A stretch of 64,000 nucleotides of DNA from Fibrobacteria bacterium (GTDB lineage Bacteria; Fibrobacterota; Chitinivibrionia; Chitinivibrionales; FEN-1185), in NCBI GenBank assembly GCA_037447435.1, contig JBBIGR010000016.1, positions 1 to 64,000 of the forward strand, read 5' to 3'. The first letter of the stretch is position 1. The number at the start of each line of letters is the position of its first letter. Of the stretch, positions 1 to 64,000 are shown in pieces. Both the position numbers and the translations under genes were made by a program. The notes under the pieces were generated by a model. It was not told the origin of the DNA. It did not search any database and saw only the letters and a list, made by a program, of their open reading frames with translations.

Positions 1-53
1 TGTACCATGCCGGATCAAACGATAATGGGGTGCCGAATGGGCAAGAATAGGCA
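1..53 (-). mobile_element. probable IS21-family terminal end (element continues off the window)
   Basis: Minus strand reads TGCCTATTCTTGCCC-ATTCGGCA-CCCCATTATCGTTTG-ATCCGGCA: a TG start plus tandem internal repeats, as in IS21/IS408-type ends. It interrupts the ORF starting at 151. Confidence 0.45.
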
Positions 54-233
54 TTCACTTCCAATAACACCTGATATTTCTTCTCACCAGATAAATTCTT
101 CCGCTTACGGGGTGGCTGTTGATTAACTGGGGGCAATTGTCGGTTTTCCATTGTGTTCCCTTTTATCCGCCCGGAAAATGTTTAATACCCAATGCTCTTA
201 TAATTTAGTTTAATTAAACCGGGAAAACGGACA
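54..233 (-). mobile_element. possible IS3-family left end with N-terminus of transposase OrfA, interrupted
   Basis: ATG at 151 with upstream AAGGGA gives MENRQLPPVNQQPPRKRKNLSGEKKYQVLLEV, resembling HTH_Tnp_1 N-termini. Candidate TG-starting end at 233. Confidence 0.35.
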
Positions 234-265
234 TGATCTCAGAAACGGCGGGCGATATGCTTCTG

Positions 266-359
266 AGACAATTTCACATTTGCTTCAAGCTGGATGTTGG
301 CTTTGCCGATGTCATCGTCGAAAAAACGCCAGCCGGTAGCTTCGAGGAGCTTGTTTATT
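266..359 (-). repeat. possible degenerate attC site
   Basis: Imperfect hairpin (aagct..gttggc / gccagc..agctt) just downstream of the kinase gene. GTT is present at 353 but no intact AAC core on the other side. Confidence 0.25.
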
Positions 360-395
360 TTTATGCGGGATTTTGCTTCTTTGGACATAACACTC

Positions 396-1505
396 TCAAT
401 TGAAACGGTTTTCAATCTCTGCCACTAAACCTGCAATAGTATTTGTCGTAAACGAATTGTCTTTTCTCCAACCCGAACTCTTCTCCTTTTCTGCATAGTA
501 TACAGAATGTTTGGTATCAAATTGAATTCTATATTTGATTTGTCCGTATCGAACTGGCAAAGCACCTTCAATACGCCAATCATGAATATCATGCCGTATT
601 GCTGTCATTCTTACAAGAAATTCATTGCAAGTGGAAAAACGAGAAGCCGGATTTGTATTGCATGCTTTCTTAATAGTACGGCGGAGAGGATCGCAAACCC
701 ATGGAGGCAAAGTAGAAATATCTACCATCTTGCCTTTCGCAATAAGCTTCTTTATGCATTCTGATGCGAAAAGTTGTTTGTCAATTGAGTCTTCAGTGTT
801 ATGGTATTTAAGGAGCTGTTTAGCATTTAACCAAGCTGCTTCATCATAGGGAAAGTGTCCGCCAAGAAGCTGAAAGAGAAGAATGCCAATTTGATAAAGG
901 TCACCTGTTATTCCGTATCGTTGATTCAAAACTGATTCTGGCGGCCTGTATGCAAGAGAATGACCAGAACCTGGAACCGTCGTGCTTCCTTCCGGTATTT
1001 GTTTAACAGAGCCAAAATCACCAATTAAGGCCCGTCCAGTATTATTGATCAGAATATTTTGAGCCTTAAGGTCGCGGTGGAGAAGGTTGGCAGTATGCAG
1101 GTGGCTTAATCCTGCCAAGATATCACGAACTAACTCAACTGCCCTTAAATTACCTTGAATTCCAGCACTGATTTCTACATCTAAATCACCTCTTTCATAG
1201 AACGGCGTCAAAAAATACGCATAATCATTATTTACAAAAGAGGCATCTTGAATAGGTATTACATTCTCTGAGTTTATTGCTGCTAAATGCCGGGGTTCAG
1301 TATGATAAGTGGGGTCTCCACTCCAATCATAAAATTTTATAGCTACTTTTTGGCCATGAATTCTATTTCGTCCAAAAAAGAGCCATCCACAAGCTCCTTT
1401 CTGGCTCTGCTTCTCTATTTGAATACTTTGTGATAATTCACGCAGTTTATCTTTAATCGGTTGCGGAACGGCAAGAATATCAAGATTTAAGTTTGGCTGG
1501 TTCAT
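396..1505 (-). CDS. Hanks-type Ser/Thr protein kinase
   Basis: VAIK, HRDLKAQN, DFG, YRPPE and DLYQIG motifs; extra C-terminal domain; overlaps the upstream gene by 4 nt. Confidence 0.9.
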   Translation of the reverse strand: MNQPNLNLDILAVPQPIKDKLRELSQSIQIEKQSQKGACGWLFFGRNRIHGQKVAIKFYDWSGDPTYHTEPRHLAAINSENVIPIQDASFVNNDYAYFLTPFYERGDLDVEISAGIQGNLRAVELVRDILAGLSHLHTANLLHRDLKAQNILINNTGRALIGDFGSVKQIPEGSTTVPGSGHSLAYRPPESVLNQRYGITGDLYQIGILLFQLLGGHFPYDEAAWLNAKQLLKYHNTEDSIDKQLFASECIKKLIAKGKMVDISTLPPWVCDPLRRTIKKACNTNPASRFSTCNEFLVRMTAIRHDIHDWRIEGALPVRYGQIKYRIQFDTKHSVYYAEKEKSSGWRKDNSFTTNTIAGLVAEIENRFN

Positions 1506-1912
1506 GGAAGTGCCGCAAATGATGCTTTAAAGGCATCATGTTGATAATTGTTAATATCAGTTGGAATTGTTACTGGCTTTTTTCTTAGCACAGCTGCAAT
1601 TCTATTGGGAGAGATTAACTCTACAGGGCAGCCATCATAAAGTTGAATAATGCCTTCCAGTTTGAAGCTGGTAGCGCCACCAGCGTATTGTCCCTTTTTA
1701 CTGCGTGACTTGATTACGACTTTTTCACACGTATTCTCACGGAGGTAGGCAAAAATGGCTTCGCGGAATGCACGAATTTCGCTCTGATTTGTGTCGTCAG
1801 CACATGTGATTTTACAGACATTGGATGGAATAAGGCTAAAGCCATTCTTATCGCCGTCCAATGTAATCAAACGAGCATCAGAACCAGCTAATTCAATTCC
1901 GCAAATCTTCAT
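1502..1912 (-). CDS. DUF3010 family protein (RNase H-like fold)
   Basis: MKICGIEL.GS start and KG.YAGGATSFKLEGIIQL motif. Confidence 0.8.
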   Translation of the reverse strand: MKICGIELAGSDARLITLDGDKNGFSLIPSNVCKITCADDTNQSEIRAFREAIFAYLRENTCEKVVIKSRSKKGQYAGGATSFKLEGIIQLYDGCPVELISPNRIAAVLRKKPVTIPTDINNYQHDAFKASFAALP

Positions 1913-2080
1913 TTTGACCTCTCTTCAATTGCATTTGCAGCCCTTAGGACGGGGCGGCTGTCTTAAGGGGGGGCGCTCTTTCTGTTTTATCGATTAAAAA
2001 TAGATTTCACCATTCATTATGGCTTTGCTTTTCTTGTCTTCCCGCCGCCGACTATAATTTCATTCTGCCTGGTTTATTTT

Positions 2081-2219
2081 GCACAACGTTTTGCCAATGG
2101 TGAAGTGCCCGGCGATGGGCGAGTGCCAGCGAAGCGCGGACATGAGCCCTCAAACGCCGGGCATTTGCCTTGTGCCGAGGACGGGCTCCGCCTGCCGCAG
2201 CACCATTGGCATGTTAGCG
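2081..2219 (-). repeat. integron attC site (139 bp)
   Basis: Minus strand CGCTAAC ... GTTGTGC with perfect inner stem TGCCAATGGTG/CACCATTGGCA and further nested stems. Confidence 0.85.
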
Positions 2220-2298
2220 GCTGTGTTTGCGCTGCTACCGCAATGTATTAGCCGCCGATTCGTCTTTGCATTCGGATTTTCTCGCGCCCCTCTTTGCA

Positions 2299-3006
2299 CT
2301 ATTCGCCGCCGCATGGAACTGCGCCGGCCTTAGAATCCGCTTTTTTGTCGTGCTCAATGGGTTCAAGTTTCCATGTCATTCTATTGCGGCTCATTCCGTC
2401 CACTTCAAAGTTTATGATTCTGCATCGCTTATCAGATGGATGTTTCACAATGGCAACATGATCAAATGTAAAATCTTTGCAGATAATACCACAGAATCTA
2501 CCCATATATGGTTTGCCGACAAGATGGCTGCATGTACCGTATTCTTTCCCGCAAATAGAACATTGTTGAAACTTAACAATGGTTCCAGAGCTCATAAAAA
2601 CCTGCGGCGGGAAAACCAATTCCTCAATTAATTCCAGACGCTCCAATTGCTGGATAACATGAGAAAAGCCTTTGTGGGCTCTAACAGCATCGGAAGCAGA
2701 CATCTGAGATGCAACTAGCGCATCCCATGCAGAATCTGCCTTCGATTCCTTTAATAGGACCCACATTTTTAATTCATTTATAAGACAATCGCAAACGCAT
2801 TCAAAGCCTAAGAGCAAATTTGCTAAATCCTCATCGCCCTTTTTTATTGCATCGTGCTTTTTCTTTGAGACCTCTTCCAACAAATTGGTTAACCGAGCTT
2901 GAGCTTCAATTTGCAGGGCAGAATCTCTAGTTATAGAAAGGTAAACCTCGCATTCACGAATTATTTCATTATAGGTTTCATAAAATGGAGCTGTTTGGCT
3001 ATTCAT
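2299..3006 (-). CDS. cassette protein: helical N-terminus plus Zn-ribbon domain resembling a phage prohead protease C-terminus
   Basis: 235-aa ORF with CSICG.....CSH..G..Y.G..C and DHVAIV..P motifs; overlaps the upstream gene. Confidence 0.7.
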   Translation of the reverse strand: MNSQTAPFYETYNEIIRECEVYLSITRDSALQIEAQARLTNLLEEVSKKKHDAIKKGDEDLANLLLGFECVCDCLINELKMWVLLKESKADSAWDALVASQMSASDAVRAHKGFSHVIQQLERLELIEELVFPPQVFMSSGTIVKFQQCSICGKEYGTCSHLVGKPYMGRFCGIICKDFTFDHVAIVKHPSDKRCRIINFEVDGMSRNRMTWKLEPIEHDKKADSKAGAVPCGGE

Positions 3007-3493
3007 TACTTGCCCCTTTTATCACATCTGCAAGGTTAATGAGACCTTCTGGTGGTCCTTGGTAGCTTATTTTCTTACATGTTTTTGATTTTGACCTCTC
3101 TACCACAATTTCTATTTTGACCTCTGGTTTACCGGTAATTCCCTTATAAAAATCAGTCACATAATTTGCAATGACGCCAAGAGCAATCGAAATTAAATGT
3201 GGATTGTGTGAAAGGAGGGCTGATGAAACAAATAGCAACGGAGAAACCCATTCAAAGGCATTATTTTGCACATAAGCAGCTTTTTTGTCAGCAGGCAAAA
3301 TATCAGTCAGTGGAATGCTATTATTCCTAAATAGAGTTCGAACAGTCGCAGATTCTGAAGCATGGCGGAATTCATCAATATTGGCCGCGATCTCGAAATT
3401 TAATGGAAGGATGGCAAAATCAGAAACATTATTGCAGCCTGTAGCATAAAGCTTTTCAGGTACGTCAATGTAATCAATAACATTTATCCCCAT
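2999..3493 (-). CDS. hypothetical cassette protein with a hydrophobic hairpin
   Basis: ATG at 3493 with AGGAGG RBS (the longer ORF start runs through the attC-like hairpin); hydrophobic PLLFVSSALL...LISIALGVIANYV. Confidence 0.75.
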   Translation of the reverse strand: MGINVIDYIDVPEKLYATGCNNVSDFAILPLNFEIAANIDEFRHASESATVRTLFRNNSIPLTDILPADKKAAYVQNNAFEWVSPLLFVSSALLSHNPHLISIALGVIANYVTDFYKGITGKPEVKIEIVVERSKSKTCKKISYQGPPEGLINLADVIKGASNE

Positions 3494-3506
3494 GTTTCCT
3501 CCTTTT

Positions 3507-3571
3507 GCATAACTTGGAAATTTAGCAATTTGCATGTGCTTTCTTTCGCGCATGGAACTGCGCCGTTAATG
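3507..3571 (-). repeat. short attC-like site (65 bp)
   Basis: Minus strand CATTAAC ... GTTATGC enclosing an imperfect stem GCAGTT.CATGCGC/GCACATG.AATTGC, located between two genes. Confidence 0.55.
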
Positions 3572-3578
3572 CACCATT

Positions 3579-3899
3579 TCAGACGCCCTTAATTTTTATT
3601 ACGATTGCTTCTCCTATGAAATCGCCTGACCAAAGAAATAGCTTTGTATTGATTGATATTTTGTCCTTAACCTTATCAGGAAATAGAAACACAATTAACA
3701 ATTCATAGGGAATGCCTTTTTTTATTGATAAATTGTCAGATATCCTAATCCGAACATCCCAACCTTCCTTGGTTGATTTCTCATTAATGCTTACAGGACA
3801 ACCAAAGTAGTTAACATTTTTATAAAGATTCTGAAAATCAAAATCTTTATAAAATGTAACGATGGCGGTTATCTGATAATCAATATTTTCAAATATCAT
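3579..3899 (-). CDS. small beta-rich protein, EF-Tu domain-III-like
   Basis: 106 aa with pattern GCP..GWD.RI..I..G..IVFL.P..LFLWSG..IGEA.V. Confidence 0.6.
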   Translation of the reverse strand: MIFENIDYQITAIVTFYKDFDFQNLYKNVNYFGCPVSINEKSTKEGWDVRIRISDNLSIKKGIPYELLIVFLFPDKVKDKISINTKLFLWSGDFIGEAIVIKIKGV

Positions 3900-4059
3900 A
3901 AAATCGCCTTTTCAAACAAAAAGCAGAGATCATATGATTCATTCGTTTCGATTCCTTTTTTCGCCGCATTTATGCGGCTTATTCCGGGGCGCGATTTAGC
4001 TCTCTAATTATTGCCTTTCTCGGCGGCCTATAATTCATTCAGCGCAAACATTGCCGCTA

Positions 4060-4496
4060 ACTACCCCAAAGTATGCTAGCATACTTTGGGGTAAAATGGA
4101 TCGTATTATGCATATTCAGCATTATAAATCTCAAATTTGAATATCGATGATAAATTTATTGTATCTTTTTTCCAACTCCGTTCCTTTTCCCCCAAATCGC
4201 CTTGTCTTAACTTAACCGATTACGCAACTTCCAATAAATAAAATATCCCTTCCCCTTGTTAATATCGTCCTTCAATACCCACAAAGTCAAATAATTCCGC
4301 TTATTATACCAAATCAATCTTAAGTGTAATCAAACGTTGATTACACCTTAACTAACGCAATGCCAATGCTTTATGAAAAATAGGAAAAATTCGAAAACAT
4401 GCCTTCGTGGCGAAATGGAAGGGTATATTGAATGAAAAAGCTGGAGACGCGGACAAAGAAGAAGTGCAAAAAAGAAGGTCGAGAGTTTTGGGTAGT
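4060..4496. repeat. non-coding array-leader module, copy A (attI/Pc-like, with terminal inverted repeats)
   Basis: Direct repeat of 9181-9837; 4246-4380 is identical to 9366-9500; ends are ACTACCCCAAA and TTTTGGGTAGT; abuts core GTTAGCG. Confidence 0.85.
4303..4346 (-). promoter_or_regulatory. candidate cassette promoter (Pc) with overlapping palindromic operator, copy A
   Basis: Minus strand TTGATT-N19-TATAAT with extended -10 TG; perfect inverted repeat GTGTAATCAA-acg-TTGATTACAC over the -35. Confidence 0.55.
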
Positions 4497-4606
4497 GGAC
4501 ATAAAAGTTGAAAAGCCGTTTTATTTAAATCGATTTCAAAATCCGATATAAAATTTTTAAATGAGTTTCTGAAAAAATCTTAGATTTTTTGGTCAGATTT
4601 GAAATT

Positions 4607-4801
4607 TCATGGATTTATCGATCTTAAATCATAATATCTCGTTTCAGGAGGCGATAAGTTATTATTCTCGTCTTCATCATTTGAACCGGAAAAGACATCT
4701 CTTTTAAAGCATCGAGGTAAAATATCATCCCAAAATGTTATTTTGAATAAATCGGATTTTTGTTCGGTTTCGCCGTTAGTTCCGGATTCTTTTATGCGCA
4801 T
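4607..4801 (-). CDS. small hypothetical protein
   Basis: 64-aa ORF overlapping the stop of the upstream gene. Confidence 0.3.
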   Translation of the reverse strand: MRIKESGTNGETEQKSDLFKITFWDDILPRCFKRDVFSGSNDEDENNNLSPPETRYYDLRSINP

Positions 4802-5898
4802 ACTACACCTCTTTGATAAAAGTCAAGGCGTTCTATACATTTATACATGGTATCGCCGCAAGCTTTGGCCAAATTAACATATGCCAATAAATCGGAACTT
4901 GCGGCAAAAGCGCCATTGGACTTAACGCTAATTTTGATCATACCATAAATTTTCGCTTTTTGCTCGTTATTTAATTGATCGCGTTCATTTGAAATTGGCA
5001 CTACGATTATCCCTTTTTGCTCATTGAACCAATCCAACATGTCTTCATCTAACTTGCAAAGCTTTTTATTTTTTAATTCATGATGACCACTTGGATGCTT
5101 AAAAATAGATCCTTCCGCGCGTTTCTTTAATTTATTAGTAACATACTTTTTTGTGTTTGAAACAATAAAACATCCCGATTCGCTTCCAAGAATATGCGAT
5201 AATGCATACCGATAGATATAGTGCTCTTTTAGCAATATGGGGCGTGAGGTTTTAGTTTCTTGAGGTTTGCTGCTACAAACACAAATAGTATCAAGTTGTG
5301 TATCGCTTTCTTCCAATGCATTAAAAATTTTTGTAACGGTAATTACCTGTTTTTTGTTGCCGCTTTTGTCATATTCGATGCAGTCCGCGAATAATTGGGA
5401 TACATCCGGAGGCGGAAATATTTTTACTACAACATGTGTTTCTTCTTGCGTTGCCTTATGAATGGCCTCTAATAAATTCATTGCGCAATCTTTTGCCAAA
5501 CTTGTTCTCGTTTCATTTATATCAATTCCTATTTTGTTTGTGCCTTTATTTTTTGCTTCATGCCAATGATCGAATAAATACAAATATTTTTCCCTCATTG
5601 TATGACAAATAACATGTGCCCGGCTGGCAAATTCCTGCAAATCATAACCGCTTTGGAGCTTAAATTTTATCATCTTTCCTGCAAGTCCAAGGCATAATAG
5701 AATTAAAGAGAATACAAGGTACCAAAAAAAATGAATTTGATCGGGTGTAGTTAAAACTTTTAAAGTGCTGATTATCGAACCTATTAAGCCGAATACCGAA
5801 CTAAAAATTTCAATTATGCTCACCGGCTTTGAAATTAGAAATCGGCCAAGATGGTGGCTTATTTTATTCACATTAATCCTTGTTTTATTAAATAGCAA
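4792..5898 (-). CDS. membrane-anchored protein with a C-terminal GAF-like domain
   Basis: Two N-terminal hydrophobic helices; GIIVVPI...IYGMIKIS...NGAF...LAKACGD GAF-type ending; TTG start is uncertain. Confidence 0.65.
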   Translation of the reverse strand: MLFNKTRINVNKISHHLGRFLISKPVSIIEIFSSVFGLIGSIISTLKVLTTPDQIHFFWYLVFSLILLCLGLAGKMIKFKLQSGYDLQEFASRAHVICHTMREKYLYLFDHWHEAKNKGTNKIGIDINETRTSLAKDCAMNLLEAIHKATQEETHVVVKIFPPPDVSQLFADCIEYDKSGNKKQVITVTKIFNALEESDTQLDTICVCSSKPQETKTSRPILLKEHYIYRYALSHILGSESGCFIVSNTKKYVTNKLKKRAEGSIFKHPSGHHELKNKKLCKLDEDMLDWFNEQKGIIVVPISNERDQLNNEQKAKIYGMIKISVKSNGAFAASSDLLAYVNLAKACGDTMYKCIERLDFYQRGVVCA

Positions 5899-6170
5899 AA
5901 TGAGAAAATTAAAGTTTTATTTTCAATTATTAAAAACCTAAATTTTAAATTTAACAAAGAATGCAAGTCGTTAGGATTTTAATATTTTAAATTTGCGAGA
6001 TTGTAAGTTTATTTGCCGGTGAATGTTTTAACATAAATATTGGCAGGTAATTAAAACAACAAAAACAATAAAGATATTTTTTAAGTGTAAAGAAATCTTA
6101 TCGACAATGCGTACCAAGAGCTCCGGCAATTTGCCGGTTACCACGCGGACTGTTTTGGAAAACGTCTCAC

Positions 6171-6259
6171 CCGTGCCTTCGAGAGCCTCAGGCGACGGGT
6201 TGTTATTCTATCTGGTGGCCTTGATTTTATCCGGTGGCTGAGGCTCTCGAAGCCACCGG
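6171..6259. repeat. inverted pair of REP-like palindromes
   Basis: CTTCGAGAGCCTCAG (6177) and CTGAGGCTCTCGAAG (6238), each inside its own hairpin. Confidence 0.75.
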
Positions 6260-6361
6260 CAGGGAGTTCCTCTTTCATGAACCATTACTGCGAATTCCAA
6301 TAAACCTTTTGTTTCTTTTTGTTTTTTCTTCTCTGCATCTTATTATAGAGAAATTTATTGA

Positions 6362-6511
6362 TACCAACGTTTCACGCACTGCCGAAGTTGCCGCATTGGC
6401 GACATGACGGTGCCAGCGAAGCGCGGACGGTGACGGAGGCATCAAACGCTGGCAATTTGCCGAAGGCCGAGGACGGGCTTCGCCCGCCGCAGCACAAAGC
6501 GGCTGTTGTAA
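6362..6511 (-). repeat. integron attC site (150 bp)
   Basis: Minus strand TTACAAC ... GTTGGTA; shares GTGCCAGCGAAGCGCGGAC and GCCGAGGACGGGCT.CGCC.GCCGCAGCAC with the 2081 site. Confidence 0.8.
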
Positions 6512-6662
6512 GCAGTGAATTTGCACCCTACCATAGTATTTCTTTTCGCCGCCATCTATGATTTTCATCCTACTTCGTGCCCGATTTCCTCGCCGGGACA
6601 CATGACGTGTGGAGGCGATTTTGCTGAAATGCTGCAAATGATGATTGGTACTGAAAGATACC

Positions 6663-7469
6663 CTAATTCCCTTCGTTATTTTTGTTAGAGAAAAATGGGT
6701 GATTTCCAAAAAATTTGACTGGTAGTGGGATATCGCATGAAATATCCATACTCTTATCAAATATCTCGAATGAAATAGACGCATATTTCGCGGATCTGTA
6801 CATAAAATCAGGTTCAATAGGAATTTTATGTATTTTTGGAACCAAATGCCATTTGTGCATAGGATTTGTGCATGGGGTTGTATTGAAAATACCGATGTGT
6901 TGCCACATGTTATGAGCTACGCCACTGAACGGTACATACGCATGCTTATAAATAGATTCCCTCCCAATCTCCTTTGCCATTTCTCTTGCTGTCATTCCAG
7001 ACCACGCCCCGACATTTACTTCAGTTGCCCAATCAGCGAGCTGACCATTTAGCCATTCTTTCCTAATTTTTATCAATTTATTAAGCTGTTCTGCATCGGA
7101 AGGTTCTGACTCTTCTTGCAATGCTTCTTCAAGAAATTCTATAAATAATTTCTCCTGACCAAGGCCGTATAGTACAAATTTTTTGCACCTCTGTAGAGGG
7201 TCTGCAAGTACCCAACCGAGAGAAATATATGCATCAATTTGACAGCGAAGGAACAATGGAGCAACATGTGCATTCCAGATTGAAGGGGCTTTTACCATTT
7301 CAATTGTTAATGTTGCTTGGCGAGATAGAAGCGCACCGATGCATTCATGTACCCAATTATCATAAATATCGGGCTTGACTGCCTCCCATCGTTTCTCAAA
7401 GCCCAATTGGACATTATCGATATAATCTTTTATAAATGAATCTAACGACTTTTCGGCGTTTTCAGCCAT
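6663..7469 (-). CDS. DUF5677-like (HEPN-like) protein
   Basis: LFLRCQIDAYISL and Y..FSGVAH.MW motifs; all-helical character. Confidence 0.65.
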   Translation of the reverse strand: MAENAEKSLDSFIKDYIDNVQLGFEKRWEAVKPDIYDNWVHECIGALLSRQATLTIEMVKAPSIWNAHVAPLFLRCQIDAYISLGWVLADPLQRCKKFVLYGLGQEKLFIEFLEEALQEESEPSDAEQLNKLIKIRKEWLNGQLADWATEVNVGAWSGMTAREMAKEIGRESIYKHAYVPFSGVAHNMWQHIGIFNTTPCTNPMHKWHLVPKIHKIPIEPDFMYRSAKYASISFEIFDKSMDISCDIPLPVKFFGNHPFFSNKNNEGN

Positions 7470-8208
7470 CAGAATTCTCCTTTACATTCACTTCGCATGC
7501 AGAAAGATGGAAATTATGATTCCAAAAATATTTGGACCAGGTAAAGGTTAATTGGAGCATTGCAAATTCTGCCATTGCACTTGATCGCACAAATCCAGCT
7601 GCACGTTTTGCTTCTTCAGAGTCTGGTGAATTAAAAATAGAATTAATATCGGGCAGATCAATCGTAGAATTAAGCATAATTGCTTTTGTTACAAAGCGAT
7701 ATAGCAGCATTGAGGCATATAAGGCTATTCCCGGAGTTTCGTATTTATTTAGGGCTTTCTTTAAGCAAACTTTCAATCGATCAATTAATTCGCTTTTGTT
7801 ATAAACATTTTCTGGAGGACCAAAAAATTTGATTGGGCATTCATCATAAAGCAGGACTAAGGGAGCGATAGCATTTTGAACTTTACCTAATATGCCTTTT
7901 TTATTTAGTGATTCCGTTAAAGCTAATTTTTGCTCCTGCGTAAATGTGCTGTAAGAGGAAATAAGCGCGAAATTTTGGGGTATTTCTTGATTTTGAATGT
8001 CCTTTGCCGTAACGAATATTTCTTGCTGAATTCTTGCGCTTGGTATATAACCAAAAAGCTCATTCAGAAGAGCAATCCACACAAGTTCAGGAAGTATATC
8101 ATTCACATAGGTTACATTGAAATTCATCTTTGGAATTTGCAGCATCGGGGGGATAAATCGCTTGCCTATTTTTTTATGCCCCTGGAGAATTTGCTTTTTC
8201 TTTTTCAT
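7462..8208 (-). CDS. hypothetical protein, coupled partner of the DUF5677-like gene
   Basis: Likely start MKKKKQILQGHKKIGKRFIPP at 8208; overlaps the next gene by 8 nt. Confidence 0.75.
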   Translation of the reverse strand: MKKKKQILQGHKKIGKRFIPPMLQIPKMNFNVTYVNDILPELVWIALLNELFGYIPSARIQQEIFVTAKDIQNQEIPQNFALISSYSTFTQEQKLALTESLNKKGILGKVQNAIAPLVLLYDECPIKFFGPPENVYNKSELIDRLKVCLKKALNKYETPGIALYASMLLYRFVTKAIMLNSTIDLPDINSIFNSPDSEEAKRAAGFVRSSAMAEFAMLQLTFTWSKYFWNHNFHLSACEVNVKENSDG

Positions 8209-8343
8209 TTTCGGATTATCCTTTTTAGGCTTCTCTAACCCGCATGGACGCGGGTGATTCCTCGGGCACAAAACAAACGATTAAATCTGGTCACCTAAAT
8301 CTTCTTAGGCGGCGTCTATAATTGATTGGTGCAAATTTATTGC

Positions 8344-8423
8344 TTACAACGTTTTGCCGTATGCCTGCTGAAGCTGACTACACCTGACTTTGATGCAGCT
8401 TTGGCAGGCTACGGCTGTTAGCT
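8344..8423 (-). repeat. integron attC site (80 bp)
   Basis: Minus strand AGCTAAC-AGCCGTAGCCTGC ... GCAGGCATACGGC-AAAAC-GTTGTAA with an extrahelical base, 6 nt after the stop codon. Confidence 0.9.
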
Positions 8424-8429
8424 GCTGAA

Positions 8430-9101
8430 TTACCGCTGCTTTCCTCCTGCGCCGCTCTTCTGCCTTATTCTTTTCTTAGTTTCTTTTAATGCCTTCTTGA
8501 TTTTAGCTGGTGTTAACAAGTGAGATTTGCAGTAGTCACAATATGGCAACTTCTTTTTGGCTCTATTTGTTAGTTCTTCAATTCTATTAGGATTTATTAT
8601 TTTTACCTTACAATAGTTACATTTGAAAGAAATCTCATCTGTTTTCCAGAAACCAATGGTGACCTGATACTTCTTTTCCTTTTTAACGAAAGTTATTTCT
8701 GTGTCCATTATTTCATTTTCAGCCCATAATCGAGAAAAAAGGATTGATACATCAAGATTCTTTACTCCATAGAAATCGCATTGATATAGAACTGGGTCTT
8801 TCTGGTATTGTTCAGCGGAAAGAACCGGCAATTTCACCTTATTTCTTATATCATTGAAATCTTCACGGTCACTATCACGATAAATTAGCATTGATATTTG
8901 CTTTGCTTTTAAATCCAAAATGAATTTGCTTACTCCGCCTTCATGAAAGAAGGAATCTCCGAAATATTTCAGAAGATCCTTTCCACCTGAGAAATCAACA
9001 GTATTCAAGTAAGCGTAATATTGTACCACTGCTTTGAAATAGTTTTTAGGCGATCTGTCTTCTTCATCATAACGGAATTCTTTATGTAAAGTGAATTTCA
9101 T
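8430..9101 (-). CDS. hypothetical cassette protein
   Basis: 223-aa ORF with a purine-rich RBS region; FHEG motif and C-terminal CxxC pairs. Confidence 0.75.
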   Translation of the reverse strand: MKFTLHKEFRYDEEDRSPKNYFKAVVQYYAYLNTVDFSGGKDLLKYFGDSFFHEGGVSKFILDLKAKQISMLIYRDSDREDFNDIRNKVKLPVLSAEQYQKDPVLYQCDFYGVKNLDVSILFSRLWAENEIMDTEITFVKKEKKYQVTIGFWKTDEISFKCNYCKVKIINPNRIEELTNRAKKKLPYCDYCKSHLLTPAKIKKALKETKKRIRQKSGAGGKQR

Positions 9102-9180
9102 TCTTCGGCCTACCTTTTTCCCTTTTATTTGCCTTTCTTAGCGGCGCATCTTCCTTCTTGCAGCGGTAATCTTGCAGCTA

Positions 9181-9837
9181 ACTACCGAAAGTATGCTAGC
9201 AGACTTTCGTCAAAATGACATCTATTATACATATTCGGAATTATAAATCTCAAATTTGAATATCGATGAAAAATTTATTGGATCTTTTTTCCAACTCCAT
9301 TCCTCTTCCCCCAAATAGCCTTGTCTTAACTTAATCTATTACGCAATCTCCACCAAACCCAAACTTCCCTTCCCCTTGTTAATATCGTCCTTCAATACCC
9401 ACAAAGTCAAATAATTCCGCTTATTATACCAAATCAATCTTAAGTGTAATCAAACGTTGATTACACCTTAACTAACGCAATGCCAATGCTTTATGAAAAA
9501 AAGGAAAAATTCGAAAACATGCCGTCGTGGCGAAACGGAAGGGTATATTCAATCAAAATTGTTTTTTTTTAAGTTATTCTTTTTTCCACACGCGAAGGAA
9601 AAAGACTTTTCGAATTTTTCAAAAAAGCCTTCATCGATGCCCAATATAAAAAAGATTGCAAAATTACCTGACAAGAATTGGAATACCAAATCGAGCACTT
9701 GGTGAGCGACTATAAGTAATTCATATTCTTTAGAGAAGGAAGATAAGGGGATCTTCAATATTTGGGCGCTAAGGTGAAAAAGCCGGAGACGCTGACAAAG
9801 AAGAAGTGCAAAGAGAAGATCGGGAGTTTTGGGTAGT
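9181..9837. repeat. non-coding array-leader module, copy B (with about 220 bp extra internal sequence)
   Basis: Aligns to 4060-4435 over 9181-9555 and to 4433-4496 over 9775-9837; abuts core GTTAGCT. Confidence 0.85.
9423..9466 (-). promoter_or_regulatory. candidate cassette promoter (Pc) with palindromic operator, copy B
   Basis: Identical to 4303-4346. Confidence 0.55.
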
Positions 9838-9838
9838 C

Positions 9839-10516
9839 TTATCCTATTGCTTCAAAACATTTGTCAATTTGATTCTTTGTAAATTGAACAATTAGCTTTC
9901 CTAGGTGAAAAACTTCAGTTGAAAATAATTTGGGTTGTTCATTATCAATCTCAAAATTAATTTCAGAGTTATGAATTGCTGATTGGATCTCAAGGGGCAT
10001 TTTCCTAATATCGAAACCACCCTTTATTTTAAAATCTATATAATCTTTGAAGCTAATACATTTTGAAACTTCTTCGGAATTAGGCTTTTCTTGAAAAAAG
10101 TGATAATAAAGCCAAATTTCAAATGATGGATTACTTTGTGCTACAAACCAACTTTTATGTTTATCGTTTTTTTCTTTTACATAAGATTTTAATTCGTTTA
10201 TTTTGTTATCTTCATTCCACCTATCGGTATCTATAACGAACCATACCTCATCTTCATATTCTTTACTTAGTTTGTAAGTAGCATCAATTTCATCATTGCC
10301 AAAAAATCGTGCATTTGCATTATTCTTTAGTTTTTCCGGATCAGTTTTACCGTCTTCACTTGGAATTGGTATTATATCAATATTTGAAGATAAGCCTTGG
10401 AAAAAAATAAAATAATCGACTTCCCTTTTCTGACCTTCGCAAAAAATATAGATTTTTTTAGCGGTTTTAAAAGGTTCAAGCTTCTGATACAATTTATTAC
10501 GAGTTAAGTATCTCAT
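9839..10516 (-). CDS. rloB: RloB family protein (AbiLii-like, TOPRIM-like)
   Basis: IFCEG..E..YF, VWFVIDTD, SNPSFEIWL.YHF and STEV..L motifs. Confidence 0.9.
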   Translation of the reverse strand: MRYLTRNKLYQKLEPFKTAKKIYIFCEGQKREVDYFIFFQGLSSNIDIIPIPSEDGKTDPEKLKNNANARFFGNDEIDATYKLSKEYEDEVWFVIDTDRWNEDNKINELKSYVKEKNDKHKSWFVAQSNPSFEIWLYYHFFQEKPNSEEVSKCISFKDYIDFKIKGGFDIRKMPLEIQSAIHNSEINFEIDNEQPKLFSTEVFHLGKLIVQFTKNQIDKCFEAIG

Positions 10517-10520
10517 AGGG

Positions 10521-11858
10521 TTACCAATTTAAATCTTTAAAGTTGGCTAAAAATGGAATTCCTCCATATCTACCATTTAAATATCCTTTTTCAATATCAA
10601 TGGTATTATGAATTTTGAAGTCACTTAAAGAATAAATTTTAGATGATCCATCACAATCTTTTTGAGTGAACCATATTTCATCGGGTCTGATAAATTTCTG
10701 GTCAAGTAAGTTTGATTCGTGGGTTGTAAAAATTAATTGCCCTTTAACATTTTCATCGAGAGCTATTTTAGAAATTATTTCTTTTATTGTAATTGGATGA
10801 ATACTTCTTTCAATTTCATCAATTAAAATTACCTTGTTATTACAAATGATTCCTTGAAAAGCAGGAATATAATCAATTAATCTTTTGGTCCCATCCGATT
10901 CTTGACTTAAATTAAATTCGATATCAACATCATTTAAATTTTTATGACTTGTAATTAGCCTTTTAATCACCATTTCATTATTTTCGTAAACCGCTGTTAT
11001 TTCTTCACCTGTTTCTCCATTAGTAAGTGCTAAATGATTTTTTTGAGAATTTTTTAAATTTTCTAACATGTCTTTTACGAATTGTCCATTCTCTTTATCA
11101 AAAAAATCCTCAGATTTCTTTTTTTCTATTTCAATTTTTGAAATTCCAGTATTTAAACTTGAAATAAAGTTATTAGCAAAGTCTTTTGTATCTGATTCTT
11201 TATCAAAGAGATGTGCAATGCAAATAGGTTTTGAATCTGGTTTAATAATAACTAATGTATTTTTAAACCAATCAAAAGCAAATTGAATACTTTTAAAATC
11301 TTCTGGATATTTTTTACTTAAGAATGTAATTAATAAATCATCTTTTTGAATTAATTTATCAGATAACACTTCTGTGAAGAGTTTTTCCTTATCAGTTTTA
11401 TAATACTCCTTATAAAAAACAATATTTTTTAAACCATCTTCGCAAGTTCTTTCAAAAATCAAAGTGTCTTCATCTTTCGAACTTTCGGCTAAATACTCGT
11501 TTAAAATTTCATTGTGATCAAAAGTCAGAGTATAATAATAAGCTTTTCCGTTAGAAATAAATTCAATCGCAAGTGAAATAGGCAAAGAATAATTTTTATC
11601 ATCAAGTTTAAATTTTAAATCGTCGGAATTTATTATGAGCTTCCCATTTAAAACCATTTTCCTTAATAGAGAAATAGATTTTATCAAGTTGGATTTACCA
11701 GAGCCATTTGCACCATAAATAGCACTATATCGTAAAATCTCAAAATTTCCACTTTTTATTTTATGATGCTCTAGTCTTTGGGTTTTATTCGGGAATAAAT
11801 TAAACTCTGTTTCGGATTTAAAAGAAAAAATGTTTTTGGCAACGAAGCTTATTAACAT
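10521..11858 (-). CDS. rloA: RloA/AbiLi-like ABC-type (AAA_21) ATPase
   Basis: GANGSGKS Walker A, ESDGT signature, LIDEIERSIHP, FTTH, YLNGRYGGIP. Confidence 0.9.
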   Translation of the reverse strand: MLISFVAKNIFSFKSETEFNLFPNKTQRLEHHKIKSGNFEILRYSAIYGANGSGKSNLIKSISLLRKMVLNGKLIINSDDLKFKLDDKNYSLPISLAIEFISNGKAYYYTLTFDHNEILNEYLAESSKDEDTLIFERTCEDGLKNIVFYKEYYKTDKEKLFTEVLSDKLIQKDDLLITFLSKKYPEDFKSIQFAFDWFKNTLVIIKPDSKPICIAHLFDKESDTKDFANNFISSLNTGISKIEIEKKKSEDFFDKENGQFVKDMLENLKNSQKNHLALTNGETGEEITAVYENNEMVIKRLITSHKNLNDVDIEFNLSQESDGTKRLIDYIPAFQGIICNNKVILIDEIERSIHPITIKEIISKIALDENVKGQLIFTTHESNLLDQKFIRPDEIWFTQKDCDGSSKIYSLSDFKIHNTIDIEKGYLNGRYGGIPFLANFKDLNW

Positions 11859-12044
11859 ATTAATACCTTTCCGTGGGAATTTCACGCCAAATCCCAGTTA
11901 AAATAGTATTTTGCATTGCATTAATCAAAATATACAATGGAAACGTGAATTTGACACGGTTAATTGCTATAAATAACAATTGAAATTCTTTTATAAATAG
12001 TTAAAAATTCCGGATATTCGTTGCATTATTATTCTACCATAGCA

Positions 12045-12068
12045 AGGAGCCCCTTTTACGAGGCTCCT
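12045..12068 (-). terminator. hairpin downstream of the DUF6261-like gene
   Basis: AGGAGCC...GGCTCCT stem; weak U-tract. Confidence 0.45.
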
Positions 12069-12081
12069 CATTGTTTCCCCC

Positions 12082-12858
12082 TCACCCGGGAGTGGAATTA
12101 TCCGCTGCGGGTTTGGGAGCCGGTTCGGGTTTCGGTGAAGATGATGCCGAATTTGAACGGGTTTTCCGGCTATGCGCTTTTGTCATTATATCGGTGATGG
12201 CTTCATTGAGTTCGGAAATTATTCCGCTAAATTCCGAATCGGTTTCGGCTTGTGCATCGACATAATGGAGTATCTTGGTAATATGATACCCGACCTCATT
12301 ACATTGGCTCCGTGCATCGGACGATGGCGCTTCTTTGGCCTCGGCAGCTATTTTGGTTTGATACGATTCCTTGTATGCATCCTGCGCATCGGCCAGCGAT
12401 TTCACGATATCCGCTATTCCAAGTTGGGTGACAAAATTCTGCGCAATGGGGTCCTTGAATTTTTCCAATATGGAAAGTATCGCCCCGGATTTCTTTGTGG
12501 CCCCGGACTTGTCGGCCCGGTTTCCTTTGATCAAGGAAAGAAGATATTCCGCACCGGTTTTCGTATCGGGCCTCACTTCGATGCCGGAAGATCCTTCAAG
12601 ACAATTATACAGGCTGCGTAAGGCGACATTACGGGCCTCGTCTTTTTTCGCAAGATCTTCGGTAAAATGTTTGTCCCTCATTGTTTTAAGCATCATCTCC
12701 AACTTGGAAGACGAGCCCATCATTTTCACACATTGGCTTTTCACGAACGGATCTTGTATCGCATTTCGGGAAAAGATCTCGTCGAATATGTCTGCGCAAG
12801 CGACAAATTCGCTCGGGACAAGCAATGAAGTCGAAAATTCTTTTATTTCCTTATTCAT
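12082..12858 (-). CDS. DUF6261-like helical protein
   Basis: T..L...D..RN.AL..L, LGI..IV..L..AQ..Y and I.ELN..I patterns with a Pro-rich tail; AAGGGAG RBS before ATG 12858. Confidence 0.7.
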   Translation of the reverse strand: MNKEIKEFSTSLLVPSEFVACADIFDEIFSRNAIQDPFVKSQCVKMMGSSSKLEMMLKTMRDKHFTEDLAKKDEARNVALRSLYNCLEGSSGIEVRPDTKTGAEYLLSLIKGNRADKSGATKKSGAILSILEKFKDPIAQNFVTQLGIADIVKSLADAQDAYKESYQTKIAAEAKEAPSSDARSQCNEVGYHITKILHYVDAQAETDSEFSGIISELNEAITDIMTKAHSRKTRSNSASSSPKPEPAPKPAADNSTPG

Positions 12859-13028
12859 GCAAACTCCCTTCTCACAAAAAATGGTAAATGATTTTTTAAA
12901 AACAGTTGTTTTATACTGCAAATACCATACCGATTTTTTTATGAAGAAAATCGGTCATGCAATGACATTAAAAATTTGAAAGGGAACAAATATCATCACG
13001 CAAGCGTATAAAATTTCTCGGGAATGCG

Positions 13029-13443
13029 AAAACGTACCTTGCAGGGCCATAAAAAAAATGTAGAAGGTCAAACAGTACCTTGCACGGCCAGCTCATTATT
13101 GCGGATAAGAATGCAAGACCTTGTTTGGACAATTCCATTATTGGAGTTGCGAAAACAAGGTCTCGCACGGCCATTTCATTATTGGAGTTGCGAATTCAGT
13201 ACCTTGTTTGGCGAACTGCATTATTGCAAATAAGAAAACAGTACCTCGCAGGACCATTAAAAATTTTGCGGAGTCAAAAACAGACCTCGCAAGGGCATCA
13301 AAAATTTTGCGGAGTCAAAAACGGACCTCGCAGGACCATCAAAAATTTTGGGGAATAAAAAACGGACCTCGCAAGGGCTTCAAAAATTCTGCGGAATAAA
13401 AAACGGACCTTACAAGGCCAACAAAAATTTTGCGGATTAAAAA
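13029..13443. repeat. degenerate tandem repeat, 10 units of 41-42 bp
   Basis: ACCT anchor at 13036, 13077, 13118, 13160 (variant GTCT), 13201, 13243, 13284, 13325, 13366, 13407. Confidence 0.9.
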
Positions 13444-13529
13444 TTGTTATGGTTTTTGTTGTTGTGGTATTTGAATTCAAAATGTGATTTCCGGATTCCT
13501 AATTTCCGATCCCCATTTTACGATTTTCC

Positions 13530-13557
13530 GTAGAGACGTAGCGCGCTACGTCTCTAC
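13530..13557. repeat. GTAG-type REP palindrome
   Basis: Perfect palindrome GTAGAGACGTAGCGCGCTACGTCTCTAC; relatives at 15593 and 48835. Confidence 0.85.
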
Positions 13558-13749
13558 ATTAAAAAAAATCCATAAAAAAATATTCCCGCGGCATTTTTAA
13601 ATGAAAATATTTATAAATTTCCCCTCTCATTTTCATTTTGATACGCAAATTGTCAATTAATACAAGGATGATACGGAAACGGTTTTCGCATTCTTTGTAA
13701 AAAAATTCCAAATTATGGGAAATAGGGAGGTCGAACGATATGATTAAAT

Positions 13750-13797
13750 AAAAAACCCCTCAATTATGACATTGTTGCCAAGATTAAGGGGTTTTTT
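13750..13797 (-). terminator. hairpin at the tRNA 3' flank
   Basis: AAAAAACCCCT ... AGGGGTTTTTT inverted repeat directly after CCA. Confidence 0.55.
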
Positions 13798-13872
13798 GGC
13801 TGGAGTGGAGGGATTCGAACCCCCGACCCAGTGGTTAACAGCCACTTGCTCTGCCGACTGAGCTACACTCCA
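13797..13872 (-). tRNA. tRNA-Asn(GTT)
   Basis: Acceptor stem TGGAGTG/CACTCCA + G + CCA; anticodon arm GTGG-CTGTTAA-CCAC; GTTCGAATC T-loop; 76 nt. Confidence 0.97.
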
Positions 13873-14065
13873 GTAAGCTATAGAATAGCCCCATAAAAAT
13901 ATATATTCTTTCCGTAATAGTCAAAAGTTTTTAACGGCCATTGGACATTTCCCTAACCTCTGGCCCCTCTCCCAATAATAATTTATAATGAATGCGCGTT
14001 TATACTAACGGCGGAATTTTAGACCGGTTTATATATAATACATATAATAAAGGAAGAAACGGAAC

Positions 14066-14818
14066 ATGCGTCTGCGCTTTTTGCTTTTTATCGTATCGTA
14101 CTTTTGCCTAGCCGTTGCACAGAATTCACCCAAATCGGTACCAACGACAACGCCGACCGTATTGAGAACGATTCCCCACGACATGCAGGCTTTTACGCAG
14201 GGATTGTTTTATTATAAAGGATTTTTATATGAAAGTACCGGTCTTTACGGCCAATCGAAGCTGCGACTGATAGATCCGTCGAACGGCACGGTGATCAAAT
14301 CGGTTGTTGTGCCCGATGTTTTTGCCGAAGGATTATGCCGCACCGATTCCTTTTTGGTCCAATTGACCTGGAAAGAACAGGCTGCGATAAAATATTCGGA
14401 AAATGATTTCGCGGTCAAAGGATCGTTTTCCTATTCCGGAGAAGGCTGGGGCCTTACCTACAACGGGACCAACTATATCATGAGCAATGGGTCCGATACG
14501 TTATATATGCGGAACAAGAATTTCTCGGTGATCAAAAAGATTCCCGTTACCTGCGAAAGAAAACCGCTGCGGGAGTTGAACGAACTCGAATATGTCAATG
14601 GATTGATCTATGCAAACGTATGGTTCAACAATAATATTTACGTCATTCAACCGTTAAGCGGAAACGTCGTCCGCATCATCGATTGCATGCCGCTTGTCAT
14701 AAAAAACGCTTCCGCAAGCGACCAGGATGTTTTGAACGGCATTGCCTATAACGACAAAACCCGGACGTTTTACGTGACCGGCAAAAACTGGCAATATATC
14801 TTCGAAGTGAAAATGTAG
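14066..14818 (+). CDS. glutaminyl-peptide cyclotransferase (secreted)
   Basis: PHD..AFTQGL, ESTGLYG, FAEGL, GEGWGL, LNELE, VLNGIA and VTGKNW motifs. Confidence 0.93.
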   Translation: MRLRFLLFIVSYFCLAVAQNSPKSVPTTTPTVLRTIPHDMQAFTQGLFYYKGFLYESTGLYGQSKLRLIDPSNGTVIKSVVVPDVFAEGLCRTDSFLVQLTWKEQAAIKYSENDFAVKGSFSYSGEGWGLTYNGTNYIMSNGSDTLYMRNKNFSVIKKIPVTCERKPLRELNELEYVNGLIYANVWFNNNIYVIQPLSGNVVRIIDCMPLVIKNASASDQDVLNGIAYNDKTRTFYVTGKNWQYIFEVKM

Positions 14819-14822
14819 GGGA

Positions 14823-15578
14823 CTATTTCGTATTTATCAAAGCCGCCGCATAGCCCGCACCGAATCCGTTGTCGATATTGACAACCGTCATTCCGGATGC
14901 GCAGGAGTTAAGCATTGCGAACAACGGGACCAGCCCGTTTAAATGCGATCCGTAGCCCACGCTCGTGGGCACGGCAACGACCGGACAGGCGACTAGTCCG
15001 GCGACGACCGACGGCAAAGCGCCTTCCATGCCCGCAACCACGACGATCACGGACGCCTCGAGTATTTCCTTTTGATGCGAAAACAAACGATGGATTCCGG
15101 CAACGCCGACATCATTGAGGACTTTACACGGATGGCCGAGAATTTCGACCGTGGATTTCGCCTCTTCCACAACCGGCATATCGGAGGTACCGGCCGAAAC
15201 GATGAGTACATTGCCTTTGGCGTGTTCCTTGGGTTTCCAATGCGCGGATTTTTTCCAAAAACACCGGCCCGCCTTGTTTATCTCCACGCCCGGAATTTCG
15301 GTTTCCAATAAATCAATTGTTTCCTTGGTCGCACGCGTGCCGAACGCGGTCTCTTCGTGCTGCAGAATGTGTTGCGTGATTTTGAGCACCTGTTCGGGGG
15401 TTTTATTTTGGCAATAGATGACTTCGGGATATCCTTTTCGCAAGGAACGATGATGGTCTATGTGTGCGAATCCCATGTCTTCGAACGGCAATCCGGCAAG
15501 CTTTTTCATGGCATCCGTAATTGAAATGGATTGATCCGAAACCGATTGCAATATGGACCGAAGATGGCTGTTTTCCAA
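14823..15578 (-). CDS. larB: nickel pincer cofactor biosynthesis protein LarB (PurE-like)
   Basis: DHHR..R.G.PE, AGTSD.PV.EEA, DVGVAGIHRL, AGMEGALPS, VPTSVGYG and NIDNGFGA motifs. Confidence 0.92.
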   Translation of the reverse strand: MENSHLRSILQSVSDQSISITDAMKKLAGLPFEDMGFAHIDHHRSLRKGYPEVIYCQNKTPEQVLKITQHILQHEETAFGTRATKETIDLLETEIPGVEINKAGRCFWKKSAHWKPKEHAKGNVLIVSAGTSDMPVVEEAKSTVEILGHPCKVLNDVGVAGIHRLFSHQKEILEASVIVVVAGMEGALPSVVAGLVACPVVAVPTSVGYGSHLNGLVPLFAMLNSCASGMTVVNIDNGFGAGYAAALINTK

Positions 15579-15592
15579 TTATCCCCCTTGTG

Positions 15593-15663
15593 GTAGAGAC
15601 GTAGAGCCCTACGTCTCTACAAAGGGCCCTGCGTCTCTACCACAAGGGCCCTGCGTCTCCTAC
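15593..15663. repeat. GTAG-type REP plus two tandem half-copies
   Basis: GTAGAGACGTAGAGCCCTACGTCTCTAC followed twice by AAGGGCCCTGCGTCTC(C)TAC. Confidence 0.8.
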
Positions 15664-15694
15664 AAATATATCACAAATATACCATTTTAAAAAA

Positions 15695-16645
15695 TCATAT
15701 GTCTAAAGAAAGATTTTCAAGCAAATTGCGCAATTCCGAAATCTTTTGCGCCTTAAAAACATGAGACCGCAATGCCGAAGCGCCATTCAGGCCCTTCGTA
15801 TACCAGCACAAATGTTTTTTCATTTCTCCCAGCGCGTGTTTTTCGCCGTATTCGGACACGGATTGTTCCAGATGCGTTAGCGCGGTATCGACCCGCTCCT
15901 TCGGCGTGGGCAATACGACCGGGCTTTGCGAAAAAGCCTGCTTGATTTGAGAAAAAATCCACGGGTTGCCGAATGTTGCCCGTCCGATCATGATGGAATC
16001 GCAACCGGTTTGGTTTTTCATCTCCAAGGCATCGGCGGCGCTATTGATGTCCCCGTTTCCGATCACGGGTATCGACAGTTCTTTTTTTACAAGCGCGATT
16101 CTTTCCCAATAAGAATGCCCGGAAAAGCCCATGGTCTTTGACCGGGGATGCAGGGTCAGGGCTTTGACCCCGCACTCCTGCGCGGCCTGCGCAAAGGCGA
16201 TGTCGCACCATTGATGTTCGTACCATCCGGAGCGGATCTTTACCGTAATAGGCACCGAGACTGCGCCTACCAGCGCGCGCAGCATTTCTTTATAGAGACC
16301 GATATCTTTGAGCAGCGCTGCTCCGCCGTTTCGTCCGACCACTTTCGGTACGGGGCAACCGCTGTTCAAATCGATAAAATCCGGATGAACGGTATTAACG
16401 ACGATTTCGGCCGCGCGCGCCATATGATCGGGGTTTGCGCCGAACAGTTGTATGCCGATGGGACGCTCGGTTTCCGAAAACGCAAGCAATCCCGCGGTTG
16501 CCTTAGACCCGTAAAACAGGCCCTCGGCGCTGACCATTTCCGAAACGAGGACGTCGGCGCCGTGTTGTTTGCAAATGCTTCTGAATACTTTGTCGGTAAT
16601 GCCGGCAAGGGGGGCGCAAACGACCTTATTGCGAAATAAATCCAC
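15695..16645 (-). CDS. dusB: tRNA-dihydrouridine synthase B
   Basis: APLAGITD, IQLFG, DLNSGCPVPKV, VKIRSGW, VIGNGDI, MIGR...GNPW. Confidence 0.93.
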   Translation of the reverse strand: MDLFRNKVVCAPLAGITDKVFRSICKQHGADVLVSEMVSAEGLFYGSKATAGLLAFSETERPIGIQLFGANPDHMARAAEIVVNTVHPDFIDLNSGCPVPKVVGRNGGAALLKDIGLYKEMLRALVGAVSVPITVKIRSGWYEHQWCDIAFAQAAQECGVKALTLHPRSKTMGFSGHSYWERIALVKKELSIPVIGNGDINSAADALEMKNQTGCDSIMIGRATFGNPWIFSQIKQAFSQSPVVLPTPKERVDTALTHLEQSVSEYGEKHALGEMKKHLCWYTKGLNGASALRSHVFKAQKISELRNLLENLSLDI

Positions 16646-18091
16646 TTATCTTTTTTTCTTCCCTGCTTGCGACACCTTGGAATTCACCGTGGAATCGAGC
16701 GTGTAAAAAGCGGCTTGGGGAATATAGCGGCATAAAAATGCCTGCCGGTCCAGATAGGTCTGGGAGGCTTTCTGGTAATCTTTCTTTTCGAGAAGCGTGT
16801 AAATTTCCGTCATTTCCTTATTTGCCCGGTCTTCGTTTTCCTTTTTGATTTGTTCGCTGCGCGATTTATTTCCTTCGGCCAACAGGCGCATGTTCCGTTG
16901 CCGGACTTCTTCCGCCTGGGTCAAATGACCCGTATTACCGCTGTCGGCCTTGGCCAAGGCCTTTTTCTTTGCCGCAAAAACAAGATCGGACATAAGCGTG
17001 CTCGAATCCTGCAACGAAACCGGAGAAATGGAGGCAAGTTGCTTTACGACGTTCGTATCGATGTATTTCCGCGCAGCCATTGCCCGGCTTAAAATCGCCA
17101 AGTCGATAGTCCCTATTTTCTCACGGGCAATGTCCCGCTTTTTGACCGCGGTGTCTAAAAATGCGTTTGCCGCGATGACGCCGTCTTGGGCAAGTATCGA
17201 TAAATTTACTTTTACCAATGAATCTTCTTTAAACGCCAATTCGTCGCCGAGTTTTTTATGCCTGAAAAAATATTTGTCCCATTCTTTTGCCATGATTTTT
17301 TTCTTAAGCCCATCTACGCGGTCCTTTATCGCGGCCAAACCGTTTCGCGCGTCTTCAAGCCGCCACTGCGCAATATCGGCTTCGACTTTCTTCGAACACG
17401 ATACGATGAAATCGCGCTCGTTATCGACGGTTATTTTCGACGATACCTTGGCTTCGAGCATGCTCATTTGACTAAGCGGAATATTAAGCGCGTCGGCGTT
17501 TTCCTTCAAATAAGCGAGTTCAAACTGGGCTTCGTCGAATTTTTTATCGTCTAAGGCCCTTTCCATAAAAGCGACGGCTTCGCGGCTAATGCCCCGTTTA
17601 CGGGAATCGAGCGATTGCGCCATATCGGACACAACGGGCGCGTTTAACGCGCGGATCTGGGAAAAAATGTTGTCCAAAACCGCAAAATCGGGCCTCTTTT
17701 TCGCAAGTTCCGCATTGAAGGAATTGACAAGAGTGTTTACCTCTTTCTGCATTTTGCTTTGTTTTTCGAGAAGCAAACCGTTTTCCTCAAGGTAAATCTG
17801 GCTTTCGAGTTCCCCGATTTTCCACAGAATGTACTTGGCGTTGGGATTGTCTTTGGCGATATTCTTAAAACGAAGCACGGTTTGCTTCGCCTGCGCGATC
17901 GCCTGTTCCATTTTCGGGCCCATGCCCGCGACGTCGGTCGCCGAGGCGATGGTGAAAAACGCCCGTTGTATCGTTGTGTCGATATAGGTTTTGTTGATGT
18001 ATTGCGACGAAGGTTCGGTGTTCGATGAGGCGAGGGAAAGTGAGAATAATCCCACGAAAATGCCTATCCCGATGCGATGCGTATTGCTCAT
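16646..18091 (-). CDS. exported helical hypothetical protein
   Basis: Long ORF with signal peptide, adjacent to and co-oriented with dusB. Confidence 0.8.
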   Translation of the reverse strand: MSNTHRIGIGIFVGLFSLSLASSNTEPSSQYINKTYIDTTIQRAFFTIASATDVAGMGPKMEQAIAQAKQTVLRFKNIAKDNPNAKYILWKIGELESQIYLEENGLLLEKQSKMQKEVNTLVNSFNAELAKKRPDFAVLDNIFSQIRALNAPVVSDMAQSLDSRKRGISREAVAFMERALDDKKFDEAQFELAYLKENADALNIPLSQMSMLEAKVSSKITVDNERDFIVSCSKKVEADIAQWRLEDARNGLAAIKDRVDGLKKKIMAKEWDKYFFRHKKLGDELAFKEDSLVKVNLSILAQDGVIAANAFLDTAVKKRDIAREKIGTIDLAILSRAMAARKYIDTNVVKQLASISPVSLQDSSTLMSDLVFAAKKKALAKADSGNTGHLTQAEEVRQRNMRLLAEGNKSRSEQIKKENEDRANKEMTEIYTLLEKKDYQKASQTYLDRQAFLCRYIPQAAFYTLDSTVNSKVSQAGKKKR

Positions 18092-18317
18092 AATCAATAG
18101 AAATTAATAAGTGCATGAACAAAGGCGAACGAAATATGGAGAGTTTTTAAAAACAAAAAAAGCAAAACAAATTTTTAATAGTTGTTTTTTATGCGCCCAA
18201 AAAAACATATTTACTATTTCGTGTAGCGGCTCAAACCGATAGTATAATACATAAAACATCAAATCATTGTCGGCCGTATACCTTTTTTACTCACCCCTTA
18301 TTTCTTCAGGAAATTTG

Positions 18318-19250
18318 ATGCGTTTGATTTATACTTTTTTGTTAAGCGGTTTTATTGCGGCCCAAACCTTTGCCGTCACCACGTCCAGTGATTTTGTCCC
18401 CGAAGGATTCATTTCGGATACGGCTGCCGCAAGTGCCGATTCGCAGGAAGACGATTTTCAAAAAGGCCTTAATTCGCTTTTTGAAAACGAATACTCGGAA
18501 ATCGATACTTCGATGTGGAACAACACGAGAATCAATGCCGGACATTTTAATTCGGAAACCTGGACCGATACCGCCCGTTTGGTTTTAAACGATACGAACC
18601 AAAAACGGAAATACGTTCATCCGTTCAGCAATTGCATCACGTCGGATTTTGGTCAGCGTAAAAGACTGTGGCATTACGGCATCGATATCCGTTTGGCAAA
18701 AGGCGATTCGGTGCGAGCGGCGTTCGACGGCATCGTTCGCGTTTTGCAATTCGATAAACACGGATACGGCAAAGTCATCGTTATCCGGCATTTGAACGGA
18801 TTGGAAACGCTGTACGGCCATTTGTCCCGCGAACTCGTCTCGGTGAATCAAAAGGTTTGCGCCGGACAGGTCATCGGGTTGGGCGGAAGCACGGGGCATT
18901 CGACGGGCAGCCATTTACATTTTGAAACGCGCTTTTTCGGCGAACCGTTTAATCCGCACGACGTCATCGACTTCGACACCTACAAACTGAAACACGACAC
19001 CCTGGTTCTGACAAAAGATAATTTCTCGTACCTGGTGGAACAACGCAAAGCCAAATGGCATATCGTGCGCAAGGGAGAAACCCTGGGGCATATCGCCAGA
19101 CTCTACAATACGTCGATTCAAAAACTGTGTGCGCTCAACGGACTTACCCGCAAGGCAATCATGAGCGTGGGCAGAAAAATCCTCGTGAAGGCAGCGCCGC
19201 CTGCCAATGTCAAACTAACGTTATCCGGCGGCGCGCTGGAAAAAAGCTGA
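18318..19250 (+). CDS. M23 family metallopeptidase with C-terminal LysM
   Basis: HYGID, LYGHL, STGSHLHFE and H.VRKGETL..IA LysM motif. Confidence 0.92.
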   Translation: MRLIYTFLLSGFIAAQTFAVTTSSDFVPEGFISDTAAASADSQEDDFQKGLNSLFENEYSEIDTSMWNNTRINAGHFNSETWTDTARLVLNDTNQKRKYVHPFSNCITSDFGQRKRLWHYGIDIRLAKGDSVRAAFDGIVRVLQFDKHGYGKVIVIRHLNGLETLYGHLSRELVSVNQKVCAGQVIGLGGSTGHSTGSHLHFETRFFGEPFNPHDVIDFDTYKLKHDTLVLTKDNFSYLVEQRKAKWHIVRKGETLGHIARLYNTSIQKLCALNGLTRKAIMSVGRKILVKAAPPANVKLTLSGGALEKS

Positions 19251-19254
19251 TTCC

Positions 19255-20571
19255 TTATTTCATTCTCTTGTCTATAGGCACGAACTGCCGGCGGTTGGGT
19301 CCGATGTAAATTTGTCGGGGCCGCCAGATTTTCCCTTTTTCGTTTTCCATGGTTTCTTTCCAATGCGCCATCCAGCCCGGCAAGCGCCCGATGGCGAACA
19401 TCACCGTGAGCATATTGGTCGGGATGCGCATGGCCCGGTAAATGATACCGGAATAAAAATCCACGTTCGGGTATAATTTGCGTTCCATGAAATAATCATC
19501 TGCCAAGGCCGCGCGTTCGAGTTCCATTGCCAAATCGAGCAGCGGATCGTTGACATTGAGTTTCGGCAGCAAATCGTCGCAGATCTTTTTCACGAGTTTT
19601 GCCCGCGGGTCGTAATTTTTGTATACCGCATGGCCGAAACCCATGAGCCTGAACTTGTCTTTTTTGTTTTTGGCTTTTTCCAGATACTTTTTAATGTTTT
19701 TTCTGTCTTTGCGGATCATCTCCAGCATTTCGATGACGGCCTGATTCGCGCCGCCGTGATACGGACCCCACAGCGCGGAAATTCCCGACGATATTGCGGC
19801 GTACAAATTGACGCCCGTGCTTGCGACAAGCTTTACCGCAGACGTCGAACAATTCTGTTCGTGGTCGGCATGGAGTATCAAAAGCTGGTTTAGGGCCTTG
19901 ACAATATCGGGATTGATTTCATATTCCGTCACCGGCGAGGAAAACATCATGTTTAAAAAATTCGCGCAATACGAAAGATCGTGGCTCGGATACACCACGG
20001 GTTCGCCGCGGGATTTCTTATAGGAAAACGCCGCAATCGTGCGGACCTTGGACAACAGCCTTGCTTCGGTGATGTCGAAGCTCGGATCATCGTACGACAA
20101 GTACGGATAAAAACTCGATAACGAGGTCACCATTGCCGACAAAATCGCCATGGGATGGGAGTTCGGCGGAAATCCGGTGAAAAAGTGATGCATGTCTTCG
20201 TGGATCATCGAATGCTGATTCAAATAGCCTGAAAACTTTTTAAGCTCGATTGCCGTGGGCAGTTTTCCCTGGACGAGCAAATACGCGACCTCGACAAAGG
20301 TGCAATTCTCGGTGAGGTCTTCGATGTCGTATCCGCGATATCGCAACCGGCCGTTTTCTCCGTCGACAAAGGTGATTGCCGACAGCGTCGACGACGTGTT
20401 GGCGAATCCGTTATCATAGGTAAAACATCCGCCCTGGGATTTGAGCGTGGATATGTCTACGCCGGTTTGGCCTTCGGTGCCTTCGATAAGCGGCAATTCG
20501 ATTTTTTTCCCCTCGACCGTGAGTATCGCTTTTTTTGAGGAGGAGCCTACGTTTTTTACCGGTTTCTTCAT
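19255..20571 (-). CDS. gltA: citrate synthase
   Basis: LHADHEQNCST, HGGAN, LMGFGH.VYKNYDPR, YPNVDFYSG. Confidence 0.97.
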   Translation of the reverse strand: MKKPVKNVGSSSKKAILTVEGKKIELPLIEGTEGQTGVDISTLKSQGGCFTYDNGFANTSSTLSAITFVDGENGRLRYRGYDIEDLTENCTFVEVAYLLVQGKLPTAIELKKFSGYLNQHSMIHEDMHHFFTGFPPNSHPMAILSAMVTSLSSFYPYLSYDDPSFDITEARLLSKVRTIAAFSYKKSRGEPVVYPSHDLSYCANFLNMMFSSPVTEYEINPDIVKALNQLLILHADHEQNCSTSAVKLVASTGVNLYAAISSGISALWGPYHGGANQAVIEMLEMIRKDRKNIKKYLEKAKNKKDKFRLMGFGHAVYKNYDPRAKLVKKICDDLLPKLNVNDPLLDLAMELERAALADDYFMERKLYPNVDFYSGIIYRAMRIPTNMLTVMFAIGRLPGWMAHWKETMENEKGKIWRPRQIYIGPNRRQFVPIDKRMK

Positions 20572-20834
20572 AAATGTATACCTTTTAATTGAATTCGATT
20601 TCTTTTACGTGTGGAGCCTGGTAAAAATAAATCAATCCAGCATATCGGAGTAGCATTGGGTACAATCTTTTTCTCAAATCCCAAAGCCTGCAATTAAAAC
20701 CGGACAATTCGACCGGTAAATCTGCGGTAATGAGCCTATTATATATTAGTAACTGCATAAAAAGCGGTTGCGCGAAAAGCGCAGATACGATAACGGATGA
20801 GATCTTTTAATACTTATTATAAAGGATTTACGGG

Positions 20835-21599
20835 ATGGACGCCTCGTCGGAGCAGCAGAGCGCAAAAACAGGGAAAAAAGTCGCATTGGTTACCGGCGGC
20901 AGCAGGGGAATCGGAAAAGCGATTACCGAGCGGCTTGCTAAAGACGGTTTTCACGTGATAATCAATTTCAGATCGAACGAGGCCGAAGCCCGGGCTACTT
21001 TACAAGCCGTAACCGATAACGACGGCAGCGCCGAACTCGCGCAGTTCGACGTCGCAGACCGCGATGCCGTATCCAAAGCCATGGCCCCGCTTTGCGAGAA
21101 ATACGCCGATTCCCTGCATACGCTGGTCCTTTGCGCCGGTATCCGTCACGACGAACTTCTCATTTTCATGTCGCCGGAAAACTGGGACACGGTCCTTACG
21201 ACCGATTTGCTGAGTTTCCACTCTGTTGTCAAGCCGTTCGTTCGGCAGCTTTTGCTGAACAGGGCGGGAAGGGTCATCGTCATTTCTTCGACGTCCGGCG
21301 AAAGCGGTTTGCCGGGACAGGTCAATTATTCGGCTGCGAAAGCCGGGCTCATCGGCGCGACCAAGGCGCTTGCCGCGGAATGCGCAAAACGCAATGTCCT
21401 GGTCAATGCGGTTACCCCGGGATTTATCAATACGGAAATGCTCGACGCGGCAAAAACCAAGGAAATGGCGGCGCGCGTCCCGCTGTGCAGAGTGGGCGAA
21501 CCGCATGAAGTGGCGTCGGTCGTCTCGTTCCTTGCTTCCAATGAATCCAGTTACATTACCGGCCAGGTGATTCGCGTCAATGGCGGAATTTACATGTAG
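20835..21599 (+). CDS. fabG: 3-oxoacyl-ACP reductase
   Basis: TGGSRGIG, NYSAAKAG, PGFI.TEM, YITGQVI.VNGG. Confidence 0.88.
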   Translation: MDASSEQQSAKTGKKVALVTGGSRGIGKAITERLAKDGFHVIINFRSNEAEARATLQAVTDNDGSAELAQFDVADRDAVSKAMAPLCEKYADSLHTLVLCAGIRHDELLIFMSPENWDTVLTTDLLSFHSVVKPFVRQLLLNRAGRVIVISSTSGESGLPGQVNYSAAKAGLIGATKALAAECAKRNVLVNAVTPGFINTEMLDAAKTKEMAARVPLCRVGEPHEVASVVSFLASNESSYITGQVIRVNGGIYM

Positions 21600-21614
21600 A
21601 TAGCGGCGAAAATC

Positions 21615-23825
21615 ATGACTGTGGGAAAACCGGCCCGTTTTAAACATTTTTCTTATTTGCCAAAAGTCCTTTTCGGCCTTCTGTGCGGTATTGCCGCGTC
21701 GAACGCCTTGCCGCCGTTGCCCGATACGGTCGGCGTCGGCGCAATCGCGGCAAACGATTATAAAACCGCATTGCGGGTAATCGCTGCCGACACGCTCACC
21801 AAAGATACGGTGTTCAAAGAATTCAAGCGGGGAATTTTGCATTTAAGACTCAAGGAAAATCCCGAGGCGCTGGAGCATTTGCGCAAATGCGACGTTCCCG
21901 GATCGCCGTTGCGCGGCAATGCGCTCGAATGCATCGGCGACATCGAAGTATCGGCAAACAGGATCCCCAACGGAATAAACGCCTATCTGGCCGCCCTGCG
22001 CGATTCGCTTGCCCCCGACGGCATGTCGAAAGACATTGAAGACAAATTATTCGAAATCCTCAAAGTAAATCCTTTGCTTGTTGCCTCGTACCCCGAACTC
22101 GCGGGCATTGCCGCTGCCAAAAAAGCCGTGACCATTCCCTCCGCAATGGACAGCATCGCCTGGCGTATCGATACCGTGTTGTCCAAATCGAATTTTGTTC
22201 TCGCCGATTCCCTGCTTTCCAAGTACTGGGATTCTTTGGCCGAAACTGCCAAAACCGGCTTTGCCGAAAAAGTTGCGAAACAAAAACGATGCGATACCTG
22301 CCTTTCGACCGCCCGTCTTTTCGCTTTGGTAAAAGCAGCGGGTCTGGGCAGAAAATACCAGGTCGCCGAAACGCTCATGTGCAGAGTCGAAATACGGAAA
22401 GATTTCGACACGCTAATAGACAAAAAGCAATTTATCCTCATGAAGGGCATGGCAGCCTACGGGTTGTCGCATTATGCCGATGCGGTACGGCGATTGTCGG
22501 TTTACGGAAAAATGCCGGACCCGATTCCCGACGCGATCATGGCGCTGGCGCGCTCGAACAGGATACTGGGCAACGATTCGCTGGCGTCGTACTGGTATCT
22601 GCGGTTTGCGGAATTGTTTCCCAAGAATGCCAATGCGCAAGACGTCTTGTGGTATTTGGCGTGGGAGCAGGAGGAAAAGGGAAACTATAAAAAAGCGATA
22701 ACGTATTACCGGAAGGTAATTGCTTTAAAGAAAAACAACGGCCGCTCCGACGAAGCGTCGTTTCGGGTCGGATTGTGTTTATATAAAAACAAGCAATACG
22801 GGGAGGCCGCTTCGGCGCTGGACGCCATAGCAAAGGCATCCGACGAATCGCCGTTTACTTGTGCGGCACTGTATTGGAAAGGCAAATCCCAGTATGCCCA
22901 GGGTAAACCCGACGACGGTTTGGAAACGTTCCGCAAAACGGTGCGTATTTTTCCAACGGATTTTTACGCGTATCGCGCGTCGGAGATGCTTTTTCTGGCA
23001 GGGGACAGTACTTCGCTTCCCAAGCTCGACACGAACCGCTCGATGATACGGGCCAGATCGTGGCTGGATTCCGTTGGCCCGCGCGATACGAAACCGCTTA
23101 CGGCGTCCGACAGTATTCTGCTCGAGCGGGGAATGCGGTCCGCAGTATGCGGTATTATGGACCGGGCCGCGCAATTTCTTGACGGGCTGGAAATGAAATA
23201 TCCCGAAAACCTGGCATTGCTTTTCGAATTGGCCCAGGTGTATACGTTGGCGAACGACCCGGCACTCTCGTACAAAGTGAGCCGCCGGTTCGCCTGGCGC
23301 GTTCCTCCTGCGGCGCGAGCCGCTATGCCCAAGGCCCTGCTCGATTTGATGTACCCGCTACCGTATTTCGATATCGTGAAACATGAAGCGGAAAAAAACA
23401 ACATGGACCCGTTTCTGGTCCTTTCGGTCATGAGGCAGGAAAGCATTTTCGACCCGCTTATCGTGTCGAGGGTCGGCGCGATCGGGCTCATGCAGCTCAT
23501 GCCGTACACGTCGCAGGCCGTGTGCAAGGATTTACACGAAGCGTATCAGCCGGATTCGTTGTATAAACCATCCGTCAACATCCATCAGGGCGCCTATTAT
23601 GTCAAGAAATTGCTCGACCAGTTCGGCGGCAATATGATTTTGGCGATAGCGGGCTACAACGGCGGGCCGCCGAAAGCAAAAGAATGGTTTGTTAAAAACA
23701 AGCATAAATCCTACGATATGTTCGTCGAAGACATTGGCTTTACCGAAACAAGGAATTATGTTAAAAAGGTGCTTGCCAATTATTGGACATACCGGCGTTT
23801 TGCGGATAATGCTGTCGGAAAATAA
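21615..23825 (+). CDS. soluble lytic transglycosylase with TPR repeats (Slt70-like)
   Basis: RQES.F, GAIGLMQLMP, AGYNGG, ETRNYVKKV. Confidence 0.9.
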   Translation: MTVGKPARFKHFSYLPKVLFGLLCGIAASNALPPLPDTVGVGAIAANDYKTALRVIAADTLTKDTVFKEFKRGILHLRLKENPEALEHLRKCDVPGSPLRGNALECIGDIEVSANRIPNGINAYLAALRDSLAPDGMSKDIEDKLFEILKVNPLLVASYPELAGIAAAKKAVTIPSAMDSIAWRIDTVLSKSNFVLADSLLSKYWDSLAETAKTGFAEKVAKQKRCDTCLSTARLFALVKAAGLGRKYQVAETLMCRVEIRKDFDTLIDKKQFILMKGMAAYGLSHYADAVRRLSVYGKMPDPIPDAIMALARSNRILGNDSLASYWYLRFAELFPKNANAQDVLWYLAWEQEEKGNYKKAITYYRKVIALKKNNGRSDEASFRVGLCLYKNKQYGEAASALDAIAKASDESPFTCAALYWKGKSQYAQGKPDDGLETFRKTVRIFPTDFYAYRASEMLFLAGDSTSLPKLDTNRSMIRARSWLDSVGPRDTKPLTASDSILLERGMRSAVCGIMDRAAQFLDGLEMKYPENLALLFELAQVYTLANDPALSYKVSRRFAWRVPPAARAAMPKALLDLMYPLPYFDIVKHEAEKNNMDPFLVLSVMRQESIFDPLIVSRVGAIGLMQLMPYTSQAVCKDLHEAYQPDSLYKPSVNIHQGAYYVKKLLDQFGGNMILAIAGYNGGPPKAKEWFVKNKHKSYDMFVEDIGFTETRNYVKKVLANYWTYRRFADNAVGK

Positions 23826-23873
23826 ACCGAAAAATTATTTTACAAAGAACATTTTCTCTCATAAGGAGCAATC

Positions 23874-24842
23874 ATGAAAATAAAAAGGACTTTCCTTCTC
23901 ATCGCGACAACGGCACTTTCGCTTTTTGCAGCTCAAAAAAAAGAAACAAAAGTCGATTCGATGGTGTATGAAACAGGCGCGGAATGGCGAATTTATTCCA
24001 CCGACGCGGCGGTAAAATCATTCTCGTTGCAGCGCGATTTATTGTGGTTCGTATCCGAAAAAAGCGTTGGCTGGATGAATATGAACAGTACGAAAAAAGC
24101 GGACCAGCAAAATTTCGAAGATATCGGCGGCGTTCCTGCGGCCGATGCGTCCTGCTGCGCCATAGATGCTTCGGGCAATGCTTGGGTCGGGACAAAAGGC
24201 GGCATCGCCCTGCGCAGCAAGGATTCGTTCAAATTGTTTACAAAGAGCAACGGGCTTCCCGATGACGACATCCATGGGATCCTTGTCGCCAAATCCGGCG
24301 TCTGGGTCGCAACCGACAACGGCGTCGCCTTGTTCCAGGCAGGCGCGTGGAAATCCTTCGGCGTTGCCGACGGACTTGCCGGAGAAAAAGTGCATTGCAT
24401 GATCAACGGCGCAAACGGCACGATTTGGTTCGGTACAAATAAAGGTATTTCGGCTTTCGAGGCGGGCAAGTGGACGACGTACAATATGAAAACGGGGCTG
24501 AGCTGGAACGATACGAAAGCGTTATGCTACGATCCGCGGAACGGGAATATTTGGGCCGCGGTCGGCGAAAAAGACGTCAACATGTTCAACGGCAAGGAAT
24601 GGAAAACATTCATGGACGTCGCCGACGGCATCGTCGCGCTCATGGCCGATTCACAAAGCAGAATTTGGCTTTCCTGTGCGTCGGGCCTCATGAAATTCAA
24701 CGGCGACGAATGGGTTTCGGACCCCAATAAAATAGGAATCACCGCAGCGCAGGTGACGTCGATGTACCGGGACGACAAGAACAATTTGTGGTTCGGCATG
24801 GAAAAAGGCGTTTTGAAACTCAATAACCCGTATCCCTATTGA
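23874..24842 (+). CDS. exported beta-propeller protein (two-component regulator propeller repeats)
   Basis: Repeated D..G..W.GT..G blades; signal peptide. Confidence 0.85.
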   Translation: MKIKRTFLLIATTALSLFAAQKKETKVDSMVYETGAEWRIYSTDAAVKSFSLQRDLLWFVSEKSVGWMNMNSTKKADQQNFEDIGGVPAADASCCAIDASGNAWVGTKGGIALRSKDSFKLFTKSNGLPDDDIHGILVAKSGVWVATDNGVALFQAGAWKSFGVADGLAGEKVHCMINGANGTIWFGTNKGISAFEAGKWTTYNMKTGLSWNDTKALCYDPRNGNIWAAVGEKDVNMFNGKEWKTFMDVADGIVALMADSQSRIWLSCASGLMKFNGDEWVSDPNKIGITAAQVTSMYRDDKNNLWFGMEKGVLKLNNPYPY

Positions 24843-24967
24843 TCCGTTGCAGGGATATTTTATCGGGCCGCGGTTTTGGGCTCCTTTGAACGGGAGCAAA
24901 TAGGATATATATTTATTTTGGCTTTCGTGTTTTACAACGGGCATTTCAGAGGGAAGGTCGAAAGGTA

Positions 24968-26071
24968 ATGGACAAAATAAGAATCGGCATCGTCGGCGTG
25001 GGCAATTGCGCCAGCTCGCTTCTGCAGGGCATAGAATATTACAGGAAAAAAACGGAAGCCGACGCAATCGGGCTCATGCATTGGAAAATCGACGGCTACG
25101 CGCCCTCCGACATCAAAGTCGTTTCCGCCTTCGATATAGACAAAAGAAAAGTCGGCCTCGACGTGAACGCCGCGATTTTCGCCCGCCCCAACTGCACGGT
25201 TGCCTTTTGCCCCAAAATGCCCAAAAGCGGCGTGACGGTGGGCATGGGAAAGGTGCTCGACGGCGTTTCGGAACATCTTGATCAATACGAAGACGATTAC
25301 ACGTTCCTCATAAGCAAGACGCGCCAGGCCACGAAAAAAAGCGTCGTCGAAACCCTGAAACGCACCAAGACCGAAATACTGGTCAACTACCTGCCGGTCG
25401 GCTCCGAGTTGGCCACGAAATTTTACGCGGAATGCGCCCTCGAGGCGAATGTTGCGTTTGTAAATAACATCCCGGTGTTCATCGCCTCCGATCCCGTGTG
25501 GGCGAAACGCTTTATGGACAAGAACCTCCCGCTCATCGGCGACGATATCAAGGCGCAGCTGGGCGCGACCATCACGCACCGTACCCTGACCGATCTTTTC
25601 CGCAAGCGCGGCGTGAAACTCGAGCGCACCTATCAACTCAATACCGGCGGAAACACCGATTTTCTCAACATGCTCAACCGGAAACGGCTTGCATCGAAGA
25701 AGGAATCGAAAACCGAGGCGGTACAGTCGGTCGCGGCAAAGCGTCTTGCGAAAAGGGATATCCACATCGGCCCCAGCGATTATGTTCCCTGGCAAGACGA
25801 CCAGAAAATCTGTTTCATACGCATGGAGGGCAAGCTTTTCGGCGATGTGCCGATGAATCTCGAACTCCGTCTTTCGGTCGAAGATTCTCCAAATTCGGCC
25901 GGCGTTGCAATAGATTCCATTCGATGCTGCAAGCTTGCGCTTAAACGCGGTATCGGCGGCGTGATATTGTCGCCGTCGTCTTATTTTTGCAAGCATCCGC
26001 TCAAACAATTCCCCGACGATATCGCCTTTCAAATGACCGAAGACTTTATTAACGGAAGCAGAGCCTCGTAG
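24968..26071 (+). CDS. ino1: myo-inositol-1-phosphate synthase
   Basis: GVGNCASSL.QG, NYLPVGS, GDDIK.Q.GATITHR, QLN.GGNTDFLNM, DSPNSAG. Confidence 0.95.
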   Translation: MDKIRIGIVGVGNCASSLLQGIEYYRKKTEADAIGLMHWKIDGYAPSDIKVVSAFDIDKRKVGLDVNAAIFARPNCTVAFCPKMPKSGVTVGMGKVLDGVSEHLDQYEDDYTFLISKTRQATKKSVVETLKRTKTEILVNYLPVGSELATKFYAECALEANVAFVNNIPVFIASDPVWAKRFMDKNLPLIGDDIKAQLGATITHRTLTDLFRKRGVKLERTYQLNTGGNTDFLNMLNRKRLASKKESKTEAVQSVAAKRLAKRDIHIGPSDYVPWQDDQKICFIRMEGKLFGDVPMNLELRLSVEDSPNSAGVAIDSIRCCKLALKRGIGGVILSPSSYFCKHPLKQFPDDIAFQMTEDFINGSRAS

Positions 26072-26096
26072 TCGTTTTTGAGGCCCGGTTTTATCA

Positions 26097-26129
26097 AAAA
26101 AGGAAATCGAATCGATTTCCTTTTTTTTT
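26097..26129 (+). terminator. intrinsic terminator
   Basis: AAAAAGGAAATCG-aat-CGATTTCC followed by a T-run. Confidence 0.65.
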
Positions 26130-26207
26130 ATTAAAAACAGTAAAAACAATGCCAATTCAGGCCCCTTTTCGCCGTAATCGATATGGAGCGTGAGAGAGGA
26201 GGCCTTT

Positions 26208-26996
26208 ATGCCTATGAATCGGAAGCGGTTAATTGCAGTTTTGGTAATTGTAGCGGCATCTATGCCGAATTTTGCGACAATGCAAGATTCAACCGGTCAT
26301 ATGAATCTTACGGTCATAAAAAAGAATATGATAGGCATAGGGGTCGGCATGGCAGACATGGCGAGTATCAATGACAAGATGTCGAGTCTTGGTATCGATC
26401 CGTTCCGCAACTACGGGCTTTCATTGGATCTTGAATCGCAAACCGATTTTAACAGACTCATGATGGGAGGTGAACTGCGGGGTTTAATTTTCATGGACAG
26501 AGTGTCGAACAACATGAGATCGTCGTTTTCATCAGGTTCTTTGTTACTAAAGTCGGGGTATAATGTTATCAACACGGACCACGTTCAACTATACCCGTAT
26601 TTAGGGCTTGGAGTAGGTCTTTTGGATTTGATGGTACGAGACAATGAAGTTCCGTTCGATTCCGCGTTAGTACGACGGCACCATTCCACAGTCAGCATGT
26701 ATCAAACCAAATTTCTCGTTGACTTGGGTGTCGCTTTCGATTTGCTTGGAGGAAAAAATCCAAAACATCTTGGTGTGCTCGGTATCAGAGCAGGTTACAG
26801 TTTCGATCCGTACACGTCCGACCGATGGCATCACGATGGGGAAATTTTGACAAACAGTCCTACTCCTGCCTTAAACGGGGCATATGTCATGCTCACGTTG
26901 GGAGGCGCTCATAAAATAAGCGGTATGTGGAACTCCGGGAATTGCGACGGTAAAATGTGCTGCCACGGCTCCATGCAAAAAGACGGTACGCAATAA
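26208..26996 (+). CDS. outer-membrane beta-barrel hypothetical protein
   Basis: Signal peptide, alternating beta strands (LYPYLGLGVG, GIRAGYSF); GGAGG RBS. Confidence 0.75.
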   Translation: MPMNRKRLIAVLVIVAASMPNFATMQDSTGHMNLTVIKKNMIGIGVGMADMASINDKMSSLGIDPFRNYGLSLDLESQTDFNRLMMGGELRGLIFMDRVSNNMRSSFSSGSLLLKSGYNVINTDHVQLYPYLGLGVGLLDLMVRDNEVPFDSALVRRHHSTVSMYQTKFLVDLGVAFDLLGGKNPKHLGVLGIRAGYSFDPYTSDRWHHDGEILTNSPTPALNGAYVMLTLGGAHKISGMWNSGNCDGKMCCHGSMQKDGTQ

Positions 26997-27017
26997 GAAT
27001 AATCAAGGCTATACGTT

Positions 27018-27057
27018 AAAAAAGGGATGAAAAAGAAAGGTTTTCATCCCTTTTTTT
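27018..27057. terminator. bidirectional intrinsic terminator
   Basis: AAAAAAGGGATGAAAA...TTTTCATCCCTTTTTTT. Confidence 0.8.
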
Positions 27058-27308
27058 ATTTGTCGTTATCGACAGACCTCAAGTCAACGGCGCTTTGTTC
27101 CGTATTCGGAATCGGCGGCGGCGTTCCGTAAGAGCAATTCCCACCCGCATAAATTGAGTTGAAATATAATAACCCGGATGATAATATTATATATTCAATA
27201 GCCAAGATATAATAGGATTGTTTGCAGCTATAGCGCATGAAACCGTCCCGTAGCCTTTTGCAAAATATTTACTTTCAATATAAGTACCTTAAAAAAGGAT
27301 TTATCGTC

Positions 27309-28760
27309 ATGAAGAAGTGTTCGATGGGTTTATACGCGTTTGTTGTTGCGACAATTCTTTGTAGCTTTATAGGAACGGCCTTTGCGCAGGCTGCCGCAGC
27401 CGCAGCAGCCGCTCCAAAACCGCAAGCCCAGTCTGCGGCGCAAAATGCCAGCCCAAAGAAAACAAATATCGCGGTGATAAATTTAAAAAGCTCGTCGGGC
27501 GTGACCGCCGGCGAAGCGGAGCTGATTTCCGACCGCTTGCGCGGCGAACTTTTCAATACGGGTAAAATAAACGTCATGGAACGCGATCAAATGCAGGAAA
27601 TTCTCAAGGAACAGGGCTTTCAGCAATCGGGCGCCTGTTCGAATGAGGCGTGCATGGTGGAAATCGGGCAATTGCTCGGTGTGGAGCAGCTTGTTTCCGG
27701 ATCGCTGGGAAAAGTCGGGTCCATGTTTCTTGTCAATTTACGAATTATCGACGTCAAGACCGCTAAAATTATTAAAGTGGTGTCTGAAGACATCAAAGGC
27801 GACATAGAAGACGTCGTGTCGAATTTGCCGGGTATTGCCGTAAAATTGGTGAGCGAAGCCACCACGGCGCCGATCCCGATCGCGGTTGAGGACAAAAAGA
27901 AAGAAGAAAAGAAACCTGAAGTTAAAAAGGTAGAGGAACCGAAAAAAGAAGAGCCGAAAGAAGAAACCAAAGTCGAAAAGCCCAAGGAAGAAGAAAAAAA
28001 GGTCGAAGTCGAACCGTCGGACGAGAAATTCGAAAAAAACAAGAATAGGGCGGGCGTTCGATTGGCGTTTAATTTTTTCGGAAACAGAATAAACGTCGTA
28101 GAATCCAAAACATATAGAAATTCCTATGATCTTATCACCTCCAGCGGTTCTTATCCGGTAAAAGACAGCGATTTTGACAAGGTCACTTACTCGGCATTTT
28201 TCAATCCGCAAATAAAATTTATTATAAAGGCCGGGCCTTTTATGTGTATCGATATAGGGCCAAGCTGGACGCACGGTGCGGTTGAATACCAACGCACGGT
28301 ATCCACGTATTCGGGAACATTTTTGCTGGATACTTCCCGGATTTGGAACGATAATTACAATGTTTTTGGACTCGGGCTCGGCGTTAATTTCGTAAAACGG
28401 TGGTATCCGTTCAAACTGAACGTCGGTTTATTGATAGATTTCAATTATATGAATTTGATTGAAACCTTTACCCGTACCGTGGCGTACGATAATGTTTCAT
28501 CGTTTACACTCCGGGATACGGTGTATTTTTATAATAGCGTCAATATTGCTCCCGGTGTCCGTATTGGGGCGGAAGTAATGGCCGGAAAGCATGTCGGGTT
28601 TAGTTTTGATTTTATCTACCGTTATTCTTATTTTGAAACATTTTCCGATAAAGCGGACACTTACGATAGTAACGGCTATACGAACGGTTCCGTTGAAACC
28701 GTTTATAAAATAGATATGCCGTCCGTTGCCTTTGGCCTCGGGGTCAATTTCTATTATTAA
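27309..28760 (+). CDS. CsgG/HfaB-like domain, charged linker and C-terminal OM beta-barrel
   Basis: ER.QM.EIL.EQGFQQSGAC...C.VEIG.LLGV, KEE-rich linker, terminal GVNFYY. Confidence 0.8.
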   Translation: MKKCSMGLYAFVVATILCSFIGTAFAQAAAAAAAAPKPQAQSAAQNASPKKTNIAVINLKSSSGVTAGEAELISDRLRGELFNTGKINVMERDQMQEILKEQGFQQSGACSNEACMVEIGQLLGVEQLVSGSLGKVGSMFLVNLRIIDVKTAKIIKVVSEDIKGDIEDVVSNLPGIAVKLVSEATTAPIPIAVEDKKKEEKKPEVKKVEEPKKEEPKEETKVEKPKEEEKKVEVEPSDEKFEKNKNRAGVRLAFNFFGNRINVVESKTYRNSYDLITSSGSYPVKDSDFDKVTYSAFFNPQIKFIIKAGPFMCIDIGPSWTHGAVEYQRTVSTYSGTFLLDTSRIWNDNYNVFGLGLGVNFVKRWYPFKLNVGLLIDFNYMNLIETFTRTVAYDNVSSFTLRDTVYFYNSVNIAPGVRIGAEVMAGKHVGFSFDFIYRYSYFETFSDKADTYDSNGYTNGSVETVYKIDMPSVAFGLGVNFYY

Positions 28761-28785
28761 TAGTATTATGTTCTGTTTTTGCCTC

Positions 28786-28817
28786 AAGCGGCTTCAATCG
28801 ATGAAGCCGCTTTTTTT
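28786..28817 (+). terminator. intrinsic terminator
   Basis: AAGCGGCTTCA-atcga-TGAAGCCGC followed by a T-run. Confidence 0.85.
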
Positions 28818-29071
28818 GTAATCCGTGCAAAGTATTGACGGATTTTTACAAAAACGATTGCCGAAACGCGGGGAAAACCGGTGTTTGCTTAAATTTTCTT
28901 ATTTAAGCAAATCAATGAAACCACAGCATATTATATGAAAAAAGTTTGCGGCTGAATTATTTTGGTGCTTCTTGCAACGGGGCCGGTATACTATTCGGGT
29001 ACATAATTAATTATTTTAGCTCTCCGACTACCGTGACTTCCTCGCAGGAAAAGGAAAAAGGATTTTTGTTC

Positions 29072-29383
29072 ATGGCTTACTTATTTTTGGCATTAGGCAT
29101 TTTGTTCGAAGTTCTTGGGACAATTTGCATGAAGTTCGCAGACGGATTTTCGCGTCTGGTGCCATCCATCCTCGTTTTCATTTTTTATGTGCTCAGTCTT
29201 GTTTCGTTGATATTCGTATTGAAAAAACTGCCCGTGAGTATCGCATATGCGATTTGGGCAGGTCTTGGGACGGCGCTTATCGCGGTCATCGGGATAGTCT
29301 GGTTCAAGGAATCGTTCAGTTTCGTCAAGTTGGTATCAATCACGCTTATCGTTTTAGGCATTGTCGGATTGGAATTATTGTAA
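29072..29383 (+). CDS. SMR family small multidrug transporter
   Basis: I.FEV.GT..MK...GF and AYAIWAGLG motifs; four TM helices. Confidence 0.92.
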   Translation: MAYLFLALGILFEVLGTICMKFADGFSRLVPSILVFIFYVLSLVSLIFVLKKLPVSIAYAIWAGLGTALIAVIGIVWFKESFSFVKLVSITLIVLGIVGLELL

Positions 29384-29390
29384 AAGTACC

Positions 29391-30551
29391 GTGAATATAT
29401 TCATTACAGGGGCAACAGGGTTTTTAGGCGGCGAGATTCTGGTCTATCTGGCAAACCGCGTCGAAGTGGAAAAGGTTTATTGCCTGGTCAGGGCAAAAAA
29501 CCGGGAAGATGCGGACAATCGCATCCGCAAAGTATTCGCGCTTCATAACGACCCTTTCGACCCGCAAAAAATAAAGGCCGTGCCCGGCGACCTCGCCGAT
29601 ACGAACCTTACCAATCTGCTCGCCCGCTTTCCGGGCCTTTCCGACATCAACGTCATCATACACTCGGCGGCAAACACGTCTTTCGGCAGGATTTACGACT
29701 CCATTGTCGAACAGATCAATATCAACGGATTAAAACGGATCCTTGCCTGGGCGCAAACCTTGGCCGATCTGCGCTTGTTCGAGTATATCGGCACCGCGAC
29801 CATCTGCGGGTCCGATGTTTCAGACCGGATAATTTACGAATCGGAGTCTCCGAACCTGACGGCGAAGCACCTGGTCAAGTATACCCAGACAAAAATGATG
29901 GGCGAACTCGCCTTGGCCGAATATCTGCCCAAGGAAAAAATCCTGGTTGCGCGTCCGTCGATCGTCATGGGCGACAGTAGAGACGTTACCCCCCGCTCAA
30001 GCGTTATTCTGTGGGCCCTGGCGGTTTCGAATCTGGTCCGTTTGGTTCCCCTGAACCCGGATTCATCGCTCGATATCATTCCCGTGGATTACGCCGCCAA
30101 AGCCATTGCCGAGCTTCTGTTCGCAAAACGAAAACATGCGGTATATCATGTATCGGCGAGTACGGCGTCTAAAACGACGCCGTTGCTTCTTGGAAACGCC
30201 ATAACGCCGCATTTTCCCGGTAAGCCGCCAATGAAGTTTATCGACCCGTCGATGATTTCCCAAATGAAATTGTGGTCCAAGGGCAAGCTGCCCTCAACGA
30301 GCAGTCTCAACGATTATGCCGAGCATTTGGAATATTGGAAAACCTCGCTGGGCGATCCTTTTGCATTACGCATCCTCTTCGCGGGTTGGGAACCGTATCT
30401 CCATTTTATCAATTTAGGCCACGTATTCGACAATGAGAGACTGCTTTCGGACCTCACGATAGGGCCTCCTCCTTCCGCGCACGAATACATTATAAAATGT
30501 ATTTCGTTCATGAAAGACATCGACGTGTTTGAAGGCGCGTTAGACCCTTAA
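29391..30551 (+). CDS. extended SDR, thioester/acyl-CoA reductase-like (NAD_binding_4)
   Basis: ITGATGFLG, CLVRA, IHSAA, YTQTK, RPSIVMG; GTG start inferred. Confidence 0.85.
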   Translation: MNIFITGATGFLGGEILVYLANRVEVEKVYCLVRAKNREDADNRIRKVFALHNDPFDPQKIKAVPGDLADTNLTNLLARFPGLSDINVIIHSAANTSFGRIYDSIVEQININGLKRILAWAQTLADLRLFEYIGTATICGSDVSDRIIYESESPNLTAKHLVKYTQTKMMGELALAEYLPKEKILVARPSIVMGDSRDVTPRSSVILWALAVSNLVRLVPLNPDSSLDIIPVDYAAKAIAELLFAKRKHAVYHVSASTASKTTPLLLGNAITPHFPGKPPMKFIDPSMISQMKLWSKGKLPSTSSLNDYAEHLEYWKTSLGDPFALRILFAGWEPYLHFINLGHVFDNERLLSDLTIGPPPSAHEYIIKCISFMKDIDVFEGALDP

Positions 30552-31240
30552 AACTTGTACCGGTATCCCAGCATAAACCCGATATTCGAATTTTTCAAAT
30601 CGAGCTGTTTTGTTCCGTTGCTTTTTTGCGCGTCCGACACCTTGTCGATCGATACCAGCCCCAGCGTGTATCGTACGTCAAAGAGAATTTCTCCGGGACC
30701 GGCGTCTATGGCCATGCCGCCGCCGACGGTTATCCCGAAATCAAACGGATTGGTCTGGGTTTTGAGGTCCATAAGGGTATCCGATTTTTTTATTCCCGAA
30801 GGCTCCCAGAGAATGGTCGAGTCTTTTGTTGCAGACAAGCGGTACGAAACGTTCGGGCCCGCAAAAAGCATAAAATCGGAAATCGGACTGATCGGTATGC
30901 TGTACCGCAACGTAACGGGTATCTCGCAATAATCAAGTTTGTAAAAAATCCCCTTCGATTTATCGGCATAATCTCCGACGGCCGATTTTCCTTTCATGGC
31001 ATAAAGTCCTTCAAGCTGTACGGCGAAATTTTCGCTGAATTGATAGGCGCCGCAAATGCCGCCGTAAAACCCGGACCGATACGCCGAGATCATGCCCGAA
31101 CTGTCGGCAGCATCGTTTCCCCATAATGTCGACAGACCGATTCCGCCTTTGAGCGCGACACTGAACGGTTTCGATTCGGCAAATGCCGAAATGACCAAAA
31201 CGAAGATCGTGGAAAGTAAAGCGGCAACCGGGTTTTTCAT
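30548..31240 (-). CDS. porin family / OM beta-barrel protein
   Basis: Signal peptide, LDY.EIPV.L, FDFG...G.G, DVRY.LGL, terminal GYRYKF. Confidence 0.85.
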   Translation of the reverse strand: MKNPVAALLSTIFVLVISAFAESKPFSVALKGGIGLSTLWGNDAADSSGMISAYRSGFYGGICGAYQFSENFAVQLEGLYAMKGKSAVGDYADKSKGIFYKLDYCEIPVTLRYSIPISPISDFMLFAGPNVSYRLSATKDSTILWEPSGIKKSDTLMDLKTQTNPFDFGITVGGGMAIDAGPGEILFDVRYTLGLVSIDKVSDAQKSNGTKQLDLKNSNIGFMLGYRYKF

Positions 31241-31311
31241 TGCAAATCCTTGCTTGGAGAAAATTGGGAACTATGCGGAATTCTATTGTAAATATCGATT
31301 TTGGGCGTCAT

Positions 31312-32205
31312 TCAATGTCCGTAATAAAATAATCCAATTGCACTCATCATAAGGCAAGCGGCGCAAACCCTGAAGAGGGTGATTTTTACAGACACCTTTT
31401 CCTCAAGATGTTCGTATCCTTTTAAGGCGATTAATGAGCCCATGAGAATGGATATGATACCGCGCGTAGATTGCACGATATTGCCGAAAACGACGCCGAT
31501 GGACCCGAAACAGGAAAATAAAAACAACATGCCGACAAACCAGAAAAAAGCAAAAGGGAAAGCCGCTTTCCATTGCAACGAATTTGCCACGGGAAAAAAA
31601 GGCATTGCCGCGACGGCAATAAAGCCGCAAATCAAATAGCAGAGCGATGCGGTAAGCGCCGCAGCGTGAAATAAACCGGCCGACGGGAAACACGTGATGG
31701 TTTGGCGGACAAACACGTCGGACAGGGAATAAAAAATACAGGCAAGAATGATCCATATCCATGCCGCTGCCGTCATTTCCTTCCCGAGCAAAGACAATAA
31801 AACCGCAGCGCAAACCGCCAATCCGATGGCCACCCATTGTAATCCGAGAAAATGCCCGTGCGAGACAAAAACCGTTATCAGCGCAAGCACGAGAATCTTG
31901 AGACCCAAAAGCGGCGAAACGCGCGAAGCATCGGATTTTGTCAAGGCCATAAACATCGCAGCCTGGCCGCCGAAATAAAACAGAACGCACAGAAGCAGCG
32001 GTTTGGCGATAGTCAAAACCGGCGGCATGGATTTCTGCCAGAAAAAAGGCAAAACGAAACAGGAAAAGATCCCCATGAAAACATGGCCGCTTACCAACAG
32101 CTGGATGTTTGCGTTGCGGAATTTCGTGACGAAACGCTTGGAAAAAACATAGGAACACGATTGGAAAAAAGCCGCAATGAGGCCGACGAAGACGCCCAGT
32201 ATCAT
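31312..32205 (-). CDS. EamA/DMT family transporter
   Basis: About 10 hydrophobic helices; ASRVSPLLGLK. Confidence 0.8.
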   Translation of the reverse strand: MILGVFVGLIAAFFQSCSYVFSKRFVTKFRNANIQLLVSGHVFMGIFSCFVLPFFWQKSMPPVLTIAKPLLLCVLFYFGGQAAMFMALTKSDASRVSPLLGLKILVLALITVFVSHGHFLGLQWVAIGLAVCAAVLLSLLGKEMTAAAWIWIILACIFYSLSDVFVRQTITCFPSAGLFHAAALTASLCYLICGFIAVAAMPFFPVANSLQWKAAFPFAFFWFVGMLFLFSCFGSIGVVFGNIVQSTRGIISILMGSLIALKGYEHLEEKVSVKITLFRVCAACLMMSAIGLFYYGH

Positions 32206-33629
32206 GATGGTTCCGACCTGTTAAGCGACAACGCGTACGGTAAAAAAGAGGCGGCATGCGAAATAAGGCGGAAATAGCTGTGCGGCGATCGTACAAGCAT
32301 TTTCATATACAGCGGACGCATCTGTTTTCTTTGATAAAAGCTTTTGATAAAATCCCGGTGCATGGTTTCAAGCAATTGCCTGGACCCTATTTCCTTGGGG
32401 ACAAAGACGAAATGTTCGCAATCCATTTTCGCCCAGTCGTCGTCTACGGCGCCGTCTTGGGAAATATTCCCACTGATGGGAGCGCCGGGAAACGGCGTGA
32501 ACGCGGTGACATTGGCGTCTTTTAACGGAAGCGACAGGGCAAAGGCCTTCGTTTTTTCGATGGCCGCGACGGTTTCTCCGGGAAAGCCCATCATGAACAG
32601 GCCTTTGACGAAAATCCCCGCGGCGCTGATCCGCGTTATGTCGTTTCGTATGGTCTTTAGCGTGAGGCCGCATTTGTGTTTGTCCAGAATATCCTGGTCG
32701 CCCGATTCGATGCCCACGTTAACCATAAAGCAACCGGCAAGCTTAAGCATCCGCAATAAATCGTCGTCGATATGGCCGAGCCGCACGATGCAGTTGAAAC
32801 TCACGGGCCGCTTGTGTTTCGAAAGCAATCCGCACAATTCGCCCACCCGCCCGCGGTTCACGGTGAAAAGATCGTCGTAAAAGTTGATATGACGCACGCC
32901 GAAATCGACGGCCAGTTTCCCGACGAGGTCGCTTGTATACTTGGGAGAATTAAACCGGAACGATTTGCCGAATACCGATCGGTCGCAATAGGAACATTGA
33001 TACACGCAGCCGCGCGACGAAATCACGTTCGCTCCCGGATGGCGGGGATACGAAAACAGGGGCATCAGATATTTGCGGGGAAAGCCTTCCAGCAAATCGT
33101 AGGCGGGAAAGGGCAAATCGTCCATTTCGCAGCCGGTTTGCATGGGCCCGCTTTGGATGTCCGGACCGTTTCTAAAATACAGTCCTTCGATTTGACCCGG
33201 CGCAACGCCGTCCGCAAGTTTACAAAAAGAAAATTCGCCTTCGCCCGCAACCACGTAATCGACGGCGTCGTATTTTCGGAGAATGGTTTCTTTTCCCCAG
33301 GAAACATGGGGGCCGCCGAAAACCGTTTTAATGCCCGAAGCGGCGTTCTTGACGCGTACGGCGCAATCGTAGGCATCCATAAAGCTCGACGTTATGGCCG
33401 AAAAGCCGACAATGTCGGGACGGAATGCGACGATGCGTTTCGCCCATTCCTCATTCGATATCGTCTGGGAAAGCGCGGCGTCGAAAATCGCGACGGTATG
33501 CCCCGCGTTTCTGCAAACGGCGGCAATGGATGCCAAGCCGAGCGGCGGCATGGTACAGGCAAGCTGATGCAGACGCCGCGATGTACGGTCAACGGTAAAA
33601 CCGCGGGGATGGAACAACACTATGCGCAT
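32202..33629 (-). CDS. B12-binding radical SAM protein
   Basis: PPLGLASIAA, GGPH, GEGE, SRGCVYQCSYC, GIESG. Confidence 0.92.
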   Translation of the reverse strand: MRIVLFHPRGFTVDRTSRRLHQLACTMPPLGLASIAAVCRNAGHTVAIFDAALSQTISNEEWAKRIVAFRPDIVGFSAITSSFMDAYDCAVRVKNAASGIKTVFGGPHVSWGKETILRKYDAVDYVVAGEGEFSFCKLADGVAPGQIEGLYFRNGPDIQSGPMQTGCEMDDLPFPAYDLLEGFPRKYLMPLFSYPRHPGANVISSRGCVYQCSYCDRSVFGKSFRFNSPKYTSDLVGKLAVDFGVRHINFYDDLFTVNRGRVGELCGLLSKHKRPVSFNCIVRLGHIDDDLLRMLKLAGCFMVNVGIESGDQDILDKHKCGLTLKTIRNDITRISAAGIFVKGLFMMGFPGETVAAIEKTKAFALSLPLKDANVTAFTPFPGAPISGNISQDGAVDDDWAKMDCEHFVFVPKEIGSRQLLETMHRDFIKSFYQRKQMRPLYMKMLVRSPHSYFRLISHAASFLPYALSLNRSEPS

Positions 33630-33646
33630 GGGTGGATTCCAAAAAG

Positions 33647-35011
33647 TTAACGGACCAAAAATTCCCACAAGGGCCCGACAATGCCCTTTTCGCGGAGCCG
33701 GTTCGCCACGGCAATCATTTCGGGAGGCTGTTCCCCAACGATCCAGTTTTTCGATTGTGCGGAAAATTCGGACAAAACGGAAAACATCCGCTCTTCGGTG
33801 CAATGGGGCGTCAGGTAAAAATGAGGACGGAGCAAGTCGGTTTCTTTCGTGACGGCGTTTTCGGCAACGGCCCGCTTATGCAAATCGGTATTCGGATAAA
33901 TGCGCATGCCGACAAAAGGGAAATGAACGGTCTTTAAAAGGCGTTTCGAATTTTCATAGCCTTCGCGCATCGTCGCCTCGGTTTCGCCCGGTCCGCCGAT
34001 GATGAGGAAATGCGCGTAATTGACCCGTGCGTTCCGCGCATACGCGCTGGCATTGTAAATGTCCTGGAAAGTAAAGTTTTTCCCGTATTCCCTGAGCACG
34101 GAATCGCAAAAACTGTCGGACCCGAATTCGATATGCCGCAGGCCCGCTTTTGCCATGAGGTCCATGAGCTCCTGCGTTAAACCCGACGGCTTGAGAAAGC
34201 ATCCCCAGGTCATGCCGAGATTGCTGGAAATCACTTCTTCGCAAAATGCGCGGACATGACCGGGCGACGAATTGAATACCGAATCCACGATAAAGAAATA
34301 AGACGCGCCGAGATTCTTGATTTCGCAAAGCTCATTCCCCACATCATCCATGTTTCTTGACCGAACGGAATGTCCTTCTATGACCGGATAGGTGCAATAG
34401 CAACAGGAGCAGGAACATCCCCGTTGGGTCTGGATATTGAGGATCGAGCTTTTGCCGATATACCAATGCGCGAGGCGTTCGCTTCTGTATGCGGGGACGA
34501 TGTCGGACGTTTTCATTCCGGCGAGCGGATTTATGACTATCGAACCGTTTTTCCGAAAGACCAGACCGGGCAAAGCGGTATAGGATTCGTTTTTTTCCAT
34601 TGCGTCGAGCAATTTGACAAAAGTAACATCGCCTTCCCCGTGAATGCCGAAATCGGCGGACGTTGCCTCGAGCAGCTCGGCGGGAAACAGGGAATAGCCG
34701 CTGCCGCCGACAATGATCGGCGCGTCGGATATTTTCCGTAGCGATTGCGCGATAAACGACAAATCCTGGGCGAAAAACCGGGGGTTTTTTATTTGAATAT
34801 CGTCTATATTCCGCAAAGAAAGGCCGATATGCGACGGCTTAAACGACGCGACGATTTCGGAAAGGTCCCGGCCGTCTATCGCACAATCCGCAACGTAAAT
34901 TTCATGGCCTGCTTTTACAAGCGCAGCGGCAATATGCGATAATCCCAAAGGGTATACCAAATAAGGGGAGTCGCATCGGTTCACACTGACAAGAAGGATT
35001 TTAAAAGCCAT
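33647..35011 (-). CDS. B12-binding radical SAM protein (lipid-biosynthesis-associated type)
   Basis: YPLGL, LSLRNID, QTQRGC...C.YCTYP.IEG, GGPGET. Confidence 0.9.
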   Translation of the reverse strand: MAFKILLVSVNRCDSPYLVYPLGLSHIAAALVKAGHEIYVADCAIDGRDLSEIVASFKPSHIGLSLRNIDDIQIKNPRFFAQDLSFIAQSLRKISDAPIIVGGSGYSLFPAELLEATSADFGIHGEGDVTFVKLLDAMEKNESYTALPGLVFRKNGSIVINPLAGMKTSDIVPAYRSERLAHWYIGKSSILNIQTQRGCSCSCCYCTYPVIEGHSVRSRNMDDVGNELCEIKNLGASYFFIVDSVFNSSPGHVRAFCEEVISSNLGMTWGCFLKPSGLTQELMDLMAKAGLRHIEFGSDSFCDSVLREYGKNFTFQDIYNASAYARNARVNYAHFLIIGGPGETEATMREGYENSKRLLKTVHFPFVGMRIYPNTDLHKRAVAENAVTKETDLLRPHFYLTPHCTEERMFSVLSEFSAQSKNWIVGEQPPEMIAVANRLREKGIVGPLWEFLVR

Positions 35012-35216
35012 AATTAATGTATGCAAAACTACGTGATTGATGGTTGCTTGGGCAAGGAGTGCGGGATTTTGTCCGTATTTTTTTTAAAAACCCGGACTTG
35101 CACTTTGATGATGGTACTTAACCGTGTTTTGGATTATTTTTTCATTTCGGAACGCCAAAATCGTCATATCGTAACGGTATTGCAATTATTCCACGACTTC
35201 TCCTGCAAGGAACCTT

Positions 35217-35942
35217 ATGCCACATTCGAACGTGCTCATTATCGTCCCAACGTACAATGAACGTGAAAACATCGGTTTGCTGATCACGGAAATCAAAACA
35301 TTGCTTCCGACGGCGCATGTTCTGGTCGTCGACGATAATTCGCCCGATCAAACGTCTTCCTATGTCAAAGAACTTTCGAAAACGTTCGAAGGCATTTTCG
35401 TACTCGACAGGCCTAAAAAAGAAGGGCTGGGCAAAGCCTATATTGCGGGGTTCCGTTGGGCACTTGACAAAAAATACGAAATAATTTTCGAAATGGATGC
35501 GGATTTTTCCCACGATCCCAAATATTTGCCCGATTTTTTAAAGGCCGTCGAAAACAGCGATCTGGTCATCGGCTCACGGTACATCCAGGGCGTCAACGTG
35601 GTCAATTGGCCCATGAGCAGGCTGCTGCTCAGCTATTTTGCCAACCTGGCGACGCGGATCATCACCGGCGTTCCCGTGCTCGATTGCACCGGCGGGTTCA
35701 AATGTTTCCGCCGTAACGTCCTGGAAACGATAAACCTCAATAAAATCGATTCGTCGGGGTATTCTTTCCAGGTCGAAGTGAATTATATGGCCTGGAAAAA
35801 CAAGTTTGTCATCAAGGAAATCCCCATTGTTTTTACCGACAGGAAACGCGGCGTATCGAAAATGTCGACGAAAATCATTCGTGAAGCGTTTGTCCTGCTG
35901 TGGAAACTACGACTGCTGTCAACGTTTTCCAGGAAGAGCTAA
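35217..35942 (+). CDS. polyprenol monophosphomannose synthase (GT2)
   Basis: PTYNERENI, VDDNSPD, MDADFSHDP, GYSFQVE. Confidence 0.92.
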   Translation: MPHSNVLIIVPTYNERENIGLLITEIKTLLPTAHVLVVDDNSPDQTSSYVKELSKTFEGIFVLDRPKKEGLGKAYIAGFRWALDKKYEIIFEMDADFSHDPKYLPDFLKAVENSDLVIGSRYIQGVNVVNWPMSRLLLSYFANLATRIITGVPVLDCTGGFKCFRRNVLETINLNKIDSSGYSFQVEVNYMAWKNKFVIKEIPIVFTDRKRGVSKMSTKIIREAFVLLWKLRLLSTFSRKS

Positions 35943-37562
35943 GTGTCCGAAGAAAAGCTCATTTCAATCGTCATCGTCAATTACCGCGTTCCGGATTTTT
36001 TGGCGCGTACGCTTACGTCGCTGCGTGAAGCCGACGATTACGATACTGCGGAGATCATCGTCGTGGACAATGCCTCGCAAGACGACTCCAAGGAAACGAT
36101 AACCGCGCAATTTCCGGAAGTAAATTGGATAGGCCTAAAAAACAACATCGGGTTCGGAAAAGCCTGCAACGTCGGCGCGCAAAGCGCGCGCGGGACATTT
36201 TTGCTGCTTCTCAATCCCGATACGCTGGTTTCCAAAAATACGCTGCGCGTGTGCGTCGATTTTTTCAAAGCCCATCCCGAAGCGGGTATCATGGGCCCAA
36301 AAATCATCAATGCGAACGGCACGCTTCAGGCGAGCTGCCGCAGGAGTTTCCCTTCGCCGCAGGTCGCGTTTTTCAAGCTCGTCGGCCTGTCGAGACTTTT
36401 CCCTAAAAGTAAAACGTTCAGCAGGTACAATCTCAATTACCTGGATCCCGACGAATGCGCCCGGGTCGATGCGATATCGGGGTCGTTCATGTTCATGCCC
36501 CTCGGCGTGTTCCGCGAAATCAACGGTTTCGACGAAACGTTTTTCATGTACGGCGAAGATCTTGATTTGTGTTACAGAGTACTTTCCCTGGGGCGGTCGG
36601 TATGGTATAACCCGGCAACGCAGATCGTGCATTTCAAAGGCAAAAGCGCGGCGAAGCAGAGTTGGAAAGCGAAAAAAGCCTTTTACGAGGCCATGATCAT
36701 ATTCTCGCGAAAGCACAAGAAAACGCATGCGGCGTTTTTCCCTTCGCAGCTTTTATTTTTGGGAATCATGGCGCTTGCCGCAGTCAATTTCATCGCCGGT
36801 CTGTTCAAAACGTTCACCGCCTGTTTCATCGATTTATTATTCATCAATACCATACTCTGGCTCGGCATCAGCGTCCGGTTTTCGATGCTTGCCATGGAAA
36901 ATCCGTATTTCGGGAGCAATACGGCGACCGTGCTGCTCATGCACGGGCTGTTGTCGCTGGCCTTCATAGGCATATTTTTTTACCGGGGCGTGTACTCCAA
37001 GGAGCGATATTCTATTGTCAATTCGCTGGTCGCGGGGCTATTCGCTTCGATGGTTTTCATGGTCGCGGTATTCTTCGTCAATTCAATGGCGTTTTCCCGC
37101 ATCGCGTTTTTATTGTCCACCATCGGCATCACCCTTGTCCTGGTTGCCTGGCGCGAAGTTCTGCCCAAACTGATCAGCCGGTTCCGGAGGTTTATTTTCA
37201 GCACCGGCACGGTTATCGTTTTAGGCAACGACAGTATCGCCCTGGCGCTCATAAAAAACGTCGAGACCGATGCGAGCGCGACGATCGCCGGCGTTTTGTG
37301 GCCGGTAAACGAACAGCACCCGGGCCAGTTCGAAGGCTATCCGGTGCTGGGTCATATCGAAGACATCAAGCATATATTGGCAAACGGCCATGTCGATCAA
37401 TTGCTTATTGCAACAGCCCAGCCGTGGTATTCGTATGTCATCGAGGCCCTGGCAACGGTCAAAGTCCATCGCCTCACCATCCGCTGGGTGTCTCCGGAGC
37501 TGTTCAACCGCACCGGCGAAAAACTTCCCGATGTCATCCCGCTCAGGGATTTTACGGTGTGA
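35943..37562 (+). CDS. GT2 glycosyltransferase with TM region and C-terminal Rossmann-like domain
   Basis: VVDNAS.D, N.GFG.A.N, LLNPD, FFMYGEDLDLC. Confidence 0.88.
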   Translation: MSEEKLISIVIVNYRVPDFLARTLTSLREADDYDTAEIIVVDNASQDDSKETITAQFPEVNWIGLKNNIGFGKACNVGAQSARGTFLLLLNPDTLVSKNTLRVCVDFFKAHPEAGIMGPKIINANGTLQASCRRSFPSPQVAFFKLVGLSRLFPKSKTFSRYNLNYLDPDECARVDAISGSFMFMPLGVFREINGFDETFFMYGEDLDLCYRVLSLGRSVWYNPATQIVHFKGKSAAKQSWKAKKAFYEAMIIFSRKHKKTHAAFFPSQLLFLGIMALAAVNFIAGLFKTFTACFIDLLFINTILWLGISVRFSMLAMENPYFGSNTATVLLMHGLLSLAFIGIFFYRGVYSKERYSIVNSLVAGLFASMVFMVAVFFVNSMAFSRIAFLLSTIGITLVLVAWREVLPKLISRFRRFIFSTGTVIVLGNDSIALALIKNVETDASATIAGVLWPVNEQHPGQFEGYPVLGHIEDIKHILANGHVDQLLIATAQPWYSYVIEALATVKVHRLTIRWVSPELFNRTGEKLPDVIPLRDFTV

Positions 37563-37724
37563 AGAGACAATGCTGGTTTTCAATCACTTTCATAAGCCGT
37601 GATTTCGACCATAGTAAGAACCGAGAAATCAGAAAATTCAGTTGTTTTAATTGGTGAAATCTATTTTAGAAATATTTAGAATTGAGTTTAGTTTTCGGCA
37701 ATGATAGAGTCGGGGGTGATGAGC

Positions 37725-38030
37725 ATGTCATACAATATAGAAGAAAAAGTCCCGCAAGCAAAGCTGATGGAGTTTTGCCGGAATAACCATATTCACAAAA
37801 TGTCTTTGTTTGGCTCGGCCCTTCGTGATGAGCTGCGTCCGGATAGCGATATTGATTTATTGGTTGAATTCGAAAAGGCCCATGTTCCCGGCCTCATTAC
37901 GCTTGCAGGCATGGAAATTCAGCTTTCGGAAATGTTTGGCCGTAAAGTTGATCTGCGTACACCCGGAGATTTAAGTCGGTATTTTAGAGATGAAGTCATT
38001 GCCGAGGCGGAGGTCCAATATGAAGCTTGA
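37725..38030 (+). CDS. MNT minimal nucleotidyltransferase antitoxin
   Basis: FGS-x10-DID motif and GRKVDL. Confidence 0.9.
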
Positions 38031-38361
38031 TGATAAAGCCCGGCTAGAACATATCCTCGAATCGGCGAATGATGCCATTTCTTTTCTTGGGAATATGACA
38101 GTGGATGAACTTTCACAAAACCGTATGGCCCTTCAGGCAATTGTCCGCTCCGTTGAAATTATTGGTGAAGCCGCTTCGCAACTGACCCAGGAATTTCGCA
38201 GCAAAAACACTCATGTTCCATGGGTACAAATCATCGGCATGCGCAATAGATTAATTCATGCATACTTCGACATAGACCATGAACTTGTTTTTAGCACCGT
38301 TCAATCGGATATTCCGATTCTAGTTAATCAAATCAAACAAATCATTTTGAAAATTGCATAA
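38020..38361 (+). CDS. HepT-like HEPN RNase toxin (DUF86)
   Basis: EIIGEAA and [12 protein letters not shown] (Rx4HxY). Confidence 0.92.
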
Positions 38362-38398
38362 ATACTCTCGTAGACTGAATATAATAAGCATAACCGCC

Positions 38399-38512
38399 AT
38401 GGGAAATGTTTTCGGAGCTCTCAAACGTGAGATCGATTTAATTGACCTTGATGAAAAAAATCCCTTTGTAGAATATTTAAAAAAGTTCGGAGAACTTCGT
38501 CGTATCCTCTGA
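38399..38512 (+). pseudogene. C-terminal fragment of a second MNT nucleotidyltransferase
   Basis: MGNVFGALKREIDLIDLDEKNPFVEYLKKFGELRRIL resembles MNT C-termini; no GS/DxD half upstream. Confidence 0.5.
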
Positions 38513-38612
38513 AGCTTGATCTCAATTATTTATCCTCAATACCTTTCCCCGATAGCCCTGTTCGGTAATTTATATTTCTTTGGTCACAAAAAAAGCATCA
38601 ACCAGGACATGT

Positions 38613-39554
38613 ATGGACGAACAAATAAATAACCCTCAGGAAAACATCGAAGAGCAGAATAGTTCAGAGCCGCAAGCGCCATTAGCCGAAACCCCGGAAA
38701 TTGAAACCGGAAATGATTCTGTAGAGGTTAAGCCGGTAAAAGCCGGTGTAAAAAAGGCCAAAGAGCAAAAACCCGAGGATGTTGAAGAAGACCTGGAAAT
38801 TCCGCAAAACGCCGCGCCCGACAATCCGCTGCGCGTTTTAGAGGCATTATTGTTTGCCGCAGACGAACTTCTAACGACCGATAGAATAAAAACGATTGTT
38901 CCGGGCCAGCCGGATGCGCGCAAAATCAGGCAAATGGTCGACAAGCTCAACGTGCAATTTTCCAAAGAACGGCATCCTTTTGAAATCGTCGAAATCGGCG
39001 GCGGATATCAATTCCGTACTATATCCTATTATTATCCCTGGGTGGTTCAACTATTCAAGGAAAAGAGCGCGAAAAAGCTCTCGATTCAATCGCTGGAATG
39101 TCTTGCCATCATTGCATATAAGCAACCGATCACCAAGGCGGAAATCGAGCAGGTTCGCGGCGTGCTTTCCGACGGTGCCATGAAAACCCTTCTTGAAAAG
39201 CGGCTTGTCGCGATTTCAGGTCGCAGCGATAAAGCCGGGCGCCCGTTGCTTTATTCCACGTCCAAAGAATTTCTCGCCTATTTCGGCATTAATAAAATCG
39301 CCGATTTGCCGCGTATCGAAGAGTTCGAGGTAATGGCAAAGGAAAAACTCGGCGAGCTTACCGAAACCGAATTGCAAGTGATAGAGCATGAAAAAACCGT
39401 TGCAATGCCCGAAAATGCCGGAGAAAATGCAGACGGTTCCGCAGCCGAGGCTGCAACAACGGAAACCGAAACGCCGCAATCGAATGATGCCCCGCAGGCA
39501 ATTGCCGATACAAGCGAGCAGGTCGCTTCCGAAGAAACACCGCAAGACCAATAA
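38613..39554 (+). CDS. scpB: SMC-Scp complex subunit ScpB
   Basis: LEALLFA, GGYQ.RT, LE.LAIIAYKQPITKAEIE..RGV, GRP.LY.T..EFL..FG. Confidence 0.93.
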   Translation: MDEQINNPQENIEEQNSSEPQAPLAETPEIETGNDSVEVKPVKAGVKKAKEQKPEDVEEDLEIPQNAAPDNPLRVLEALLFAADELLTTDRIKTIVPGQPDARKIRQMVDKLNVQFSKERHPFEIVEIGGGYQFRTISYYYPWVVQLFKEKSAKKLSIQSLECLAIIAYKQPITKAEIEQVRGVLSDGAMKTLLEKRLVAISGRSDKAGRPLLYSTSKEFLAYFGINKIADLPRIEEFEVMAKEKLGELTETELQVIEHEKTVAMPENAGENADGSAAEAATTETETPQSNDAPQAIADTSEQVASEETPQDQ

Positions 39555-39557
39555 CCT

Positions 39558-42290
39558 ATGACAGCCGCTTCATCCCAATCGCCGCAAGACTCGCTCACCC
39601 CGCTTATGCGGCAGTATAATTCCATCAAAGACAAAAACCCGGAAACCGTGCTTCTCTATCGTATGGGCGATTTTTACGAAATGTTCAACGACGATGCGAA
39701 AATCGCGTCCAAGGTCCTTGGTCTTACCTTGACGTCACGGAATCACGGCAGCGCCGAAGACGTTCCCTTGGCCGGTTTTCCCTATCATGCGCTCGACCGC
39801 TACGCGAACAAGCTTGTCCGCGCGGGCCATAAAATAGCGATATGCGAACAAACCGAAGATCCGAAGACGGCAAAGGGAATTGTCAAACGCGACATCATCG
39901 AGGTGATAACCGCGGGAACGGCGACCGAAGATAATTTCATCGAGGAAAAAAGCAATAATTTCATCGTGGCCATCGTGCCTTCTTCGGCACGCGAAAACCC
40001 GGCCGCAAAACCGCAAACCGATGCCGCCGATGCGGCGTGGGGTTTTGCGATTTGCGACTTGTCGACCGGCCGTTTCGAGGTCGAACAATTGGCGGAAAAA
40101 AACATCGTCGAAGAACTCGTCCGCATCGATCCGTCGGAAATCGTTTGCAGCGATTCCGAAAACAACCCGCTTTTGCCGATCGTCGCGCAGCACATGAGAA
40201 ACGTCGTGCTTTCCAAATACGACTCATGGAAATTTTCCTATGAAAACGCGGCGCAATGTTTACAAAATCATTTCGGCGTTCTTTCTTTATCGGGACTGGG
40301 CCTGGAATCATTTTCAAGCGGCACCTGCGCCGCGGGCGGATTGCTTCTGTACCTCAAGGAACAAAAGCGGAACGATTTGAAACATATCACCACGCTTATT
40401 CCGCGTTCCCTGTCCGAATTTGCGGACCTCGATCCGTCTACGATTCGCAACCTCGAATTACTCCGGCCCATGCATTCCGACGATTCGGGCGGTACTCTTT
40501 TATCGGTACTCGACAAAACAAGCACGGCAATGGGCGGAAGGCTCATGCGCAGCTGGATAACGCATCCGCTTAAAAATGTCGACCATATCAATAAACGCCT
40601 GGATTGCGTCGCGTGGCTAAAGTCCGATGTTTTCGTGCGCGGCGAAACCGAACAATACCTGCGGCATGTCGCCGATCTCGAACGCCTCATCGGCCGCATA
40701 ACCTTTGAACGCGCAAACGGGCGCGACGTCGTGGCGCTCGCGCGCTCCTGCGAAATATTCCCCAAGATCATCAAACTGCTCATGGCGTCGCCGTGCGAAC
40801 CGATCGGGCGGATTTGCAACGCCCTCGACGGCTTTGAAGAAACCGTTGCATCGATAAAGAACCTGATCGTGGACAGTCCGCCTTTGTCAATTAAGGAAGG
40901 CGGGTTGATAAAGCCGGGGATCAGCGCCGAACTCGATGAAATAAAAAGTGCGTCCGTCAACGGGAAGCAGTGGATCGCGGCCCTGCAGGAGTCGGAACGG
41001 AAACGGACCGGCATCGGGTCCCTCAAAGTCGGGTATAACAGGGTGTTCGGGTATTACATCGAAATCTCGAAAGCGAATTCAACGTCCGTTCCCGAAGATT
41101 ACATCCGCAAACAGACGCTTGTCAATGGCGAGCGGTTCATAACGCCGGAACTAAAGGAAATGGAATCCAAGATCCTGGGGGCCGAGGAGAAATCCGCCAC
41201 GCTCGAATACGAACTTTTCCTGAAACTGCGCTCGTCGATAGCCGCGCAATGCGTTCGCATTCAAAAGGCGGGATCGGCAATCGCCATGCTCGACGCGTTT
41301 GTTTCCTTGTCGCGCGTTGCGGCGGAAAACCTGTACTGTCGTCCCATTTTAAATACCAAATCCGATATGATCATCAAAGACGGCAGGCATCCGGTCGTCG
41401 AACGCATGATCGGCGCAGGAGAACAATTCGTACCAAACGACACTGAGATCAAGGCCGATTCATCGCAAATACTGCTCATTACCGGACCCAACATGGCGGG
41501 AAAATCGACGTATCTTCGCCAGAATGCGCTGATCGCGTTGATGGCGCAAATGGGTTCATTCGTCCCTGCCGCAGCCGCGGAAATAGGAATTGTCGATAAA
41601 TTCTATACCCGGGTCGGCGCCTCCGATCGTCTGGCCCGCGGGCAAAGTACGTTTTTAGTGGAAATGATCGAAGTTGCCGACATTCTCAATAACGCGACCG
41701 ACAAAAGCTTCGTGTTGCTTGACGAAGTAGGACGCGGCACTTCCACGTTCGACGGTATCAGTATAGCCTGGGCCGTGGCCGAATACCTCCACGAAACAAC
41801 GGGGCACAAAAGCCGAACGGTATTTGCGACGCATTATCATGAACTCACGGAACTTGCCCTGCTGCTGCCGCGCATAAAAAATTTACATATTAAAGTCAAG
41901 GAATGGAACGACCGGATCATTTTCCTGAGAAAAATCGACGACGGCAGTTGCGATCATTCATATGGAATACAGGTTGCGCGCTTGGCGGGAGTCCCGAAAT
42001 CCGTTATTATCCGGGCAAAGGAAATCCTTGCCAATCTGGAAAATATGGAACTTACGCCGGACCATAAACCGGTTCTTGCGCGGCATCCGAGCGAAAAAGC
42101 CGCAAAAAGCAATGGGAAGCAAATCGATTTATTCGCATCCGACGACGGCGTGCAACTCAATATGATCGATTCGCTCAAAGGCGAAATTTTGCAGGAACTT
42201 TTACATTTAGATGTCAATCATCTCACGCCGCTGGACGCATTGAATGTGCTTTCCGAGCTTGCAAAAAAAGCGGGAAACAGTGCGGGTTAA
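39558..42290 (+). CDS. mutS: DNA mismatch repair protein MutS
   Basis: TP.M.QY, RMGDFYE.F, TGPNMAGKSTYLRQ, STFLVEM, DEVGRGTST, FATHYHEL. Confidence 0.98.
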   Translation: MTAASSQSPQDSLTPLMRQYNSIKDKNPETVLLYRMGDFYEMFNDDAKIASKVLGLTLTSRNHGSAEDVPLAGFPYHALDRYANKLVRAGHKIAICEQTEDPKTAKGIVKRDIIEVITAGTATEDNFIEEKSNNFIVAIVPSSARENPAAKPQTDAADAAWGFAICDLSTGRFEVEQLAEKNIVEELVRIDPSEIVCSDSENNPLLPIVAQHMRNVVLSKYDSWKFSYENAAQCLQNHFGVLSLSGLGLESFSSGTCAAGGLLLYLKEQKRNDLKHITTLIPRSLSEFADLDPSTIRNLELLRPMHSDDSGGTLLSVLDKTSTAMGGRLMRSWITHPLKNVDHINKRLDCVAWLKSDVFVRGETEQYLRHVADLERLIGRITFERANGRDVVALARSCEIFPKIIKLLMASPCEPIGRICNALDGFEETVASIKNLIVDSPPLSIKEGGLIKPGISAELDEIKSASVNGKQWIAALQESERKRTGIGSLKVGYNRVFGYYIEISKANSTSVPEDYIRKQTLVNGERFITPELKEMESKILGAEEKSATLEYELFLKLRSSIAAQCVRIQKAGSAIAMLDAFVSLSRVAAENLYCRPILNTKSDMIIKDGRHPVVERMIGAGEQFVPNDTEIKADSSQILLITGPNMAGKSTYLRQNALIALMAQMGSFVPAAAAEIGIVDKFYTRVGASDRLARGQSTFLVEMIEVADILNNATDKSFVLLDEVGRGTSTFDGISIAWAVAEYLHETTGHKSRTVFATHYHELTELALLLPRIKNLHIKVKEWNDRIIFLRKIDDGSCDHSYGIQVARLAGVPKSVIIRAKEILANLENMELTPDHKPVLARHPSEKAAKSNGKQIDLFASDDGVQLNMIDSLKGEILQELLHLDVNHLTPLDALNVLSELAKKAGNSAG

Positions 42291-45200
42291 GGCGAAGAAA
42301 AAGTTATGAGCGTGCTGCCGGGTTTCTGGTTTTCATAACACAATTTAAAGTAACTCGGACTCAATGCTTTGTTGCAAATTCTGGCTTCGTCTATGCTTCC
42401 GTTGAAACTTTCCTGCGGCCGTAAAGACCAATCGCCCATGGTAAAGGGCGTCGTACTGGTTTGAAAGATGCCGGGATGAGAAACCGCGGATACTTTTGTC
42501 CCATTAACATATAAAGACGCCGTGTCCCCGTTATACGTGCTTGCCAGGTAGGTCCAGGTATTGATAGGCAGCGCCGCGGGACTCACGGCCGTTACGGTGT
42601 CCCCATCCCTGAAGCTTATTTTTATCTGGGTCTTTGCAGGATAATTTCCAATTGTTTCCAACGAAAATACGACAAAAGGGGATATGTAGGATTGCATTCC
42701 TTTCACAAGAATTTTTGACCATTGCCCATACGAAATCGGGTATACCCAGGCGCTCATCGACATCGTTGTTGTCAACGGAGGGTTTCCGAGGGAGATATAA
42801 TTATTTTTGGTAAAGCTATCGGCGTAGGCTATGACTCCTTTGCTTTGTATAAAGTCTACGAGGCCCGAGCCGCCCGTGCCGGCATACTTGGATTGCGCCG
42901 AATTTGCGTTTGAGTTTTTTGCAGCGTCCGAACAATGCCAAACGCCCTGATAACCAAGGGCGGTATCAAAAACCGCAGTACCGTTTTGCCCGTTGATGCC
43001 GGATTTATTTCCCCAGGAAATTCGCAAATAGTTGACATTGCTGTTTGCGTAAATGGTGTCGGCAAGCACCCAAACGGCGGCAGCACCGGCGGCACTGTCC
43101 CAAAATTCGATTTCAAAAGGCAAAGCGGTTCCGTCTAATTTGGTAAACCTGATATCGCTGCCGGTTTTGGTGGAAGAATCGAAGGAGAAATTCGTTTTAT
43201 CAAGCCGGACCAGCAGCGGAAATTTTACGACGTTCTCGTAAATTTGTATGCCGCCCACCGACGTATTCAAGGTCAGGGTTTTTCCCGCAGTCGAGACATA
43301 AGAGATGAAAAATGTGGCCGAATCGGAATGAAGCGCTTTGTCCGTGACGATGATGCGCACGGTGTCCTTCAGTTTCGCGGTTGCGGATTTCGGATTTAAA
43401 ATCACCATGAATTTCCGGGTGTCGTCTATGCCGATTACGGATTGGCTTTGCGGCCATCGTATCGTCGCGGTAAGTTGTTCCGCATAAACGGGATCCGGAT
43501 CATTGACGCTGACAAACAGGGTTTCCGGCTTTGTCGTGCGCGATAAATCCAGCTCGTTTTTATCGGTAAACGGAATCGCATACGTTACCTGAATTTTACA
43601 CGGCCGGTTCGGCGGTACGACCAGGATTGTCGACTCCACGGTGTCGCCGCGTCCGTATTTGTCTGCCATCGTGATCCATATATCGACCACCCCGGTGTCG
43701 CTCATCGTCGGAACCCATTGCAGCCGACGCTCGGTTTTATTGACAAGGGGCTTTGTCAATTGGCGGTCGCCCGACGTTGTATTGACAAGAAAGGTAATCG
43801 GGTCGCTTGCCGTGTCTTTGGGCTGTACCAGCAATAAATTCAAAGTGTCTTTTCCAACCTCAAGAACCTTTGGAATACTATCGACCGAAAAAGCGAATCG
43901 TGTGGGCGGCGGCAATGTCGTTGCTTTCATGACAAGACATTTTACCGTATAGGGCACGTATTCGTAACCGTCGGTAAGGGTGAAGATAAGGGTTTGGACG
44001 CCGGTATCTTTTTCCTGGGGGACCCAGGTGAAACTGTTTTTACCCGCAATGTTCGAAAATCCCGATAGCGAAGGGAGAATCAACGAGATTTTATCGTCGG
44101 GATCGGGATCGATTCCCTGATAGGTGTAAACGCCGAGTTGATTGGTAATGACATACGCAGGAATATTCGGATAACTGAAAAATTGGGGCGGATGGTTGAT
44201 TTTCACAATTATCAGTTGCGTCGTTTTATTATGATTTTTGTCAAAAGCCGATATTTCGATGGAGTCGGTCCGGCTGACGCCGTTCAATTGCGCTATGTCG
44301 TACCAAATCAAACCGGGCGCATCCGTCGATACCGGCAATTTCACACGGTTCACGGTGACGCTGTCGACGCTGGACGCTTCATCGTAGGCAATAATCCGGA
44401 TCGATGCATTGTCGAGGGGCGTATATATGACGGACTGGCTTTTATCTATAATTTTATCATTCATGAAAATCTGCATCGCCGGCCCGATCGTGTCCACCTG
44501 GTTTTTGTTGTAAATGATAGTCAGCGAATCGAAGCCGATCGTGTCGGTTTTAAGGAATTGGGAAAGGACAGTGATCTTGTTCGTGTCGCTTGTCAATGAG
44601 CAGGGCATGGACCAATGTACCGGGGAACCGATGCCCGAATTCGGTGCAACCACGACGGTATCGACGGTATTTGACCGGGTACCGTTCATCCAAAGCTTCA
44701 CCATTGCCTTTGCCGTATCGGGAGTAAAATTTTCAAAATAGCCGAGTATGGTTTTGTCTTTTACCGAGCTGGTTGTGGTACTCCGCGAAGGAGGGCTTGA
44801 AATATAAAAGTTAATACCGCTTCCCTTTCCGACCGAAGGATCGAAACTGAGGTAATACGTTTTATAAGACGTGTCCCGCGAACCGGTGTTTGCGACCGCT
44901 TTGACCAAATAGGGATGCGGCGTTTTATATGTTTCCATATTGTCTATTATTTTCACGAATTGGGAACCTTGTGAAATCGAAAAGGGAGCGTTATTTACAA
45001 ATGCGGTAAAATTAGGGGCTAAAAGAGCGCTGTCCGAAATCGAAATTTGCAAATAAAAAACGGAATCGGCGGTTATGATTATGCTGTCGTTTCGAACCCG
45101 GTTGCCGCATTTGATGATCGGATGGAATGTGTCTTGCAATGTCGGAAAGAAACGGTATACGGGCGATTTATGGTTTCCGTCGAGATCGGAAACCCAAAGT

Positions 45201-45790
45201 TGTCCCGAATCGGAAAGCGGTTGGGTATACAGGACCTTGAACGTCGTGTCCGGGTTGGGAGAAACAATAATGGTATTGTTGCCGAGATCCCAATGATACA
45301 TGACGTCGTTGTCCGAAACCTTCGCTGTCGAAAGGGTAATAGATTTGCCGTAACAACCGACGACCGGCCGCGGCAAAAGCGGGGATTTGCAAAACAGGGA
45401 ATATTCCGTGACGATTTTTTCTATGCCGTGACGATAGGTCGTTATCTCAATTTCCATTGTTCCGGTGTCGCAAAAAGAAAATAAAAACGAATACGGTTTT
45501 GCGGGCAGCATGGTTTCGTTTGAATCCGGTTTTAAGGAAACGATGTCGTGTGCACGCCGGTTTTGTTTTGCCACGCAGGTAATGGAATCGACAAGCTCGC
45601 GTACTTCGACCTTGAGCGAAAGAGTTTCCGTTGCAAATATGTTGACGGTATCGAAATTCTTAAAGGATACGGAAAAAACGGAAGCCCGCGCATTGGCCGG
45701 ATCGGTAAACGGGTTGTAATCGCGGGTGCATACGCATATGGAAAGGAGCGCAATGACCGAAAAAATAAAAATATGTTTAACTTGGTTCAT
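42287..45790 (-). CDS. large exported protein with Ig-like repeats, DUF2341 and LamG domains
   Basis: FPLLVRL...F.F......G.DIRF...DG..L.FEIE.W; C-terminal W..LA.TYNG...LYVNG...F.G.IDE.R. Confidence 0.85.
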   Translation of the reverse strand: MNQVKHIFIFSVIALLSICVCTRDYNPFTDPANARASVFSVSFKNFDTVNIFATETLSLKVEVRELVDSITCVAKQNRRAHDIVSLKPDSNETMLPAKPYSFLFSFCDTGTMEIEITTYRHGIEKIVTEYSLFCKSPLLPRPVVGCYGKSITLSTAKVSDNDVMYHWDLGNNTIIVSPNPDTTFKVLYTQPLSDSGQLWVSDLDGNHKSPVYRFFPTLQDTFHPIIKCGNRVRNDSIIITADSVFYLQISISDSALLAPNFTAFVNNAPFSISQGSQFVKIIDNMETYKTPHPYLVKAVANTGSRDTSYKTYYLSFDPSVGKGSGINFYISSPPSRSTTTSSVKDKTILGYFENFTPDTAKAMVKLWMNGTRSNTVDTVVVAPNSGIGSPVHWSMPCSLTSDTNKITVLSQFLKTDTIGFDSLTIIYNKNQVDTIGPAMQIFMNDKIIDKSQSVIYTPLDNASIRIIAYDEASSVDSVTVNRVKLPVSTDAPGLIWYDIAQLNGVSRTDSIEISAFDKNHNKTTQLIIVKINHPPQFFSYPNIPAYVITNQLGVYTYQGIDPDPDDKISLILPSLSGFSNIAGKNSFTWVPQEKDTGVQTLIFTLTDGYEYVPYTVKCLVMKATTLPPPTRFAFSVDSIPKVLEVGKDTLNLLLVQPKDTASDPITFLVNTTSGDRQLTKPLVNKTERRLQWVPTMSDTGVVDIWITMADKYGRGDTVESTILVVPPNRPCKIQVTYAIPFTDKNELDLSRTTKPETLFVSVNDPDPVYAEQLTATIRWPQSQSVIGIDDTRKFMVILNPKSATAKLKDTVRIIVTDKALHSDSATFFISYVSTAGKTLTLNTSVGGIQIYENVVKFPLLVRLDKTNFSFDSSTKTGSDIRFTKLDGTALPFEIEFWDSAAGAAAVWVLADTIYANSNVNYLRISWGNKSGINGQNGTAVFDTALGYQGVWHCSDAAKNSNANSAQSKYAGTGGSGLVDFIQSKGVIAYADSFTKNNYISLGNPPLTTTMSMSAWVYPISYGQWSKILVKGMQSYISPFVVFSLETIGNYPAKTQIKISFRDGDTVTAVSPAALPINTWTYLASTYNGDTASLYVNGTKVSAVSHPGIFQTSTTPFTMGDWSLRPQESFNGSIDEARICNKALSPSYFKLCYENQKPGSTLITFSSP

Positions 45791-45817
45791 TGTAACTTGC
45801 TATTTGTTAACAAATCG

Positions 45818-46729
45818 TTAATATCTGAACGACCAGCAAAATTCAAATGCGCCTAAAAGGCCGATGGCGTAGCCGACGATCATTCCGGTCATATCGTTAT
45901 TCAGTTTTTTCATTGCGTCGCTATGGTTAACGCTCAACGAATTCACCCTGTCTGCATCGATTGCTTTCAGATTGTCGTTGGCGCTGCTTGTCTGAATGGA
46001 ATAAATCGCCCCAAAAGCGCTTCCGATGAAAAACACGGCCAAACCGCCGAACCGGTAGGTGTTTCTTTTAAAAGAATCCGGGTCAGAGAGAATTTTCGCC
46101 GGCACGCCGTCGACGGTCGCATTCTTTCGGGAAAGCGAGTACGAAAACGGTCCGGCGGTAACGGTCTGCGGCATGCCTTCGATTGTGAGGTTGGCCCTGC
46201 CGTTATCGTGGAATTGGCTATTGATAATCCTGATGAACTTGGTCAGGGTATTGATACCGTACACGGAATAGGATATTTCCATATTTTGAATGTCGGTGCC
46301 GATTGCATCGTCGTGAATGAAAATACCGTTCCAATCGTAGGGGTTTGGGTTCATTGCCGCTTCGGTATTGAAGCGACGGTCATTTTCGGAAGAAAATACG
46401 ACGGGCTTTTCCATCGTTCCGCCAACGGTAAGAGTTCCTTGCACATGCAGTCCGGTAAAATTCTTAAATAGCAAAACCGTGCCCGCGGTGATGACGACCG
46501 ATTTTCCCGCAGGCACGTAAATGTCGGAATTGATCAGGTACGGGCCTTTTTCCGCCCGAACGGTATCCGGCAAGTCGCCGACCAATACGGCGAATTTTAA
46601 TTGGCCGCAAAAGGCAATAGAAAAAAAAACGAGTATGACACTCGCAATTTTAACTCCGAACTCCCTCCTTCGCTTTGGCTTGGGAGGAGTTTTTACTGCG
46701 GTATAGTTGCCAATACGTGTGGAAATCAT
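45818..46729 (-). CDS. parallel beta-helix domain protein with C-terminal TM helices
   Basis: PY....DI.VP.G....I..GT, V.G.L...GT...PV.F.S, DWNGI. Confidence 0.75.
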   Translation of the reverse strand: MISTRIGNYTAVKTPPKPKRRREFGVKIASVILVFFSIAFCGQLKFAVLVGDLPDTVRAEKGPYLINSDIYVPAGKSVVITAGTVLLFKNFTGLHVQGTLTVGGTMEKPVVFSSENDRRFNTEAAMNPNPYDWNGIFIHDDAIGTDIQNMEISYSVYGINTLTKFIRIINSQFHDNGRANLTIEGMPQTVTAGPFSYSLSRKNATVDGVPAKILSDPDSFKRNTYRFGGLAVFFIGSAFGAIYSIQTSSANDNLKAIDADRVNSLSVNHSDAMKKLNNDMTGMIVGYAIGLLGAFEFCWSFRY

Positions 46730-48588
46730 CCTTTGATCTCTTTTCCCTTTTCACCGATTCTCTGCATTTCGAGTACCGCTTTTTGGAAATAATTGTGTTC
46801 CGGTGTTGTTCGGAAAAGCAATTTCACTTCAAACCAACTGTCAAGCGCGTTCTTCATTGTCGCCTGGCTGGGATGGCTATCGAATTCTTTGCCGTAGCAT
46901 AACGCTTTGTAATACAGCATTTCCTGACGGAGTGTGGCATTGTTTAAAAAATCGCAACGCGTTTTGGAAGCCATGTCCAAATAAGAAAGGCATTTTATGG
47001 AATTGTTTTCTCGAAACGATTGCCGGGCTTTTATGAGAAAAAATTCTCCGTCTTCAACGGACTGCGTTGAAAGCACTAAAGAAACGGCCGAATAATTTTG
47101 AATCGATTCGAGCATTCGCAATTGGAACAAAATCACGCTTTTTTGCGATTTTTGCCCTAAAGAAAGCAGCATGAAAACTTTTTGCGCCTGCTGCAGGTGG
47201 CCGGCTTTGACTTCGCGAATAAATATTTCAGCCAAATCGTCGGTGCCGTATTGCTGTTTCAAATCGGATAAAAAAAGATCGCCGGCAGGGGGTTTTTTGT
47301 CGTCGATTTTTTCCTGCGGAGCCTTTAACAAAGTTGCCGTTACGGAAGAGAGCTTGGCTTTTTGAGGTTTAACCGCCTCTGGTTTTTGCGCTTTTTCCTG
47401 CTTTACCTGCGAAATATTCGGTTCATTTATCACGACCACAGGTTCGGGTGTTTTTTTATGTGCATGGCTTTTGACCTGACGGATAAACAGTATCGTGCAG
47501 GATAAGAAAGCGACCGCGGCTAAAAATGAAACAGCTTGCTTTATAGGATATTGACGTTTTAATGAAACAACGGTTTTGGCATTGGATTCCGTGTTCATGA
47601 AGCTGCTCATGACGCTTTCGGGCGATAGCGACGTGACGCTTTTGTGGATTTTGGTGAGCTCTGCGACCATTTCCTCGGCGCTTGAGGGCCGTTTTTCACG
47701 GTCGCGGTTCATGCATTTTTGAATCAGTCGCTTGAGGCGCGCAGGGATGCGTACGGCAAACGAATCGAGCGGTCTGTATTCGTTTTTGATCTTATGCATC
47801 ATCAGCGTGGATATATTGCTTTCAGGGAACGCTTTCGTACCGGTAATCGATTCGTACAATACGGCGGAAAGCGAGTAAATGTCGGTGCGTATGTCGGCCG
47901 ATTTTCCTTCCAAAAGCTCGGGCGAAAGATATTGCATTGTTCCAAGCACCGAAGAATTGTCCGTCGTATGTATGGAGGCGTCGATGGGGCGTGCAACGCC
48001 GAAATCCATCAATTTGACAACGCCGGAATTGGAGACCATAATATTATTGGGTTTTAAATCCCTGTGAATGATGCCGTGATATGTTTGGCCATAAAGGGTG
48101 TATTCGTGATTGTGGGCATAGGAGAGCGCCCTGCCGATCAGGATGCCGATAGAGGTACAAACCTCAACGGGTAAACCGCCGCGATCGGTTATAAGTTTAT
48201 CGACAGTGCATCCGTCTACTTTTTCCATCTCGATATACGGCAAGGCGTTCCATTCGCCGACCGCATGGATTTCAACGATATTCGGATGATTAAGCTTGGC
48301 AGTGATTTTTATTTCGGTTTCGAACCGTTGTTTGGAATCCAGGGAATAATTAGGGTGCAATAATTTAACGGCCCGTTTCACTTCGAGATGGGAATTCCAA
48401 ATTTCATATACATTGGACATTCCGCCGATTCCGAGAATGGAGGTAATGGTTCCTGAACCAAGGGGTAAAGGTTTGGTTCCATCAGGCAAAATAACGACAT
48501 GAGGCACTTTTTTTAACGTAAAGGCGCCATTATTTTCCGTCTTTTTTAACGGTGTTTTTCGTGTATCGCTATTATCCATTGAAACCAA
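46726..48588 (-). CDS. membrane Ser/Thr protein kinase (PknB-like)
   Basis: G.GGMS.VY, AVK, HRDLKPNN, DFG, GT.QYLSPE; one TM helix; helical extracytoplasmic domain. Confidence 0.92.
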   Translation of the reverse strand: MVSMDNSDTRKTPLKKTENNGAFTLKKVPHVVILPDGTKPLPLGSGTITSILGIGGMSNVYEIWNSHLEVKRAVKLLHPNYSLDSKQRFETEIKITAKLNHPNIVEIHAVGEWNALPYIEMEKVDGCTVDKLITDRGGLPVEVCTSIGILIGRALSYAHNHEYTLYGQTYHGIIHRDLKPNNIMVSNSGVVKLMDFGVARPIDASIHTTDNSSVLGTMQYLSPELLEGKSADIRTDIYSLSAVLYESITGTKAFPESNISTLMMHKIKNEYRPLDSFAVRIPARLKRLIQKCMNRDREKRPSSAEEMVAELTKIHKSVTSLSPESVMSSFMNTESNAKTVVSLKRQYPIKQAVSFLAAVAFLSCTILFIRQVKSHAHKKTPEPVVVINEPNISQVKQEKAQKPEAVKPQKAKLSSVTATLLKAPQEKIDDKKPPAGDLFLSDLKQQYGTDDLAEIFIREVKAGHLQQAQKVFMLLSLGQKSQKSVILFQLRMLESIQNYSAVSLVLSTQSVEDGEFFLIKARQSFRENNSIKCLSYLDMASKTRCDFLNNATLRQEMLYYKALCYGKEFDSHPSQATMKNALDSWFEVKLLFRTTPEHNYFQKAVLEMQRIGEKGKEIKG

Positions 48589-48834
48589 AAACGTAAAAAA
48601 TGGTGTAATGCTATAAAAAACAAAAACTTAAACAATATAGAGCCGGGCACAAAATTATGGCTTTTTTTTGAGAAAATAAACCATTATATATAATATTATA
48701 AATATGGCTTTTTTTCAACCGAATTCCAAAGAATAAAACGGAAATACGCGCAATATTTTCGAATTAATCGAATAGCAAATGTTAAAAAAATAAAAAACAA
48801 AAATGAGGAAAAAAAAGCGGCCAAATTGAATGCT

Positions 48835-48862
48835 GTAGAGACGTAGCGTGCTACGTCTCTAC
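48835..48862. repeat. GTAG-type REP palindrome
   Basis: GTAGAGACGTAGCGTGCTACGTCTCTAC. Confidence 0.85.
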
Positions 48863-48887
48863 ATAAAGTGATATAACAATAGCAAAA

Positions 48888-49922
48888 TTATACGTTTATG
48901 GCGTCCCAATCCGCTTTAACCATAATTTCAACGAGTTTATCGAACGTAACTGCCGGAGTCCAGCCCAATTTGTTTTTTGCTTTAGCAGGATTACCAAGCA
49001 ATAAATCAACTTCGGTCGGTCTATAATATTTGGGATCAACCCGAATAACTACTTTACCGCTTGCCTTGTCCGTACCGATTTCTTTTTCATTTTGACCGGA
49101 CCATGCAATATCCATATCCAAACAGGCAAAAGTTTTTTCCGCAAATTCACGGACAGAATGGGTTTCACCCGTTGCGATAACATAGTCGTCGGGGGAATCC
49201 TGTTGCAACATAAGCCACATGGCATTCACATAATCGGGCGCATAACCCCAATCCCGCTTCGAATTGAGGTTTCCAACATATAAACAATCTTTTTTACCCG
49301 CCTTAATGGCCGAGGCAGCCATCGTGATTTTACGGGTTACGAAATTTTCACCCCGTCGCGGAGATTCATGATTAAATAAAATGCCGTTGCTGGCATGGAG
49401 ATTGAATGCTTCTCTGTAATTGACCACAATCCAATATGCGTATTGTTTTGCAACGGCATACGGAGAACGGGGATAAAACGGCGTTGTTTCGCTTTGCGGC
49501 GTTTCCCGGACTTTTCCGTATAATTCGGACGTTGATGCTTGATAAAAGCGAGTATCGATGCCCGTGTCTTTAATCGCATCCAATATGCGCAATGTTCCGG
49601 TGGCGTCGACGTCGGCCGTATATTCCGGCACTTCAAAGGAAACCGCCACATGGGATTGAGCTGCAAGATTGTAAATTTCATGCGGCTTGACCTTTTCAAG
49701 CACACGGTTCATGTTGCTTGAATCCGACATGTCGCCGTAATGCAAATAAAAATCGGTTTTTTTGTCATGCGAATCCCTAAACAAATGATCGATGCGTTTG
49801 CGGTTGAAATAGCTGGCGCGCCGAATCATTCCGTGGACTTCGTAGTTTTTTTCTAAAAGCAATTCGGCAAGATACGAGCCGTCTTGTCCCGTTACTCCTG
49901 TTATGAACGCGCGTCGTTTCAT
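48888..49922 (-). CDS. gmd: GDP-mannose 4,6-dehydratase
   Basis: [43 protein letters not shown]. Confidence 0.97.
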
Positions 49923-50102
49923 GGGTTCCTTTCAAAATCTTGTATTTGTCAATATTTCGATAAAAATCGGGATAATAATAAAAGAATGTTTGATTCCATT
50001 GCAATGCCAAGTATTTTTCACTTGAAGAAAATAATATAATATTTTATTGAACACGTTTAAGTAACTGGTTTAAATTCCGTTTACCGCAAACAAAAGTAAA
50101 AT

Positions 50103-52352
50103 ATGGAACAACGTCCTTCGAACGCCCCTTTTCAATTTCCCAACGCTTCACAAAACGATTCGGGCACTTCAATCCGATTCAAGCGGATTTTCTCCATTTT
50201 TTTAATCGTTTTATTTTGTATTTCAGGAATGGGTGTCGGCATGACATGGTTTCTGTACAGAATGTACAAAACACTGCCCACGGTCGATCAGCTCGAAAAT
50301 ATCGAGCCGCCGCTTTCCTCTAAAGTCGTAGGTAAAGACGGCAAATTAATCCATGAATTTTCCATCGAAAGACGTTCCTGGGTTCCCATTTCCGATGTTC
50401 CCAATGATTTGATCAATGCGATAATTTCCATAGAAGACAGAAAATTTTATACCCATTGGGGTGTGGATTTAAAACGAATAATCGGTGCAGTTTTCATCAA
50501 TCTCGGCCGAGGTCATTATGCGCAGGGAGCATCCACTCTCACGCAACAACTTGCCCGGAATGTGTATTTATCGTCCAAAACTTCCATGATTCGCAAAATC
50601 CGTGAAGCAATGACCGCGGTTCAAATAGAACAATACTATACTAAGCGCGAAATTCTCGAACTATACATGAATCAGGTGTATCTCGGAGCCGGAGTATACG
50701 GAGTCGAAGCTGCAAGTCAATGTTATTTCAGCAAACATGTCTCGAAACTTACGACAAACGAATGTACCGTACTTGCCGGGCTCATCCAGCTGCCCGAACG
50801 CTATCGGCCCGACAAACCGGGAAATCTCAAACGCACCGCCGCGCGCCGCGCGAATGTGGTCAAGGCAATGGTATCGATGAAGTTCATGGATAAAAAAACC
50901 GCAGACGACATTATGGCGACGCCGGTGCCCACGAATCCGCAAAAAGATATTTCCAAACGCGGCCCCTATTTCATTGAAATGGTCAGGAAGTATTGCGAAC
51001 AAAAATACGGCGACGATCTTTTATATAACGGCGGCCTTACCATTTATACGACCCTCGACGGTTCGGCGCAGGATATTACCGACGCGGCAACCGAGGAGCA
51101 TTTGAACGGGTTGCAAAAGAAAATGAACAGCTATTATCTCGATAAAACACGGATACATAGAAAATTGAAAATACCGCGGGATACGTTTGAAGCTCATTTC
51201 GATTCGATTTATGCGGCAAATCAAAAGGAATGCGAGGCTTTTCCCGACTCGTTAAAACGTCGGGTCGTACAGACCGCGCTTATTGCAATGGATGTAAAAA
51301 CCGGTGCAATACTCAATTTAGTCGGCGGCAGGAATTTTCTTGAGAGCAAATTTAACCGTGCCGTGCAATCGGTTCGGCAACCCGGTTCCGCATTTAAGCC
51401 CGTTTTGTATACTGCAGCAATGGAACACGGCTTTACTCCTGCAAGTGTCGTGCTCGATCAGCCTATAACCATCATGACGCCGCAGGGCGAATGGCGGCCC
51501 GAAAATTACGAGGGTAAATTTGAAGGCCCGGTAACGGTCCGTCATGCTTTGGCCCATTCGTTGAATTTGGTTGCGATTCAGGTTCTCATGCAAATCACCG
51601 GCGATACGGTCGTGTCGTATGCCCGGCGCATGGGATTCAAACAACATATGGATCCGGTACCGTCGCTTGCCATCGGGTCCTGTGAAGTCATGCCCATGGA
51701 ATTGCTCGACGCGTATTCGATTTTCCCCAATAAAGGCGTACGGGTCGACCCGTATTTCATAGAGCGTATCGTGGATAGAAACGGCAATGTTCTTGAAGAA
51801 CACGAACAAAGCCCGGGCGTGCAGGTGTTGTCGCCGCAAACGTCGTATATCATGTGCAATCTTCTGACAAGTGTGGTCCGTCAAGGTACGGGCGCCGCGA
51901 TACCGGGGCTGGGTTTCGACAGGCCGTCGGCAGGGAAAACCGGAACGTCAAACGATTATTCCGATGCCTGGTTCGTGGGCTTTACCCCGCAAATCGCCTG
52001 CGTCGTATGGGTCGGCATGGATGAACGGCGGTCGCTTGGGTACGGCGTCACCGGTGCGCTCGGCGCGGTACCGTTATATGTAAAGGCAATGATCGGTTTA
52101 CATAAGAATGTTCCGGTCCAGGATTTCGAAAAGCCCGACAGCGTCATAAACGTCAAGGTCTGCTCGGTGTCGCGGAAACTGGCAACCGGGTATTGTCCGC
52201 AATCGTTCGACGAAGTATTCATAGAAGGAAAACAGCCCGAGCCTTGCGACATGCACGGTCCAAATAAGGCAAAAAGTTCGGCCATCATGAATATGTTCGG
52301 CCCAAAGGAACAAGAAACAAAAGTCCCGCCTAAAAAGAGATTGATGTTTTAA
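50103..52352 (+). CDS. class A penicillin-binding protein (PBP1A family)
   Basis: EDRKF..H.GVD, GASTLTQQL, RQPGSAFKP, SLN, GKTGTS. Confidence 0.95.
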   Translation: MEQRPSNAPFQFPNASQNDSGTSIRFKRIFSIFLIVLFCISGMGVGMTWFLYRMYKTLPTVDQLENIEPPLSSKVVGKDGKLIHEFSIERRSWVPISDVPNDLINAIISIEDRKFYTHWGVDLKRIIGAVFINLGRGHYAQGASTLTQQLARNVYLSSKTSMIRKIREAMTAVQIEQYYTKREILELYMNQVYLGAGVYGVEAASQCYFSKHVSKLTTNECTVLAGLIQLPERYRPDKPGNLKRTAARRANVVKAMVSMKFMDKKTADDIMATPVPTNPQKDISKRGPYFIEMVRKYCEQKYGDDLLYNGGLTIYTTLDGSAQDITDAATEEHLNGLQKKMNSYYLDKTRIHRKLKIPRDTFEAHFDSIYAANQKECEAFPDSLKRRVVQTALIAMDVKTGAILNLVGGRNFLESKFNRAVQSVRQPGSAFKPVLYTAAMEHGFTPASVVLDQPITIMTPQGEWRPENYEGKFEGPVTVRHALAHSLNLVAIQVLMQITGDTVVSYARRMGFKQHMDPVPSLAIGSCEVMPMELLDAYSIFPNKGVRVDPYFIERIVDRNGNVLEEHEQSPGVQVLSPQTSYIMCNLLTSVVRQGTGAAIPGLGFDRPSAGKTGTSNDYSDAWFVGFTPQIACVVWVGMDERRSLGYGVTGALGAVPLYVKAMIGLHKNVPVQDFEKPDSVINVKVCSVSRKLATGYCPQSFDEVFIEGKQPEPCDMHGPNKAKSSAIMNMFGPKEQETKVPPKKRLMF

Positions 52353-52425
52353 CGAAATTATCCGGTAAAGACGCCGTTTGCCGCGTCTTTACAACAAAAC
52401 CTCTCCCACATCGTATTTTCGAAAT

Positions 52426-54255
52426 ATGAACGACAAAGAATTACGCGATACTCTCGATCGCTTTCCGCAAAGCCCGGGCGTGTATATCATGCGCGATTCG
52501 GGCAACGTGCCGTTATACATCGGCAAGGCCATCAACCTGAAAAACAGGGTAAGATCCTATTTTTCCGACAAGCACGAAGACCGGCCGCATATTCCTGTTA
52601 TGCTTCGGCGCATGCATCACATCGATTGGATCGCCACCAACACCGAAACCGAAGCGCTCATCCTCGAAGCGAATCTTATACGTAAACACATACCCCATTT
52701 CAACATCGATTTAAAAGACGACAAACATTACCCCTATATAAAAATCACGGTGCAGGAGCCGTTTCCGCGTTTGCTCGTCGTGCGGCGGGTCGACAAAGAC
52801 AAGGCGCGGTATTTCGGGCCCTATACCGATGTCCGCGCCATGCGCAGGTTGGTCCATTTCGGCCGACGGATTTTCAAGATACGCGACTGCAACAAAAACC
52901 TGCCGCTCAAACATCCGATACGGCCTTGCGTCAATTATGAGATCGGGCGGTGCAGCGGCGCGTGCGGCGGAAAAATATCCGAGGCCGACTACCGGAACAA
53001 TATCGACATGCTCATGCGGTTCTTATCGGGAAAGCGCAAAGACATCGTCAACGAATTGCAACAGAAAATGGAATGCGCCTCCTCGCAGCTTTTGTTCGAA
53101 GAGGCCGCGAATATCCGCGACCAGATACAGCTGATCAACGATGCGTCGAAATTGCAGCAGGTGGATTTGGCAGCTCCGCAAATCGACTGCGACGTGTTCG
53201 GCATTTATAAAGGCGACCGGTCGTTGTGTTTGGCCGCGTTGCACGTGACCGAAGGGCTGCTTTTGTCGGCGCGGCATTTTACTTTTGATAAAAATGCCTG
53301 GGAATCGACGTCCGAAGGGCTGGAACCGCTGCTGCTCCAGTATTATCTCAATGCAAACGAGCAGCCGGCAAAGGAAATAATAATCAGCGACGCAGCCGGT
53401 ATCGTCATCGATGCGGCGCTCATTTCCAGGGCGTTCGAAACGCAATTCGGGTACAAGGTCGAAATTACGGTTCCGCAAAAAGGGCCAAAGCGTATCCTCG
53501 CCGACATGGCGATAAAAAACGCCCGGTTATATCTGATGCAGAAATTGCCGTCCAACGCCATGGACGATCTGAGCGATATGGAGAAACTGTTAAAGCTTCC
53601 CCGTTTCCCGCATGTCATCGAGGCATTCGATATTTCCAATCTGGGCGAAAGCAATGCGGTTGCGGGCATGGTGCGTTTCGTCGACGGGCAGCCGGACAAA
53701 TCGGGGTACCGCAGGTACAAGATTAAAACCGTGACCGGTCAAAACGATTTCGCAATGATGATGGAAGTGGTCACCAGGCGTCTGACCCGTCAAAGTGAAG
53801 AAGGCCAGCAATTTGCGGATTTGTATCTCATCGACGGCGGGCTGGGGCAATTGCACAGCGCGATGGTTCCGCTCGCAAGTTTCAAAAACCCGCCCATGAT
53901 CATCTCCCTTGCTAAACAGGAAGAGCTGGTGTTTTCGCCGTACGGCGACGCGCCGGTGCAGCTCGGATCTACCCACCCGGTACGGAAACTGTTGGAACGC
54001 ATACGCGACGAAGTACACCGGTTCGCCATCACCTTTCACCGGGGCTTGCGCAATAAGCAAGCAAGCGCCTCGGCCTTGCAGTCCATTCCCGGCATGGGCA
54101 AAAAGCGGGTGGTCGAGCTGCTCAAGCATTTCGGCTCGGTAAAAAGGGCCTCCGAAGCCACCGAAGACGAAATTGCGTCGGTAAAGGGCATTCCGAAGAA
54201 TTTGGCCAAGGAAATTAAGGCGTTTTTGGAAGAGCTTAAGAACAAGCAGAGTTGA
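52426..54255 (+). CDS. uvrC: excinuclease ABC subunit C
   Basis: PGVY...YIGKA GIY-YIG domain, FDISN, IDGGLGQ, RDEVHRFA, C-terminal HhH. Confidence 0.97.
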   Translation: MNDKELRDTLDRFPQSPGVYIMRDSGNVPLYIGKAINLKNRVRSYFSDKHEDRPHIPVMLRRMHHIDWIATNTETEALILEANLIRKHIPHFNIDLKDDKHYPYIKITVQEPFPRLLVVRRVDKDKARYFGPYTDVRAMRRLVHFGRRIFKIRDCNKNLPLKHPIRPCVNYEIGRCSGACGGKISEADYRNNIDMLMRFLSGKRKDIVNELQQKMECASSQLLFEEAANIRDQIQLINDASKLQQVDLAAPQIDCDVFGIYKGDRSLCLAALHVTEGLLLSARHFTFDKNAWESTSEGLEPLLLQYYLNANEQPAKEIIISDAAGIVIDAALISRAFETQFGYKVEITVPQKGPKRILADMAIKNARLYLMQKLPSNAMDDLSDMEKLLKLPRFPHVIEAFDISNLGESNAVAGMVRFVDGQPDKSGYRRYKIKTVTGQNDFAMMMEVVTRRLTRQSEEGQQFADLYLIDGGLGQLHSAMVPLASFKNPPMIISLAKQEELVFSPYGDAPVQLGSTHPVRKLLERIRDEVHRFAITFHRGLRNKQASASALQSIPGMGKKRVVELLKHFGSVKRASEATEDEIASVKGIPKNLAKEIKAFLEELKNKQS

Positions 54256-55035
54256 TTACCACCCCTTAAGCGTCTGCATCGCGTCCCGTACCGACATGAC
54301 GCTCAAATGCTGATCCTTGCAATACGACAAAAAGTCTTTGTAAGTCGATTCCTTGCACCAGTAAATCGGTAACGGCGGGGCAGTGTCGGGCTGGATCACG
54401 TGAAAGCCGATGATCACCAGCGGGGCGCCGAGGCGCTTTGCCTCTTCGATGCGGGCGACGATGTCGGCGGCGGTAAAGTTGCCCGTGACCGCAAAATAAC
54501 CGAGTTCCTGCCTGTCCACGCCGTCCAGATAATAATAATCGTGCGACGAGCGTATGTTGACAAAATATTGTTTGATCATACTTTTGACCGTGTCGTTGTA
54601 CATGCCGGACGCATAGGCGAAACTTTGATGCGACAGGCCGTTTTGCTCGAGGAAATCGAAACTGGCCTTAATGCGCCAGGCGGCAGAGTCGGGCGGCATG
54701 GCCGTGAGATTATCATGTTCATAGCCGTGGCCGCCGCTTTCCCAGCCATACCATTCCATTGTTTTTTCCTGGTCGAGCGTGACATTGCCGGCCGCTCCCA
54801 AGTAGCTGTTCGGGAAAAAATGCGTCGCGGTCCAGGCGGAATCAGTTGCTTGCATCAAGCGAAAACCGGTATTGTAAATGGATGCGTCTGCATCGTCGAA
54901 GGTCACGACCACGATCGGAGCGCCTTGACTTTGTTCGAACGGGACAAGGGCATTTGAACATGAAAAGAGAGTGGGTAAAAGTATTGCGAGAAGTAAAATG
55001 CCAATAGGGCCAAAGGATGAAATGATTATTTTCAT
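54256..55035 (-). CDS. polysaccharide deacetylase family lipoprotein
   Basis: VTFDDA, GWE.GGH...H, FAY..G, IGFH; lipobox LFSC. Confidence 0.82.
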   Translation of the reverse strand: MKIIISSFGPIGILLLAILLPTLFSCSNALVPFEQSQGAPIVVVTFDDADASIYNTGFRLMQATDSAWTATHFFPNSYLGAAGNVTLDQEKTMEWYGWESGGHGYEHDNLTAMPPDSAAWRIKASFDFLEQNGLSHQSFAYASGMYNDTVKSMIKQYFVNIRSSHDYYYLDGVDRQELGYFAVTGNFTAADIVARIEEAKRLGAPLVIIGFHVIQPDTAPPLPIYWCKESTYKDFLSYCKDQHLSVMSVRDAMQTLKGW

Positions 55036-55045
55036 TTTTCTACGA

Positions 55046-55096
55046 CCTCACCCGGCCTGCCCAAAGGGCAGGCCACCCTCTCCTACGAGGAGAGGG
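55046..55096. repeat. REP-like structured intergenic repeat
   Basis: CCTCACCC-GGCCTGCCC aaa GGGCAGGCC-ACCCTCTCC..GGAGAGGG nested hairpins. Confidence 0.6.
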
Positions 55097-55130
55097 TGGG
55101 ATAAAATTTGTTCCATATCGGCGATTATGT

Positions 55131-56156
55131 TCAAAACAAAAGCCATAAAGACCCGACAAGCCTGTCCATACGGACATTGCCGGTCATGGTCGATTCCGCG
55201 CCAAGCCTGATCAGTGAATGGTTTACATTTGGAGTAACGGCGACGCCGAGTTCCGGAATATGGGAAACAATGTCGAAACTGCTTTGATATTCGTATCCGC
55301 CGTACAAGCCCATCCAAGACAAAAACATATAGGTGGCGTCAAGCCCGACCTTACCGGTCGTATAAGAAAAAGCCTTATCAAAGTTTTCATAAAACAGCAT
55401 GGCGCAAAGGTCGAGCGATTGCGTGATTTTGTAACGCGATTCGGTCAATATTTCAAAATCATAGCCGCTATTCATGGTCGCGTTGCCGAAGCCCTGGTAA
55501 GCCCGGTATTTGAGGGCGCAATGGATATCGAATGGCTGAAAAGAAACGCAGGCGTCGTCACCTATTGTCAATGAATTGTCCTGATACACGAGATCGCCGG
55601 TTTGTATCCCGGCCATGAGCTTATTGCAAAACGACGCATTGTTTGCAACGGTAAGCATGACATGCCCGGCGGTATTTTCCCTTGTGTTAAGAGTCGCCGC
55701 GCCGCTGATGTTAACTATCCCCATGTTGCGGGAAAGGTCCAGGCCAAAACCGTAGGAATCCCAAATAACCGATGTCCGGGTAAATTCGTTATATACGGAA
55801 AACGGCTTGTAATACAGTGCCCTGCCGATATGGGTAGACATCATGCCGAAGCCGGCGGAAAATCCGTTCTGCCGGTAGTTAAGAGACGCTTCTTCGATAA
55901 ACGGCGTGGTATAGGTGGGGCTGCCTTTAATGTATACTTTGCAGAATACCGCATCCGTAAAGGCATGGCCGAGCCAGGCATCCACGATACCCGATTCGTT
56001 TCCTTTTGTGCCCGCCGCATTCTGATGCGTTGCTTGGGCGCCGGCCCATACCTGCACATGCAGGGAATCGGGAAAGGAAAATTCCGATGCCAAGGAAGCC
56101 GAAAAGAAACACAATATTGAAAAAACTGCGGCGGAATTTTTTAGGTTATTCTCCAT
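55131..56156 (-). CDS. porin-like outer-membrane beta-barrel
   Basis: Signal peptide, amphipathic strands, C-terminal Phe. Confidence 0.7.
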   Translation of the reverse strand: MENNLKNSAAVFSILCFFSASLASEFSFPDSLHVQVWAGAQATHQNAAGTKGNESGIVDAWLGHAFTDAVFCKVYIKGSPTYTTPFIEEASLNYRQNGFSAGFGMMSTHIGRALYYKPFSVYNEFTRTSVIWDSYGFGLDLSRNMGIVNISGAATLNTRENTAGHVMLTVANNASFCNKLMAGIQTGDLVYQDNSLTIGDDACVSFQPFDIHCALKYRAYQGFGNATMNSGYDFEILTESRYKITQSLDLCAMLFYENFDKAFSYTTGKVGLDATYMFLSWMGLYGGYEYQSSFDIVSHIPELGVAVTPNVNHSLIRLGAESTMTGNVRMDRLVGSLWLLF

Positions 56157-56946
56157 TCGGCCCGAATTCCTGGAAATACACGCAGTCTTCGCAGTCCTCG
56201 GAAACATATTGGAACGAGATGCCTTCTATCATGCCGTCGACAATCCAGCAGGGTTGGCCGTTTGGTTTGATCTTTTTAAAGCACTCGTCGCATGTGGTGG
56301 CATTTTTTGGATTATGGTTCTTGAAATATTCCCAGCACGCGGGACGTTCTTTGGGTTTTGCCGGCCGTACCGCTTGCGCGGCCTGCGTTTTTTGCGCCTC
56401 TTCCTTGACTTTCATGGTTTCGAAAATGTCATGGGCGTCCCGATGATTTTTCACGATCTTCAGAATGCGCGAAAGCTTAGTCACGGAAAGCAAGTTCGTC
56501 GCATAGCCTTCGGAAACCACAAGCACCAGCAATCCTTTGGCGGCAGCCGCGTCTTTATGGATTTTAATGATCGCGCCGAGCCCGCAAGAATAGATGTTAT
56601 TGATTCGGGTGATGTCCAGAATGATTTTGAAGCGGTTATGCTGCTTGAGACTGTCCCATACTTTTTCAAGCGCCTTGGTGCGTTCGGAATTGAGGGTGCC
56701 TTCGCAGGTGATAACGGCAATGTCGGCATCGTAATCCGAAATGACGCCGCTGTCGCTGTTCATGGTTATATAATACGCGCATTGCTTGCATTTTTTAAGC
56801 TGCTCGCCGGATTCTTCCTGGTACACGCCTTTTAAAACCCAGCATTTAACATTGTCCATATCCGAGGGGTTTTCGCGAAAACTATTCCAAACATAGCATG
56901 TTTCGCGCTGTTCTTTAGAGCATTTGGTGACTTCATAGCATTTCAC
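56146..56946 (-). CDS. STAS domain protein flanked by two Cys-rich two-CW domains
   Basis: CYE...C..CYVW..CW..C..C; STAS motif D......YSCGLG; CWEYF..C..C..CW..C..C; GTG start with AAAGGA. Confidence 0.8.
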   Translation of the reverse strand: MKCYEVTKCSKEQRETCYVWNSFRENPSDMDNVKCWVLKGVYQEESGEQLKKCKQCAYYITMNSDSGVISDYDADIAVITCEGTLNSERTKALEKVWDSLKQHNRFKIILDITRINNIYSCGLGAIIKIHKDAAAAKGLLVLVVSEGYATNLLSVTKLSRILKIVKNHRDAHDIFETMKVKEEAQKTQAAQAVRPAKPKERPACWEYFKNHNPKNATTCDECFKKIKPNGQPCWIVDGMIEGISFQYVSEDCEDCVYFQEFGPNGE

Positions 56947-57042
56947 AAAACACGTCCTTTCATACAGGGTAGTATCTTTATAATATAATGTTAGGGCCGC
57001 TTTGCGCAAGGATAAGCAAACCACAAATTATTTTCACCTCAT

Positions 57043-58173
57043 ATGGATACGAACAAGGAAAACAGGCTTGCCTGGCTCGCCCTTAATTCGATAAAGGGCC
57101 TGGGGCCGGTACGGGTCAATACTCTCGTTAAGCAATATGGGTCGGCGGCGGCATTGTTCCACCGCGACTCGTTTGCCGATATCAAACAATGGGCGGCACA
57201 TGCTGCAGTCGCAGCCGAGCTGGAAAAACCGGAGATATTATTTGCAAAGGCCCAGGCCAAAATCGACGCCGCCGCGGCACAGGGAATTATCGTATTGACC
57301 CAGGCCGACGACGAGTATCCGCCGCTGTTGCGCGAAATCGACGCGCCACCGCCTGTCTTATATGTTAAGGGGAAACTCGATTGCTTCTCCCGCCACTGCA
57401 TCGGCATGGTCGGGACGCGAAGGCCCACGAGCTATGGAAAAGGCGTTGCCGCATCGATCGCCAAGCAACTCGTTGAAAATAAAATTACAATCGTCAGCGG
57501 ACTCGCGCTGGGCATCGACACCGTGAGTCATCGGGCCTGTCTCGACAATAACGGAACCACCATCGCGGTGCTCGGCTGCGGCCTGGACAGGATTTATCCT
57601 CCGTCAAACAAGCACCTTGCGGAAGAAATCGTCAAAACCGGGGCGCTCGTTTCGGAATTCGATTGCGGCACATTGCCCGAGACATACAATTTTCCGCGGC
57701 GCAACCGCGTAATCAGCGGACTGTCGGCGGGCGTATTGGTTGTGGAAGCGCCGCGACGAAGCGGCAGCCTTATCACGGCAAACTATGCGCTTGTGCAGGG
57801 TCGCGACGTGTTTGCCGTGCCCGGCCCGATAAATTCCGAAATGTCGGACGGGACTTTCGACTTGATAAAAAACGGGGCCGTACCGGTACAATCGGGCGCG
57901 GATATCCTTGAAAATATTCGGGAAATACACTTAAAAACCATTATGGCATCGGCAGAAGCCCACAGTCTCGAGATACGGCATACCATGCCCCTGCCACTAT
58001 TGACAGAACAGGAAAGAAAATTGTACGATCACATCGCTTCCGAACCCCGCCGCCTCGATACGTTGGCCGAGCGGGCAGGCACCAGCGTCGCCGATTTATT
58101 CGACGTATTGCTCAATCTGGAATTAAAAGGCATGATCCGTCAGGTTGCCGGCCAGCAGTTTGTGAGGGCATAA
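57043..58173 (+). CDS. dprA: DNA-processing protein DprA
   Basis: YP.LL.EI...PP.LY..G, VGTR..T.YG, SGLALGID, FPRRNRVISGLS. Confidence 0.96.
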   Translation: MDTNKENRLAWLALNSIKGLGPVRVNTLVKQYGSAAALFHRDSFADIKQWAAHAAVAAELEKPEILFAKAQAKIDAAAAQGIIVLTQADDEYPPLLREIDAPPPVLYVKGKLDCFSRHCIGMVGTRRPTSYGKGVAASIAKQLVENKITIVSGLALGIDTVSHRACLDNNGTTIAVLGCGLDRIYPPSNKHLAEEIVKTGALVSEFDCGTLPETYNFPRRNRVISGLSAGVLVVEAPRRSGSLITANYALVQGRDVFAVPGPINSEMSDGTFDLIKNGAVPVQSGADILENIREIHLKTIMASAEAHSLEIRHTMPLPLLTEQERKLYDHIASEPRRLDTLAERAGTSVADLFDVLLNLELKGMIRQVAGQQFVRA

Positions 58174-58481
58174 TGGCGCTTGTCAAATCCATGAAGGGGA
58201 AAAAATTCGGCCGCTATATTGCCGCTGCCCTGGTATGCCTTTTGATTGTCTCGGTATTTACCGGCAAATCCAACGTCCTTCGCATGTACCGTTCCCATAC
58301 GGATATCAAGGAACGATTGGAAAAAAAGCAAAGGCTTCATCATGAAATCGATTCCTTGAAACAGGAAAACACGAAATTAAAAACAGATACGGCATATATA
58401 GAAAAAATAGCCCGGGAAAAGCTCGGTATGGCGCGCAAAGATGAAAAAGTGTATAAATTCATCGGCGAATCGAAACCATAA
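58173..58481 (+). CDS. ftsB: septum formation initiator (FtsB/DivIC)
   Basis: TM helix, coiled coil and IEKIAREKLGM...DE.VY. Confidence 0.85.
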   Translation: MALVKSMKGKKFGRYIAAALVCLLIVSVFTGKSNVLRMYRSHTDIKERLEKKQRLHHEIDSLKQENTKLKTDTAYIEKIAREKLGMARKDEKVYKFIGESKP

Positions 58482-58487
58482 ATATCC

Positions 58488-59294
58488 ATGGCGCCGCAAA
58501 AAACACAGGCCCTCGTATTAAAGATTTCCGATTTTCGCGAGTCGAGCGGTATTCTCTATTGTTTAACGCCGGACCACGGTTTGGTGCATTGCGTCGCCAA
58601 GGGTATTAAACGGAAAAAGGCGGGAGTACCGTCGCTGGAACGCGGGTTTTTGGTCGAAACGATGCTGTATTGTAAACCAAACCGCGAGCTGCATTTGCTG
58701 GGAACCATGGACGTCGTTGAGTATTTTCCGTCAATCAGGACCGATTTGTTTAAAAACGTCATCCGCGATATCGTGTTTGAAGTGATCATTAAGACAATGT
58801 CCTGCGATCTGCCGCATCCGGACGTGTTTCGTTATTGCGTCGACTTTTTTATGTCCATGGACCGATCGATTTCGCAGGAGTGCTTTCCGGATTTTCTCGT
58901 AAGATTTTTTTACGAATTTTGCCGTCTCATGGGAGTTGCGCCCAATATCGATTCGTGCGTACATTGCAGCGGCACTCTTTCGGGTTCCGGCGGTGGCTAT
59001 TTACAATTGGAGAACGGCAGCATGTCGTGTCCCGAATGCGCGACTCTTCGCAATACGGCGCAACGGTCTTTTGTACCGGGATTTGTTCTGGAAACATTCC
59101 GGAACCATACGCTTCGCGGGGAATGTTCGATCGAGGCGGCACAATTGAACCCCGCCGAAACTCGTCGCATTATTTGGTTGCTCGCGCGGTATTGCCAATA
59201 TCATTTTCACCATGCGACCGAATTCCGTTCTCTTTCGTTTCTCGACAGTATTTTGCCCCATTCCGACTTGGTGTTCAGCTATGACCATGCTTGA
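58488..59294 (+). CDS. recO: DNA repair protein RecO
   Basis: LVL...DFRESS.I...LT.DHG....VAKG; C..C...C..C zinc motif. Confidence 0.88.
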   Translation: MAPQKTQALVLKISDFRESSGILYCLTPDHGLVHCVAKGIKRKKAGVPSLERGFLVETMLYCKPNRELHLLGTMDVVEYFPSIRTDLFKNVIRDIVFEVIIKTMSCDLPHPDVFRYCVDFFMSMDRSISQECFPDFLVRFFYEFCRLMGVAPNIDSCVHCSGTLSGSGGGYLQLENGSMSCPECATLRNTAQRSFVPGFVLETFRNHTLRGECSIEAAQLNPAETRRIIWLLARYCQYHFHHATEFRSLSFLDSILPHSDLVFSYDHA

Positions 59295-59820
59295 ACAAAT
59301 CATTGAAAATTATAAAAAGCTATGCGCGTATTGCGATTCCTTTTTTGTAGCGATGGAAAAAATCCATGCACAAGATATGAAATGCGCAAAAGGCTGTAGT
59401 ATCTGTTGCGAGTTGACAAGCGTAAGTATGCTGGAGGCGTACGTCATCGCGGACGAAATGGAAAAGGTTTCGGAAAAACAATGCGATACGGTGCCGACGA
59501 ACCGGCAATTGGGATACGGGAAATGCGTCATGCTAAAAAACAATGAATGCAGCATTTACCGCTTTAGGCCGATTATTTGTCGCACTCATGGCTGCATCAT
59601 CGCAGCAGACGAGCAAAAAAAAATCCGGGCCGCTTGCACCTTGAATTTCATTGGAAAAGATTTAGGTACTGTTCCGAGCCAGCAGGTGTTCGACAGTAAT
59701 AAGATTACCGACAATCTTATGCGATTAAACGTCGCATTTTGCATTGAGCAAGGTACCAAGGAGTTTTCGGCAAAGCGTATTTTATTAAAAGATCTGGCAC
59801 GACGCAAAAAGACGGCATAA
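59287..59820 (+). CDS. YkgJ family cysteine cluster protein
   Basis: C.KGC..CC and C..L....C.IY..RP.ICR.HG. Confidence 0.88.
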   Translation: MLEQIIENYKKLCAYCDSFFVAMEKIHAQDMKCAKGCSICCELTSVSMLEAYVIADEMEKVSEKQCDTVPTNRQLGYGKCVMLKNNECSIYRFRPIICRTHGCIIAADEQKKIRAACTLNFIGKDLGTVPSQQVFDSNKITDNLMRLNVAFCIEQGTKEFSAKRILLKDLARRKKTA

Positions 59821-59851
59821 CAACCACGAACTTTTTGAAAGGAAAAAAATA

Positions 59852-60301
59852 ATGGCATCCATTATTCTCGATACGCTGCTTGCAGACATCAAAGAAGCTA
59901 TGAAAGCCCAGCAAAAAGACAGGCTTTTGGCATTGCGGACCATTCATTCGGAAATTAAAAACCTTGAGCTTATCGAGCAAAAAGAATTGAATGACGCGAA
60001 TATTGCCCAAGTAATTTCAAAGGCCATTAAGCAGCGAAACGAATCCATCGAACAGTATAAGGCGGCAAACCGTTTAGATCTTGCGGCGACAGAACAGGCC
60101 CAAATCGACATTTACGGTAAATATATGCCTGCGCAGCTTTCCAGGCAAGAAATTGAAGCCATTGTCGTTAAGGCGATGACAGATGCGAACGCGCAGGGGA
60201 AACAGGATATGGGAAAGGTCATGAAACTGGTCATGCCGCAGGTCAAGGGCAAGGCCGACGGCAAGCTGGTCAACGAAGTCGTTGCCGCAAAACTCGGATA
60301 A
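59852..60301 (+). CDS. yqeY: GatB/YqeY domain protein
   Basis: D.KEAMKA, KQR.ESIEQY, Y.P.QLS, DMGKVM, GKADG..V. Confidence 0.93.
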   Translation: MASIILDTLLADIKEAMKAQQKDRLLALRTIHSEIKNLELIEQKELNDANIAQVISKAIKQRNESIEQYKAANRLDLAATEQAQIDIYGKYMPAQLSRQEIEAIVVKAMTDANAQGKQDMGKVMKLVMPQVKGKADGKLVNEVVAAKLG

Positions 60302-60322
60302 CCGAAAAGGATTTTTATACTA

Positions 60323-61261
60323 ATGACAATAGCGCTTATATCGGGCATCAACGGTTTTGTCGGACATCACCTTGTCGATTTACTGATGAAACAAGGTAAA
60401 ACGATTGTCGGCATCGGTATCGAGGCAACGTGCTTTCGCGATGACATCGGCTATGAGATGGTCGATATTACGGATTCCGACAGCGTGGCCCAATCCATAG
60501 AACGTATGCGGCCGGACGAAATTTATCATCTTGCCGCTATTAGTTTTCCAGCCGAAGCCGATCGTACGCCCCGGCCCGCTTTGGCCATTAATATTACCGG
60601 AACAATTTCTATGATCGATGCAATGAAACGGTTCATGCCGCGATCAAAAATTTTGGTGGTCGGTTCGTCAAAAGAATACGATATCGACGCCGAAGGATTG
60701 ATTTCGGAAACAAGCCTTCCTAATCCGACGAATTTTTACGGAATAACCAAGTACGCCACCGAACTTATCGGTATGCAATATTTCAGGCAATACGGGCTCG
60801 ACATCCGCTTTACCCGTTCTTTCAACCATACCGGACCGGGACAATCGCATTTGTTCGTGTGTTCCGATTGGGCACGGCAAATCGCTTCGATCGAACAGGG
60901 CCTTACCCCGCCCGAAATTCATGTCGGCGATTGCAATATCGAAATCGACTTTTCCGATGTCCGCGATGTGGTCAGCGGTTATGCAGCTATTATGGAAAAA
61001 GGTTTACCCGGTGAAGTCTATAATGTTTGTTCCGGCTCCATGCAGAAACTTTCAAATATTCTGCATTATTTGATCGGCAAGTCCACAAAGAAAATCGAAA
61101 TTGTGCGGCAAGAGAAAAAAATACGGGAAGTTAAAACATATAAAAAACTTGCAGGCGACAACAGTAAATTGAAACAGCAAACCGGCTGGGCTCCGCAGTT
61201 TTCATTTGAAAAGACCCTGGACGACTTATTCGAATACTGGATGCATCAAATCGGAAAGTGA
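60323..61261 (+). CDS. GDP-6-deoxy-4-keto-hexose reductase (Rmd-like) / NDP-sugar epimerase-dehydratase
   Basis: G..GFVG.HL, HLAA.S, YG.TK, FNHTGPGQ, DVRDVV.GY, GEVYNVCSG. Confidence 0.82.
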   Translation: MTIALISGINGFVGHHLVDLLMKQGKTIVGIGIEATCFRDDIGYEMVDITDSDSVAQSIERMRPDEIYHLAAISFPAEADRTPRPALAINITGTISMIDAMKRFMPRSKILVVGSSKEYDIDAEGLISETSLPNPTNFYGITKYATELIGMQYFRQYGLDIRFTRSFNHTGPGQSHLFVCSDWARQIASIEQGLTPPEIHVGDCNIEIDFSDVRDVVSGYAAIMEKGLPGEVYNVCSGSMQKLSNILHYLIGKSTKKIEIVRQEKKIREVKTYKKLAGDNSKLKQQTGWAPQFSFEKTLDDLFEYWMHQIGK

Positions 61262-61332
61262 CGATTGCAAAGAGGGCGTATTTTGTGCAAGCGGTCCCCT
61301 CACGGGAAAATTTCGAACTTGCGCTAATAAAT

Positions 61333-61365
61333 AAAGCACCGGATTCATTTGAATCCGGTGCTTTT
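61333..61365. terminator. bidirectional terminator between convergent genes
   Basis: AAAGCACCGGATTC...GAATCCGGTGCTTTT. Confidence 0.85.
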
Positions 61366-61388
61366 TATTTAAATAAGCGAGAGCATGA

Positions 61389-62450
61389 TTACTTTTGGCA
61401 TCCGTTCGGCGTCAAACCGCCGTCCCAGCTGCGTATGAGTTTTCCTATCCTGGTCCAGCGGATCTTGATAGGCAATAACCATATCGGAACGTCTTTGTCT
61501 TCCGAAAAATACAGGATAAAGGCCTTTGCCTTGATGAAGTTGCGGTTCAAAAATCCCCAATACCGCGAATCGGTCGAATTGTCGCGATTGTCGCCCATCA
61601 TGAAATAATTGTCGTTCTTCACGATATAGTCTTTAATTTGCTTGTTGTTGACATAAAGCAATTTTGAGACATTGATGTTTTTGTCGGTATATTGCATGCC
61701 GACCTGTTTGACGATATCGTCGAGAATGGTCCAATTGTCTATGATGTCGAACGGAATATCGTCGAAAGACAATTCCCGGTACCCGTAGGTGATGACTTTT
61801 TGGTTGTTCGCGTATTCGCCGTTGATATACAGTTGGAATTTTGCCACCGTCGGCTGCCTTGGATTTTCCTGCTTGACAAGGTGCTTGTAAAACAGGAATT
61901 GGCGAACCGGCATTTTGGGGTCGATATGCAACGTATCGCCTTTTTTAGGGACCCGAATCGGTTCGAAGTCGGTAATGCGCGGGTCTAATTGGCCGTTATG
62001 GATATATTGACCGTTCGGCGGCAAGAGTAAAGGCTTCCCGTCGACAATGACCGTCGTTCCATGAGACTCGATGGTTTGGCCGGGCCCCGCAACGCACCGT
62101 TTGATATAATCTTTTTTATCGGATCCGGGATATTTGAAAATAATGACATCGCCCGGTTTCGGATCCGTGATGCCGGGGAATTTCGTATACATGAACGGCA
62201 GCACGGGCGCGCCGTAAATGAACTTGAGTCCGAGCAAAAAATCTCCGACCATAAGGCTTTTTTCCATGGAGCCCGTAGGGATTTTAAAAGCCTGAATAAC
62301 ATAAACAATGGCAATAAGCGCCATGGCGAGGGCGGAAATCATGTCTTTGGTAAAATGAAAAAGCCCGGCTTTTTCCGATCTGCGCAATTCGCTTTTGTCT
62401 GGGCTTTTGTCCTGATTTGGGTTTTGAGTGTTCAATGTGGTCTCCGGCAT
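61389..62450 (-). CDS. lepB: signal peptidase I
   Basis: IPTGSM (Ser), YIKRC (Lys), MMGDNRDNS.DSRYWG. Confidence 0.95.
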   Translation of the reverse strand: MPETTLNTQNPNQDKSPDKSELRRSEKAGLFHFTKDMISALAMALIAIVYVIQAFKIPTGSMEKSLMVGDFLLGLKFIYGAPVLPFMYTKFPGITDPKPGDVIIFKYPGSDKKDYIKRCVAGPGQTIESHGTTVIVDGKPLLLPPNGQYIHNGQLDPRITDFEPIRVPKKGDTLHIDPKMPVRQFLFYKHLVKQENPRQPTVAKFQLYINGEYANNQKVITYGYRELSFDDIPFDIIDNWTILDDIVKQVGMQYTDKNINVSKLLYVNNKQIKDYIVKNDNYFMMGDNRDNSTDSRYWGFLNRNFIKAKAFILYFSEDKDVPIWLLPIKIRWTRIGKLIRSWDGGLTPNGCQK

Positions 62451-62484
62451 TTTTTAGTATTGTGATCAGTAACTTTATATACGG

Positions 62485-63246
62485 TCACCTAAAATACTCT
62501 AAAACATCATCGTGAAGAAAGCCATTAGACAAAATGATAGACCCGTTGTAAATAGTCGGATTCCCGCGAATATCGGAATATCTGCCGCCCGCAATCGAGA
62601 CAATGCACGCACCCGCCGCGCAGTCCCAGGGTTTGTCGAGTAAATTAGCGCATACGTCAATTTTCCCCGAAGCTATGCAACCGTACGTGTAGGCGTCCAT
62701 GAATCCGTACGGGTAATCCCATTTTTTCATCAATTCAAGCAAAGACTTTCCATCCTTAGTATCCTGCTTTTCAACAAAACCAAACCCGCTTCCCATGGCG
62801 ACCTCAAGATACTTCGTTGAGGAAACGTGAATATTTTGGTTGTTTAAGAATGCGCCTTTTCCTTTTTGCGCCCAATAGGTTTCACTGAGCGCCGGCAAAT
62901 GAATGCACGCGGCGACGAGGTCTTGTCCGTCTTCAAGTGCAATAAGTACGCTGTGCGTGGGCAAGCCGCGAATAAACGGTCGCGTACCGTCGAGCGGATC
63001 AACGATCCAGCGCCTGCCGCTTTGGCCTTTTTCCTCACCGGTTTCTTCGCCTAAAAAGGCGTCGAGCGGAAATTGCCTGGTAATAATGTCCCGGATAACC
63101 GTTTCACATTGTTTGTCTATTTCGGTAACAGGACTGCGATCCGATTTGATTTCGATATTTTGGATCGCATGTTTCTTTGAAAGTTGAATGCTTCCGGCTG
63201 TTTGTGCGGCATCGAGCATTGCCTTGATTTCGCCATCGTATATCAT
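62485..63246 (-). CDS. inositol monophosphatase family protein (HisN/SuhB-like)
   Basis: K.D.SPVT..D, LGEE, W.VDPLDGT..F, KPWD.AAG. Confidence 0.92.
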   Translation of the reverse strand: MIYDGEIKAMLDAAQTAGSIQLSKKHAIQNIEIKSDRSPVTEIDKQCETVIRDIITRQFPLDAFLGEETGEEKGQSGRRWIVDPLDGTRPFIRGLPTHSVLIALEDGQDLVAACIHLPALSETYWAQKGKGAFLNNQNIHVSSTKYLEVAMGSGFGFVEKQDTKDGKSLLELMKKWDYPYGFMDAYTYGCIASGKIDVCANLLDKPWDCAAGACIVSIAGGRYSDIRGNPTIYNGSIILSNGFLHDDVLEYFR

Positions 63247-63403
63247 TATCCGGTCCTTTGGGAAATATCGCTTTACAAAATATTAATTTAAAATGCATTA
63301 CCGAGGCGATGAGGTGCAAGCGGAAATATTTGGTCTTTGCAACCTTTTTGCCATCGCAATAGTATATTACATATGCCACCATAACGCGAGGTGCTGCATC
63401 GCA

Positions 63404-64000
63404 ATGACCATAGCGTACGATCCGTATTCTCTTTTTTCTACCTACGAGCCGGTGAGCTGGACTCCTTCCCTGCGCGCTTCGAAAGACGGCGAAGGTTCCG
63501 AAACCCACGAGCCGATCTATTCCCTTCGGCGCGATCACGGCATCAAAGGGTTTTACACGCTTCATAACCCGAACGACGAAATCAACGACGGTCGCCATAA
63601 ACTGGATAAGGTGATTGTCGAATATAGAATCGGCGCAATAAGCTATGCGCTGTATACGGTTTCCGATTTGTTAAATGCACCCTATGGTTTCGACGGAGGC
63701 GGCGAGGGAAACCTTGTCGGCGAAATTGCCGAACGAATCGCACGGCGTATTACAAAATACTGGCTCAAGCACAACAGCGAATACGGCAAAACAGGAGGGA
63801 TTTTCGATAGGCGTTTCAACCCGAAACAGCGTGAGGATTTCATCATCGCGAATACACAAGACTACATTTTAAAGATACTCAAATACCCGAATCTCGTGTT
63901 GCTGAAAAAAACCGGAAAGGGCAAATTCGGCTACGAAAATATAAAGGAATTGGACGGGTTGTTCGATTACCGTTATTTTCAACAACGGACCATAGTCGTA
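63404..64000 (+). CDS. hypothetical protein, possibly PD-(D/E)XK-like (runs off window)
   Basis: 199 open codons from ATG 63404 (MTIAYDPY...GEIAERI...ELDGLFDY...IVV); absent from the ORF track because it has no stop. Confidence 0.7.
   Translation, partial: MTIAYDPYSLFSTYEPVSWTPSLRASKDGEGSETHEPIYSLRRDHGIKGFYTLHNPNDEINDGRHKLDKVIVEYRIGAISYALYTVSDLLNAPYGFDGGGEGNLVGEIAERIARRITKYWLKHNSEYGKTGGIFDRRFNPKQREDFIIANTQDYILKILKYPNLVLLKKTGKGKFGYENIKELDGLFDYRYFQQRTIVV

Follow-up and report, generated by a model that had tools for sequence, protein, structure and literature searches.

Long complementary ends of a gene cassette in a Fibrobacteria genome, a likely member of an integron-like system served by a recombinase other than IntI

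Two described systems come closest to the locus considered here. In integrons, complementarity between the ends of an attC site extends over 9-11 nt (PMC2727003), the insertion carried by IntI has been called essential for integron function (PMC8138268), and the creation of cassettes has been named an outstanding question (PMC8618304). In the Bacteroidales, rAID-1 consists of an XerD-like recombinase located 5' of co-directional low-GC genes, with intergenic repeats described as 'reminiscent of integrons'; it is defined by a recombinase more than 44% identical to BF9343_RS08045 and by at least two co-directional downstream genes with a GC content of 41% or less (10.1101/471110).

The locus lies in a stretch of 64,000 nucleotides from a Fibrobacteria bacterium (hereafter, the window). 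Positions 6365-8350 are read here, with moderate confidence, as a gene cassette whose ends, complementary over about 22 bases, would be the split outer arm of a single-stranded site for an integron-like recombinase without the IntI insertion. A full-text literature search, with most subscription journals and the rAID-1 supplementary motif figure outside its reach, returned no description of such an extended stem.

The array and the paired ends of cassette B

A scan of the window for inverted repeats anchored on GTT...AAC and lying within 9 kb (score of 23, threshold at least 18) returns three pairs: 2213/4061 with a score of 20, 6505/8350 with 21 and 8417/9182 with 20. Each of 12 resampled windows gives 0-2 pairs at or above 18, and 0 of the 12 has any pair at or above 20. 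The pairs delimit three minus-strand units: A (9182-8417), B (8350-6505) and C (4061-2213). Each has an AAC end followed by a site that closes in C-GTT, which is the start of the next unit; the GC content of the cargo region is about 38%. Cassette A (8417..9182, minus; 20/23) lies upstream of B and has the same architecture, and its hairpin site (8344..8423, minus; z -5.3) provides the C-G|TT junction where B starts. Cassette C (2213..4061, minus; 20/23), also of this architecture, is followed by a hairpin site at 2081-2219, which folds with a z of about -3, and by a fourth start at 2087. Cassettes A and C begin behind two copies of a 380-bp region, at 9183..9558 (minus) and 4062-4440, which are 91% identical to each other; the former is 82% identical to a copy on contig C58. 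Identity between the copies stops at TA-GTT, and the region is read as a putative insertion (attI-like) site.

A region of 180-380 bp with two palindromes is dispersed over at least eight contigs of this genome (the window, C58, C30, C93, C15, C2, C26 and C44). Several of its copies adjoin a gene family of 257-259 aa, cassette-like starts lie behind it on C58 and C93, and a palindrome like these lies behind the insertion-less recombinase of C10; a DNA search of seven relatives from the family did not find the region. Within cassette C a 17-bp end-side motif recurs at 2310-2326 and 3549-3565, and this cassette may be a fusion of two. An Rfam search of positions 1-12000 gave a single match at chance level.

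Cassette B (6365..8350, minus) starts with G|TT at 8350, spans two genes and a hairpin site, and reaches the next G at 6368; its GTT-to-AAC length is 1846 bp. The complementary bases common to 8350(-) and 6505(+) number 10+10+7+8: GTTGTAAGCA is present at 6505(+) and 8350(-), AATTTGCACC at 6518(+) and 8337(-), CGCCGCC at 6547(+) and 8314(-), and GTGCCCGA at 6577(+) and 8269(-); neither GTTGTAAGCA nor AATTTGCACC occurs elsewhere in the 64-kb window. The first-pass annotation had listed these four segments, and every one is found in its place, as are the loops of 19 nt on the end side (6505 arm) and 13 nt on the start side (8350 arm) that precede the GC clamp. The start arm (8328..8350, minus) comprises the GTT arm at positions 1-9, a conserved AAT at positions 10-12 and an outer 10-bp stem; it is complementary to the end arm (6505..6527, plus) at 21 of 23 positions. 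The GC clamp occupies 8308..8314 (minus), after the 13-nt loop, and 6547..6553 (plus), and the fourth complementary segment occupies 8262..8269 (minus) and 6577..6584 (plus). The same annotation described a 10-3-10 geometry, of which the paired segments stand and the '3-nt loop' does not: its middle base is paired, the mismatches on either side of it are A/C in the top strand and T-G in the bottom one, and the bottom-strand fold runs paired straight across both. The family as a whole has a geometry of 9 bp, 2 mismatches and about 11 bp rather than 10-3-10. The annotation further stated that the unit at 2213-4061 has the same geometry with a different paired sequence. The strand opposite the 13-nt start loop reads TATAAT; a TTGTCT/TTGCCT-like hexamer found by eye lies only about 12-13 nt away, and because of this spacing the sequence is not called a promoter.

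The inner part of the site of cassette B (6368..6504, minus; 136 nt) does not close as a single stem (z -0.78), and over 100 nt its right portion matches a site from a same-genus genome with 88% identity; for these two reasons it looks hybrid or damaged.

The cargo consists of two co-directional genes. Gene 1 (7462..8208, minus) likely starts at the ATG at 8208, after an AGGA motif, the longest reading frame starting from TTG 8271, and gene 2 (6663..7469, minus) encodes a DUF5677 protein of 268 aa (E 5.5e-14). Gene 1 weakly matches the N-terminal half of the PADLOC DitA profile (E 1e-9, profile 3-238 of 486) and gene 2 the C-terminal half (E 1.2e-9, profile 307-447), so that the two cover the profile halves in order; an Atlas search with gene 1 gave no usable match. 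DitA is part of what we take to be the Aditi anti-phage system. Aditi has been described as two proteins of unknown function (10.1101/2022.05.11.491447), and the cargo of cassette B is a defence candidate, no more. An RloB and AAA_21 gene pair with a GC content of 26-28% adjoins the array at 9839-11885 and matches PADLOC AbiLi/AbiLii, Ser/Thr kinase and DUF3010 genes lie within the fourth unit (396-1912), and the region around the array looks like a defence island. Tandem repeats of 41 nt and 83 nt are found at 13070-13439, beside a DUF6261 gene.

Covariation and strand preference across related cassettes

Window-type cassettes were collected from 43 metagenome loci obtained with a start-motif scan and from sequence downstream of Xer-like recombinases in relatives. 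The 91 raw matches, less 5 dropped by eye and with duplicates removed, give 77 distinct cassettes; this set was chosen on the end match, and the A at position 10/11 and the flanking bases were imposed by the filter. Among these 77 cassettes chosen on end match, the outer stem (positions 13-22) agrees with its own partner at 9.04 of 10 positions versus 2.79 of 10 for other partners, and at positions 13-20 the match is 91-96% for own partners versus 25-35% for others. Among the 77 the match drops to 32% at position 10 and 3% at position 11, and pairing beyond position 23 is at background level. A GC clamp of at least 6 is present in 77% of own pairs versus 12% of other pairs; the fourth complementary segment, found in a minority of cassettes, is present in 23% versus 3%. 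The stem is nearly free in sequence (65 distinct 8-mers among the 77 starts), and the core is looser than GTTRRRY past position 4.

The earlier proposal that pairing covaries across cassettes holds in this larger set. The 29 stems that are less than 60% identical to one another match their own partner at 8.9 of 10 positions and other partners at 2.5 of 10, and among related stems both members are paired at 155 of the 197 columns in which they differ. When cassettes are defined by position alone, through a by-eye tiling of starts that follow a site, about 32 of 37 have matching ends; the ends of the other 5 are non-matching or partial, and 6 further starts have no recognisable end. An unfiltered rerun upholds the pattern less cleanly, 30 of its 39 pairs having A at position 11. 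A search of 81 genomes of the order with the site pattern gave results near the reversed control, mostly noise. At the metagenome loci L110, L115, L135 and L128, and at others, many cassette starts lie behind neither a hairpin site nor an attI-like region, which suggests insertion at secondary sites.

The mismatches have a strand preference. On the end side, position 11 is G in 70 of the 77 cassettes and faces A, which makes the mismatch A/C in the top strand and T-G in the bottom one. At positions 13-22, mismatches that are G-T on the bottom strand number 21, versus 8 that are G-U on the top strand, in sequences that are not independent of one another. With DNA parameters only, folding of the circle junction favours the bottom strand over the top strand at 52 of 54 sites. 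For cassette B the bottom strand has a small advantage with 30-nt flanks (-49.5 versus -47.3 for the top strand), and this is gone with 100-nt flanks (-64.7 versus -65.5). Taken together, the T-G at position 11, the excess of G-T and the stability of the bottom strand point to a DNA bottom-strand substrate, as for attC, rather than to RNA pairing or simple copying.

Across the same 54 sites, an end matches the start of its own cassette at 9.0 of 10 positions versus 4.0 of 10 for the start of the next cassette, and folding of the circle junction is 14 kcal/mol more favourable than that of the array junction. In 29 of the 54 an asymmetric 1x4 or 1x5 bulge, with 1 nt on the left side and 4-5 nt on the right, precedes the first inner stem. 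Inner parts are 34 to 274 nt long except for one of about 19 nt; in this last site (L198:4129-4148) the 19 nt lie between AAC and GTT, two cassettes of one end family flank it, and it is possibly a deletion product.

Recombinases, cassette movement and a model

Downstream of 13 of 18 insertion-less recombinase loci, window-type cassette starts are found within 800 bp and in the same direction; the 18 are those with at least 2 kb downstream, IS91-paired recombinases being set aside. These array-linked, Xer-like recombinases of relatives lack the IntI insertion of about 30 aa, and in a quick tree the insertion-less recombinases form a clade apart from IntI (SH-aLRT 97 and 99). In the test loci (1.03 Mb), 62 of the 91 raw matches score at least 19; the same detector, run on 96 IntI loci (1.04 Mb), yields 9 matches at 17-18 and none at or above 19. 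An IntI control of 69 cassettes from 24 of 88 loci, with same-genus arrays included, gives 3.6 for own partners versus 3.6 for others (best of three registers), and end complementarity in these 69 is lost after position 9-11; the IntI-linked arrays of the same genus have canonical attC sites.

The genome itself has an intact IntI on contig C10, its upstream region cut by the contig end. In its sole clear recombinase of the insertion-less clade (G000:C10:112938-114128; L002:1285-2475), which falls on a long branch, Thr replaces the first catalytic Arg, and no array follows the gene. Searches of the window by tblastn and with profiles, using 91 IntI and 47 insertion-less proteins, found neither a recombinase nor a remnant, and a remnant suspected by eye at 9590-9840 or 4440-4520 received no support from them. 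No confirmed relative of the recombinase was found in viral contigs, and none in phage records at E 1e-40. Homologues on Bacteroidota plasmids are about 40% identical to the G004 protein; their arrays share positions 1-12, including the A/G pattern at 11, and have a short outer stem, so the 10-bp outer stem is not needed everywhere. On a Chryseobacterium plasmid (L222, NZ_CP041688.1), IS110 elements and the gene of a group II intron reverse transcriptase interrupt an array of this kind. In G073 (at three places) and in G049 (L168, L172, L173 and L179), a recombinase and an IS91-type transposase form a pair with window-type cassettes behind it, which suggests that arrays are mobilised by or into IS91-type elements. 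At L176:1776-1806, right after the recombinase, there is a minimal unit that consists of a 9-bp GTT arm, about 11 nt and the complement, with no cargo.

Metagenomic contig L131 equals L134 minus one 334-bp unit, with 122 of 122 upstream and 119 of 119 downstream bases identical and the join at C-GTT, and identical copies of a 2645-bp cassette have two different upstream neighbours; this gain or loss and the change of neighbour map to C-GTT within 1-4 shared bases. Neither a circle junction nor an empty site was found in three contig sets, one of which may be the origin of the present sequence, and contigs cannot show the absence of such forms. In 14 cassette pairs both ends are common and the cargo has no similarity by blastn, similarity being limited to the terminal 30-130 bp or not detectable. 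Seven of the 77 cassettes are only 145-285 bp long, and gene-less cassettes occur. The paired ends appear to be a reusable frame filled with different genes. It had been noted earlier that the pairing may bear on how cassettes are created; the reuse of end pairs around unrelated cargo suggests such a link.

A mechanism can be proposed from these features. The recombinase would cut the folded bottom strand at AA|C and would bind an arm of Xer length, about 11 bp (TT..AAT), without the insertion by which IntI reads extrahelical bases. The T-T/T-G distortion at positions 10-11 would be used for strand choice, and the 10-bp stem of free sequence, together with the GC clamp, would keep this arm shut. 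The crossover would divide the stem between the two ends of the cassette, so that it is whole only when a cassette's own ends meet: complete once the cassette is an excised circle or loops out as a single strand, and largely missing between neighbours in an array. Insertion would therefore be favoured over loss. Since the circle joins end, hairpin and start as one non-coding piece, the three would be inherited together, and because they are contiguous there we infer that they travel as one frame in which the cargo is exchanged; new cassettes would arise through a change of cargo inside an existing frame. Cassette B itself is orphaned, with no recombinase in its vicinity, and since its inner hairpin also seems damaged it is probably immobile now.

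Other explanations of the complementarity are at hand. It could be the scar of templated creation, in which fold-back synthesis or template switching copied one end from the other and the stem has no role in recombination; a stem that is nearly free in sequence and still so closely matched at positions 13-20 is indeed much for point mutation alone. However, copying would wipe out the conserved mismatches at positions 10-11, the mismatches are biased to bottom-strand G-T, and one pair of ends is reused around unrelated cargo rather than made anew. Such a scar is therefore unlikely, and where the first-pass annotation had left the structure 'selected or templated', these mismatches give selection the better support and templating less. 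Pairing might instead act in RNA, with the 5' and 3' ends of a transcript joined for processing, stability or reverse transcription. All the segments are in untranslated flanks, the clamp and the fourth segment are enriched in own pairs, and the top strand of cassette B can include all four segments when folded with the junction cut 3 nt off. Yet what the transcribed strand reads as A/C at the conserved mismatch is T-G on its complement, and the stem starts exactly at the crossover core. On these grounds, with strand energies compared under DNA parameters only, a role in RNA is very unlikely.

The units could also be ordinary integron cassettes, a CALIN served in trans by the IntI of this genome, with a lineage-specific longer match of the R box. 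The AAC...GTT cores, the hairpin sites and the GTT boundary are as in integrons, and the intact IntI on C10 with its truncated upstream region would be at hand. This is quite unlikely, because the IntI-linked arrays of the same genus have a different, canonical site with no pairing past position 9-11, strong window-type cassettes are absent from the 96 IntI loci, and the asymmetric inner bulge is unlike the canonical spacer. A broader proposal, that there is a second widespread class of integrons in which insertion-less recombinases act on a private 22-bp barcode stem in each cassette, with directional recombination as the result and cassettes built by loading genes into empty end-hairpin-start frames, is offered tentatively, as a possibility on the doubtful side. 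If true, it would open a directly testable path to the question of cassette creation.

Comparison with Xer sites, integrons and rAID-1

The cassette start, TT(R)N6(A/C)AT, resembles what we take to be the 11-bp XerD arm. The dif site differs in that it is fixed and double-stranded; the arm proposed here would join two strands of different origin and would be variable in sequence.

The likeness to integrons and CALINs lies in the GTT start, the AAC and hairpin end, the arrays behind an insertion site, the low-GC cargo and the inferred bottom-strand substrate. As at the G|TT of a GTTRRRY core, the boundary falls at C-GTT, where gain and loss map. The differences are several. The ends match over about 22 positions with a fixed internal mismatch, compared with 9-11 nt for attC. 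In place of R''-spacer-L''/L'-spacer-R' with an extrahelical L'' base, the inner spacer is an asymmetric bulge. Where an integron has an insertion-bearing, divergent integrase beside attI, the window has none, and the array-linked recombinases of relatives lack the insertion and lie upstream of, and co-directional with, the array. A CALIN is a cluster of attC sites with no integrase nearby; the window has three hairpin sites and no recombinase, and these sites are not canonical attC. The likely home of cassette B is an integron-like gene-capture system with a simpler recombinase in place of IntI. If so, the system would show hairpin recombination without the IntI insertion, and a search centred on IntI would leave its cassette pools, which here include a DitA-like defence candidate, unconnected to their recombinase. 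The ends have the length and variability needed to trace the origin of a cassette, and the reusable-frame route is testable because one end pair can be found around unrelated genes and frames without a gene occur.

With rAID-1, the arrays of relatives share the layout of a recombinase followed by co-directional genes; they are set beside it by layout, not by recombinase identity. They differ in that the accessible portion of the rAID-1 description defines no cassette boundaries, hairpins or end pairing (10.1101/471110). The host here is outside the Bacteroidales, and the cargo consists of DUF5677/DitA-like and unknown proteins, not of toxin immunity genes as in the interbacterial immunity cargo of rAID-1. 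The mechanism proposed above, if true, would supply one for rAID-1-like arrays. The array system is integron-like in its working, yet it falls outside what defines the systems of IntI, and its layout in relatives is that of rAID-1.

Follow-up and report, generated by a model that had tools for sequence, protein, structure and literature searches.

Near the start of one contig of this genome, a gene of 223 codons lies between two ends that are inverted copies of each other, and its reading frame runs into one of them. What are these ends, and why does the protein terminate inside one? The DNA analysed, hereafter the window, comprises the first 64 kb of contig C16, which belongs to an assembly of 5.05 Mb in 96 contigs. 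Bases 1-13,800 of the window form an island with a G+C content of 27-41%, against about 50% beyond, and the island ends at a tRNA-Asn gene (13797-13872). Apart from that tRNA, an Rfam search of positions 1-14000 returned no family. All of the island's sizeable ORFs are on the minus strand, where three complete cassettes, together with partial ones, follow each other in tandem with their ORFs co-oriented and a site downstream of each ORF. Since positions 1-258 are insertion-sequence ends common to many contig ends, the assembly breaks off at the start of C16. The unit that concerns us here is made up of the following parts:

8350..9181, minus strand: predicted whole cassette, 832 nt, starting with the TT of the GTT upstream (9181) and ending with the G of the GTT that follows (8350), holding the leader, the 223-aa ORF, the trailer and the attC core

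8430..9101, minus strand: cargo ORF, 223 aa, with two CxxC pairs near the C-terminus; no other long ORF lies between the arms

9140..9182, minus strand: 5' arm (leader), with the R' box GTTAGCTGC (9182-9174), a 3-nt spacer, helix 2 ATTACCGCTGC (9170-9160), an 11-nt loop and helix 3 TGCGCCGCT (9148-9140)

8417..8456, minus strand: 3' arm (trailer), with helix 3' AGCGGCGCA (8456-8448), an 8-nt loop, helix 2' GCAGCGGTAAT (8439-8429), a 3-nt spacer and the R'' box GCAGCTAAC (8425-8417); it encodes SGAGGKQR-stop

On the plus strand the 3' arm reads GTTAGCTGC (8417-8425), tga, ATTACCGCTGC (8429-8439), 8 nt and TGCGCCGCT (8448-8456); on the minus strand, from 9182, the 5' arm has the same three blocks, separated by aag and by 11 nt. 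The complementarity of the two ends amounts to about 29 bp over 40-43 nt per arm and is split into three helices of 9, 11 and 9 bp. Counted outward, these are the 9-bp R box, a 3-nt internal loop, 11 bp, a loop of 8/11 nt and 9 bp. A search of the 64-kb window for the 23-nt arm pattern, with up to 3 mismatches allowed, gave exactly 2 matches, both with 0 mismatches; the chance expectation was 0.01, and at least two matches were obtained in 0 of 100 shuffles. In a scan of the entire genome, only 3 of the 14,662 GTT/AAC pairs lying 150-6000 nt apart combined 9/9 paired positions in helix 1 with at least 10/11 in helix 2. All three (2213-4061, 6505-8350 and 8417-9182) are found in this one island. 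The paired ends that the original prediction had placed at 8417 (plus) and 9182 (minus), in what it called a third cassette, were confirmed in every detail when the sequence was re-read, and the scan gives three such units in the island.

The two other complete cassettes, and the DNA that precedes the first cassettes, are laid out as follows:

6505..8350, minus strand: cassette 2, with two ORFs that jointly resemble a split DitA and with three-helix paired ends as in the 8350-9181 cassette

2213..4061, minus strand: cassette 1, with three ORFs (106, 184 and 235 aa) and with three-helix paired ends as in the 8350-9181 cassette

9183..9560, minus strand: upstream "platform", with a hairpin (9185-9207) followed by TA and then GTT, an attI-like junction; a 23-nt palindrome (9444-9466); and promoter-like sites aimed at the cassette

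4062-4438: second platform copy, directly ahead of cassette 1

The platform is about 380 nt long, and its copies at 9183-9560 and 4062-4438 share 88-91% identity. A third copy, on contig C58, ends in GTA immediately followed by the GTT that stands ahead of a cassette, and homology among the three copies breaks off precisely between GTA and GTT. Platform DNA is confined to this genome among the 8 genomes of the family. A promoter scan of the platform gave 6 sites where 4.0 (sd 2.1) were expected, which is not a significant excess. A comparison of contigs, which cannot show minor orientations, revealed no empty site and no junction left by excision or deletion, a result that speaks neither for nor against mobility; the joints 6445->9361 and 9552->9775 derive from paralogous copies elsewhere in the genome.

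Judged by sequence resemblance, the cargo of the island looks defence-related:

9839-11885, minus strand: AbiLi/AbiLii pair

6663-8271, minus strand: two ORFs jointly matching DitA

396-1505, minus strand: kinase resembling mad6/PD-T4-6

The 223-aa protein itself has no Pfam, NCBIfam or PADLOC family, and its Atlas matches all score below 0.9. Its fold model (pLDDT 73.5) has as its best PDB match 8owu_E (E 6e-4, TM 0.61 on target), a 115-residue chain from a polymorphic-toxin/immunity complex; this modelled likeness is weak and may serve as a lead only.

Between the cassettes lie three sites that resemble attC:

8342..8425, minus strand: attC-like site in the array, 84 nt, made up of the R'' of the 8350-9181 cassette, a 66-nt core (12-bp L stem with one extrahelical A), AAAAC and the R' GTTGTAAGC of the next cassette

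6360..6513, minus strand: attC-like site B, 154 nt, long-core type

2079..2221, minus strand: attC-like site A, 143 nt, long-core type

All three are imperfect palindromes bounded by AAC/GTT, with an inner stem of 11-13 bp each; the long-core sites were located with an nhmmer profile of long cores. Passages of a paper on attC sites (PMC5027507) describe them as having R and L boxes, a crossover in a conserved triplet and a length of 57-141 bp; in the textbook form given there, the extrahelical bases are on the L'' arm and the unpaired spacer measures 5-6 nt on each arm. The 84-nt site falls inside this length range, and sites A (143) and B (154) are slightly above it. The R boxes (AGCTAAC, CGCTAAC, TTACAAC / GTTGTAA, GTTGTGC, GTTGGTA) keep the triplets of the R''/R' consensus RYYYAAC / GTTRRRY and fit only 2-3 of its 4 degenerate positions. 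In spacers and extrahelical bases the sites depart from that form: the spacer leaves 1 nt unpaired next to R'' and 4-5 nt next to R'. In addition, on the sense strand it is the L' arm and not L'' that has the single extrahelical base (A here, G in a relative, L014); the canonical sites in sister genomes are too irregular in their folding to calibrate a polarity rule from this base. This deviant geometry may mean that the polarity or the enzyme differs from the classical case, and the polarity used here is favoured by the gene orientation, the platform junction and the break of homology at GTT. Homology with the L014 relative starts at GTT; together with the break seen among the platforms, it fits a boundary between G and TT to within a few nucleotides. 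We infer the exact crossover point, and with it the limits of the 832-nt cassette, from the canonical crossover between G and TT and from where homology with the platform copies and L014 begins.

With a probability of about 0.8, we take 8350-9181 on the minus strand to be an integron-type cassette in a CALIN-like, integrase-less cluster, and its ends to be the two halves of the outer stem of its own recombination site. The anatomy of the ends, their recurrence, the covariation of the arms, the conservation of the arm DNA irrespective of reading frame and its difference in pairing from the canonical cassettes in that genus were all observed. Excision as a circle would make the trailer, the attC core and the leader contiguous, and the circle would fold there into one long imperfect hairpin consisting of the L stem, the 9-bp R box, the 3-nt loop, the 11-bp helix, the 8/11-nt loop and the 9-bp helix. 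On insertion, strand exchange between G and TT in the R box would split this stem, so that one half would become the 5' leader and the other would remain behind the gene. The gene, which lacks a stop of its own ahead of the site, runs on for eight codons in the 3' half and ends at the TAA of helix 2'. The long stem would steady the folding of the free cassette and the hybrid sites of the array would fold less well, so that the array would be stable and the circle highly recombinogenic.

Folding of the junctions with DNA parameters gave the following energies (kcal/mol, sense/antisense strand):

8350-9181 cassette: circle junction -47.2 / -51.1, array junction -27.2 / -28.6

Cassette 2: circle junction -55.2 / -56.1, array junction -38.0 / -37.7

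Cassette 1: circle junction -70.8 / -73.5, array junction -49.7 / -45.3

In these computed folds of three cassettes the circle junction beats the array junction by about 17-28 kcal/mol, and the circle-form junction of the 8350-9181 cassette folds as one continuous hairpin.

How general are such ends? Counting every cassette bounded by two recognisable junctions, paired ends are present in 8 of the 10 complete cassettes of this type (window 3/3, L014 3/3, L024 1/2, L025 1/1 and contig C30 0/1), the paired cassettes of L024 and L025, which represent two sister genomes, having come from a scan that required pairing. L014 is a 2.8-kb metagenome-assembled contig with a gene for a homologue that is 53% identical to the 223-aa protein, and it carries three consecutive cassettes of the same architecture. 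The two unpaired units are a rearranged 5-kb unit on L024 and the cassette at 53689-54473 of contig C30, whose ends match over GTTGT only; in the duplex scoring the arms of the latter were 2-3 nt out of register, and its unpaired status comes from reading the ends directly. Duplexes of a leader with its cognate trailer ranged in energy from -20.5 to -39.3 kcal/mol, whereas non-cognate combinations averaged -9.7 (sd 4.2). The only strong non-cognate duplex (-23.5 kcal/mol) was formed by the leader of the 8350-9181 cassette and the trailer of its L014 homologue, which are an orthologous pair. As a control, we examined canonical IntI-adjacent cassettes of sister genomes (G003:C30, G005:C18, G001:C39), which have a uniform site of 134-136 nt with CCTAAC/GTTAGG boxes. 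Their ends pair over 8-9 nt only, in 4/4 cases, with -9.1 to -10.5 kcal/mol. This canonical site type is absent from the present assembly, and a search of the IntI-adjacent arrays of relatives for the long-stem type found none.

The arms of related cassettes change together. Between the 8350-9181 cassette and L014a, helix 1 shows a change from A-T to G-C and helix 2 a change from G-C to A-T, both of them compensatory; one further change, where helix 2 ends on its inner side, is unpaired. The arms of cassette 1 and of a G003 cassette are homologous, and their R boxes differ by two compensatory changes. Helix 3 occurs among the cassettes as GCCGCC/GGCGGC, as TGCGCCGCT/AGCGGCGCA and as GTTTGCGCCG/CGGCGCAAAC; in a G001 cassette its strands are swapped, the G-rich one being on the leader side. 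The arms are the best-conserved part between the 8350-9181 cassette and L014a, with identities of 87% and 80.5% compared to 63.7% for the ORF, 53% for the rest of the 5' UTR and 50% for the core. Template switching from one arm of the quasi-palindrome to the other could also maintain this complementarity neutrally; if true, this would weaken the functional reading of the stem and leave the anatomical one intact.

Compensatory changes suit RNA as well as DNA. One could therefore imagine that the pairing acts in the transcript, with leader and trailer enclosing the message, either for stability or for processing of a polycistron by a double-strand-specific RNase. Both arms are indeed on the transcribed strand and flank the ORF. 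Moreover, helix 2 of the G003 cassette places a T opposite a G on the sense strand, which would be a G-U wobble in RNA and is an A/C combination on the other DNA strand; this is, however, the only wobble example. A role in RNA would not require helix 1 to begin exactly at the GTT/AAC triplets, nor the helices to stack on the R box in the circle, as they do. Furthermore, the stop and eight codons are inside the stem, so every ribosome would open it. We therefore regard an action in RNA as unlikely.

The extent to which the ORF enters the stem is precise: SGAGGKQR-stop corresponds to nine codons (8456-8430) running from the outer edge of helix 3 to the TAA inside helix 2', so that the last eight codons and the stop lie in the 3' arm. 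Homologues of the 223-aa protein numbered 5 at E <= 0.001 among 229 candidates, its own protein included, and their alignment diverges past about residue 205. The same tail was looked for in these homologues and is not conserved. In a homologue on a Pelotomaculum contig where no cassette features could be recognised (L016), the protein terminates directly behind its conserved part. The arm DNA is read differently from one homologue to another. Helix 2' is in phase 2 in the 223-aa ORF (KQR-stop) and in phase 0 in L014a, whose ORF extends past R'' as far as the core (AVVTKQPTQQG-stop). Read in its third frame, the arm DNA gives SSGNSAAN, which agrees at 7/8 residues with the tail SSGNTAAN of P0003, a homologue known from the protein alone. 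Since each of the three frames of this arm DNA is used by one homologue or another, the tail is, by this comparison of sequences, a by-product of read-through into conserved site DNA and not conserved protein. In deriving the stop and the C-terminal residues from the repeat, and in having the gene read through into it, the original prediction was therefore correct.

It had gone further and assumed that the repeat was there before the gene. In that scenario the genome already contains hairpin scaffolds that are empty; a gene enters the loop of such a scaffold and is then read through into it. The entry of the ORF into the arm would follow naturally, and so would a second set of observations, namely that cassettes whose cargo is unrelated can have homologous leaders and trailers. 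The leaders of a cassette on C58 and of one in G003 are 90.6% identical over 96 nt, and their cargos have no tblastx match. The leader motif AAT-N10-12-AATNAATTATAG repeats in six cassettes from three genomes of the genus. It was found in 3/8 genomes of the family and in 3/81 of the order, this genome included, and since it occurs nowhere else among the 81 genomes of the order, the exact motif is genus-restricted. In chromosomal integrons, however, shared site sequences on unrelated cargo are the rule. Searching the genome and 8 loci for empty scaffolds, that is, for arms 46-400 nt apart without cargo, gave nothing convincing, only 4 chance-level matches in 3440 pairs. The AAC/GTT-bounded palindromic core between the cassettes is the layout of an attC array and not of nested hairpins, and in homologous cassettes the arms co-diverge with the gene. 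A pre-existing scaffold thus seems quite improbable, and this part of the prediction found no support; in our reading the arms are the two halves of the stem of the cassette's own site. Because leaders with unrelated cargo are homologous and the motif is limited to the genus, we suggest that a common long site, specific to the lineage, may be attached to different genes when cassettes are made, for which no empty scaffold would be needed.

A gene between 43-nt inverted repeats is also how a transposon-like element with such termini would look, or an invertible segment with a crossover site at either end. Both readings are most improbable: the flanks (...ACGGCT and TACCGA...) show no target-site duplication, the arm sequence is private to each cassette with no shared recognition sequence, no transposase domain or tyrosine recombinase is found in the island, and the array is a tandem one in which AAC...GTT palindromes adjoin the arms. 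Xer-dependent dif modules (pdif), which have conserved 28-bp XerC-spacer-XerD sites inverted around each module, do not fit either, since the arms differ between cassettes and have only GTT and AAT in common.

Returning to the integron-type reading, we asked where a recombinase might be encoded. An integron integrase lies on contig C10 (95-1390) and scores 436 bits against TIGR02249 (cut-off 265); integrases above this cut-off occur in 7/8 genomes of the family, and the other contigs of this genome hold intI fragments only. The array belonging to the C10 gene is not in the assembly because the gene adjoins the contig edge, from which it is separated by 94 nt. Neither C16 nor the surroundings of the two other arrays of this type, on C30 and C58, yielded a tyrosine recombinase, which places the cluster among those that lack an integrase. 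In loci L023-L025, too, no integrase was seen. The island does not have IntI and attI next to the array, as integrons do. Clusters of attC sites without an integrase are known as CALINs, a term reportedly tied to Cury et al. 2016. Which recombinase acts on the present sites we can only infer. Against the integron-type reading it counts that 2/10 cassettes are unpaired, that no integrase is near the arrays, that the sites deviate from textbook attC and that the contigs show no excision product or empty site.

Compared with the classical integron cassettes (class 1 59-base elements and Vibrio repeats, where IntI acts on folded single strands), those described here share the tandem, co-oriented arrangement, the imperfect palindromes bounded by AAC/GTT, the R box and an L stem with an extrahelical base. 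They also share a start complementary to their own R'', an ORF overlapping the site and the presence of IntI in the genome. They differ from the classical cassettes in having two further helices, of 11 and 9 bp, beyond the R box, an asymmetric spacer (1 vs 4-5 nt) with the extrahelical base on the other arm, about 50-130 nt of leader kept between cassettes and no adjacent integrase. With CALINs they have in common an array without integrase in its contig region and a genomic IntI elsewhere; unlike CALINs, they are preceded by two platforms with promoter-like sites and a junction of hairpin, TA and GTT before the first cassettes, like a duplicated attI minus intI. The canonical IntI-adjacent cassettes of the same genus are of the same array kind and have the same cassette-specific complementarity of the R box.

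That a cassette start is complementary to its own R'' has been described in passages of Bouvier et al. 2009 (PMC2727003), over 9-11 consecutive nt for most cassettes. Helix 1, with its 9 bp, matches this known extension exactly, and so do the 8-9 nt of the canonical cassettes from sister genomes. In contrast to the known extension, the pairing here comprises about 29 bp in three helices that are split by internal loops and that each covary. Outer helices of such length are not described in passages of PMC5027507, PMC2727003, PMC8352920, PMC5371416 and PMC5737381, the last of which proposes a multistem motif as a possible unusual attC. Word searches of the open-access literature found no description of end pairing beyond 9-11 nt, which does not prove its absence. 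Thus, an integron-type cassette is in itself a known thing, and the three-helix pairing of its ends is what is new.

It is conceivable, if somewhat doubtful, that the three-helix extension is a functional clamp and that it defines a distinct class of integron-like cassettes, here associated with defence genes. The full fold would then form only after excision, so that arrays would be locked and free cassettes highly recombinogenic. The unusual geometry of spacer and extrahelical base would mean that recombination uses a different polarity or a recombinase that is not a classical IntI, and leader and trailer would be grafted together onto new genes at the birth of a cassette. How integron cassettes are made is, according to a passage of PMC5371416, still largely unknown, as is the control of their staying or moving.

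Whatever its function, in this lineage a conserved, covarying part of the recombination site reaches 40-130 nt beyond the crossover, on both sides, in cassettes with unrelated cargo. Standard attC models stop at the R boxes and so miss part of this site. The extended site explains the odd, unconserved C-terminal tails of such ORFs, which matters for annotation. From it one would expect the site to fold very differently in the array and after excision, and it marks the unit that would need to be attached to a gene for a cassette to be born. The long site thus offers a handle both on the origin of cassettes and on the control of their staying in the array or moving.

In the attC-like recombination sites at window 8351-8416 and at 887-936 of L014, a metagenome-assembled contig carrying three similar cassettes, the inner stem carries its sole extrahelical base on the arm adjoining R', and the unpaired spacers measure 1 nt against 4-5 nt. 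This arrangement is the reverse of the textbook attC geometry. A cassette with the same type of site elsewhere in the genome (contig C30, 53689-54473) has ends that agree over GTTGT only; it may have arisen by fusion or have decayed.

The second cassette of the window holds, at 6663-8271 (minus strand), adjacent ORFs of 269 and 268 aa that match the N- and C-terminal halves of PADLOC's model for DitA; the pair resembles a single defence protein in split form. In the sister genome G003 (contig C1), a paired cassette of 4.1 kb at locus L025, 5840-9966, contains a complete restriction-modification-like set, made up of an EcoRI-type methylase, a pair of GmrSD-N proteins of which one has HNH, and a 202-aa ORF. 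Within window 1-258 there are two distinct insertion-sequence termini of 52-54 nt. More than 20 contigs in the assembly have ends identical to them, which is why the cassette array is broken off at the window start.

Beside the platform, the ~380-nt stretch preceding the first cassettes, are remnants of a nucleotidyltransferase-HEPN gene:

9560-9837 (+), decayed 3' end
4433-4496 (+), decayed 3' end

A full copy is found on C95, and on C95, C17 and C28 this gene follows fragments of the integron integrase gene intI. Together with the remnants, this order suggests that the platform was formerly adjoined by an integrase.

Between the DUF6261 gene (12082-12921) and the tRNA-Asn gene lies a repeat array:

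13070-13443, tandem repeats: an 83-nt unit in 2.3 copies and a 41-nt unit in 5.2 copies

Similar arrays adjoin DUF6261 paralogues on C65, C20 and C92. A DUF6261-like gene is also the usual upstream neighbour of a recurring ~180-nt module that contains promoter-like sites and a perfect 23-nt palindrome, GTGTAATCAAACGTTGATTACAC:

9444-9466, palindrome copy
4324-4346, palindrome copy
contigs C58, C30, C93, C15, C2, C26 and C44 of the window's own genome, further occurrences of the module

Downstream of the module stand differing defence-like operons; on C26 the ORF that follows it resembles a Cas3 HD domain. The module looks like an operator common to a defence regulon.
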